From: Pseudomonadota bacterium
Lineage (GTDB): Bacteria > Pseudomonadota > Gammaproteobacteria > Burkholderiales > Rhodocyclaceae
Reading direction: 5' to 3'
Length of the DNA: 31,592 nt
Assembly (NCBI GenBank): GCA_041158545.1
Contig: JBEBBF010000234.1
Coordinates: forward strand, 1-31,592
The stretch's first letter is position 1, and every line of letters begins with the position of its first letter. The notes under the pieces are model-generated. The model was not told the origin of the DNA and ran no database searches. It saw nothing but the letters and a program-made list of their open reading frames with translations. The position numbers were made by a program, and so were the translations under genes. This document shows, piece after piece, positions 1-31,592 of this stretch.

Positions 1-1536
1 CGCGAGTTGCCAGTCGCCGATCCGGGTGCTGCCCTGCAGTTCCCAGCCGTCGATTTCCGCCTTGCCGACATTGCTTGGGGTCCAGAAGAAAGGATTGGCG
101 GTCGGTGCCCACTGGATCAGATCCTTGATCTCGTTCTTGAACCAGGTCAGCTTCAGCAGGTTGCGGCCATCGTCGTAGCGGGCGGCCAGTTCGGTGTTTT
201 TCGAGGTTTCCGGCTTCAGCGCGGCGTTGCCCTGGCCAAAGCCATCGTTCGGGTAGTACAGATCATTGAAGGTGGGCGCCTTGAACGCGGTGCCGATACT
301 GCCGGAAAGGCGCCACAGCGGCGTCAGCCGGAAGCCGTAGCCGGCGGTGTAGGTGGTTTTTTCACCGAACTGGGAGTTGTTGTCGTGGCGGGTGTTGAGC
401 TGCCAGGTGTGGGCATCGATTTGCCCGTTCCAGCCCAGCGAGGCGGAATTGATGGTGCGGGCGCTGGTGGCGTAACTCTGGGTGCCGCCGACCCGCTGCC
501 CCAGGTGTTCCAGCAAGACCAGGGCGTTGCCCAGCGGCAGCTTCACGTCGTTCTGCCAGGCGACCTGGTCCTGGTTGGTGGTGAATTTCTGCGGCGGCTG
601 GCCGAGCGTGGTCGGCAGGTTCTGCTCGGAGATGTTCTGGCTCTGGCCGAATTGCAGCTGGCTGGTCCAGCTGTCGCTGAAACGGCTGCGGGCGAAAACG
701 CTGGAGCGGGTGATCTTGTCCTGGTTCTTGTAGTCGAGGTTGGCGCTGGAGTAGGTGAAGAAATTCGGGTCGTACAGCGCGTTGTCGATCCGGGTCCGGC
801 TGTGGCTTTCCAGGTGGGAGGCGCCGATTTCGCTGTCGGGGTTGAGCTGGTAGCGCAGGTCCAGGCTGCCGTTGCGGTTATTGGTGCCGTCCTTGTCGCT
901 GTTGTAGAACGGGTTGCCGGTGCTGGTCAGGCTGTTGATGCCGTCGCTGCCGCTGAAACCGACGCGGGCCGATACACGCAGGCGATCCAGGGTCTGGGCG
1001 GTGGACAGGGCGGCTTCGTAGCTGCCCCGGTTGCCGTAGCCCAGGCTGACGGTGCTGCCCGGCTGTTCGCGGCGGGTGATGATGTTGATGACGCCGCCGA
1101 TGGCGTCGGAGCCGTAGATCGACGAGGCCGGGCCGCGGACGATTTCGATCCGGCTGATCTGGTTCAGCGGGATCATTTCCAGCGGCGAGGTGCCCAGGGT
1201 GGCGGAGCCGAAACGGACGCCGTCGATCAGCATCAGCGTGTGGCTGGATTCCGTGCCGCGGATGTAAAGGCTCTCGGCGGCGCCGCGGGAGCCGGTCCGG
1301 GAAAATTCGATCCCGGCCACCCGGCCGAGCAGTTCGCCCAGGGTGCTGGCCGAGGAACGTTCGATGTGTTCCTGCTCCAGCACGGTGACGTCGGCAATGG
1401 TTTCGGAGATGCGCTGGGCCTGGCGGGTGGCGGTGACCACCACCGGGTCAAGTTCCTTGTTCTGGGCAAGAACGGGGTTGGCGAAAAGGGGGGCAAGGGC
1501 GGCGGCCAGCAAGGCCGGACGGAAATGCGGAGTCAT
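1..1536 (-). CDS. btuB: TonB-dependent cobalamin receptor BtuB; 3' end runs off the window
   Basis: Minus-strand reading from ATG at 1536 gives MTPHFRPALLAAALAPLFANPVLAQNKELDPVVVTATRQAQR..., with a signal peptide, TonB-box-like DPVVVTATR and a plug segment (GPASSIYGSDAIGGVINIIT). SD-like AGGGAG upstream, directly behind a cobalamin riboswitch. Absent from the ORF track because there is no stop in the window. Confidence 0.9.
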   Translation of the reverse strand, partial: MTPHFRPALLAAALAPLFANPVLAQNKELDPVVVTATRQAQRISETIADVTVLEQEHIERSSASTLGELLGRVAGIEFSRTGSRGAAESLYIRGTESSHTLMLIDGVRFGSATLGTSPLEMIPLNQISRIEIVRGPASSIYGSDAIGGVINIITRREQPGSTVSLGYGNRGSYEAALSTAQTLDRLRVSARVGFSGSDGINSLTSTGNPFYNSDKDGTNNRNGSLDLRYQLNPDSEIGASHLESHSRTRIDNALYDPNFFTYSSANLDYKNQDKITRSSVFARSRFSDSWTSQLQFGQSQNISEQNLPTTLGQPPQKFTTNQDQVAWQNDVKLPLGNALVLLEHLGQRVGGTQSYATSARTINSASLGWNGQIDAHTWQLNTRHDNNSQFGEKTTYTAGYGFRLTPLWRLSGSIGTAFKAPTFNDLYYPNDGFGQGNAALKPETSKNTELAARYDDGRNLLKLTWFKNEIKDLIQWAPTANPFFWTPSNVGKAEIDGWELQGSTRIGDWQLA

Positions 1537-1669
1537 GTTTTCTCCCTGCGCCGGCAAGCGTCCCCGCAAGCCGGCAATCGTTGAAGGCGATGTTGTCGCA
1601 GGGGGGAGGTGTGAGGGACCGGTTGCGCAGTCCGCTGCTGCCGTTACCCCGCGGCACATCAGTGGCTCA

Positions 1670-1850
1670 GTGAAGGCCGGTATCCGGGCTCGCAAGTCTT
1701 GATGCGCCGCCTTCCCAGGTCCTGACCCAGTGGCGTTGTGGCGTATCCGCACTTGCTTACCGTTGCGGGGGCAGCAGCGGCTTGGTTCCTTCGAACGCAC
1801 CGCTTTCCCGTTTAACTGCGCCATCGGAGGATGGACGCAGCACCATTCAC
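1670..1850 (-). promoter_or_regulatory. Cobalamin (AdoCbl-class) riboswitch aptamer
   Basis: Minus strand has GGTGC...AAACGGGAAAGCGGTG...AAGCCGCTGCTGCCCCCGCAACGGTAAG...GCCACTGG...CTGGGAAGGC...GAGCCCGGATACCGGCC, the conserved B12-element segments, upstream of btuB. Confidence 0.95.
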
Positions 1851-1880
1851 TTTTTTCGCTCTCGTTTGAAAGCGGCCGGA

Positions 1881-1910
1881 ATTGTACAGAAAGCCGGTTC
1901 GAGGTGTCGG
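1881..1910 (-). promoter_or_regulatory. Candidate sigma70 promoter for the riboswitch-btuB transcript
   Basis: TACAAT (1886-1881, minus) about 30 nt upstream of the aptamer; weak -35 CCGACA at 18-nt spacing. Confidence 0.4.
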
Positions 1911-1962
1911 GAAATTTGCGCTGTGGAACTCATGAAAAACCTTCAGAATCTGCGCTTATTCC

Positions 1963-1992
1963 TTGACCAAGCAGGATTTTTTCCTCTATAGT
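1963..1992 (+). promoter_or_regulatory. Sigma70 promoter for zapB-zapA
   Basis: TTGACC (1963-1968), 18-nt spacer, TATAGT (1987-1992), ending 7 nt before the ATG at 2000. Confidence 0.65.
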
Positions 1993-1999
1993 TCGCGGC

Positions 2000-2200
2000 A
2001 TGGATATGGAATTGAACACCCTGGAAGCCCGAATCGATCAGGCCGTTAACCTGATCGCCGCCTTGCGTGCCGAGAATTCAGCCCTGCGGGCGCAGCTGGC
2101 CGCCGGGGAATCGGAAAGTCGGGAACTGCGTCAGAAGATCAATGTTGCCCGTGAGCGCCTGGAAGGCCTGCTCGAACGCCTGCCTGAGGATCAAGCCTGA
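2000..2200 (+). CDS. zapB: Short coiled-coil cell division protein, ZapB/TIGR02449-like
   Basis: 66-aa all-heptad protein (LEARIDQAVNLIAALRAENSALRAQL); its stop overlaps the zapA start (TGATG); typical position before zapA. Confidence 0.75.
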   Translation: MDMELNTLEARIDQAVNLIAALRAENSALRAQLAAGESESRELRQKINVARERLEGLLERLPEDQA

Positions 2201-2505
2201 TGAACGGGATCGCCGGCTACGTTGATATCAAGCTCATGGGGCGGGAATTCCGCATTGCCTGCCCGCCCGAGCAAAAGGAAGAACTGTTCCAGGCCGTGGC
2301 CCTGCTGGATGGCAAGATGCAGGAGTTGCTGAACAAAACCCGGACCGCCCAGGTGGACAAAGTGGCGGTCATGGCCGCGCTGAATATCGCCCACGACCTG
2401 ATCACGCTGCAGAAGCAACCGAGTTTTGACAGCAGCGGCGCGAAGCGTAGAATCGAAGACATGGGAGCGCGACTGGCTGTCGCGCTGGATGCCCCGGCCA
2501 ACTGA
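2200..2505 (+). CDS. zapA: Cell division protein ZapA
   Basis: 101 aa; DIKLMGREFRIACPPEQKEEL...VAVMAALNIAHDL is the ZapA pattern; located just upstream of 6S RNA. Confidence 0.9.
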   Translation: MNGIAGYVDIKLMGREFRIACPPEQKEELFQAVALLDGKMQELLNKTRTAQVDKVAVMAALNIAHDLITLQKQPSFDSSGAKRRIEDMGARLAVALDAPAN

Positions 2506-2534
2506 GGTTCAAGTCGGCTCGGGCGCTGCAAAGA

Positions 2535-2715
2535 GCGTTCCCTGCGGTGTTCGCCAAGGTCATATATTCCTTGAACCAATGCTGATTGGCATCGGTCGCC
2601 GACCAAAGTTTCTGCTGTTGTGCATGCTCCTTGTGGGCGTACCTGATGCGGAACGGAAAGCGGCCACTCTGAACTCCGGTTCAGGATGCCGGCCTAGCGG
2701 CACTCGCGGGGGCCT
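2535..2715 (+). ncRNA. ssrS: 6S RNA
   Basis: CCCTGCGGTGTTCGCC (about 2540-2555) can pair with GGCCTAGCGGCACTCGCGGGGG (2691-2712). Has CCTTGAACC and TGAAC-TCCG-GTTCA elements. About 180 nt, immediately after zapA. Ends approximate. Confidence 0.88.
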
Positions 2716-2720
2716 TACAA

Positions 2721-2760
2721 CACGAAGCCGGTGACGATTGCGTCACCGGCTTCGTGCTTT
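2721..2760. terminator. Probable bidirectional intrinsic terminator
   Basis: Perfect 16-bp stem CACGAAGCCGGTGACG / ATTG loop / CGTCACCGGCTTCGTG followed by CTTT, between convergent 6S RNA and the 2771-3802 gene. Confidence 0.8.
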
Positions 2761-2770
2761 CTGCGGCCGC

Positions 2771-3802
2771 TTAGCGGCTGCTGGCCAGATCCACCTGTTG
2801 CACGCTGTGGGCTTCGCCGTTTTCAGCGAGCCAGAGCCCGGTCTGGCTGACTTCACCGCGGAGCCGGCCCTGCTCCTGCAGCTGGAAGGGGCTGGCAATG
2901 GCCGCGACGGAGATTGCGCCGACGCCGGCTTCGCCCAGGCTCTGCAGCCGGCCGCCGTGCGGGTCGGGGAACCACAGCGCGAGGCGGGAGAAGTCCCGGT
3001 CGCCGCTGTCGATCCAGCCATTGTGGTCGCTGTCCCAGGCGGCCAGGTCGGCAAAGCCGTTGCCGGAGCGGGTACCGAACAGTTCGCCGCCGTTGCTGAT
3101 CCGGTTGTCGCCATTCCGGTCAAAGGCGAGGAAGGCGTGGCCGGCGGCCAGCAGCGGGATGTTTTCCAGCTGCCCGTTGCCATCCAGATCGAAGCTCATG
3201 CTCTGGCCGGCGAGCAGCCGGGCCGGGCCGTTGAAGTTGATCACCAGCGGGTCGCGCAGGTCGGCGCCACTGATGCCGGCGGCCAGATCTTCGCTGCGGC
3301 TCATCCGGGTCATCGTCAGTTCCAGGTTGAACACCAGATCCTTGCCGTCGGCGGTATGGACATGGCCGCGAGCCGTGACTTCGGTGTTTTCCCATTCCTG
3401 GCGGCTGTCCTGCAGGATCGCCAGATGGCTGTCGTTGCCGGAATCGGTTTGCCGCTGCAGCAGACCGCTGATCTTGTCGCCCAGCGAGCAGGTGTCGGCG
3501 CAGCCGTGGGCTTGCCGGGTCAAGCTGCGCTGCAGTGCGCTCAGCAGTTCGCGGAACAGGGCGTCGAGTTTTTGCCGGGTATTGCCGTCATCCTGTCCGG
3601 CAAGGTTTGCCTGCCAGTGGGCGTGACTCAGGTTTTTCAGGGAGGCCTCGGCCGCAACCGGGCTCATCGGCGTCGGCGTCGGTGTGGCCGTGTGTTGCTG
3701 CAACAGGCGGGCAAAACGGTCGGAATCGGCCAGGGTGGTGCTGCGGCTTTGTTCGAGTTTGTGGTCGCTGTGCAGCGCGAGTTCGGAGAAGTCGATGCGC
3801 AT
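2771..3802 (-). CDS. Hypothetical Ca-binding protein (343 aa), C-terminal half resembling an FrpC-type self-processing module
   Basis: Likely start ATG 3802 (MRIDFSELAL...) after SD-like AAGGGG. Contains RDPLVINFNG, FDLDGNG, FDRNGDNRISNGGELFG and WDSDHNGWIDSGD. The longer 623-aa ORF in the track is an artefactual upstream extension. Confidence 0.8.
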   Translation of the reverse strand: MRIDFSELALHSDHKLEQSRSTTLADSDRFARLLQQHTATPTPTPMSPVAAEASLKNLSHAHWQANLAGQDDGNTRQKLDALFRELLSALQRSLTRQAHGCADTCSLGDKISGLLQRQTDSGNDSHLAILQDSRQEWENTEVTARGHVHTADGKDLVFNLELTMTRMSRSEDLAAGISGADLRDPLVINFNGPARLLAGQSMSFDLDGNGQLENIPLLAAGHAFLAFDRNGDNRISNGGELFGTRSGNGFADLAAWDSDHNGWIDSGDRDFSRLALWFPDPHGGRLQSLGEAGVGAISVAAIASPFQLQEQGRLRGEVSQTGLWLAENGEAHSVQQVDLASSR

Positions 3803-3874
3803 GATGTTGCCCCTTGCTGGGTCGGTGTACCCGAATCCAGCAAGCTCCGTACCACGGGCGATGCCCGGCTTTCT

Positions 3875-3883
3875 TGCTACCAT
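3875..3883 (+). promoter_or_regulatory. Extended -10 promoter candidate for the TSUP gene
   Basis: TG-C-TACCAT 45 nt before the ATG at 3929. The same 11-mer TGCTACCATCC occurs upstream of lptM. Confidence 0.45.
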
Positions 3884-3928
3884 CCGCCCCCTGCCCGCCG
3901 TGGGCGGGAAGCAAGAAAGGATGCTGCG

Positions 3929-4732
3929 ATGACGATCTGGTGGCTGGCGTATCTCGGACTGGGAGCCTTTGCCGGCTTCATTGCCGGGCTGATGGGGATA
4001 GGTGGCGGGTCGGTGATGGTGCCGGCGCTGGTGATCCTGTTCACCGCCCAGGGTTTCTCCAGCGAGGAGGTGATGCACCTGGCGCTGGGCACCTCGATGG
4101 CGGCGATTTTCTTCACGTCGATTTCCAGCGTCCGCGCCCATCATGCCCACGGCGCGGTGGTCTGGCCCATCGTGGCCCGGATCACCCCCGGCATCCTGAT
4201 CGGCACCCTGCTGGGGACCGAGCTGGTCAGCCGGGTGCCGACCGGCACCCTGGCGCTGATCTTCACGATCTTCATCTGCTACGTGGCCGTGCAGATGATC
4301 ATCAACCTGAAACCGCAAGCCCACCGGGAAATGCCGGGAACGCTGGGCACCTCGCTGGTCGGCGCCTTCATCGGCGGCTTTTCCTGCCTGGTGGCGATTG
4401 GCGGCGGCGTGCTGTCGGTGCCCTTCATGACCTGGTGCAACGTCAAGATGCAGCACGCGATCGGTACGTCGTCGGCGATTGGTTTCCCCATCGCCGTCGG
4501 CGGCGCCCTGGGTTACATCTGGAAGGGTTGGGCGGTGGCGGGCCTGCCGGAGCACAGCCTCGGCTTCGTCTATCTGCCGGCGGTGATCGGGATGGTTATC
4601 GCCAGTGTGCTGACCGCGCCGATTGGCGCCCGGCTGACCCACAGCCTGCCGGTTCCGACGCTGAAGCGCATCTTCGCCGGCGTGTTGCTGGCGCTGGCCG
4701 GGAAGATGCTGTGGAACCTCTACGTCCGCTGA
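3929..4732 (+). CDS. Sulfite exporter TauE/SafE (TSUP) family membrane protein
   Basis: 267-aa hydrophobic protein with GFIAGLMGIGGG and a repeated GGFSCLVAIGGG half, plus AIGTSSA; SD AAGGA upstream. True start is internal to the 664-aa track ORF. Confidence 0.88.
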   Translation: MTIWWLAYLGLGAFAGFIAGLMGIGGGSVMVPALVILFTAQGFSSEEVMHLALGTSMAAIFFTSISSVRAHHAHGAVVWPIVARITPGILIGTLLGTELVSRVPTGTLALIFTIFICYVAVQMIINLKPQAHREMPGTLGTSLVGAFIGGFSCLVAIGGGVLSVPFMTWCNVKMQHAIGTSSAIGFPIAVGGALGYIWKGWAVAGLPEHSLGFVYLPAVIGMVIASVLTAPIGARLTHSLPVPTLKRIFAGVLLALAGKMLWNLYVR

Positions 4733-4744
4733 GCGCCCGTTGGC

Positions 4745-5524
4745 TCAGCAGCCCTTGAAGCGGGGCTTGCGCTTTGCGAGGAAGGCGGCAAGGCCTTCCT
4801 GATAATCCTCGGTGGCGAGGAAGGCGAAGGACGCCGCCTTTTCCTCGTCACTGAGCGGCCGGTTTTCCAGCAGCCGGCGTATCCACTGCTTGTGCCAGCC
4901 GGCGACCAGCGGCGCCCCATTGCAGATGCGGTGCGCCGTCGCCAGGGCTTCGTCTTCCAGCTGGGCATCCGGGACGATCCGCGTCACCAGGCCGCGGGCG
5001 GCGGCTTCGGTGGCGTTGAGGATGCGGCCTTCCAGCAGGATTTCCGCCAGCACCGCCGGCCCGGCCAGCCGCAGCAGACCTTCCATTTCGCCGGGGTACA
5101 TGGAAAAGCCCAGCCGGTTGATCGGGGCGCCAAAGCGGGCGGACTCATTACACAGGCGCAGGTCGCAGGAACCGGCGATTTCCAGGCCACCGCCGATGCA
5201 GGCGCCTTGGATCATCGCCACGGTCGGATGCGGGCAGCGGGCAATGGCCTCCAGCGCCGCCGCCACCTGGCCGTGGTAATGCAGCGCCTGCGCCAGCGTC
5301 GCCCGCTTGACGACGAATTCCTCCAGATCGCCCCCGGCGGCAAAGGCCTCGTTGCCGCTGCCGCGGATGATCACGCAGCGGACTTCCGGATCGCCGGCCA
5401 GCTCGCCGAATACCCTGGCCAGCTGTTCCCACATCGCCAGATTGATCGCGTTGAGCTTGTCGGGGTTGTGCAGGGTGACCGTGCAGATCGTGGCGTTACG
5501 CGCTGTGTAAATGCTTGCTTCCAT
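4745..5524 (-). CDS. Enoyl-CoA hydratase/isomerase (crotonase) family protein
   Basis: LHNPDKLNAI, AFAAGGDL, ACIGGGLEIA...CDLR and C-terminal DYQEGLAAFLAKRKPRFKG. Confidence 0.92.
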   Translation of the reverse strand: MEASIYTARNATICTVTLHNPDKLNAINLAMWEQLARVFGELAGDPEVRCVIIRGSGNEAFAAGGDLEEFVVKRATLAQALHYHGQVAAALEAIARCPHPTVAMIQGACIGGGLEIAGSCDLRLCNESARFGAPINRLGFSMYPGEMEGLLRLAGPAVLAEILLEGRILNATEAAARGLVTRIVPDAQLEDEALATAHRICNGAPLVAGWHKQWIRRLLENRPLSDEEKAASFAFLATEDYQEGLAAFLAKRKPRFKGC

Positions 5525-5654
5525 AAGAAAATCGCCTGAAATCAGTCTTGTATAAGATAAAATACCAAGGCTTTGCCCTGGTGGCTGACGGGGTGAGTCA
5601 GATCGTACCTCCGGTACGGACTTTTATAACAAACGCAGCAAGGGAGATCGCATC

Positions 5655-5975
5655 ATGAGTAGTGATGTCTATGCCCGGATTCGCAAGAATCCGAAATTCC
5701 AGGATCTGGTCCAACGGCGGGGGCGTTTTGCCTGGACGCTGGCCGCCATCGTCCTGACCCTGTTCTATGGTTTCGTCATGGTCGTGGCCTTCAACCCGAT
5801 GTCCCTCGGTACGCCGCTGGGCGAAGGTTCGATGTACACCTTTGGCGTCGTCACTGAATTCCTGTTGTTCGTGTTTTTCTGGCTGCTGACGGCTTTGTAT
5901 GTCCGCCGTGCGAACACCGAATTCGACGAACTGAACGCCCAGATCGTCCGCGAAGCCTGGAAGGAGGGCAAATAA
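5655..5975 (+). CDS. DUF485 family small membrane protein (YjcH-like)
   Basis: 106 aa with two TM segments, [11 protein letters not shown] and [10 protein letters not shown]; SD AGGGAG; stop overlaps the actP start. Confidence 0.9.
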
Positions 5976-7651
5976 TGGTTGCCAACATCAAGCGCGCCCT
6001 GCTGGCGCTCAATCTGCTCGCCGCCCAGGGTCTGGCCCTGGCAGGTCCGCCCCTTGAAGGCCAGGTGGAAAAGCAGGCCACCAACTGGCACGCCATCATC
6101 ATGTTCTGCCTCTTCGTCGCGATGACCATGGGCATTACCTACTGGGCCGCCAGCCGCACCAAGTCCACCTCCGACTTCTACACCGCCGGCGGCGGCATCA
6201 CCGGTTTCCAGAACGGCCTGGCCATTGCTGGTGACTACATGTCGGCAGCCACCCTGCTCGGTCTGACCGCTATGGTTTACGGCCAGGGCTACGACGGCTA
6301 CATCTACATGCTGGCCTTCTTCGCCGGCTGGCCGATCATCCTGTTCCTGATGGCCGAGCGCCTGCGTAACCTGGGCCGCTTCACCTTCTCCGACATCACC
6401 GCCTACCGCCTCGACCAGGGCAAGGTGCGGACCATGGCTGCGATTTCCTCGCTGACCGTCGTCTGCTTCTACCTGATTGCCCAGATGGTCGGTGCCGGTC
6501 AGCTGATCAAGCTGCTGTTCGGTCTGGAATACAACGTCGCGATCTTCGCGGTCGGCATCCTGATGATGGTCTACGTCACCTTCGGTGGCATGGTCGCCAC
6601 CACCTGGGTGCAGATCATCAAGGCCTGCATGCTGCTCGCCGGCGGCACGCTGGTGATGTTCCTGGCCTTCAGCGAATTCGGCTTCTCCTACCAGACCCTG
6701 CTGGAGAAGGCGACCGCCGTGCATAGGCTGAAGGACAAGCTGATGTACCCCGGCAGCCTGCTGGCCGACCCGGTGACCGCGATCTCCCTCGGCCTCGGTC
6801 TGATGTTTGGTACCGCCGGTCTGCCGCACATCCTGATGCGCTTCTTCACCGTCACCGACGCCAAGGAAGCCCGCAAGTCCGTGCTGTACGCCTCCGGCTT
6901 CGTCGCCTACTTCTTCAACGTCATCTTCCTGATGGGCCTGTGCGGCATCCTGATCGTCGGTCAGAACCCGGACTTCTTCGAAGGCGGCGAAATCGGCAAG
7001 AAGCTGATCGGCGGCGGCAACATGGTCGCGATGCACCTGGCCAAGGCCGTCGGCGGCAACATGCTGCTCGGCTTCCTGGCTGCCGTGGCCTTCGCCACGA
7101 TCCTGGCCGTGGTTTCCGGTCTGGCCCTGGCTGGCGCCTCCGCGATTTCCCATGACCTCTACGCCCGCGTGATCATGAAGGGCCAGGCCTCCGAGGCTTC
7201 CGAAATCCGCGTCTCCAAGATCGCCACGATCTGCCTGGGCTTTGTCGCGATCATCCTCGGCATCCTGTTCGAAAAGCAGAACATCGCCTTCATGGTCGGT
7301 CTGGCCTTCGGTGTAGCCGCCGCTGCCAACTTCCCGGTGCTGATCCTTTCCATGTACTGGAAGGGCCTGACCACCCGCGGCGCCCTGACGGGTGGCTACG
7401 GTGGTCTGATCTCCGCCGTGCTGTTCGTGCTGTTCTCCAAGTCCGTGTGGGTCGACGTGCTCGGCAACAAGGCCGCGCTGTTCCCCTACACCCAGCCGGC
7501 GCTGTTCGCGATGCCGATTGCCTTCCTGCTGGCCTACATCTTCTCCAAGACGGACTCCAGCGTCCGCGCCCAGGAGGAAATCGAAGCCTTCGAAGACCAA
7601 TACGTGCGCGCTCAAACCGGCTACGGCGCAGCCGGTGCCGCCAAGCACTAA
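5975..7651 (+). CDS. actP: Cation/acetate symporter ActP (solute:sodium symporter family)
   Basis: [26 protein letters not shown] and [13 protein letters not shown]; paired with DUF485. Substrate could be another monocarboxylate. Confidence 0.88.
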
Positions 7652-7668
7652 ACGGCTTGCGGTCTGCA

Positions 7669-7703
7669 ACGAAACACCCCGCTTCGGCGGGGTGTTTCGT
7701 TTC
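7669..7703 (+). terminator. Intrinsic terminator after actP
   Basis: 14-bp stem ACGAAACACCCCGC / TTCG / GCGGGGTGTTTCGT followed by TT. Confidence 0.85.
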
Positions 7704-7880
7704 CGGGGTCGGGTGGCGCGGCGAACGGCAGATTCGCGGCCATCCTTCCGGGCGGCAGTGCGACGGGGCGCGTCTGACCCGGCTGCTTCCGGCCTTGCCT
7801 GTGTCGGGGACTTGTAGCAGGATGCCCGGACTTCGACTGCACCCTGAATGCCCGCCCGGACGGGCTTATTTCCCTCTGCA

Positions 7881-10475
7881 ATGACCCCCCATCTTCTGTT
7901 AGGCCCGCCCGGTTCCATGCGTCGCCGTCTGGTGCTGCGCTTTTCAGCGCTGCTCGGCGTGACGCTGGCCTTGCTGGTCGCCGGCCTGATGGTTTTTGCG
8001 CTGGGGCCGATTACCGAGCGGGTGATCAGCAACCAGTTCAACTACACCACCGAGCGGGTCGAAGGGGAACTGACCCGGCAGTTTCTGCCGGTGGAAACCC
8101 TGCTGGCGGTACTCGGGCACGGCGACCGCCATCCCTGGGCGGCGGACAGCCGCTCGCCCGTGGCCTTCAACGCGCAATTCAAGCCGGTGCTGGAGCGGAT
8201 GCCGCAGATCACGTCGATTGTCGCCGGCAACGCCGCCGGCCGCGGCTGGATGCTGCTGGAGCAGGGCGAGGATCGCTGGCTGAACCGGCTGACCGACCCG
8301 GCGCAGCCCGGTCGCCACCATTTTTTCCAGTGGCAGGGCGAGGCGCTGGAGAGCGAGGAATGGCGCAGCATGCAGTACGACCCGCGGCAGCGCCCCTGGT
8401 ACAAGTCGGCGCTGCGCCCGGCCAGCCACACGGTGCACTGGACCGAACCCTATCTGTTTTTCACCACCGGCGATCCGGGTATCACCGGCTCCATCCTCAG
8501 CCATGGCGCCGACGGCGAAGCGCTGGTGGTCGGCTTCGACCTGCGCCTGAACGAGCTGTCGCGGATCACCCGCGAGATCAAGGTTGGCGAGCGGGGGCTG
8601 GTGATGGTGCTGACCGCGGAACACCGGCTGCTGGGCCTGCCCGGCCTGCCGCAATTCGAGCAGGCGGGGGCGGTGAAGGCGGCGCTGCTGTCTCCGGCCG
8701 ACCGGATCGAACTGGGCCCCGCGGGGCTGGCCTATGCCGAATGGCGGCAGCAGGGGCAGCCCGCCGGGCATCTGGTCGAATTCGACGGCGGCGACGGCGA
8801 CTGGCTGGCCCGCTTCGACAGCTTCAGGCTGGGCGAGCGCCAGTTCTGGATTGCCGTCGTGGCGCCGGAAGCGGATTTCCGGCTGTCGCTGGCCTCGCTG
8901 GCCGAAGTGATCAGCGCCGTGATCCTGCTGGCGCTGGCGCTGGCGCTGTTTGTCTCGCGGCGGATCGCCCGCCGGGTCAGCGCGCCGCTGGAAGTGCTGG
9001 CCAATGAAAGCGAGCGGATCGGCCGGCTCGATTTCGCGCCGACGCCGGTGCCCGAATCCGACATCCGCGAAGTCCGGCAGCTGACCCTGGCCCACGACAA
9101 GATGCGCAACCTGCTGCAGCAATACCAGCAGACCGTCGCCGATCAGGAGCAGGGCCTGCGCGACGCGCTGGAGAGCCTGCGCTTCCTCGCCCACCACGAC
9201 CCGCTGACCAGCCTGCCCAACCGGGTGCTGTTCTACCAGCGGCTGGCGGCGAGCATCGACCAGGCGGCGCGCAACCACGGCGAACTGGCGGTGCTGTTCG
9301 TCGACCTCGACCACTTCAAGGTGGTCAACGACTCCCTCGGCCATGAAATCGGCGACAACCTGCTGCAGCAGGTCGCCCAGGCGCTGAACCTCTGCCTGCG
9401 TGGCAGCGACCTGATCGCCCGCCATGGCGGCGACGAATTCATCGTGCTGGCCGAAGCGCCCAAGGTCGCAGCGCCGGCGGAAGAAATCGCCAACCGGCTG
9501 ATCGAAGCCCTGTCCCGCCCCTTCCTGATCGAGGGCAACGAGTTTTACGTCACCTGCAGCATCGGCATCGCGCTCTATCCCCAGCACGGCGCCGACGGTC
9601 AGGCGCTGCTGCGCTGCGCCGATACCGCGATGTACCGGGCCAAGGGCGCCGGGCGTAACCGCTACGAAATCTACGTCGAGTCGATGAACAACGAGGCGCT
9701 GGAGCGGGTGCGGCTGGAAAGCCAGCTACGCCGCGCCATCGAATTCGGCCAGTTGCAGCTGCATTACCAGCCGCAGGTCAATCTGCAGACCGGCGAACTG
9801 GTCGGCGTCGAAGCCCTGTGCCGCTGGTATCACCCGGAGCTGGGCCAGGTGCCGCCGACCCGCTTCATCCCGTTGGCCGAGGAAACTGGCTTCATCGTCA
9901 CGCTGGGCGCCTGGGTGCTGCACCAGGCCTGCCAGCAGGTCGCCGCCTGGCAGAACCAGGGCATCGAGCTGCCGCGGGTCTCGATCAATGTCTCGGTGCG
10001 GCAGCTGGAACGGGGCAATCTGGTCGAGCTGATCTCGGAAACCCTGATCCGCTCCGGGCTGGAGCCGCAGCGGCTGGAGCTGGAAATCACCGAATCCTTC
10101 TTCCTGCCCAACGGCCAGGTCTATGACCTGCTCTACGCGCTGCGCAATCTCGGCATCCAGCTGGCGGTCGATGACTTCGGCACCGGCTATTCCTCGCTGG
10201 CCTACCTGAAACAACTGCCGATCCACCGGCTGAAGATCGACCAGTCCTTCGTCCGCGACATCGGCCGCGACGCCAACGATGAGGGCATCGTCCGCGCCAT
10301 CGTCACGCTCGGTCGCAACCTCAACCTCAAACCCCTGGCCGAAGGGGTGGAAACCCCGGAACAGGCGGAATTCCTCCGCCGCGAAGGCTGCCAGGAAGCC
10401 CAGGGCTACCTCTACGCCCGCCCGATGCCGGCTGCTGAATTCATCCAGTGGCTGCAGCAGCGGCAGCGGGGCTGA
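7881..10475 (+). CDS. Membrane dCache-HAMP-GGDEF-EAL diguanylate cyclase/phosphodiesterase
   Basis: Two TM helices flanking a Cache region (YDPRQRPWY, WTEPY), a HAMP, HDPLTSLPNR, RGSD I-site, GGDEF, EAL, DDFGTGYSS and EGVE. Start uncertain (7848, 7881 or 7917). Confidence 0.93.
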   Translation: MTPHLLLGPPGSMRRRLVLRFSALLGVTLALLVAGLMVFALGPITERVISNQFNYTTERVEGELTRQFLPVETLLAVLGHGDRHPWAADSRSPVAFNAQFKPVLERMPQITSIVAGNAAGRGWMLLEQGEDRWLNRLTDPAQPGRHHFFQWQGEALESEEWRSMQYDPRQRPWYKSALRPASHTVHWTEPYLFFTTGDPGITGSILSHGADGEALVVGFDLRLNELSRITREIKVGERGLVMVLTAEHRLLGLPGLPQFEQAGAVKAALLSPADRIELGPAGLAYAEWRQQGQPAGHLVEFDGGDGDWLARFDSFRLGERQFWIAVVAPEADFRLSLASLAEVISAVILLALALALFVSRRIARRVSAPLEVLANESERIGRLDFAPTPVPESDIREVRQLTLAHDKMRNLLQQYQQTVADQEQGLRDALESLRFLAHHDPLTSLPNRVLFYQRLAASIDQAARNHGELAVLFVDLDHFKVVNDSLGHEIGDNLLQQVAQALNLCLRGSDLIARHGGDEFIVLAEAPKVAAPAEEIANRLIEALSRPFLIEGNEFYVTCSIGIALYPQHGADGQALLRCADTAMYRAKGAGRNRYEIYVESMNNEALERVRLESQLRRAIEFGQLQLHYQPQVNLQTGELVGVEALCRWYHPELGQVPPTRFIPLAEETGFIVTLGAWVLHQACQQVAAWQNQGIELPRVSINVSVRQLERGNLVELISETLIRSGLEPQRLELEITESFFLPNGQVYDLLYALRNLGIQLAVDDFGTGYSSLAYLKQLPIHRLKIDQSFVRDIGRDANDEGIVRAIVTLGRNLNLKPLAEGVETPEQAEFLRREGCQEAQGYLYARPMPAAEFIQWLQQRQRG

Positions 10476-10573
10476 GCGAAGCGACGTTCAGCGGCGGGGC
10501 AGATCGCTGACTGGCGCGATGCCCGCCGCAGGCCACGCCGCCAGCCGCCCATGAAACGGGCGTTTCCGGGCGT

Positions 10574-11203
10574 TCAGCGCACCAGCGGGTTCGGTGTGGC
10601 GGCTTCCATCCGGACCAGCAGGTTGCGGTCGGTGTGATGGAAGGGGGCGTCCTGGCCCTGGATCTGCAATACCGTGTCTTCCTCGTAAGCCCAGCTGCCG
10701 TCGGCGTTGATCGTCACGTCGATGCGGAATTCGCTGGTGCGGAAGGCGTGTTCGAGGAAGGGAATCGCGGCGATGCCGCTGCCGGGGACATCCGGGCCGG
10801 CGCGCAGGCTGAACTGGCGGGATTCCGCCGTCGCCTGGCCCAGGGCCAGCACGGTCTGGCCGCGGGGAATCGTCAGCGTGTGGATCACCGTGCCTGTCGC
10901 CGGCTCCCACAGCCAGTAGCCGACCTGCTCGTGGTAAGTCTTCACCTGGCCCGGCTTGGTGATGTGGATGCGGTAGCGCAGGCCGTAGAGCAGCTGCGGG
11001 CCGTTGGTCACCGGGTCGATGGGCTGCAGCTCGTAATATTCGACGTAATCCTGCTGCCGCGGGCCGTCCGCCTTCGGCTTGGTATCGACGCCGCGGCTGC
11101 CTTGCCAGACGCCGGCCAGCGGCGCCAGCGGCCCGAGCCGGGCCAGGGTGTTCAGGTCGTAATCGCGGGGTTCGCTGTAAATGTCGCTGGGAAATTGATC
11201 CAT
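10574..11203 (-). CDS. FABP-like/nitrobindin (DUF1794) beta-barrel protein
   Basis: 209 aa from ATG 11203; LGPLAPLAGVWQG, HEQVGYWLWEP and a C-terminal FHHTDRN histidine motif. Confidence 0.75.
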   Translation of the reverse strand: MDQFPSDIYSEPRDYDLNTLARLGPLAPLAGVWQGSRGVDTKPKADGPRQQDYVEYYELQPIDPVTNGPQLLYGLRYRIHITKPGQVKTYHEQVGYWLWEPATGTVIHTLTIPRGQTVLALGQATAESRQFSLRAGPDVPGSGIAAIPFLEHAFRTSEFRIDVTINADGSWAYEEDTVLQIQGQDAPFHHTDRNLLVRMEAATPNPLVR

Positions 11204-11324
11204 CGTGGTCTCCGGAAACAGGTGCAGCCGCGATGATACCCCTGCGCCCGGAAGGCTTTTCCGCGGGCGCCGCAGCGGAGAATATCCGCGATAATTCCGG
11301 CTCCGTTTTTCGCAAGATGCGCTC

Positions 11325-11777
11325 ATGAATACCCGTTTTCTCGACGACCTGCAGCCGGGCGACCGGCTCCGTACCGGCGGCGTCACGCTGACCGAAGCCG
11401 AAATCATCGATTTCGCCTGGCGCTACGACCCGCAGTCCTTCCACCTCGACGTCGGGGCCGCCGCCGAATCGCCCTACGGCGGCCTGATCGCCAGCGGTTT
11501 CCAGACCCTGGCCCTCTGTTTCCGGCTGTTCATCCAGAGCGGGATTTTTGCCGAAGCCAGCCTGGGTTCGCCGGGCATCGACGAACTGCGCTGGCTGGCC
11601 CCGGTGCGGCCGGGGGATACGCTGCACAGCGAGATCGAGGTGCTGGAGGTCCGCCCGTCCGCATCCAAGCCCGACCGGGGCATCGCCCGTCTGCAGTACA
11701 ACGCGGTGAACCAGCGCGGGGAAACCGTATTACGCTTCATCGTGATGCACCTGCTCCGCCGGCGTCCGGCCCGCTGA
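11325..11777 (+). CDS. MaoC family (hot-dog fold) dehydratase
   Basis: FAWRYDPQSFHLD, GLIASGFQT and LRWLAPVRPGDTL. Confidence 0.9.
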   Translation: MNTRFLDDLQPGDRLRTGGVTLTEAEIIDFAWRYDPQSFHLDVGAAAESPYGGLIASGFQTLALCFRLFIQSGIFAEASLGSPGIDELRWLAPVRPGDTLHSEIEVLEVRPSASKPDRGIARLQYNAVNQRGETVLRFIVMHLLRRRPAR

Positions 11778-11825
11778 GCCTGCCTGAACCCCCTGCGGCT
11801 ACGGCCGCCTTGCTCCGGAGGAGCC

Positions 11826-12665
11826 ATGGATTTGCAACTGTCGCTGGAAGAAGCCCAAAAAGTCCTGAAAGGGGTGACGATCCCGCCCCGCCCCACGCTG
11901 CTGGTCTCGCTGAACCAGGAGCTGCAGAAAGACGACCCGGACCTGCGCCGGGTGGCCGCGCTGATCGCCAAGGATGTGGCGATTTCCGCGGCGATGCTGA
12001 AAACCGTCAATTCCCCGCTGTTCGGCCTGCGCAACAAGCTGGGCAACATTCCCCAGGCGGTGCAGGTGCTGGGCCTGCGCAATGTCCGCAATCTGGTCAC
12101 CGGCCTGGTGCTGCGCAAGGCCATGGGCGGCCCCGGCCTGTCGCTGGAACGCTTCTGGGACAGCTCGGAAAAGGTCGCGTCGATCTCGGTCTATCTCTGC
12201 TCGCTGCTGCCGCGCAGCCCGCGGGAGGACGCCTACACCTTCGGCATCTTCCACGATTGCGGCATCCCCATCCTGATGCAGCGTTTCCCCGACTACAAGG
12301 AAACCCTGCGCCTGGCCGCCGGGCTGGACGTGCCGCAGACCCAGGTCGAGGACGAACGCCACGGCACCAACCATGTCGTGCTGGGTTACATGGTCGCCAA
12401 ATCCTGGGGGCTGCCGCCGACGATCTGCGACGCGATCCTGCGCCACCACGACGTCACGGTCTTCCGCGAGGAAGACAGCACCGAGCCGACGGCGCGGATG
12501 CTGGTCGCGATCAATTTCCTCGCCGAGCACCTCAACGACACCATGGTCCGGATGCGCGGCGACGAGCAATGGGAGCGGGTCGGCGGCCAGACCCTGGAGT
12601 ACCTCGGCCTCAACCACGCCGAGTATCTCGAACTCAAGGAAGACGTCCTCAACGTCGCCGCCTGA
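11826..12665 (+). CDS. Stand-alone HDOD domain protein
   Basis: IPPRPTLL, DVAISAAMLKTVNSPLFG, GIFHDCG and HVVLGYMVAKSWGLP..ICDAILRHH; SD GGAG. Confidence 0.9.
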   Translation: MDLQLSLEEAQKVLKGVTIPPRPTLLVSLNQELQKDDPDLRRVAALIAKDVAISAAMLKTVNSPLFGLRNKLGNIPQAVQVLGLRNVRNLVTGLVLRKAMGGPGLSLERFWDSSEKVASISVYLCSLLPRSPREDAYTFGIFHDCGIPILMQRFPDYKETLRLAAGLDVPQTQVEDERHGTNHVVLGYMVAKSWGLPPTICDAILRHHDVTVFREEDSTEPTARMLVAINFLAEHLNDTMVRMRGDEQWERVGGQTLEYLGLNHAEYLELKEDVLNVAA

Positions 12666-12860
12666 CCGCCACCGGTGCGGCAGGAACAGTCGTCGCGAAA
12701 CCCTGTCGATGCGGGGGCGGATGCTTGCAGGCGGCACGGCGGTTTTTCCGGCGAAAAGCCGCCAAATTGCCGTCGCCCGCGGGAAATGGCCCGTGATTTC
12801 CTTTAAACCCGCCGGCCTGCTAGACTCGCCGCCCGTTTGCCACCCCCGGAGCCGCAAGCC

Positions 12861-14051
12861 ATGGCTGCCCTGATCCTCCTGCCCGGCAAGGAACGCTCGC
12901 TGTTTCGTCGCCATCCCTGGTTGTTTGCCGGTTCCGTCGGTCGTCTGGTCGGACGGGCGCAGCCGGGCGACACCGTCGAAATCCACGCCGACGACGGCCG
13001 GATGCTGGCGCGGGCTGCCTACAGTCCGCACTCGCAGATACGCGCCCGGGTCTGGAGTTTTGATCCGGACGAATCCATCGACGACGCCTTCTTCAAGCGG
13101 CGGGTCGCCCAGGCCGTCGCCCGGCGGCAGGCGCTGCCGGAAACCCGCGGCCAGGCCGGACTGCGGCTGATCCACGCCGAATCCGACGGCCTGCCCGGCA
13201 TCATCGCCGATCAGTATGGCGACACCGTGGTGGTGCAGCTGACCTCCGCCGGCGCCGAAAAATGGCGGAAAGCCCTGGTCGGCGCCCTGGTCAAGGCCAC
13301 CGGCTGCGCCCGCATCTTCGAGCGCTCCGATTCCGACGTCCGCGGGCTGGAGGGCCTGGAGCCGGTCACCGGCTGGCTGCACGGCGAAGCGCCGGGCGAG
13401 CCGCTCGGCATCCTGGAAAACGGCGTCCGGCTCGGCATCGACATCGCCGGGGGCCACAAGACCGGCTTCTACCTCGACCAGCGGGAAAACCGGCAGCTGC
13501 TCGGCCAGCTTTCCGCCGGCCGGGAAGTCCTCAACTGCTTCTGCTACACCGGCGGTTTCTCGCTGCAGGCCCTGGCCGGCGGTGCCGCCAGCGTGCTGTC
13601 CATCGATTCCTCCGGCCCGGCGCTGCAGCAGGCCCAGGCCAATCTGGCGCTGAATCCGCAACTGCCGGCGGCGCGGGCCGAGTGGCTGGAAGCGGACGTG
13701 TTCCAGGCGCTGCGCGATTTCCGCAAGGCCGGGCGCCAGTTCGACCTGATCGTCCTCGACCCGCCCAAGTTCGCCCCGTCCGCCGCCCATGCCGACCGGG
13801 CCGCCCGCGCCTACAAGGACATCAACCTGCTCGGCTTCCGGCTGTTGCGGCCGGGCGGGCTGCTGATGACCTACTCCTGCTCCGGCGGCATCGGCCTGGA
13901 GCTGTTCCAGAAGATCGTCGCCGGCGCCGCGCTGGATGCCGGGCGCGATGCCCGGATCGTCCGCCGCCTGGCCGGCTCCCCCGACCATCCGGTCGCGGTG
14001 AATTTCCCCGAAGGGGAATACCTGAAGGGCCTGCTGCTGCAGGTGGATTGA
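12861..14051 (+). CDS. rlmI: 23S rRNA m5C1962 methyltransferase RlmI-like
   Basis: RRHPWLF PUA start, AESDGLPG, GHKTGFYLDQRENR, VLNCFCYTGGF, LDPPKF and PEGEYLKG. Start ATG 12861 with GGAG upstream. Confidence 0.9.
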   Translation: MAALILLPGKERSLFRRHPWLFAGSVGRLVGRAQPGDTVEIHADDGRMLARAAYSPHSQIRARVWSFDPDESIDDAFFKRRVAQAVARRQALPETRGQAGLRLIHAESDGLPGIIADQYGDTVVVQLTSAGAEKWRKALVGALVKATGCARIFERSDSDVRGLEGLEPVTGWLHGEAPGEPLGILENGVRLGIDIAGGHKTGFYLDQRENRQLLGQLSAGREVLNCFCYTGGFSLQALAGGAASVLSIDSSGPALQQAQANLALNPQLPAARAEWLEADVFQALRDFRKAGRQFDLIVLDPPKFAPSAAHADRAARAYKDINLLGFRLLRPGGLLMTYSCSGGIGLELFQKIVAGAALDAGRDARIVRRLAGSPDHPVAVNFPEGEYLKGLLLQVD

Positions 14052-14061
14052 GTTTCTTCCC

Positions 14062-14343
14062 ATGATCGGGCTGCGCCGCTTCCTGCTGATCCTCGCGCTG
14101 CTGTTCAGTCAGTGGCTGGGGCTGGCGCACGCGCTGGAGCACGGCGCGGTCAAGGAAGGCGGGCAGCCGCCGCACAGTTGCAGCCTGTGTCTGCAAACCC
14201 AGGATCTGGGTAGCGCACTGCCCAGTCTGGCGGTCTTGCCGCCGCGGCTTGCACCCTCCTGTCCACCGTCGGTCAAGCCGGCCACCGCCAGCCCGGCCCT
14301 GCCGGCACCGCTGGCCCGTCAGGGCGCACCACCCCAAGCCTGA
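14062..14343 (+). CDS. DUF2946-like leader protein (93 aa)
   Basis: Hydrophobic signal-like N-terminus, AHALEH, HSCSLC, Pro-rich linker and C-terminal ARQGAPP, directly upstream of a metal-uptake OM gene. Confidence 0.7.
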   Translation: MIGLRRFLLILALLFSQWLGLAHALEHGAVKEGGQPPHSCSLCLQTQDLGSALPSLAVLPPRLAPSCPPSVKPATASPALPAPLARQGAPPQA

Positions 14344-14382
14344 ATCCCACCCGTGAAACCCGGCCGTCGTTGACGGCCGCTG

Positions 14383-14411
14383 CGCCATCGGCCTGTCGCC
14401 GGGGCGTTTTT
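14383..14411 (+). terminator. Terminator/attenuator-like hairpin between the leader ORF and OM gene
   Basis: CGCC-A-TCGGC / CTGTC / GCCGG-GGCG followed by TTTTT; preceded by a second hairpin CGGCCGTC-GTT-GACGGCCG (14361-14379). Confidence 0.45.
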
Positions 14412-14436
14412 CCGTTTGGTCTTTCAGGAGTGACCC

Positions 14437-15831
14437 ATGAAATTCAGGATTCTGCCGGGGCTGCTGGCCCTGGCCTTCCCCCTGGCCGCTGTGGCGGCCG
14501 ACAACCCGGAACTGGCGCAGATTCGCGTCCAGATCGCCGAAATGAAAACCGCCTACGAGCAACGCATCGCCGCGCTGGAAGCCCGGCTGGCCCAGGCGGA
14601 AAGCTCGGCTGCGACCGCCGCGACCACCGCCAGCCGCGCCGAGCAGCAGGTTCAGCAACACGCCCGGCCGCGCAGCGAACCGCTGGCGCCGGCGAGCGCC
14701 GCAGCCTTCAACCCCGAGGTCTCGCTGATTCTCGACGGCAAATACAGCAACCTGTCCCGCGATCCGGCCAGCTACCGTCTGGGTGGTTTCATCCCCAGCG
14801 GCGGCGAGGTCGCACCGCCGAACCGCAGCTTCGGTCTCGGGGAAAGCGAGCTGGCGATTTCGGCCAACATCGACCACCTGTTCCGCGGCAATGCCCGCTT
14901 CTCGCTGGCGCCGGACAACAGCATCGCCACCGAGGAAGCCCACATCGAAACCCTGGGGCTGGACCATGGGCTGAAGCTGAAGGCGGGGCGTTTCCTGTCC
15001 GGGATCGGCTACCTCAATCAGCGTCACCCCCACGAATGGGACTTTGCCGACGCGCCGCTGGCCTATCAGGCTTTCTTCGGCTCCCGGCTGGGTAACGACG
15101 GGGTGCAGCTGAAGTGGCTGGCGCCGACCAGCCAGTTTGTCGAACTGGGGCTGGAGCTGGGCCGCGGCGACAGCTTTCCCGGCAACGACCGCAACAAGAA
15201 CGGCAACGGCCTGAGCAGCCTGTTCGCCCATGTCGGCGGCGACATCGGGATCAGCACCGCCTGGCAGGCCGGCTTGTCCTATGTCCGCACCCAGCCCGCC
15301 GGGCGCAGTGCCAACGATCCGGTCGATAACTACGACTACCGTTTCAGCGGCGACAGCCGGACCTGGCTGGCGGATTTCGTGCTGAAGTGGGCGCCCAACG
15401 GCAACCCCGCCGAGCAGAACTTCAAGCTGCAGGGGGAATACTTCCGGCGCAGCGAGAACGGCCGCCTGTCGGTGGATGACGTCGGTAACGCCGTGGCGCT
15501 GGCGAGCGACGAGGATTTCCGCAGCCGGCAATCCGGCTGGTACGCCCAGGGGGTCTGGCAATTCACCCGCGGCTGGCGGGTCGGTTATCGCCATGACCGC
15601 CTCGATTCCGGGCGGATCGACAACGCCACGGTGGCCGCCGGCACGCTGCCGCTGCTGAGCGCCCACGCCGCCCGGGGCGATGCGCTGATGCTGGACTGGT
15701 CGCCGTCCGAGTTCTCCCGCGTCCGGCTGCAGTTCGGCCGCAACGACGCCCGCGGCCCCGGTCTGCACGACAATCAGCTGTTCCTGCAGTACATCATGAG
15801 CCTGGGTGCCCACGGCGCCCACAAGTTCTGA
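14437..15831 (+). CDS. Outer-membrane beta-barrel associated with metal (Zn-type) ABC uptake
   Basis: Signal peptide, N-terminal coiled coil, AFNPEVSLILDG, RHPHEWDF, C-terminal HGAHKF ending in Phe; SD CAGGAG; followed by ZnuA/C/B-like genes. Confidence 0.75.
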   Translation: MKFRILPGLLALAFPLAAVAADNPELAQIRVQIAEMKTAYEQRIAALEARLAQAESSAATAATTASRAEQQVQQHARPRSEPLAPASAAAFNPEVSLILDGKYSNLSRDPASYRLGGFIPSGGEVAPPNRSFGLGESELAISANIDHLFRGNARFSLAPDNSIATEEAHIETLGLDHGLKLKAGRFLSGIGYLNQRHPHEWDFADAPLAYQAFFGSRLGNDGVQLKWLAPTSQFVELGLELGRGDSFPGNDRNKNGNGLSSLFAHVGGDIGISTAWQAGLSYVRTQPAGRSANDPVDNYDYRFSGDSRTWLADFVLKWAPNGNPAEQNFKLQGEYFRRSENGRLSVDDVGNAVALASDEDFRSRQSGWYAQGVWQFTRGWRVGYRHDRLDSGRIDNATVAAGTLPLLSAHAARGDALMLDWSPSEFSRVRLQFGRNDARGPGLHDNQLFLQYIMSLGAHGAHKF

Positions 15832-15841
15832 GGAGACAATC

Positions 15842-16732
15842 ATGCGTCAATGGTGCTTATTGCTCGGCCTGCTGTGGAGCTGGCCGGCGCTGGCCTTGAA
15901 TGTGCTGGCCAGCGTGCCGGAATGGGGGGCGCTGGCCCAGGTGATCGGTGGCGACAAGGTGCAGGTCTACACCGCGACCCACGGTCTGCAGGACCCGCAC
16001 CGGATCGAGGCCAAACCTTCCTTGATCGCCCAGGCGCGCAAGGCGGATCTGGTGCTGGCCACCGGCGCCGAGCTGGAAATCGGCTGGTTGCCGCTGGTGC
16101 TGCGCGAAGCTGGCAATTCCCGCATCCAGCCGGGGCGGCCGGGTTATTTCGAAGCGGCGGCCCAGGTGGCGATGCTGGAGGTGCCGGCCCGGCTCGACCG
16201 CAGTCAGGGGGATGTCCACGCCGGTGGCAATCCGCACATCCAGACCGATCCACGCAATATCCAGCAGGTCGGCGCCGCCCTGGCCGAGCGGCTGTGCGAG
16301 CTGGACCCGGCCAATGCCGCCGCCTATCGCCAGAACTGGGGCGAGTTCAACCGGCGCTGGCAGGAGGCGCTGCAGCGCTGGGAAAAACGGGCGGCGCCGC
16401 TCCGGGGCGTGCCGGTCGTGGTGCAGCACAAGGCCTTTCCCTATCTGGAAGCCTGGCTGGGGCTGAAGCAGGTGGCGAGTCTGGAACCCAAGCCCGGCGT
16501 GGCCGCCAGTTCCGCTTATCTGGCCGAGGTGGCGATGCGGTTGCAGGCGCAGCCGGCGCGGCTGGTGCTGCGCCCGGCCTATCAGCCGGAAGGGCCGTCG
16601 CGCTGGCTGAGTGAAAAGACCGGGTTGCAGCAGGTGGTGCTGCCTTTCACCCTCGGCGGCACGCCGGAGGCCAGGGATTTGTTCAGCCTGTACGACGACA
16701 CCCTGGATCGGCTGTTGAAGGGATTGCAGTGA
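15842..16732 (+). CDS. Metal ABC transporter substrate-binding protein (ZnuA/cluster A-I family)
   Basis: DPHRIEAKPS, GAELEIGWL, GGNPHIQTDP and VQHKAFPYL; SD AGGAG; start ATG 15842. Confidence 0.88.
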   Translation: MRQWCLLLGLLWSWPALALNVLASVPEWGALAQVIGGDKVQVYTATHGLQDPHRIEAKPSLIAQARKADLVLATGAELEIGWLPLVLREAGNSRIQPGRPGYFEAAAQVAMLEVPARLDRSQGDVHAGGNPHIQTDPRNIQQVGAALAERLCELDPANAAAYRQNWGEFNRRWQEALQRWEKRAAPLRGVPVVVQHKAFPYLEAWLGLKQVASLEPKPGVAASSAYLAEVAMRLQAQPARLVLRPAYQPEGPSRWLSEKTGLQQVVLPFTLGGTPEARDLFSLYDDTLDRLLKGLQ

Positions 16733-17304
16733 GCGAAACCTTGCTCGCCGCACAGGGGCTGGTCGCCGGCTGGGAACAGCCGGTGGCCGGGCCGCTGGAT
16801 TTTGCGTTGCAGGCCGGGGAGATTGTCGGCCTGGTCGGGCCGAACGGGGTCGGCAAGAGCACGCTGCTGGCGGCGCTGGTCGGCAATGCCCGGATTTTCC
16901 AGGGGCGGATCGAGCGCCGGCCCGGCGTCCGCCTCAGCCTGCAAAGCCAGCACCTGCCGCCGCTGGCCGGCCTGCCTTTGTCCGGTCGGGAACTGCTGGC
17001 GCTGACCGGGGCGAGTGCCGTCGGCTTGCCCGACTGGCTGGCGGATTGCCTGGAGCGGCGGCTGGACCGCCTGTCCGGCGGGCAACGGCAATATCTGGCG
17101 TTGTGGGCGGTGCTGCAGGCGCCGGCGGAAGTGGTGTTGCTCGACGAGCCGAGCAATAACCTCGATCAGGCCGGCACCGCGCATCTGGCCGGGGCCTTGC
17201 GGGCGCGGGCGGCGGCGGGCGCCGGCCTGTTGCTGGTCAGCCACGATCCGGAGCTGGTCGCGGCGGTGTGCGACCGCAGGGTGATGCTGGGGGAAAGGGC
17301 ATGA
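16729..17304 (+). CDS. ABC transporter ATP-binding protein (ZnuC-like, short)
   Basis: GPNGVGKST, LSGGQ, VVLLDEP and VSHD; GTGA overlap with the SBP stop. Confidence 0.9.
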   Translation: MSETLLAAQGLVAGWEQPVAGPLDFALQAGEIVGLVGPNGVGKSTLLAALVGNARIFQGRIERRPGVRLSLQSQHLPPLAGLPLSGRELLALTGASAVGLPDWLADCLERRLDRLSGGQRQYLALWAVLQAPAEVVLLDEPSNNLDQAGTAHLAGALRARAAAGAGLLLVSHDPELVAAVCDRRVMLGERA

Positions 17305-18098
17305 GTCTCGACAGCCTCGATCTCTTCCTGCAGCCCTTTTTCACCGGGCTGTGGTTCGCCCTGCTGCTGCCGCTGCTGGGCTGCTACCTTCGCCTGCGCC
17401 AGGAATGGCTGGCGGCGCTGGCCTACGCCCACGTCGCGGCGGCGGGGGCCTTGCTGGCGATGGCGCTGAGCTGGCCGCTGGGGCTGGGTGGCTTTGCCGC
17501 CGCCGGGCTGGCGGCGCTGGGGCGGCGGCCCCTGGCGGCCCGGCATGGGCAGGGCACGGTCTTCGCCCTCTACCTGCTGGCGGGCTGGGCGGCGGCGGTG
17601 CTGCTGGTGGCCAACCTGCCGACCGCCGAACAACTGGGTCACGCGCTGTTCGATGGTCAGCTGTATTTCACCGACCGGTTGCAGCTGTGGATCGGCGGCC
17701 TGTGGTGCCTGGGGGCGCTGCTGGTGCTGCGCCGGCTGTCCCGCTCGCTGTTGCTGGGGCAGCTGTTTCCGGAATTCTTCCGCGCCCGCCAGTTGCCGGC
17801 CTGGCCGGCCCAGGTTGGCTTCGACCTGCTGGCGGCGGGCAGTCTGGCGCTGGGGACGATGACCCTGGGGGTCATGGCGACCTTTGCGCTGGTGTTCATC
17901 CCGCCCTGGCTGGCGTTTTCCCGTGCCGGCAACTGGCGCCGCGGGCTGCTGACCGCGCTGCTGGTCGGGGTCGGCAGCTATCTCGGCGTCTTCGTTGCGG
18001 CGCTGGTTTTCGACCAGGCTTTCGGCCCCTTGCTGGTATTGGGTCTGGTTGGCGTGGGCCTGGTCATGGGTTCCATCCGGTCGTCGCGATCCCGGTGA
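17301..18098 (+). CDS. Metal ABC transporter permease (ZnuB-like)
   Basis: 265-aa hydrophobic protein with LAALAYAHVAAAG and LFDGQLYF; ATGA overlap with the ATPase. Confidence 0.75.
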   Translation: MSLDSLDLFLQPFFTGLWFALLLPLLGCYLRLRQEWLAALAYAHVAAAGALLAMALSWPLGLGGFAAAGLAALGRRPLAARHGQGTVFALYLLAGWAAAVLLVANLPTAEQLGHALFDGQLYFTDRLQLWIGGLWCLGALLVLRRLSRSLLLGQLFPEFFRARQLPAWPAQVGFDLLAAGSLALGTMTLGVMATFALVFIPPWLAFSRAGNWRRGLLTALLVGVGSYLGVFVAALVFDQAFGPLLVLGLVGVGLVMGSIRSSRSR

Positions 18099-18172
18099 TT
18101 TTTTACGCCAGGCCGTATTTACATTGCGCTGCGGTCAGTGCTACAAACCCAGCTCCTCTGCGCGCCAAAACC

Positions 18173-19408
18173 ATGGTCTTTTCGATCTTCAAAAAAACGC
18201 CTCCGCCGAACACCATGCCCAAGCGGCCTGCGGCGACCCCGCGTCCGATGGCCTTGCGGGATCCGGCGACGCCGAGTCGTTTTCCCCGTCCCAGCGGGCC
18301 GGAAAGCCGCCCGCCGCAGGGGCTGGCTGCCGATGCGGATGACCTCGATTTCACCCACCACGCCGATGGCGACAGTCTGGCGGTCGCGGAAGAGGGACTG
18401 GGCGTCGAGGTCGAAGGCATTCAGGTCGAACACGATGTGGACCCGATTGCGGTCTATCTGGAACAGGCGGCGATCCTCTACGCCAACGGTCAGGACGCTT
18501 CGGCCCGGACCACGCTGCAGACCGCGGTGCGCCGCTCCCTGGGGCCGGAAGCCGAGCCCTTGTGGCGGATGTTGCTCGACCTGCTGCAATTGCAGGGCGA
18601 CCACCTGGCCTTCGAAAAGATGGGGCTGGTCTTCGCCCAGCATTTCGAAACCTCCCCCCCGGCCTGGCGCAGCAGCGACAGCGAAGTGCGCCAGGACGAT
18701 TCCGGTTCGCTGCAGCTGGTCTTGCGCGGGGTGGTGGTCGGCCAGAGCGCGGAACTGCGCCGGCTGGGCGAGGCGGTGGACAAGCACCAGAACATCAGCC
18801 TGGACTGCGGTCAACTGATCAGCCTGGACAGCGAGGCCTGCCGGCTGCTGTCCGACTTGCTGCAAAAGGCGCGGCGCGGCGCCGCCGGCATCGGCCTGGT
18901 CGATGTGGAAACCCTGATCGGCCGGCTGGAAAAACGGGCCGTGGCCGGGAGTGCCGAGGATGGCCCCAGCTGGCTGCTGCTGCTGGAGCTGTACCAGTTG
19001 CTCGGCCGTCAGGAAGATTTCGAGAACAAGGCGGTGGATTACGCCGTCACCTTTGAAGTGTCGCCCCCTTCCTGGGAGGCCACCGGCAAGCTGGTGGTCC
19101 AGGTGCAGCAGAGCGCCCAGGCCGCGGCGGGCGACGAGTTTTACGTGCTGCAGGGCGAGTTCCGCAACGCCCGTTTCCCGGAACTCCAGGATTTCATCGA
19201 CCACTGCCATCTGCCGCAGGTCATCGTCGATTGCAGCGCGCTGCAACGGCTGGATTTCGCCAGCGCCGGCACGCTGGTGCAACTGCTGGCGCCCTACCAT
19301 CGCCAGGGGCGGGAATTCCAGTTCCGGCATCCCAACCGGCTGGTCGCAGCGCTGCTCCACCTGGTCGGCCTGGAAGAATTCGCCCGTATCGTTTTCGCCA
19401 AGAATTAA
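18173..19408 (+). CDS. STAS-domain protein with internal duplication (411 aa)
   Basis: Start MVFSIFKK; two STAS-like segments ([13 protein letters not shown]; [15 protein letters not shown]), each preceded by a 38-aa repeat ending FExSPPxW; 19 nt upstream of hslV. Confidence 0.8.
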
Positions 19409-19427
19409 CCCCACTTCAGGACAATCC

Positions 19428-19964
19428 ATGGAGCAATATCACGGCACCACCATTCTGTCGGTGCGCCGCGGCAACGTCGTCGCCATGGGCGGCGATGGCC
19501 AGGTCACCCTCGGCAGCATCGTGGTCAAGGCCACCGCCCGCAAGGTCCGGCGGCTGTATCAGAACAAGATCCTCGCCGGTTTCGCCGGCGGCACCGCCGA
19601 CGCCTTCACGCTGTTCGAGCGCTTCGAAGCCAAACTGGAAAAGCACCAGGGCAACCTGCTGCGCTCCGCGGTCGAACTGGCCAAGGACTGGCGCACCGAC
19701 CGCATCCTGCGCCGGCTGGAGGCGATGCTTTCGGTCGCCGACCGGGAGAACTCCCTGATCATCACCGGCAACGGCGACGTGCTGGAACCGGAACACGGCA
19801 TCGTCGCCATCGGCTCCGGCGGCGCCTACGCCCAGAGCGCCGCCCGCGCCCTGCTCGACAACACCAGCCTCCCCCCCGTGGAGATCGTCACCAAATCCCT
19901 GGAAATCGCCGGCGACCTCTGCATCTACACCAACCGCAATTTCACGCTGGAAACGCTGGATTGA
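19428..19964 (+). CDS. hslV: ATP-dependent protease peptidase subunit HslV
   Basis: [14 protein letters not shown] (N-terminal Thr nucleophile), [16 protein letters not shown] and CIYTN. Confidence 0.98.
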
Positions 19965-19992
19965 TCCGGCACCGGCGGGAGCACGTTTGACC

Positions 19993-21327
19993 ATGACCCA
20001 GATGACCCCCCAGGAAATCGTTTCCGAACTCGACAAGCACATCGTTGGCCAGGGCAAGGCCAAGAAGGCGGTGGCGATTGCCTTGCGCAATCGCTGGCGG
20101 CGTTCGCAGGTGGCGGAGCCGCTGCGCCAGGAAATCACGCCGAAGAACATCCTGATGATTGGGCCGACCGGGGTCGGCAAGACCGAAATCGCCCGGCGGC
20201 TGGCGCGGCTGGCCAATGCGCCGTTCATCAAGATCGAGGCGACCAAGTTCACCGAGGTCGGCTATGTCGGCCGCGACGTGGATACCATCGTCCGCGACCT
20301 GGCGGAAATCGCGATCAAGGCCGGGCGGGAGCGGGCGATGCAGGCGATGCGCATCCGGGCGGAGGATGCCGCCGAGGAACGCATCCTCGACGTGCTGCTG
20401 CCGCCGGCCCGCAACGCCGGCTTCTTTGCCGAAAACGGCCCGAGCGAGGATAGCGCCACCCGGCAGAAATTCCGCAAGCGGCTGCGCGAAGGCGAGCTGG
20501 ACGACAAGGAAGTCGACATCGAGGTCAGCCTGCCCGCGATGCAGGCGGAAATCTTCGCGCCGCCGGGGATGGAGGAACTGACCAACCAGATTCAGGGCAT
20601 GTTCCAGAACCTGGGCGGCGGCCGCAAGAAGAGCCGCAAGATGAAGATTCGCGAGGCGCGCAAGATCCTGACCGACGAAGAGGCCGGCAAGCTGGTCAAT
20701 GACGAGGAGGTCAAGCTGGAGGCGCTGCAGAACGTCGAGCAGAACGGCATCGTCTTCCTCGACGAACTCGACAAGATCGCCAGCCGCAGCGAGCACGGCG
20801 GCGCCGAAGTCTCCCGCCAGGGGGTGCAGCGCGACCTGCTGCCGCTGGTCGAAGGCACGACGGTGTCCACCAAGTACGGGATGATCAAGACCGACCACAT
20901 CCTGTTCATCGCCTCCGGCGCCTTCCACCTCGCCAAGCCCTCGGACCTGATTCCGGAACTGCAGGGCCGCTTCCCGATCCGGGTCGAGCTGGATTCCCTG
21001 TCGGTCGCCGACTTCGAGCGCATCCTGACCCAGACCGACGCCTGCCTGACCCGGCAATACCAGGCGCTGCTGGCCACCGAGGGCGTGGCGCTGGAATTCG
21101 CCGACGACGGCATCCGCCGGCTGGCGGAGATCGCCTATCAGGTCAATGAAAAGACCGAAAACATCGGCGCCCGCCGGCTGTACACGGTGATGGAACGGCT
21201 GCTGGAAGAAGTCTCCTTCAGCGCCGGCAAGCCCGGTTGCGACGCGGTGCAGGTCGATGCGGCCTACGTCAATGGCCGGCTGGGCGAACTGGCCGGCGAC
21301 GAAGACCTGTCCCGCTTCATCCTCTGA
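19993..21327 (+). CDS. hslU: ATP-dependent protease ATPase subunit HslU
   Basis: [39 protein letters not shown] and [10 protein letters not shown], ending LSRFIL. Start could be TTG 19987. Confidence 0.98.
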
Positions 21328-21361
21328 CCTTCTGCCAACCTTCGCCGGAACCGGAGCCGCC

Positions 21362-22192
21362 ATGGGACTCAGCAAGACCGCGTTTGCCAAACTGATGCTG
21401 TCCCGGACGGCGCTGGGCCGCTGGTGCCGGCGGCTCCCCGGCCTGGAAGCCCGCTATGCCCGCTGGGCCCTGGCCCGGCGCGACCATCCCGGCATCTTCA
21501 GCGGCGTCTATCCCGACTACGCCAGCGCCGCCGCGGCGATTCCCGCCTGGCGCAGCAGTGGCTGGGACACCGCCGAATCCGCGGCCATCTGGATCGATCA
21601 CATCGCGCCGGTGCGGCCCTCGACCTACCCGGTGTTCTTCTGGCTGCAGGCCCTGCTGCAGCCCGGGGACACCCTGGTCGATTACGGCGGCAGCATCGGC
21701 CTGACCTACTACGGCTACCGCCGCCGCGCCGCGCTGCCGACGGGCAGCCGCTGGGTGGTCGCCGAAGTCCCGCACATCTCCGCGCAGGGGCGGCAGGTGG
21801 CGGAACGGGAGGGCGTGAGCGGCGAGCTGCAGTTCGTCGACAGCCTGGAAACCGCCCCGCAGGGCGAGTTGCTGCTGGCCGCCGGCGCATTGCAGTACAT
21901 GGAACACTCGGTGCCCGGCCTGCTGGAGCAACTCGGCTACCGGCCCCGCCACATCCTGCTGAACAAGCTGCCGCTGACCCAGGGCAGCAGCTTCTGGTCG
22001 CTGCAGAACTTCGGCCCCTCGGTCTCGCCCTACTGCGTCTATAACGAAGCCGAATTCCTCGCCTATTTCAGCGAGCGCGGCTACCGGCTGCGCGACCGCT
22101 GGCAGGTGGCCGAACTGGATTGCCAGATTCCCTTCCATCCCGAACACGGCCTGGACAGCTTCTGCGGCCTGCTGCTCGAACGGCAGGACTGA
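21362..22192 (+). CDS. Putative SAM-dependent methyltransferase, TIGR04325-like
   Basis: FSGVYPDYASAAAA, LVDYGGSIG, WVVAEVP, GALQY and ILLNKLPL. Confidence 0.72.
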   Translation: MGLSKTAFAKLMLSRTALGRWCRRLPGLEARYARWALARRDHPGIFSGVYPDYASAAAAIPAWRSSGWDTAESAAIWIDHIAPVRPSTYPVFFWLQALLQPGDTLVDYGGSIGLTYYGYRRRAALPTGSRWVVAEVPHISAQGRQVAEREGVSGELQFVDSLETAPQGELLLAAGALQYMEHSVPGLLEQLGYRPRHILLNKLPLTQGSSFWSLQNFGPSVSPYCVYNEAEFLAYFSERGYRLRDRWQVAELDCQIPFHPEHGLDSFCGLLLERQD

Positions 22193-22204
22193 ACCGGGAT
22201 TCCC

Positions 22205-23074
22205 ATGCTGCGCATCCTCGCCATCCTGTTCCCGATCTTTGCGATGGTCGGCGTCGGCTACTACTACGGCCGGCGGCACAAGCCGGAAATGGCGGTGGCC
22301 AACCGGCTCAACATGGATGTCTTCGTGCCGGCGCTGGTCTTCGCGGCGATGGCGGGGAAATCCTTCGAACTGAGCGCCTACGGCCCGCTGGCGCTGGGGG
22401 CGCTGCTGGTGCTGCTGTTCAGTGGCCTGCTGGCCTGGCTCAGCTGCCGGCCGCTGGGCGTGGCGCCCAAGACCTTCGTGCCGCCGATGATGTTCAACAA
22501 CTCCGGCAACATCGGCCTGCCGCTGGCGGTGCTGACCTGGGGCGAGGCGGCGCTGCCGGCAGCGGTGATCCTGTTCATGGTGGAAAACACGCTGCACTTT
22601 TCCTTCGGCGCCCGGATGCTCGACCCGCAGACCCGCTTCCTGCAGCTATGGCGGATTCCGGTGGTCGGCGCCGCCATCGCCGGGCTGGCCTTCAGCCTCT
22701 CGGGCTTCACGCTGTGGTCGCCGGCCCTGCTGGCGATCAAGATGCTGGGCGACGTCTCGATCCCGCTGCTGCTGTTTGCGCTGGGCGTCCGCCTGACCGC
22801 GGTGTCCTTCGCCGACTGGAAGGTTGCGGTCGCCGGCATGCTGCTGCGGCCGCTGTCCGGCATGCTCGCCGCCTGGGCCATCACCCCCTGGCTGGGCCTG
22901 GGTAACCAGCAGGCGGCGATGCTCCTGGTGTTCGGCGCGCTGCCGCCGGCGGTGCTGAACTTCCTCTTCGCCGAACGCTACCGCCAGGAACCGGAACGGG
23001 TCGCCTCGCTGGTCCTGATCGGCAACCTCGGCGCCCTGATCTTCCTGCCGCTGGCGCTGGCCATGGTGCTTTAA
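22205..23074 (+). CDS. AEC (auxin efflux carrier) family transporter
   Basis: NMDVFVPALVF, FNNSGNIGLPL and ALPPAVLNFLFAERY. Confidence 0.9.
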   Translation: MLRILAILFPIFAMVGVGYYYGRRHKPEMAVANRLNMDVFVPALVFAAMAGKSFELSAYGPLALGALLVLLFSGLLAWLSCRPLGVAPKTFVPPMMFNNSGNIGLPLAVLTWGEAALPAAVILFMVENTLHFSFGARMLDPQTRFLQLWRIPVVGAAIAGLAFSLSGFTLWSPALLAIKMLGDVSIPLLLFALGVRLTAVSFADWKVAVAGMLLRPLSGMLAAWAITPWLGLGNQQAAMLLVFGALPPAVLNFLFAERYRQEPERVASLVLIGNLGALIFLPLALAMVL

Positions 23075-23319
23075 GCCGCGGCTGCCAGGCGGCAGTCGCT
23101 GTGGAGCTTGGCCGGGGATAATTCCAGCCCGTTGGGCCAGCACAGGGCGCCGGCCTCGATGAAAGCGCGGGCGAAGAAACTTTCTTCCCGCAAGGCATCC
23201 AGCAGAGGCCCCTGCCGTTCCAGCAGACGCCGCCCTTCAAAAACGCCAACCGTGGTGTCGGAGAATTCCAGCAGATACTGGAACTCTCCGCGATAACGGG
23301 CATGCAGCAACTTAATCAT
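23071..23319 (-). CDS. DUF2442 family protein (putative antitoxin)
   Basis: 82 aa from ATG 23319: YLLEFSDTTVGVF, FFARAFIEAGALCWPNGLELSP; overlaps the DUF4160 stop by 8 nt. Confidence 0.8.
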   Translation of the reverse strand: MIKLLHARYRGEFQYLLEFSDTTVGVFEGRRLLERQGPLLDALREESFFARAFIEAGALCWPNGLELSPAKLHSDCRLAAAA

Positions 23320-23581
23320 CCTGATCGGCTCCTGGAATCTTTTCCAAGGGTTCAAAACGCTGGGCTCTGGCCCAATTGTCCATCAACGCATCCTGGTGCG
23401 ACAGGCACCAGTCACGCACCAGCGCCGCAGCCCGTTTCGGTAAATTTCCTTCCGTTACCTCGCCGCTACGAATGTTGATCAGCGCTTCAAAGCCCTGGTA
23501 GCTGACGTGAATATGGGGCGGCGGATGATCGTCGTGCCACATCCGGACAATGATGCCGAAAAAGATCGAGACCACAGGCAT
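23312..23581 (-). CDS. DUF4160 family protein (putative toxin)
   Basis: MPVVSIFFGIIVRMWHDDHPPPHIHVSY...EGNLPKRAAALVRDW...LMDNW, the DUF4160 pattern. Confidence 0.88.
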   Translation of the reverse strand: MPVVSIFFGIIVRMWHDDHPPPHIHVSYQGFEALINIRSGEVTEGNLPKRAAALVRDWCLSHQDALMDNWARAQRFEPLEKIPGADQDD

Positions 23582-23583
23582 GC

Positions 23584-26500
23584 TCAGGGTGCTCCCGTGG
23601 CGGCGGTCTTCCGTCTTTCCCGATACCCCTCCAGCAGCGAGTAGGCGGCGGGGACGACGGCGAGGGTCAGGAGGGTGGAGGAGAGCATGCCGCCGATGAC
23701 CGCGATGGCCAGGGGCTGGTTGGTTTCCGAGCCGGCGCCGAAGCCGAGGGCGGCGGGGAGCAGGGCCAGGATCACGGTGGCGGAGGTCATCAGCACCGGG
23801 CGCATCCGGATCGGGCAGGCCTCGCGCAAGGCGGTGTCGACGCTGTCGCCGCTGGCTCGGCGCTGGTTGGTGAGGTCCACCAGCAGGATCGAGTTCTTGG
23901 CGACCAGGCCGATCAGCAGCACCAGACCAATCATCGAGTAGATGTTCAGCGTCTGTCCGGTCAGCCAGAGCGCGGCGATGCCGCCGCTGATCGCCAGCGG
24001 CTGCGCCAGCATCACGATGGCCGGCTGCAGGAAGGAGTTGAACTGGCTGGCCAGCACCATGTACAGCAGCACCAGCGCCAGCACGAAGGCGAACAGCATG
24101 TACTGGCTGGTCTTGGCGAACTCCTCGGCCTGGCCGACCAGCTTCAGCTGGTAGCCGGCGGGGAGCAGTTCGGCGGCGATGGCGCGGATGCGGCCGACGG
24201 CGTCGGCCAGCGGGATGGTCGGGTTGGCGTAAAAGGTCGCGGCGTATTGCAGGTCGAAGCGGTTGATCACCGCGGGGCCGAGGTTTTCGCTGAAGCGGGC
24301 CAGGGAATCCAGCCGGATCAGCTTGCCGTCCTTGTTGCGCAGCCAGATGCGTTGCAGGTCGCTGGCCTGGGCGAAGGCGCCGTCACGGCCCTTGACCCGG
24401 ATGTCGTAACGCTGGCCGTCGCCGGGCTCGTCGTTGAATTTGGCGATATCGACGCCACCGCTCAGCATGTTCACCGCCAGGGCCACGTCATTGCTGGTGA
24501 GTCCGGCGGCGGCGATGCGCTGGCGGTCGGGGCGGAACACCAGCTGCGGCAGGTCGAGCTGCAGGTCGTTGTCCAGCCGGCCGATGCCCGGCTCGGCGCT
24601 GAATCGGGTTTGCAGCGCCTGGGTCAGCCGGCCGACTTCGCCCAGCTGGTCGCCACTCAGCACGAATTGCAGCGGTTCGCCGCGCATGCCGCCGACGATG
24701 GGGTAGGGCGCGGCGAAGATGCGGGCGCCGGGGATGCCGCCGAGTTCCTTGCGCAGATCGGCCAGCACGTCCTGCTGCGAGCGCTGGCGCTCGTTGCGCG
24801 GCAGCATCCGGGCGACGATGGTGCCCTGGTTCACCTGGCCGGAGGCGCCGAGGCCGATCAGTGCGAATTCGGTGACGATTTCCTTGTGCTCGCGCAGCAG
24901 GGCTTCGGCGAGCTTCAGGCGACCATCGGTGTAGTCGATCGAGGAACCCAGCGGCGTGCGCAGATAGACCAGGAAGCGGCCTTCGTCCTGGTCCGGCGCG
25001 AAGGCCTTGCCGATGGCGACGAAGAAATAGCCGCTGGCGCCGACCAGCAGCGCGGTCAGCAGCAGCACCCGGCCGCGGTGCGCCAGCGTCAGCGCCAGCA
25101 GCCGGCGGTAGGTCTGGTCGAGCCGGAGGAAGGCGGCTTCGATCCGGCGGTAGAGCGGGCTGTGCGCGGCGCCCTTTTCCCGGACGACGAGGTAGCGCGA
25201 GCAGAGCATCGGCGTCAGCGTCAGCGAGACGAACAGGGAAACCAGCACGCCGAAGGTGACGACCACCGCGAAGGAGCGGAAGAACTGGCCGATGATGCCG
25301 TTCATGAAGATGACCGGCGCGAAGATGCAGACCAGCGACAGGGTCGCGGCGATCACCGCGAAGCCGACTTCGTTGCTGCCGTTGATCGCCGCGGAAATCG
25401 GGTCCGGGTCCAGCTCTTCCCGGTGGCGGAAGATGTTTTCCAGCACCACGATGGCGTCATCCACCACCACGCCGATCAGCAGCAGCAAGCCGAGCAGCGT
25501 CAGCGAATTCAGCGTGTAGCCGAAGAAATAGATGATGGTCAGCGCGCCCAGCAGCGAAACCGGAATCGCCAGCGCGATGATCAGCGTCGAGCGCAGCGAA
25601 CGCAGGAACACCCAGACCACCAGCGCCGCGAGCAGCGTGCCTTCCAGCAGGTGTTCCTGCAGCGCCGCGACGATTTCCTGGATGAAGACCGCGTCGTTGG
25701 AGACGATGTGCAGCTGCATCCCCGGCGGCAATTGCGGCCGCAGCTCGGTTGCGATCCGCGCCTTGACCCGCTCGGCGATGTCCACGGTGTTGGTGTTGGC
25801 GACCTTGACGATGCCGAGGCCGATGGTGATTTCGCCGTTGAAGCGGGCCAGCTGGCGGTAATCGGTCAGGCCGTCGGCGATGTCGGCGACGTCGCGCAGC
25901 CGCACCGGGGCGCCGCCCTTCCAGCTGAGGATCAGCTGCCCCAGGCTGTCCAGATCATGGAATTCCAGGTCGAGCTTGACCAGGCTTTCGGTGCTCTGGC
26001 CGACGACGAAGCCGCCGGCCAGCTGCAGGTGTTCCTTGGCAAAGGCGTCGCTGATGTCCTGGGTGGTCACCGCCAGCGCCGCCATCCGCTCCGGATGCAG
26101 ATGCACCCGGATGGTCCGGTCGCGGCGACCGCCGAGGCGGACCTCGCCGACGCCATCGATCGTCTCCAGCCGCTTCTTCAGCACATTGATCGCGTACTGG
26201 TTCAGTTGCTGCTGGGTGCGGTCCCCCTGCACCGCCAGCCACATGATCGGCTGGGCGTTGGTCTCGACCTTGGCCACCACCGGCGGGTCGGCGTCCTTGG
26301 GCAGCCGCCGCAGCACCTGATTGACCTTGGCCTGGACCTCGTTGAAGGCGATGTCGATCTTCTTTTCCAGGTTGAAGGTGATGTTGATCACCGAGACGCC
26401 GGGAGAGGACGTGGACTGGATGTGCTCGATCCCCGGTGTGGAATTGACTGCGCTTTCGAGGATGTTGGTCACCGAGGCATCGACGATGTCCGGGTTGGCC

Positions 26501-26658
26501 CCTTTCAGCGCGGTGCTGATCGAGACCACCGGAAATTCGATGTAGGGGAAGCGGTCCATGCCGATCCGCTGGTAGGCGATGCAGCCGAACAGGATCAGCA
26601 CCGCGTTGAGCATCCACGCCAGCACATGGCGGCGGATCGACAACTCGGGCAGGGTCAT
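23584..26658 (-). CDS. RND efflux transporter permease (AcrB/AcrD/AcrF family)
   Basis: 1024 aa with proton-relay motifs VVDDAIVVLENI, GLVAKNSILLVD and RMRPVLMT. Confidence 0.95.
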   Translation of the reverse strand: MTLPELSIRRHVLAWMLNAVLILFGCIAYQRIGMDRFPYIEFPVVSISTALKGANPDIVDASVTNILESAVNSTPGIEHIQSTSSPGVSVINITFNLEKKIDIAFNEVQAKVNQVLRRLPKDADPPVVAKVETNAQPIMWLAVQGDRTQQQLNQYAINVLKKRLETIDGVGEVRLGGRRDRTIRVHLHPERMAALAVTTQDISDAFAKEHLQLAGGFVVGQSTESLVKLDLEFHDLDSLGQLILSWKGGAPVRLRDVADIADGLTDYRQLARFNGEITIGLGIVKVANTNTVDIAERVKARIATELRPQLPPGMQLHIVSNDAVFIQEIVAALQEHLLEGTLLAALVVWVFLRSLRSTLIIALAIPVSLLGALTIIYFFGYTLNSLTLLGLLLLIGVVVDDAIVVLENIFRHREELDPDPISAAINGSNEVGFAVIAATLSLVCIFAPVIFMNGIIGQFFRSFAVVVTFGVLVSLFVSLTLTPMLCSRYLVVREKGAAHSPLYRRIEAAFLRLDQTYRRLLALTLAHRGRVLLLTALLVGASGYFFVAIGKAFAPDQDEGRFLVYLRTPLGSSIDYTDGRLKLAEALLREHKEIVTEFALIGLGASGQVNQGTIVARMLPRNERQRSQQDVLADLRKELGGIPGARIFAAPYPIVGGMRGEPLQFVLSGDQLGEVGRLTQALQTRFSAEPGIGRLDNDLQLDLPQLVFRPDRQRIAAAGLTSNDVALAVNMLSGGVDIAKFNDEPGDGQRYDIRVKGRDGAFAQASDLQRIWLRNKDGKLIRLDSLARFSENLGPAVINRFDLQYAATFYANPTIPLADAVGRIRAIAAELLPAGYQLKLVGQAEEFAKTSQYMLFAFVLALVLLYMVLASQFNSFLQPAIVMLAQPLAISGGIAALWLTGQTLNIYSMIGLVLLIGLVAKNSILLVDLTNQRRASGDSVDTALREACPIRMRPVLMTSATVILALLPAALGFGAGSETNQPLAIAVIGGMLSSTLLTLAVVPAAYSLLEGYRERRKTAATGAP

Positions 26659-27722
26659 GGCTTCGCGGCGTTACGCAGGCTGACGGCGGCGCCGTCACTG
26701 AGGAAACCGGCACCGTCGAGGGCCAGGGTTTCGCTGCCGGCCAGGCCTTCGAGGATCTCGATCCGGCCGTCGGCCTTGCTGCCGACCCGGACCGGACGCT
26801 GCAGCGCCTTGCCATCGACGATCTGATAGACCACCCGTCCGGCGGGGCGCAGCACCACCGCCTGCTCCGGCACCGTCACCGCATCCGGGCGGTTGCCGAC
26901 TTCCACCTGGGCATCGACCGACGCGCCGGCACGCAGCGGGCTGTTGGCGGGCAGCCGGACCAGCAGGTCGAGGGCGCGGCTCCCTTCGCTGAGGCCGGGG
27001 CGCAGGGCTTCGACTTCCGCTTCGATCAGGGTTTCCGGCGCCAGCGGGCTGCGCAGGCGCACCTTCTGGCCGGGGCGCAGCCGCGGTGCGGCACTTTCCG
27101 GGAAGGGGAGATGGGCGCGCAGCTGGCTGCTGCCGAGCAGCCGGAACAGCGGGTCGCCGATCTTGACGTAATCGCCCGCGGCCACGCTCTGTTCCTCGAT
27201 CTGGCCGGCGTGTGGCGCCCGGACCAGGGCCTTGCCGCGGCTACGTTCCGACAGGCCGGCGCGGGCGCGGGCGGTGTCGAGCTGGGCGCGCAGCGCCTGG
27301 CGTTGGGCCTGGCTGTCGTCGAGGGCGTTGCGGGAGATGAATTGCTGGCGGACCAGTTCGTCCTGGCGGGCGAGCAGCTTGTCCTGCTGCGCCAGCAGGG
27401 CTTCGAGCCGGGCGACTTCGCCCTGGTCGGCCTGGTGCTGGCTGGCGTAGTCCCGCGGGTCGATCTCCGCCAGCACCTGCCCGGCGCGGACGCTCTGGCC
27501 GGCGCGGGCCAGCACCCGGATCACCTTGCCGGCGACTTCGGCGCCGATCCGCGGGTCCTGCAGGGCTTCCACCGTGCCCAGCGTCGTTTCGTAAATCTGC
27601 AGCGGGCCGCGGCTGGCCTGGGTGGTGGTGATCAGCGTGGCCGGCGGGCCGCTGCGCGGTGCTTCGGTCTTGCCGCAGGCGGCGAGCAGCAGAAACGCCA
27701 GGCTGGCGGCCGCGGCGCGCAT
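26655..27722 (-). CDS. RND periplasmic adaptor (membrane fusion protein), lipoprotein
   Basis: Lipobox LAAC, IGAEVAGKV, coiled-coil hairpin, VRAPHAGQI and GAGFLSDGAAV. Confidence 0.93.
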   Translation of the reverse strand: MRAAAASLAFLLLAACGKTEAPRSGPPATLITTTQASRGPLQIYETTLGTVEALQDPRIGAEVAGKVIRVLARAGQSVRAGQVLAEIDPRDYASQHQADQGEVARLEALLAQQDKLLARQDELVRQQFISRNALDDSQAQRQALRAQLDTARARAGLSERSRGKALVRAPHAGQIEEQSVAAGDYVKIGDPLFRLLGSSQLRAHLPFPESAAPRLRPGQKVRLRSPLAPETLIEAEVEALRPGLSEGSRALDLLVRLPANSPLRAGASVDAQVEVGNRPDAVTVPEQAVVLRPAGRVVYQIVDGKALQRPVRVGSKADGRIEILEGLAGSETLALDGAGFLSDGAAVSLRNAAKP

Positions 27723-28981
27723 CAGGGCAACCGGCTTTCGAGGGCGTACAGCTCGGCGACGGTTTCGCGACGGCGGACCAGATGGGTCTGGGTGCCATCG
27801 ACCATCACCTCGGCGGCGCGGGGGCGGGTGTTGTAGTTGGAACTCATCGCCATGCCGTAGGCGCCGGCGGACATCACCGCCAGCAGGTCGCCGGGGGCCA
27901 GGCAGAGTGCGCGGTCCTGGCCGAGGAAGTCGCCGGATTCGCAGACCGGGCCGACCACGTCATAGACCGTCGCGGCGCCGTCCCGCGGCCGCACCGGCAG
28001 GATGTCGTGCCAGGCTTCGTAGAGCGCCGGGCGCATCAGGTCATTCATCGCGGCGTCGATGATCGCGAAGTTCTTGGCTTCGCCGGCCTTGAGGAATTCG
28101 ACTTGGGTCAGCAGCAGGCCGGCGTTGCCCACCAGCCGGCGGCCGGGTTCGAGCACGACCTTGAGGCCGCGTCCCTGCAACTGGTCGAGCAGCGGCGTCA
28201 GGTAGCTGGCGACGGTCGGCTGGACCTGTTCGGCCTGGTACTGGATGCCGAGGCCGCCGCCGAGGTCGAGGTGATGAATCGCGATGCCTTCGGCCGCCAG
28301 TTGATCGACCAGCGCCAGCACCCGCTGCAGGGCTTCGACGAAGGGGGAGGGGTCGAGCAGTTGCGAGCCGATATGGCAGTCGATGCCGGTGATTTCGAGG
28401 TGCGGCAGCGCGGCGGCGCGGCGGTAGAGCGCCAGCGCGTCGTCGTAGGCGACGCCGAACTTCGCGGCCTTGAGGCCGGTGGAGATGTAGGGGTGGGTCT
28501 TGGGGTCCACGTTGGGGTTGACCCGCAGGCTGACCGGCGCCCGCTTGCCGAGACGGCCGGCAACGGCGTTGAGGCGGTCGAGTTCCGGGGCGGATTCGAC
28601 GTTGAAGCAGAAAATCCCGGCTTCCAGCGCTGCGGCCATTTCCGCTTCGCGCTTGCCGACGCCGGAGAAGACCACCTTGGCCGGGTCGGCGCCCGCGGCC
28701 AGCACCCGCTGCAATTCGCCGCCGGAGACGATGTCAAAGCCGGCGCCGAGGCGGGCGAACAGGTTGAGGATTGCGAGGTTGGAGTTGGCCTTGACCGCGT
28801 AACAGACCAGCGCACCGGCGCCAGCGGGGTGGGCGGCCAGCACGTCCTGGAATTCGGCCAGCGCGGCGGTCAGCGCGGCGCGGGAGTACACATAGGCGGG
28901 GGTGCCGAATTCGGCGGCAATCCGGCTCAGCGGGACGCCTTCGGCGTGGAGTTCCTGGTTCTGCAGGGTGAATGCGCTCAT
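27722..28981 (-). CDS. lysA: Diaminopimelate decarboxylase
   Basis: YAVKANSN (PLP lysine), HIGSQ, LDLGGG, EPGR, GPVCESGD and GAYGMAMSSNYN. Confidence 0.98.
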   Translation of the reverse strand: MSAFTLQNQELHAEGVPLSRIAAEFGTPAYVYSRAALTAALAEFQDVLAAHPAGAGALVCYAVKANSNLAILNLFARLGAGFDIVSGGELQRVLAAGADPAKVVFSGVGKREAEMAAALEAGIFCFNVESAPELDRLNAVAGRLGKRAPVSLRVNPNVDPKTHPYISTGLKAAKFGVAYDDALALYRRAAALPHLEITGIDCHIGSQLLDPSPFVEALQRVLALVDQLAAEGIAIHHLDLGGGLGIQYQAEQVQPTVASYLTPLLDQLQGRGLKVVLEPGRRLVGNAGLLLTQVEFLKAGEAKNFAIIDAAMNDLMRPALYEAWHDILPVRPRDGAATVYDVVGPVCESGDFLGQDRALCLAPGDLLAVMSAGAYGMAMSSNYNTRPRAAEVMVDGTQTHLVRRRETVAELYALESRLP

Positions 28982-29199
28982 CGGGTCGTTTCCTGGGCCG
29001 TGTTAGCATGGGTTGAGAGGTTGGCGGCTTTGTTCTTGGCCGCGCCGCTGCCAAGCAGCGGTTCCGGCGCCGGGCCGGGGGGATTGACCAGGGCACCGCG
29101 GGTGCCGCAGGCGACCAGGCTGAGGCTGCAGAGCAGCGCCAGGGCCAGCCGGGCTGTCCGACGCTTCGCGTCACGCGGGGGGGATGGACGGAATTTCAT
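28978..29199 (-). CDS. lptM: Small lipoprotein, LptM/YifL-like
   Basis: Lipobox LVAC then GTRGALVNPP (resembles CGxKGPLY); occupies the conserved position between cyaY and lysA with a 4-nt overlap into lysA. Start could be TTG 29202. Confidence 0.7.
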   Translation of the reverse strand: MKFRPSPPRDAKRRTARLALALLCSLSLVACGTRGALVNPPGPAPEPLLGSGAAKNKAANLSTHANTAQETTR

Positions 29200-29232
29200 C
29201 AATTAATGACGCGTGAGTCAGTAAGGCGAAGG

Positions 29233-29241
29233 ATGGTAGCA
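29233..29241 (-). promoter_or_regulatory. Extended -10 promoter candidate for the lptM-lysA-RND operon
   Basis: TG-C-TACCAT on the minus strand about 33 nt upstream of the lptM start, overlapping the cyaY ribosome-binding region. Confidence 0.45.
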
Positions 29242-29245
29242 CAGC

Positions 29246-29563
29246 ATGAATGAAAAGGAATTCAACGACCTGGCAACGGCGACGCTGGCGCGGATCGAAG
29301 CCGGGCTGGAGCAAAGCGGGGCTGATCTCGACTTTGAAATGCTGGCCGGGGGCATCCTCGAAGTCGAATTTGCCGATGGCAGCAAGATCATCATCAACCG
29401 GCACGGCGTGGCGAAGGAAATCTGGGTGGCGGCCCGCTCCGGCGGTTTCCATTTCCGCTACGACGGCGAAGTCTGGCGGGATAGCCGCGACGGCAGCGAG
29501 CTGATGGCAAAACTGGTGGGGCTGCTGAGCGCCCAGGCCGGGGAGCCGGTGGCGCTGGGCTAG
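29246..29563 (+). CDS. cyaY: Iron donor protein CyaY (frataxin homolog)
   Basis: MNEKEF, ADGSKIIINRH, EIWVAARSGGFHF and W.D.RDG. Confidence 0.97.
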   Translation: MNEKEFNDLATATLARIEAGLEQSGADLDFEMLAGGILEVEFADGSKIIINRHGVAKEIWVAARSGGFHFRYDGEVWRDSRDGSELMAKLVGLLSAQAGEPVALG

Positions 29564-29640
29564 TTTTTCTGCGCGGGGCCGGCGGCGATGGTTTGCCCGG
29601 CCAGCGCGTGGTGCGGCAGGCTGTACAGAAAGCGGCAAGA

Positions 29641-29691
29641 AAGCAGTAAAGAAAACGGCGCGGGGGATATGCCGCCGCGCCGTTGCTGCTT
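29641..29691 (-). terminator. Intrinsic terminator after mrcA
   Basis: 10-bp stem AACGGCGCGG (29654-29663) / CCGCGCCGTT (29675-29684), followed on the minus strand by TTCTTTACTGCTTTC. Confidence 0.7.
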
Positions 29692-29701
29692 GTGCCCCTA
29701 C

Positions 29702-31592
29702 TCAGTCGCTGGGCGGTTTGTCGAGGACCGGTTTCGGCGTCTCGAGCTCGGCTGCCGGGTCGGCCTCGCCTTCCTTGGGCAGGTTTTCGACGTAGAAATA
29801 TTCCTTGGTCTTGCCGTTGCCGACCGCGGCGAGGCCTTCCGGTTGCGGCGGGAAGCTTTCCGGGACGTCCTTCAGCGCCTGCTGCATGTAGCCGATCCAG
29901 ATCGGCAGCGCTGCCTGGCCGCCGGTTTCCTTGTCGCCCAGTTTCTTGGGCTGGTCGAAACCGATCCAGGCGCAGCCGGCGACGGTCTGCTGGTAGCCGC
30001 AGAACCAGGCATCCACGTATTCGTTGGTGGTGCCGGTCTTGCCGGCGAGGTCGCGGCGCTTCAGCTGGACCGAGGCCTTGGCGGCGGTGCCGTAGATCGT
30101 CACGTCGCGCAGCATGTTGTCCATCATGAAGGCGTTGCGGGCGTCGATGGCCCGGTTGGCTTCGTCGCCGGCGGGGACGCTGGCGCCCTGGGCCAGCAGT
30201 TGCCCCTTTTCGTCGCGAATCTCCTTGATGATGTACGGCGCGATGCGGTAGCCGCCGTTGGCGAAAATGGCGTAGGCGCTGACCATCTGCCAGGGGGTGA
30301 CCGAGCCGGCGCCCAGGGCCATGGTCAGGTAGGGCGGGTGCTTGTCGGCGTCGAAGCCGAAGCGGGTGGCGTAGTCCTGGGCGTATTGCGGGGTGATCGC
30401 CTGCAGGATGCGGATCGACACCATGTTCTTCGACTTGGCCAGCGCGGTGCGCAGCTTCATCGGGCCTTCGTATTTGCCGTCGTAGTTGTGCGGCGTCCAC
30501 TCGGTGCTGCCGGTCTGGCTGGCCGGGATGGTGATCGGCTCGTCCTCGATGACGCTGGATGGGGTGTAACGCTTTTCCAGGGCCGCGGAGTAGATGAAGG
30601 GTTTGAAGCTGGAGCCGGGCTGGCGCCAGGCCTGGGTGACGTGGTTGAACTTGTTGCGGTTGAAGTCGAAGCTGCCGACCAGCGCCCGGATGCCGCCATC
30701 CTGCGGGTTGACGGCGACGAAGGCGGATTCGACTTCCGGCAACTGGGTGATCTGCCAGCCACCCTTGTCGTCCTTCAGCAGGCGGATGATCGCGCCGCGG
30801 CGGACCCGTTTGTTGGGCGGCGCCTTGTCGTCGATCATCCGGTTGGCGAACTTGATGGCGTCGCCGCTGAGCGTGACGATGTCGCCACCGCGGCGGTAGG
30901 CGCGGACCTTGCCGGGTTCGGCGCCGAGGACGATGGCGGCCATCAGGTCGCCGGCGTCGCTGACGTCCTGGATCAGCTCTTCGAGGGTTTCGTCCTGGTC
31001 GGAGCTGACGTCCTTCATGTCTACATAGGATTCGGCGCCCCGGTAGCCGTGGCGGCGGTCGTAGTCAAAGACGGCGCGGCGCAGGCTCTGGTAGGCGGCT
31101 TCCTGTTCGGCCTTGACCAGCGTGGTGGTGACCCGGAGGCCACGGGTGTAGACCTCGTCAGGGAAGCGTTCGGCGGCGATCTGTCGGGCCATTTCGGCGA
31201 CGTGTTCGGCGTGGACGGTGAATTCGTTGGCGTCGCGCTTGACCACCAGGGTTTCCTTGCCGGCGGCTTCGTATTGCTCGTCGGTGATGTAGCCGAGCTC
31301 CTTCATCCGCCGCAGGACATATTGCTGGCGCAGCTTGGCCCGCTTGGGGTTGACCACCGGGTTGTAGGCGGAGGGGGCTTTCGGCAGGCCGGCGAGCATC
31401 GCGGCTTCGGCGATGGAAATCTTCTGCAGCGGCTTGCCGTAGTAGATCTGCGCGGCCGAGGCAAAGCCGTAGGCCCGTTGCCCCAAGTAGATCTGGTTCA
31501 TGTACAGCTCGAGAATCTGGTCCTTGCTCAGGTTGTGTTCGATCTTGAAGGACAGCAGGACTTCGTAGAACTTGCGGGTGTAGGTGCGCTCG
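29702..31592 (-). CDS. mrcA: Penicillin-binding protein 1A; 5' end runs off the window
   Basis: ELYMNQIYLG, AGLPKAPS, RQPGSSFKP, SKN, GKTGTTN. The frame stays open past the track's 31501 start to the window edge (...RKFYEVLLSFKIE...). Confidence 0.97.
   Translation of the reverse strand, partial: ERTYTRKFYEVLLSFKIEHNLSKDQILELYMNQIYLGQRAYGFASAAQIYYGKPLQKISIAEAAMLAGLPKAPSAYNPVVNPKRAKLRQQYVLRRMKELGYITDEQYEAAGKETLVVKRDANEFTVHAEHVAEMARQIAAERFPDEVYTRGLRVTTTLVKAEQEAAYQSLRRAVFDYDRRHGYRGAESYVDMKDVSSDQDETLEELIQDVSDAGDLMAAIVLGAEPGKVRAYRRGGDIVTLSGDAIKFANRMIDDKAPPNKRVRRGAIIRLLKDDKGGWQITQLPEVESAFVAVNPQDGGIRALVGSFDFNRNKFNHVTQAWRQPGSSFKPFIYSAALEKRYTPSSVIEDEPITIPASQTGSTEWTPHNYDGKYEGPMKLRTALAKSKNMVSIRILQAITPQYAQDYATRFGFDADKHPPYLTMALGAGSVTPWQMVSAYAIFANGGYRIAPYIIKEIRDEKGQLLAQGASVPAGDEANRAIDARNAFMMDNMLRDVTIYGTAAKASVQLKRRDLAGKTGTTNEYVDAWFCGYQQTVAGCAWIGFDQPKKLGDKETGGQAALPIWIGYMQQALKDVPESFPPQPEGLAAVGNGKTKEYFYVENLPKEGEADPAAELETPKPVLDKPPSD

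Follow-up and report, generated by a model that had tools for sequence, protein, structure and literature searches.

A stand-alone, RTX-free family of FrpC-type self-processing modules with a probable place in the flagellar regulon

Results

The window, meaning the whole 31,592-nt stretch of DNA analyzed, carries on its minus strand (2771..3802) an uninterrupted frame of 343 codons plus a stop codon (2771-2773), assigned here to subfamily A (short, sigma-54 type) of a stand-alone self-processing module (SPM) family. The start was placed at the ATG at 3802 because a longer GTG frame, which runs up to 4642, lies antisense to a plus-strand gene of TauE-like type, and a Shine-Dalgarno-like AAGGGG (3810..3815, minus strand) is located 7 nt ahead of this ATG. 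A putative sigma-54-type promoter, TGGTACGGAGCTTGCT (3839..3854, minus strand; GG at 3853-3852, GC at 3841-3840), lies 52 nt upstream of the ATG and predicts a transcript start near 3828. A search for RNA-seq runs containing the locus returned matching runs that were all DNA.

Open reading frames from the loci of 24 relatives were clustered all-against-all, and no neighbor gene was conserved across them beyond lineage-specific synteny (one clade shares ferrochelatase, RecN, and GrpE, another shares a periplasmic binding protein); the family gene is thus regarded as solitary. It was found inside a flagellar cluster in 0 of the 24 neighborhoods. No type I secretion genes are present within the window, as the first-pass annotation of this DNA had reported, and ABC, HlyD, or TolC genes were not found beside the family gene in the window or at the 24 loci. 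A second family copy in the same genome adjoins a chemoreceptor gene.

Residues 185-343 (2774..3250, minus strand) make up the SPM, a domain already named in Pfam 38 (PF26745). The PF26745 'SPM' assignment is precomputed for the 343-aa protein and for every listed relative, whereas local Pfam and NCBIfam scans, using a Pfam copy that lacks PF26745, gave sub-threshold EF-hand matches or nothing. Aligned to the FrpC SPM (FrpC residues 415-591; PDB 6SJW), the single 343-aa sequence scored E=0.008 and the family profile E=9.4e-15, with the family proline falling on chain residue 1 (Pro415). The AF2 model (pLDDT 83.9) was matched by Foldseek to 6SJX (E=1e-9, TM 0.70), and VIA-align superposed model residues 185-343 onto 6SJW chain residues 1-172 with Z=18.6 and an rmsd of 2.1 A over 146 residues, pairing model residue 185 with chain residue 1; the next best PDB chain had Z=4.2, and apart from 6SJW none reached Z=5. 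The predicted scissile bond, Asp184-Pro185 (3248..3253, minus strand), is in register with FrpC D414-P415, and among 267 diverse family members the aspartate is conserved in 266 and the proline in all 267. On profile and fold, residues 185-343 are almost certainly a true FrpC-type SPM homologue.

These results bear out most of what the first-pass annotation had read from the letters. It had proposed an SPM-like C-terminal module, to be checked by a profile or structural match to the FrpC SPM and by conservation of the Asp-Pro dipeptide in homologues; both were sought and found (6SJW and 6SJX for the former), and the conservation is beyond chance. The Asp-Pro codons do lie at 3253-3248, and the acidic motif series that it quoted is present in the protein. 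Its description of a stand-alone protein with neither RTX repeats nor a clear Sec signal is also accurate, as there is no GGxGxD nonapeptide and no HemolysinCabind match, and a hydrophobic Sec-like stretch is absent from 267/267 members; this architecture is real and fixed throughout the family.

The module resembles those of FrpC and FrpA (Neisseria meningitidis) and ApxIVA (Actinobacillus pleuropneumoniae) in its fold, in having Asp-Pro at the same N-terminal boundary, in the placement of its EF-hand-like loops (D228-E240 and D257-D268), and in retaining both the Trp that follows the second helix and, in the last strand, a residue that is either acidic or an amide. Unlike FrpC, the family protein has no RTX repeats, type I signal, or FrpD-like partner, and the 343-aa protein ends with the module. 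Within the module, the first loop reads N-F-x-G here versus D-L-D-G-D-G in FrpC, roughly 9 residues are deleted after ELFG so that D478 is gone (its position is T244 here and P, T, or A across the family), and the last hairpin carries a 5-residue insertion. A conserved beta hairpin ahead of the cut, packed on the module in the model, and predicted flagellar-type regulation further set the family apart from FrpC.

The FrpC SPM has four calcium sites (D419-G424 with D456, D462-E474, D499-D511, and D521-E532), of which two are kept here. The first of these, the EF-hand-like loop D228-E240 (3083..3121, minus strand; FrpC D462-E474), carries Asn233 at a position that is Gly in 256/267 members, and the second, D257-D268 (2999..3034, minus strand; FrpC D499-D511), keeps all liganding positions. 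The third EF loop, at the fourth FrpC calcium site (D521-E532), is 4-5 residues shorter. A DxDxDG-type acidic loop specific to the family, D205-L-D-G-N-G...E213 (3164..3190, minus strand; D205 in 267/267, G210 in 266/267), might compensate for the altered sites. In the last strand, Q336-V-D338-L-A-S-S-R (2774..2797, minus strand), the likely counterpart of FrpC D579 is the invariant D338 or Q336, depending on alignment. The carboxyl terminus lies exactly three residues past the invariant Asp in 237/267 members, as DL[ATSV][VAI] (DLxV-COOH), and two residues later than this norm in the 343-aa copy. W277, the Trp pair partner, is conserved.

The Asn substitution that the first-pass annotation saw in the first loop (N189-F-N-G, within INFNG) is real. 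Its suggestion that activity of this copy might suffer from it does not hold as a sign of decay, because Asn is the family norm (N189 in 248/267). FrpC variants D478N and D579N retain cleavage, which means that the acidic residues absent here have no catalytic role; the altered first loop, third EF loop, and D478 position mean that calcium dependence or cutting rate may differ from FrpC. By analogy with FrpC, calcium-triggered cleavage is quite likely. Release of the N-terminal 184 residues as a cross-linked cargo, also put forward in the first-pass annotation, is not assured, since the pre-cut hairpin packs tightly and rigidly on the SPM in the models. No conserved lysine that could act as a fixed internal acceptor was found in the family.

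The N-terminal half begins with a conserved segment (residues 3-26; 3725..3796, minus strand; consensus MKIxxSxxxLxSxH) that lacks a Sec-type hydrophobic core and is modeled as one very long beta strand. It is followed by F30-A-R-L-L34 (3701..3715, minus strand), a gate-recognition-like motif that marks subfamily A, and by a linker (residues 35-127; 3422..3700, minus strand) that varies in length, is modeled with low confidence, and contains a single conserved helix that ends in L-T-G (about residues 72-96). A long conserved beta hairpin (residues 128-173; 3284..3421, minus strand; ExExTxFxAxGxVxTADGxxIxFxLxLxMxRxY) forms a three-stranded sheet with residues 3-26 in the model, and the same hairpin is also found in proteins of about 260 aa without an SPM. 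When residues 1-184 were modeled alone, Foldseek returned nothing below E=0.02, VIA-align against the PDB gave a best Z of 4.6, and there was no sequence relative. The top Foldseek matches were only to the long hairpins of pore-forming MACPF and gasdermin proteins, and a pore-former was not adopted because the hairpin is not amphipathic as a membrane hairpin would be.

The whole architecture is common to about 2,700 clusters at 50% identity, with members approximately 35-40% identical to each other; the stand-alone SPM family is very large and unstudied. FlhA is present in 32/32 genomes with a full-length member in a sample of the order, compared to 138/201 overall (Fisher P=1.6e-6, a value that overstates the association because related genomes are not independent), and the family was found in 0/63 FlhA-negative genomes of that sample. 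A further 9/9 family-bearing genomes from other orders also have FlhA, for a total of 41/41. The family is present as well in single-membrane, flagellated Lachnospiraceae, Roseburia, and Eubacterium, where sigma-D-like promoters precede it. A relative without an SPM is encoded 9 kb from flhA in one genome (G082); unrelated genes lie between the two, and this was not counted as linkage. No literature was found on a link between SPMs and flagella or on VCBS proteins in FliA regulons.

Promoters were identified as consensus matches only. The sigma-28 (FliA) motif, TAAAG-N14-GCCGATAA with at least 11/13 matches at 26-170 nt upstream, is a flagellin-type promoter and precedes 41 of 111 family genes versus about 1 expected; another 30/111 score 10/13. 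In a held-out set from other orders it was found at 6/9 genes, and, as a control, it is present ahead of the flagellin genes in four family-bearing genomes. The sigma-54 motif, located at -49 to -70, precedes 18/111 genes versus about 1 expected, the gene of the 343-aa copy among them, and never occurs together with a sigma-28 site of at least 11/13 in one gene. As a control for this class, a complete genome from the same bacterial family was found to have sigma-54 motifs ahead of fliE, fliK, flgK, flgE, and flgB, and a FleR-like activator adjoins these flagellar genes.

The sigma-54-type genes, the window's among them, fall in a single clade, and F-x-x-hydrophobic-hydrophobic at about residue 30 (here F30ARLL34) is confined to this subfamily. 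Of the 18 genes whose products have this pattern at residues 25-46, 17 have the sigma-54 promoter, versus 1 of the 93 genes that lack the pattern. The pattern is short, and the association may mirror no more than one shared ancestor. Membership of the family in the flagellar regulon is highly probable from the promoters and genome distribution. For the 343-aa copy's gene itself, sigma-54 and flagellar-class regulation is moderately probable; sigma-54 controls many non-flagellar genes as well.

Discussion

To our knowledge, no natural module other than the SPM forms a protein anhydride in response to calcium. The SPM has been studied to date solely within type I-secreted RTX proteins of pathogens; it also underlies the NeissLock ligation technology. 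New here are a compact, RTX-free form of the module, present in thousands of environmental and gut bacteria, and the link of this family to the flagellum through promoters, FlhA co-occurrence, and N-terminal motifs.

Non-flagellar proteins that are secreted through the flagellar type III apparatus include YplA of Yersinia. In Campylobacter jejuni, CiaI, FedB, and FspA also belong to this class (PMC5223770, PMC9856085). The present family is like these in being leaderless, in having sigma-28 or sigma-54 promoters that are predicted to express it alongside flagellar genes, and in being encoded outside flagellar clusters. It differs in that no sequence or fold relationship is confirmed, that a self-cleaving module is absent from all of the known examples, and that export of the present family is a prediction. 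In an ESM Atlas feature search, the SPM-less relatives of the N-terminal domain were weakly near CiaI (score 0.86).

Early flagellar substrates (FlgD, FlgE, FlgG, FliK) carry an N-terminal hydrophobic signal and a gate-recognition motif, which in FlgD is 36-FLTLL-40 (PMC8983047). Subfamily A is similar to these in its small hydrophobic residues at positions 3-5, in an F-x-x-hydrophobic-hydrophobic 28-37 residues from the N-terminus, and in sigma-54 promoters as at the rod and hook genes of the related genome; neither sequence nor fold makes the 343-aa protein a rod, hook, or ruler component. The small hydrophobic signal, as defined for those substrates (PMC8983047), may be supplied by I3 and F5, and together with F30ARLL34 these residues fit the early-substrate pattern and spacing, with the caution that the motif is short.

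The scheme we infer, which covers regulation in vivo, export route, cleavage, cross-linking, and target, is of a leaderless protein in two parts, an N-terminal half with a long three-stranded sheet and a variable linker and a C-terminal half that is a trimmed SPM. By analogy with FrpC, the C-terminal half would stay unfolded while calcium is as low as in the cytoplasm; once calcium binds, it would fold and cleave between Asp184 and Pro185 by way of an aspartic anhydride, and this anhydride may then be hydrolyzed or captured by a nearby amine. Subfamily B would be expressed from sigma-28 promoters like that of flagellin, and subfamily A, with the 343-aa copy, from sigma-54 promoters like those of rod and hook genes, its N-terminus having a hydrophobic start and F-x-x-hydrophobic-hydrophobic at about residue 30 as in early export substrates. 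The protein would leave unfolded through the flagellar type III apparatus, this copy with the rod and hook class, and outside the cytoplasm would meet calcium, fold, clip itself, and perhaps link itself. The likeness to the RTX calcium-ratchet of type I secretion is in logic only: there too, low calcium keeps a domain unfolded for a narrow channel and it folds outside, but the channel proposed here is different and the RTX beta-roll is absent.

Flagellar type III export is proposed because of the flagellar-class promoters and the early-substrate-like N-terminus. The first-pass annotation had called the export route unknown, a statement that now needs qualifying, as the promoters, FlhA co-occurrence, gate-like motif, and presence in Lachnospiraceae point to the flagellar regulon and type III export. 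The full reading, of a leaderless flagellar-regulon protein that is unfolded in the cell, exported by the flagellar type III apparatus, and then cut on calcium, is in our judgment evenly balanced; the step of export by the flagellar apparatus, judged from sequence, is tentative and falls just short of even.

Three other readings were weighed. The protein might belong to the flagellar regulon and stay in the cytoplasm, as a calcium-responsive motility or chemotaxis factor or as an envelope-damage sensor that cuts itself on calcium influx. This would agree with the lack of a recognizable classical signal, the EF-hand-like loops, the chemoreceptor gene beside the genome's second copy, and promoter classes that are common to motor and chemotaxis genes. 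It is nonetheless unlikely: FrpC-type modules require far more than cytoplasmic calcium and are disordered without it (PMC7078468), an always-unfolded protein would hardly hold strict conservation over 2,700 clusters, and the subfamily-specific gate-recognition-like motif would be left with no role.

It is quite unlikely that the protein is a type I substrate after all, with its fixed C-terminus serving as a minimal signal recognized by an ABC exporter that depends on TolC and is encoded at another locus, and with the SPM folding and cutting outside as FrpC does. The DL[ATSV][VAI] end seen in most members does resemble the acidic and hydrophobic termini of type I-exported proteases and lipases, and type I export suits an unfolded, calcium-dependent domain. 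Against this, we know of no TolC-type systems in the single-membrane Lachnospiraceae, Roseburia, and Eubacterium that carry the family, exporter genes are missing beside the gene at every locus compared, and the sigma-28 and sigma-54 promoters and FlhA co-occurrence would be left unexplained. The position of the last SPM strand, next to the cleavage site, accounts for the fixed C-terminus just as well, and the DLxV end is missing from the 343-aa copy and from a large part of its subfamily. All SPM proteins characterized to date (FrpC, FrpA, ApxIVA) are nevertheless type I substrates (PMC7078468).

That the module is a calcium-dependent folding or structural domain that does not cut, with a structural Asp-Pro, would fit the loss of the FrpC first acidic loop, third EF loop, and D478 and the Ser-Pro or Thr-Pro found at the site in many classical modules of giant proteins from the same order (chemistry at the cut site thus varies), but is distinctly improbable given an Asp-Pro conserved beyond most structural positions at such low identity, FrpC D478N and D579N variants that still cut, and the retention of the two best EF loops and W277.

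If flagellar wiring and exit through the channel are true, the family would provide a second biological context for the SPM and would enlarge the flagellar regulon by one or two new, widespread members, and its small natural variants (159 residues, trimmed loops) would be of use in protein engineering. A broader reading, a long shot in our estimation, is that in several phyla flagellated bacteria send two clip-and-link proteins, both armed by calcium, out through the flagellum; one would be expressed together with the rod and hook genes, the other together with flagellin. On meeting calcium outside, each would form an aspartic anhydride and thereby bond its long beta-sheet N-terminal fragment covalently to part of the flagellum or envelope or to some surface. 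Such a pair would mean a covalent step not known before in the assembly, stabilization, or attachment of flagella, and would give the anhydride chemistry of NeissLock a new natural route of delivery. The early/late split, with the gate-like motif in the sigma-54 subfamily only, is open to direct test by standard flagellar genetics.

Points that count against the full reading for the 343-aa copy are its long branch (1.57) in the family tree, its Asn at EF-loop position 6, where Gly is usual, and its atypical C-terminus.

Description

The 343-residue protein encoded at 2771-3802 on the minus strand of the window ends in an FrpC-type self-processing module (SPM, residues 185-343), as the first-pass annotation had proposed, with Asp184-Pro185 (codons at 3253-3248) as the predicted scissile bond that opens the motif series. 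Local Pfam and NCBIfam scans gave weak EF-hand matches only, and the precomputed Pfam 38 family PF26745, named SPM, is assigned to the window's protein and to every relative. A single-sequence PDB search found 6SJW, the FrpC SPM, at E 0.008; a profile of 120 relatives matched it at E 9.4e-15, with the profile proline on chain residue 1, which is FrpC Pro415. The AlphaFold2 model (mean pLDDT 83.9, pTM 0.72) had 6SJX and 6SJW, both FrpC SPM chains, as its sole Foldseek matches (E 1e-9, TM 0.70), and exhaustive alignment to 48,161 PDB chains placed model residues 185-343 on 6SJW residues 1-172 (Z 18.6, rmsd 2.1 Å), with no other chain above Z 4.2. Profile and fold thus bear out the proposed identity. 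The protein also lacks any RTX nonapeptide, as claimed, and the reading of no clear Sec signal extends to the family, since none of 267 diverse members has a hydrophobic stretch in its first 45 residues that could form a Sec core. The 343-codon frame is uninterrupted, and ATG 3802 is taken as the start because AAGGGG precedes it at a spacing of 7 nt. A longer, GTG-started frame (to 4642) was rejected, its additional 280 residues being read antisense to a plus-strand gene for a TauE-like membrane protein.

The family of stand-alone, RTX-free SPM proteins is very large and has a fixed architecture. Word-indexed searching gave more than 1,500 relatives 320-390 residues long, and among 1.84 billion cluster representatives a profile search picked out the SPM in 22,445 clusters at E <=1e-3 and in 2,700 at E <=1e-30, the best 150 matches all spanning the profile from first to last position. 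Across the 267 members the conserved N-terminus reads M-[KR]-I; 266 retain Asp184 and every one retains Pro185, so the dipeptide is conserved in homologues, and the L-V-I-N-F-x-G that follows is nearly invariant. Set against FrpC (Kuban et al., 2020; PMC7078468) and against classical SPMs excised from giant ORFs within the same order, the family keeps both central EF-hand-like loops (D228-E240, D257-D268) as well as Trp277, and has a conserved D205xDxDG loop. It differs from FrpC in lacking about 9 residues after ELFG, D478 among them, in a third EF loop 4-5 residues shorter, and in an acidic first loop that reads N-F-x-G. The Asn substitution noted in the first pass is real and, occurring in 248/267 members, is therefore the family norm and not decay in the window's copy. 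These trimmed calcium sites may alter the calcium dependence of the module. Most members (237/267, 89%) stop exactly three residues past an invariant Asp (DLxV-COOH), and the free C-terminal carboxylate may therefore participate in the site to which D478 contributes in FrpC; the window's copy (C-terminus 2774-2797) departs from this rule by two extra residues. That copy is divergent (branch length 1.57), with Asn233 where 256/267 members have Gly. An SPM that has stopped cutting is kept as a rival reading, to be weighed between the altered calcium sites and the conserved cleavage dipeptide. The stand-alone family is strictly Asp-Pro, whereas classical modules often have Ser-Pro or Thr-Pro at the cleavage site (9 of 15 in L046-L060, loci of the same order with giant repeat-protein ORFs of 900-4,800 residues). 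The cleavage position in those giant ORFs is often preceded by ALTTAQ-type repeats.

Flagellar type III export is our best reading of how the family leaves the cell. Within the order, full-length members occur in 32 of 201 genomes, every one of which has FlhA, the flagellar export gate, itself present in 138 of the 201; the family is found in none of the 63 FlhA-negative genomes (Fisher P 1.6e-6, related genomes not being statistically independent), several of which carry classical SPMs in giant ORFs. A class-wide sample added nine carriers, spread over eight other GTDB families, and each of them has FlhA too. Sec and Tat signals are absent from the family, and carriers include both double-membrane Proteobacteria and single-membrane Lachnospiraceae, Roseburia and Eubacterium. 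A cryptic type I signal is kept as a rival, although to our knowledge a TolC-dependent type I route cannot serve single-membrane bacteria; the claim of no neighbouring type I secretion genes holds for the window and for the loci of 24 relatives. The flagellar type III apparatus is common to double- and single-membrane bacteria, and its channel takes unfolded chains only. An SPM disordered at cytoplasmic calcium would suit such a channel and, by analogy with FrpC, be its natural passenger. The FrpC SPM is disordered until calcium is bound, at levels far over cytoplasmic (PMC7078468), a property to be set beside the retained EF-hand-like loops in judging the rival reading of a cytoplasmic calcium sensor, which is also kept. 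Flagellar export of non-flagellar proteins is documented in Campylobacter (PMC5223770, PMC9856085). After flagellar export the protein would, by analogy with FrpC, cut itself at Asp184-Pro185, exposing an anhydride on the end of a long beta-sheet fragment, which could hydrolyse, cyclise or bond a neighbouring amine. No lysine is conserved across the family, and the SPM half of the window's copy has none.

Promoters were sought as consensus matches to the sigma-28 motif TAAAG-N13-16-GCCGATAA (at least 11/13 matches, 200 nt upstream) and the sigma-54 motif TGGCACG-N4-TTGCW (at least 10/12 matches, GG and GC fixed), and the putative regulatory assignment of the family consists of such matches throughout. 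The upstream regions of 38 family genes contained 15 sigma-28 hits, almost always with a spacer of 14 nt and at a distance of 26-133 nt from the start codon; at the motif density seen across 743 kb of surrounding sequence, 0.4 would be expected (shuffle mean 0.19). As predicted beforehand, the motif recurs in 6/9 genes from other orders; it was also found in another 80 species, among them Verrucomicrobia, Acidobacteriota and Lachnospiraceae. Of 111 distinct genes, 41 reached at least 11/13 and 30 more reached 10/13 (binomial P ~2e-52, the genomes being related and not independent). In four carrier genomes, the window's own included, the flagellin genes are preceded by this motif as well.

Genes without a sigma-28 site carry a sigma-54-type motif at -49 to -70 (18/111 genes vs 1.2 expected), among them the window's gene (TGGTACGGAGCTTGCT, 3854-3839, minus strand). 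In a quick maximum-likelihood tree of 38 proteins, the eight sigma-54 genes of that set form one clade (SH-aLRT 84), where the window's protein sits on a long branch beside its counterpart from a complete genome in the same bacterial family. In that genome (G130) the motif lies 46-139 nt upstream of fliE, fliK, flgK, flgE and flgB, and a gene for a FleR/FlrC-like sigma-54 activator (5425-6795, minus strand, of locus L180) adjoins fliE (5048-5368, minus strand). Sigma-54 would then serve the rod and hook class in this lineage, and the bacterial family therefore appears to follow a Pseudomonas/Vibrio-style flagellar hierarchy, not FlhDC, with the caveat that sigma-54 has many regulons. Two-copy genomes typically carry one copy of each type. 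Another copy in the window's genome is a partial one on contig C335 (L008, 3-353; last 116 residues, 50% identical, ending in the canonical QQIDLSI), probably a sigma-28-type paralogue, with its 5' end beyond the contig edge and a methyl-accepting chemotaxis protein gene directly downstream.

Proteins of the short, sigma-54-type subfamily A (median 323-333 residues) have F-x-x-hydrophobic-hydrophobic at residues 28-37, mostly exactly 30 (F30ARLL34 in the window's protein), in place of which the sigma-28-type subfamily B (~360 residues) has E-S-L-R-x-W-x-G; none of 251 proteins has both. A sigma-54 promoter precedes 17/18 genes with the former motif vs 1/93 without, an association that may stem from one shared ancestor. 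Salmonella rod and hook subunits need small hydrophobic residues at 2-5 and, at least ~19-30 residues later, a gate-recognition motif (FlgD 36-FLTLL-40) (Bryant et al., 2022; PMC8983047); for comparison, the window's protein has I3 and F5, then FARLL 25 residues on. Four independent lines (distribution, sigma-28, sigma-54 and export signals) point the same way, to a flagellar link. The family gene is never inside a flagellar cluster, and the 24 loci (6-8 kb flanks) showed lineage-specific synteny only, with no partner gene; this survey of homologue neighbourhoods confirmed the lack of nearby secretion genes but gave no clue to function. The SPM itself is known and the domain assignment is already in Pfam, under automatic names such as 'SPM domain-containing protein' and 'VCBS repeat-containing protein'; a literature search turned up no publication about the stand-alone family or linking the SPM to flagella. 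New here are the compact RTX-free architecture, the early-class/late-class paralogue split and the proposed flagellar export, all of them testable.

Residues 1-184 have no relative in Pfam, PDB sequences or folds, in agreement with the first-pass annotation. Full-length and fragment models agree on three very long strands (3-26, 126-150 and 155-178; pLDDT 91-98), joined by a low-confidence linker of variable length with one conserved helix ending L-T-G. The hairpin is conserved on one face (ExExTxFxAxGxVxTADG / IxFxLxLxMxRxY). Because a 230-residue relative in AlphaFold DB superposes on residues 120-340 at 2.7 Å, hairpin and SPM are predicted to form one rigid unit, and the N-terminal fragment might or might not dissociate after cutting. 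The same hairpin occurs in ~260-residue proteins without an SPM; three, of ~230-260 residues (L021 1842-2642, minus; L022 1728-2501, minus; L024 1698-2489, plus), share only GxGxIxTxDGxxFEFExEVSY. In two of these three genes a convincing sigma-28-like site stands ~40 nt ahead of the likely start codon, so the N-terminal module may belong to the flagellar regulon even as a separate protein. By language-model features, the SPM-less relatives show a weak affinity to the CiaI family (score 0.86), which serves as no more than a lead.

The window comes from a metagenome-assembled genome (62.6% complete, 472 contigs), and the public runs holding its sequence are freshwater metagenome DNA only. The genes around the SPM gene are unrelated to it. 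Downstream are zapA (2200-2505, plus strand) and, directly after it in the classical arrangement, 6S RNA (ssrS, 2536-2716, plus strand), whose 3' end converges on the SPM stop across a 55-nt gap. Farther downstream, a BtuB-like TonB-dependent receptor gene (longest frame 1-1824, minus strand) lies behind a cobalamin riboswitch (1658-1863, minus strand; Rfam 105 bits), which overlaps the first codons of that frame, so the true start must be downstream of the riboswitch. Divergent and upstream of the SPM gene are the TauE-like gene and genes for an enoyl-CoA hydratase, a sodium/solute symporter and a GGDEF-EAL protein, with a Znu-type ABC system and an RND pump farther along. A perfect 5-bp GC inverted repeat (3855-3867; on the strand of the gene, CGGGC-ATC-GCCCG) directly adjoins the sigma-54 motif at its -24 element and was flagged by a scan as terminator-like on the plus strand.

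What the first reader, a model, noticed from the sequence alone, without database searches (positions are those of the whole stretch)
14062..14343. Metal-sensing ribosome-arrest leader candidate with a non-canonical RQGAPP motif
Seen: signal-like N-terminus, H-x3-H-x9-H-x-C-x2-C cluster, Pro-rich spacer and C-terminal ARQGAPPQA, 93 nt upstream of an OM barrel plus metal ABC operon. Knowledge: DUF2946 proteins such as Bordetella CruR and Rhodobacter CutF combine CxxC with an RAPP-like C-terminus and control the downstream gene post-transcriptionally in response to copper. Inference: the same design may control a Zn/Ni/Co-type ABC system here, using a variant arrest motif (GAPP, Arg shifted two residues upstream) and extra His ligands. 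That would extend this mechanism to another metal and transporter class.
Basis: partly seen in the sequence, partly recalled or inferred. Interest (0 to 1): 0.7.

Follow-up and report, generated by a model that had tools for sequence, protein, structure and literature searches.

The report
Zinc-operon leader peptide with odd stall motif
This 93-codon gene is a real, widely conserved leader peptide, a short cousin of the copper-sensing CruR/CutF stalling peptides, that heads a zinc-import operon and whose last codons base-pair with the ribosome-binding site of the next gene; it probably switches that operon by pausing the ribosome in response to metal.

Summary
ORF 14062-14343 encodes a signal-like N-terminus, H23/H27/H38/C40xxC43 and a C-terminal ARQGAPPQA. 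It lies 93 nt upstream of a porin-like outer-membrane protein and a ZnuA-type ABC importer.

It belongs to a short (about 93-105 aa) sister family of DUF2946. The family profile hit 129 of 401 genomes of the order. Q17, H23, H27, C40, C43 and the PP pair are invariant, and the second Cys lies 47-48 residues before the first Pro, as in CruR. Pfam's DUF2946 model does not hit this protein.

In the 71 loci examined, the downstream genes identified are all of zinc-uptake type: porin plus ZnuA-like binding protein, ZnuD-like receptors, or ZrgA systems.

New here: across genera, the leader's last codons and stop codon pair with the Shine-Dalgarno site of the next gene. The paired bases lie 8-15 nt after the first Pro codon, where a ribosome stalled on PP would cover them. 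This is a SecM/CutF-type output.

The window's motif has Gly where the Arg reported as irreplaceable normally sits. Only 17 of 134 relatives lack that Arg.

Stalling and the identity of the metal are inferred, not shown. Verdict: a new variant of a known kind.

The parts
14062..14343 (+). Leader ORF, 93 codons plus TGA. It is a member of a short sister family of DUF2946 (CruR/CutF-like).
   Evidence: Translation. Family found by profile search. Seven invariant positions in 71 copies.
14062..14133 (+). Signal-peptide-like segment, residues 1-24 (MIGLRRFLLILALLFSQWLGLAHA). It contains invariant Q17 and H23.
   Evidence: Read directly from the sequence; no signal-peptide predictor was available. 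Q17 and H23 conservation.
14128..14190 (+). Putative metal-ligand cluster: H23 (14128-30), H27 (14140-42), H38 (14173-75), C40 (14179-81), C43 (14188-90).
   Evidence: H23, H27, C40 and C43 are invariant in 71 of 71 genomic copies. H38 is kept only in the window's subclade (9 of 60).
14317..14334 (+). C-terminal motif R86-Q87-G88-A89-P90-P91. This is the presumed pause site, with P90 in the P site and P91 in the A site, by analogy with CruR.
   Evidence: PP is invariant and Q87 is invariant in the subfamily. The motif census finds 17 of 134 relatives without Arg. The CruR toeprint comes from PMC12992588.
14339..14349 (+). 5' strand of the anti-Shine-Dalgarno helix. CCUGAA (14339-44, last Ala codon plus the UGA stop) pairs with UUCAGG. 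CCA (14347-49) pairs with UGG.
   Evidence: Minimum-free-energy fold. Duplex energy and family-wide covariation.
14361..14407 (+). Two G+C-rich internal hairpins (14361-79 and 14382-14407) enclosed by the long-range helix. The second is followed by a U-rich run.
   Evidence: An inner hairpin is predicted in most related spacers folded.
14417..14430 (+). 3' strand of the helix: UGG (14417-19) and UUCAGG (14423-28). It overlaps the Shine-Dalgarno AGGAG (14426-30) of the outer-membrane protein gene.
14437..15831 (+). Porin-like outer-membrane protein, 464 aa, with an N-terminal coiled-coil-like segment and a C-terminal Phe. It is the first regulated gene.
   Evidence: No Pfam family. More than 7,900 homologues. 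The ESM Atlas model resembles porin O/P-like barrels. A homologue follows the leader in 60 of 71 loci.
15806..16732 (+). ZnuA-family periplasmic binding protein (start codon uncertain). The three His ligands of the zinc type are conserved (DPH, NPH, QHKAFPY).
   Evidence: Pfam ZnuA, E 7e-44. Best solved relatives are zinc ZnuA proteins; alignment.
16729..17304 (+). ABC ATPase, 191 aa, AztA-like.
   Evidence: The score is below NCBIfam's cut-off.
17268..18098 (+). ABC-3 family permease.

Best explanation
The ORF is a cis-acting regulatory leader peptide, homologous to the CruR/CutF class of metal-sensing nascent peptides. I propose it controls translation of the zinc-uptake operon that follows it.

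Shown by computation:
- It is a conserved coding gene.
- It shares the CxxC-47/48-residue-xxPP architecture of DUF2946.
- Its family sits in front of zinc-acquisition genes.
- The leader's last codons and stop codon pair with the Shine-Dalgarno site of the next gene. The paired bases lie 8-15 nt after the first Pro codon, which is the stretch of mRNA a ribosome covers when it pauses with Pro-Pro in its P and A sites.

Inferred mechanism:
- At low zinc, the ribosome pauses at G-A-P90-P91, holds the helix open, and the porin and ZnuA-type importer genes are translated.
- At sufficient zinc, the emerging H23/H27/(H38)/C40/C43 cluster binds the metal. This happens either at the tunnel exit or on the periplasmic side of the Sec channel.
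- The resulting folding force releases the pause, the ribosome terminates, the helix re-forms, and the ribosome-binding site is hidden.

The input logic is that of CruR (metal relieves the stall and an uptake system is shut off). The output device is that of SecM and CutF (a stalled ribosome unmasks a ribosome-binding site).
For: Real and conserved:
- 171 cluster representatives and 129 of 401 genomes in 57 of 168 genera.
- Q17, H23, H27, C40, C43, P90 and P91 are invariant in 71 of 71 copies.

Architecture:
- The second Cys lies 47 (91 cases) or 48 (37 cases) residues before the first Pro, out of 134.
- The same distance is 48 in CruR and 46-49, mostly 48, in 20 bona fide DUF2946 proteins.
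- 2-5 residues follow PP in 122 of 134.
- hhalign against DUF2946 gives E 4.6e-5.

Zinc context:
- Leader, then porin-like protein, then ZnuA-like protein in 16 of 20 extended loci.
- One leader directly precedes ZrgA, an ABC ATPase, an FtsX-type permease and DUF3299.
- Four receptors behind such leaders score best as ZnuD-like, 287-382 bits, against 54-76 bits for the copper receptor model.
- The binding protein keeps the three His ligands of zinc-type ZnuA.

Output device:
- Duplex energy of leader end with its own Shine-Dalgarno region averages -14.6 kcal/mol, against -9.6 across loci; 0 of 5000 permutations reach this.
- With one locus per genus (n=25): -14.65 against -9.18; 0 of 20000 permutations.
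- The Shine-Dalgarno core is at least 75% paired in 51 of 56 loci. In 53 of 56, the partner bases end within 15 nt of the first base of the first Pro codon.
- The triplet complementary to the stop codon tracks the stop codon. TTA is present in 7 of 11 loci with a TAA stop and 7 of 42 with TGA. TCA is present in 23 of 42 with TGA and 3 of 11 with TAA.

Precedents:
- CruR and CutF.
- CruR arrests with the two Pro codons in the P and A sites.
- A Cys2His2 zinc finger releases a SecM arrest when Zn2+ is present (PMC4571824).
Against: - The window's motif has Gly where Arg sits in RAPP/RGPP. Every substitution of that Arg weakened or abolished arrest in ApcA, ApdA and ApdP; the same paper cites this for SecM and found that CruR R139A loses arrest. 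Strong arrest is therefore doubtful for this particular copy.
- In the window alone, the helix is modest: -12.2 kcal/mol, reached by 9% of shuffles. The fold of the whole spacer is not exceptional (z -1.35).
- The same H/H/C/C ligand set occurs in every member, and CxxC is a classic Cu(I) site. The leader sequence alone cannot name the metal.
- I found no data on expression, translation or stalling. No RNA run holding this stretch is listed.
- The leader has no Shine-Dalgarno sequence and no visible promoter in the window.
Confidence: 0.62

Rival explanations
1. Same device, but the metal sensed is copper (or the sensor is promiscuous), as in CruR and CutF. The operon would then be shut off or turned on by copper rather than zinc.
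For: CxxC is the copper-sensing motif of CruR, and the CxxxC motif plays that role in CutF. The family is homologous to DUF2946. Ligand residues do not differ between members in different genomic contexts.
Against: The downstream systems I identified are of zinc type: ZnuA with three His ligands, ZrgA with DUF3299, and ZnuD-like receptors. Where I compared positions (for example G045, G030, G018, G085), the canonical DUF2946 copies sit at other loci than the short-family copy. The invariant His pair plus Cys pair fits a tetrahedral Zn site.
Confidence: 0.15
2. In this lineage the sensor has decayed. With the key Arg lost, the leader no longer arrests. It acts only as a constitutive translational-coupling element, in which any ribosome reaching the stop codon briefly opens the helix, or it is on its way to being lost.
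For: The Arg is reported to be irreplaceable in tested arrest peptides. Only 17 of 134 relatives lack it. The window's helix is among the weaker ones.
Against: RQGAPP and related Arg-less motifs persist in sequences only 45-55% identical to each other. All other invariant residues and the 47-residue spacing are intact in them. Their anti-Shine-Dalgarno helices are also retained, at -15 to -19 kcal/mol in L002, L004 and L006. CutF stalls on GPPP without such an Arg.
Confidence: 0.15
3. The product is mainly a secreted small metal-binding protein (a periplasmic chaperone for the ZnuA-like protein or the porin). The C-terminal PP and the mRNA pairing are incidental.
For: It has a signal-like N-terminus and conserved His and Cys residues. 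It is always co-located with periplasmic metal-handling proteins.
Against: The middle of the protein is poorly conserved, whereas the distance from the Cys pair to PP is fixed to one residue. RxPP near a C-terminus is strongly avoided in ordinary proteins (PMC12992588). The covarying helix between the leader's end and the next gene's Shine-Dalgarno site has no role in a chaperone model. H23 lies before the likely signal-peptidase site. CruR was not detected in proteomic analyses and CutF is undetectable in vivo.
Confidence: 0.06
4. Control is by Rho-dependent transcription termination in the spacer, as proposed for CruR, or by the hairpin plus U-run acting as an intrinsic attenuator, rather than by masking of the ribosome-binding site.
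For: Two terminator-like sites are found at 14388-14414, against 0.4 expected. Many related spacers have a G+C-rich hairpin followed by U-rich sequence. CruR works through Rho.
Against: The spacers are short (mostly 57-93 nt, against 162 in CruR) and highly structured, which is poor for Rho loading. Much of the U-rich run is the partner of the A-rich bases after the stop codon within the long-range helix. A ribosome paused at PP would not reach the inner hairpin.
Confidence: 0.1

Closest known systems
CruR (Bordetella pertussis Bp2923), DUF2946/PF11162
   Same: It is an exported small upstream ORF that heads a metal-uptake operon. It has an invariant CxxC placed 47-48 residues before a C-terminal xxPP, followed by a few more residues. 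The proposed logic is also shared: the metal relieves the stall and the uptake genes go off.
   Different: The window protein is about 50 residues shorter and lacks the upstream semi-conserved Cys. It has an invariant Q-x5-H-x3-H next to the signal peptide instead. The Pfam model does not recognise it. It has Gly in place of the RAPP Arg. Its spacer is short and structured, with an anti-Shine-Dalgarno helix, rather than a 162-nt spacer with Rho-dependent termination. Its context is zinc-type, not copper-type.
CutF (Rhodobacter capsulatus) and the 'CutF-like' proteins of Ozturk et al. 2023
   Same: It has a Sec signal, a Cys motif and a Pro repeat near the C-terminus without the RAPP Arg. Stalling melts an mRNA structure that hides the ribosome-binding site of the next gene. 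The window protein meets all the operational CutF-like filters: under 150 aa, PP within 15 residues of the end, and a same-strand neighbour.
   Different: CutF has CxxxC and PPP. It turns on a copper-detoxifying oxidase when copper is present. Here the target is an importer, so the opposite sign is expected. That paper's main text does not mention ZnuA, zinc or ABC neighbours, and its held supplementary files do not mention ZnuA, ZrgA or porin.
SecM-secA and RAPP/RGPP arrest peptides (ApdA, ApdP)
   Same: There is a C-terminal arrest core ending in Pro at the A site. The nascent chain is subject to pulling force. The stalled ribosome exposes the downstream Shine-Dalgarno site.
   Different: Those peptides monitor protein export, not metal. 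Their Arg is reported to be essential, and it is missing here at the equivalent position.
ADR1a zinc finger fused to the SecM arrest peptide (engineered force sensor, Nilsson et al. 2015)
   Same: A His2Cys2 site folds with Zn2+ on the ribosome and releases an arrest. This shows that the proposed physics works.
   Different: It is artificial. The optimum linker is 24-26 residues, so folding occurs inside the tunnel. Here the spacing is 47-48 residues and the chain carries a signal peptide.

Membership tests
Pfam DUF2946 (PF11162) | Match to the family HMM above the gathering score (23.7 bits) | tested here: not met
   There is no hit even at E<=10. A six-frame search of the window's own genome finds nothing at this place. 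32 of 129 relatives match at E<=0.01, and one short-family member reaches 26 bits (G084). hhalign against 20 true members gives probability 68%, E 4.6e-5.
Pfam DUF2946 (PF11162) / CruR | Conserved CXXC | tested here: met
   C40-S-L-C43. Both Cys are invariant in 71 of 71 copies.
Pfam DUF2946 (PF11162) / CruR | C-terminal RAPP, about three residues before the end | tested here: not met
   The window has G88-A-P-P followed by two residues. Arg is at position 86 instead. 117 of 134 relatives have Arg in the canonical place.
Pfam DUF2946 (PF11162) / CruR | Spacing of about 45 residues (within one or two) between CXXC and RAPP | tested here: met
   There are 44 intervening residues. C43 to P90 is 47, against C93 to P141 = 48 in CruR.
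Pfam DUF2946 (PF11162) / CruR | Export signal at the N-terminus | tested here: inconclusive
   By eye there is an Arg-Arg, a hydrophobic core and A-H-A. No signal-peptide predictor was available.
Pfam DUF2946 (PF11162) / CruR | Upstream conserved Cys (C51 in CruR; invariant 'ExC' in 20 members examined) | tested here: not met
   It is absent. The short family has Q17, H23 and H27 instead.
RAPP/RGPP-type ribosome arrest peptides | Arg two residues before the P-site Pro | tested here: not met
   Gly88 (GGC) sits where relatives have CGC or CGG. The Arg is reported to be irreplaceable.
RAPP/RGPP-type ribosome arrest peptides | Ala or Gly followed by Pro-Pro near the C-terminus of a small exported protein | tested here: met
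   A89-P90-P91, two residues from the end.
RAPP/RGPP-type ribosome arrest peptides | Demonstrated translation arrest | not testable with these tools
   This needs toeprinting or in vitro translation.
CutF-like proteins (operational definition of Ozturk et al. 2023) | Under 150 aa, PP within 15 residues of the C-terminus, a Sec signal, and a same-strand downstream gene within 1000 nt | tested here: met
   93 aa, PP at positions 90-91, a 93-nt spacer and a same-strand neighbour. The signal was judged by eye only.
SecM/CutF-type output (stall unmasks a ribosome-binding site) | An mRNA helix that sequesters the downstream Shine-Dalgarno site, with its other strand inside the footprint of the stalled ribosome | tested here: met
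   Window: 14339-44 pairs with 14423-28. Family-wide support comes from permutation tests and geometry. On the window alone the helix is weak (9% of shuffles reach it).
ZnuABC/AztABC-type zinc importer (downstream operon) | A cluster A-I binding protein with three His ligands, an ABC-3 permease and an ATPase | tested here: met
   Pfam ZnuA, ABC-3 and ABC_tran. His residues are conserved in the DPH, NPH and QHKAFPY motifs when aligned to Synechocystis ZnuA. All NCBIfam equivalog cut-offs are missed, so it is a relative of ZnuA/AztC, not an assigned ortholog.

The most novel reading that the evidence does not exclude
The short family is a natural zinc-responsive nascent-chain sensor. In this reading, a Gln/His/His/Cys/Cys site held at a fixed 47-48 residues from the peptidyl-transferase centre folds on Zn2+ as it leaves the ribosome or Sec channel. 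It pulls the chain out of an arrest and lets an anti-Shine-Dalgarno helix re-form. This would be post-transcriptional zinc control of import systems, alongside or instead of Zur. In addition, the window's clade would use a new arrest core (R-Q-G-A-P-P) that works without the Arg considered irreplaceable.
Probability: 0.3. Interest if true: 0.8.

Novelty: new variant of a known kind. Interest (0 to 1): 0.6.

Why it matters
Metal-sensing arrest peptides have so far been shown experimentally only for copper (CruR and CutF). Published surveys linked the wider family mostly to copper genes and, by context only, to nickel/cobalt proteins.

This work defines a sister family that Pfam mostly misses and that sits in front of zinc-acquisition systems. 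These include a very large, unnamed porin-like family. Surveys that classify neighbours by Pfam domain or by annotation would be expected to miss it, because the first downstream gene has no Pfam domain and is mostly annotated as hypothetical.

The covarying helix between the leader's end and the next gene's ribosome-binding site gives a concrete, testable output mechanism for dozens of genera.

The Arg-less RQGAPP clade is a natural experiment on what a ribosome-arrest core needs. If it is confirmed, zinc homeostasis in many Betaproteobacteria would have a translational control layer in addition to Zur.

Tried and rejected
- Pfam and NCBIfam scans of the leader gave no hit, even at E<=10.
I used the genome search instead.
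- A word-index homology search found only three relatives. The exhaustive profile search was needed.
- Zur box: no TGTTAT/ATAACA-type half-sites lie within 220 nt upstream of 34 leaders. This was a crude pattern search, so Zur control is not excluded.
- Sigma-70 promoter scan of 13600-14600 found nothing.
- RNA evidence: no RNA holder is listed for window 13800-15000.
- Contrast test: I asked whether receptors behind canonical DUF2946 genes are copper-type. Only N-terminal fragments were in the loci, and they gave generic TonB-receptor hits, so the contrast is not established here.
- An intrinsic-terminator reading of the inner hairpin was considered and ranked low (see rivals).
- I did not predict a structure of the leader, because no coordinates are returned to measure ligand distances. 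I did not run a complex prediction, because no protein-protein claim is made.
- The supplementary files of Ozturk et al. 2023 that are held as text do not mention ZnuA, ZrgA or porin. Most of their data files are not held.
Full report
OBSERVATION

Translating 14062-14343(+) gives a 93-residue protein. Its sequence is MIGLRRFLLILALLFSQWLGLAHA / LEHGAVKEGGQPPHSCSLCLQTQDLGSALPSLAVLPPRLAPSCPPSVKPATASPALPAPLARQGAPPQA.

The one correction is that the gap between H27 and H38 is ten residues, not nine.

ATG 14062 is the only start codon in the open frame. It lies 10 nt after the stop of an rlmI-like SAM methyltransferase gene and has no Shine-Dalgarno sequence.

After a 93-nt spacer come four genes:
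- a 464-aa protein with no Pfam family;
- a ZnuA-family binding protein (E 7e-44);
- a 191-aa ABC ATPase;
- an ABC-3 permease.

Behind these lie a STAS protein gene and hslVU.

The 464-aa protein has more than 7,900 homologues, mostly called 'hypothetical' and sometimes mislabelled 'TonB-dependent receptor'. Its ESM Atlas model resembles porin O/P-like barrels.

IS IT A GENE, AND WHICH FAMILY?

Pfam and NCBIfam give nothing for the leader, even at E<=10. The DUF2946 model finds nothing at this place in the window's own genome, which is a 62.6%-complete metagenome-assembled genome.

A word-based search found three relatives of 45-55% identity. All three have the same neighbours: methyltransferase, leader, 461-aa protein, ZnuA, ATPase, permease.

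A profile of these four, run against 1.84 billion proteins, found 171 representatives. Nearly all are 90-105 aa long. Almost all have a CxxC and a C-terminal xxPP, with the second Cys 47 or 48 residues before the first Pro. In CruR that distance is 48 (C93 to P141). [quoted passage not shown]

Of 129 relatives, 32 match Pfam DUF2946 at E<=0.01.

In a sample of 401 genomes of the same order, the family profile has an uninterrupted match in 129 genomes, covering 57 of 168 genera.

The Pfam model finds its own, longer members in 39 of 151 genomes of the order. Where I compared positions (for example G045, G030, G018 and G085), these sit at loci other than the short-family copy. One locus (G084) is found by both searches.

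Twenty bona fide DUF2946 proteins from these genomes are 111-144 aa long. They carry an extra invariant Cys ('ExC') and the same Cys-to-Pro distance, 46-49 and mostly 48. A profile-profile comparison aligns the two families from the CxxC to the C-terminus (probability 68%, E 4.6e-5).

I conclude that the leader belongs to a short sister family of DUF2946. The C-terminal half is homologous. The N-terminal half differs: in 71 genomic copies, Q17, H23, H27, C40, C43, P90 and P91 are invariant.

THE C-TERMINAL MOTIF

Among 134 representatives with the canonical spacing, the motif counts are:
- RAPP: 69
- RGPP: 46
- RDPP or RSPP: 2
- no Arg at this position: 17 (GAPP 7, Q[G/A/S]PP 8, GSPP 1, HDPP 1)

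The window's subfamily has an invariant Gln three residues before the first Pro. Its usual form is (R)-Q-R-G-P-P. The window has R-Q-G-A-P-P. Codon 88 is GGC where relatives have CGC or CGG.

The variant is not a sequencing slip. It recurs in sequences that are only 45-55% identical to each other.

This matters because systematic mutagenesis found that every substitution of this Arg weakened or abolished arrest in ApcA, ApdA and ApdP. The same paper cites this for SecM, and found that CruR R139A loses arrest in vitro. RGPP and RAPP are the strongest cores (PMC12992588).

On the other side, CutF stalls on E-G-P-P-P without such an Arg, in an EF-P-sensitive way (bioRxiv 2025.02.05.636593).

Whether RQGAPP arrests is therefore open. 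It is the most interesting single question about this copy.

GENOMIC CONTEXT AND THE METAL

In 20 loci extended to 8 kb, 16 have leader, then porin-like protein, then ZnuA-like binding protein. ATPase and permease homologues follow in six of them, and an ABC-3-type permease alone follows in several others.

In a wider set, 60 of 71 leaders precede a homologue of the porin-like protein.

One genome (G084) has two leaders in tandem. The first heads ZrgA, an ABC ATPase, an FtsX/MacB-type permease and DUF3299. Pfam describes ZrgA as a zinc-uptake family, and from my own knowledge this gene set resembles the Vibrio ZrgABCDE zinc-uptake system. The second leader heads porin, ZnuA and a permease. Another locus ends with DUF3299.

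Four TonB-dependent receptors that follow short-family leaders all score best against the ZnuD zinc receptor model, at 287-382 bits. The copper receptor model scores 54-76 bits. Both are below the curated cut-offs.

The window's binding protein is closest to solved zinc ZnuA proteins. In the alignment it keeps His in the three ligand motifs DPH, NPH and QHKAFPY. The assignment of these motifs as the zinc ligands rests on my knowledge of ZnuA structures.

Roy et al. and Ozturk et al. link DUF2946 and CutF-like genes mainly to copper genes, and by context to HupE/UreJ nickel/cobalt proteins. The Ozturk main text does not mention ZnuA, zinc or ABC transporters, and the Fujiwara paper does not mention zinc, ZnuA, porins or ABC transporters. 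The supplementary files of Ozturk et al. that are held as text do not mention ZnuA, ZrgA or porin. A literature search listed no paper joining CruR/CutF-like with ZnuA or zinc uptake among its top results. The first neighbour here has no Pfam domain, so neighbour classification by Pfam would not register it.

Zinc is therefore the best-supported metal by association. It is not proven. The ligand set is the same in all contexts, and CxxC also suits Cu(I).

THE OUTPUT DEVICE

Folding each spacer from 12 nt before the leader's stop codon to the next start codon gives a consistent picture. The leader's last codons and its stop codon pair with the Shine-Dalgarno region of the next gene. This closes the whole spacer around one or two G+C-rich hairpins.

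In the window, CCUGAA (14339-44) pairs with UUCAGG (14423-28), which overlaps the Shine-Dalgarno AGGAG at 14426-30. CCA (14347-49) pairs with UGG (14417-19).

I tested this without fitting an alignment to the structure:
- The duplex energy between each leader end and its own Shine-Dalgarno region averages -14.6 kcal/mol. For leader ends paired with the regions of other loci it averages -9.6. For a window shifted upstream into the leader it averages -8.7. None of 5000 permutations reaches the observed mean.
- With one locus per genus (25 loci), the figures are -14.65 against -9.18, and none of 20000 permutations reaches the observed mean. The locus's own partner ranks first or second of 25 in 17 cases.
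- The triplet complementary to the stop codon tracks the stop codon. TTA is present in 7 of 11 loci with a TAA stop and 7 of 42 with TGA. TCA is present in 23 of 42 with TGA and 3 of 11 with TAA.
- The Shine-Dalgarno core is at least 75% paired in 51 of 56 loci. In 53 of 56, its partner bases end within 15 nt of the first base of the first Pro codon, mostly at +8 to +15.

CruR arrests with the two Pro codons in the P and A sites. A ribosome protects roughly 15 nt of mRNA downstream of the P-site codon (general knowledge). A ribosome paused on PP would therefore cover exactly the strand that masks the next gene's ribosome-binding site. This also explains the short, Leu/Phe-rich tails after PP: CUC and UUC codons supply the anti-Shine-Dalgarno bases.

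For the window alone, the helix is unremarkable: -12.2 kcal/mol, reached by 9% of shuffles, and the spacer fold has z -1.35. The case rests on the family.

MECHANISM

Shown by computation:
- a conserved coding leader;
- homology and shared geometry with CruR and DUF2946;
- a zinc-type context;
- a covarying anti-Shine-Dalgarno helix placed within the footprint of a ribosome on PP.

Inferred:
- The ribosome pauses at A89-P90-P91 and keeps the ribosome-binding site open.
- Metal binding by H23/H27/(H38)/C40/C43 on the emerging chain creates a pulling force that ends the pause.
- The helix then re-forms and translation of the importer stops.

For an importer this sign (metal means off) is the sensible one, and it is the sign found for CruR. 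The output resembles SecM-secA and CutF-cutO rather than CruR's Rho-dependent termination.

An engineered precedent exists. The Cys2His2 zinc finger ADR1a releases a SecM arrest only when Zn2+ is present (PMC4571824).

The 47-48-residue distance is longer than the roughly 30 residues that span the exit tunnel. The site would therefore form outside the ribosome, possibly at the periplasmic mouth of the Sec channel, as proposed for CutF. H23 lies before the likely signal-peptidase site, which suggests the signal segment is part of the sensor. This is speculation.

RIVALS

The rivals are copper as the ligand, a decayed sensor in this Arg-less clade, a secreted chaperone, and transcriptional attenuation or Rho. 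Each is weighed in its own section.

VERDICT

This is not a member of Pfam DUF2946 by the model's own test, and it fails the RAPP feature, but it is built like CruR/CutF and related to them. I rate it a new variant of a known kind. Its features are a zinc-associated short family, a demonstrable mRNA output helix, and a natural Arg-less motif.

Noticed in passing
Loci L002, L004, L005, L006, L015, L016, L021, L025, L027, L032 and others (30 nt before the leader start); window 14030-14061: Only 7 of 70 leaders have a Shine-Dalgarno-like sequence. 25 of 70 have a -10-like hexamer (TAGAAT, TAAACT, TACACT and similar, 12 of them with a TGn extension) ending 4-10 nt, mostly 6-7 nt, before the start codon. 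The same pattern occurs in 12 of 70 at a control offset. This suggests that many leaders are translated from leaderless or nearly leaderless mRNAs. The window has no such element: its ATG lies 10 nt after the methyltransferase stop, so coupling or read-through transcription is likely.
   Followed up: partly
L041 (G084:C1:1066282-1074863) and G337 (three matches): Some genomes carry two or three short-family leaders. In G084, one heads ZrgA, an ABC ATPase, an FtsX-type permease and DUF3299. A second, 3.5 kb downstream, heads porin, ZnuA and an ABC-3 permease. This forms one zinc-acquisition island with two leader-controlled units.
   Followed up: partly
window 14437-15831 (P0002): The porin-like outer-membrane protein belongs to a very large family (over 7,900 homologues at E<=1e-10). 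The family has no Pfam model. Its members are mostly annotated as hypothetical and sometimes wrongly as TonB-dependent receptor. It has an N-terminal coiled-coil-like segment, seen as weak Sugarporin_N and FapF hits. Its regular pairing with ZnuA-like proteins suggests a dedicated outer-membrane zinc channel.
   Followed up: partly
window 12837-21327; L002, L035, L036, L042, L050, L052, L053: The leader-porin-ZnuA unit often sits at a fixed chromosomal site. In the window's closest relatives (L002, L035, L036) it lies between an rlmI-like methyltransferase gene and a STAS-domain gene followed by hslVU. hslVU also lies close downstream in several more distant genera.
   Followed up: no
window 16729-17304: The ABC ATPase is only 191 aa and overlaps the permease ORF by 37 nt. 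The short length is conserved in relatives (192 aa in L002) and matches the length of the AztA model. It is therefore probably genuine rather than truncated.
   Followed up: no
window 14006-14020: There is an inverted repeat, TTCCCC-GAA-GGGGAA, inside the last codons of the methyltransferase gene, about 45 nt before the leader start. The corresponding coding sequence is conserved in relatives. I did not test whether it is a regulatory site.
   Followed up: no
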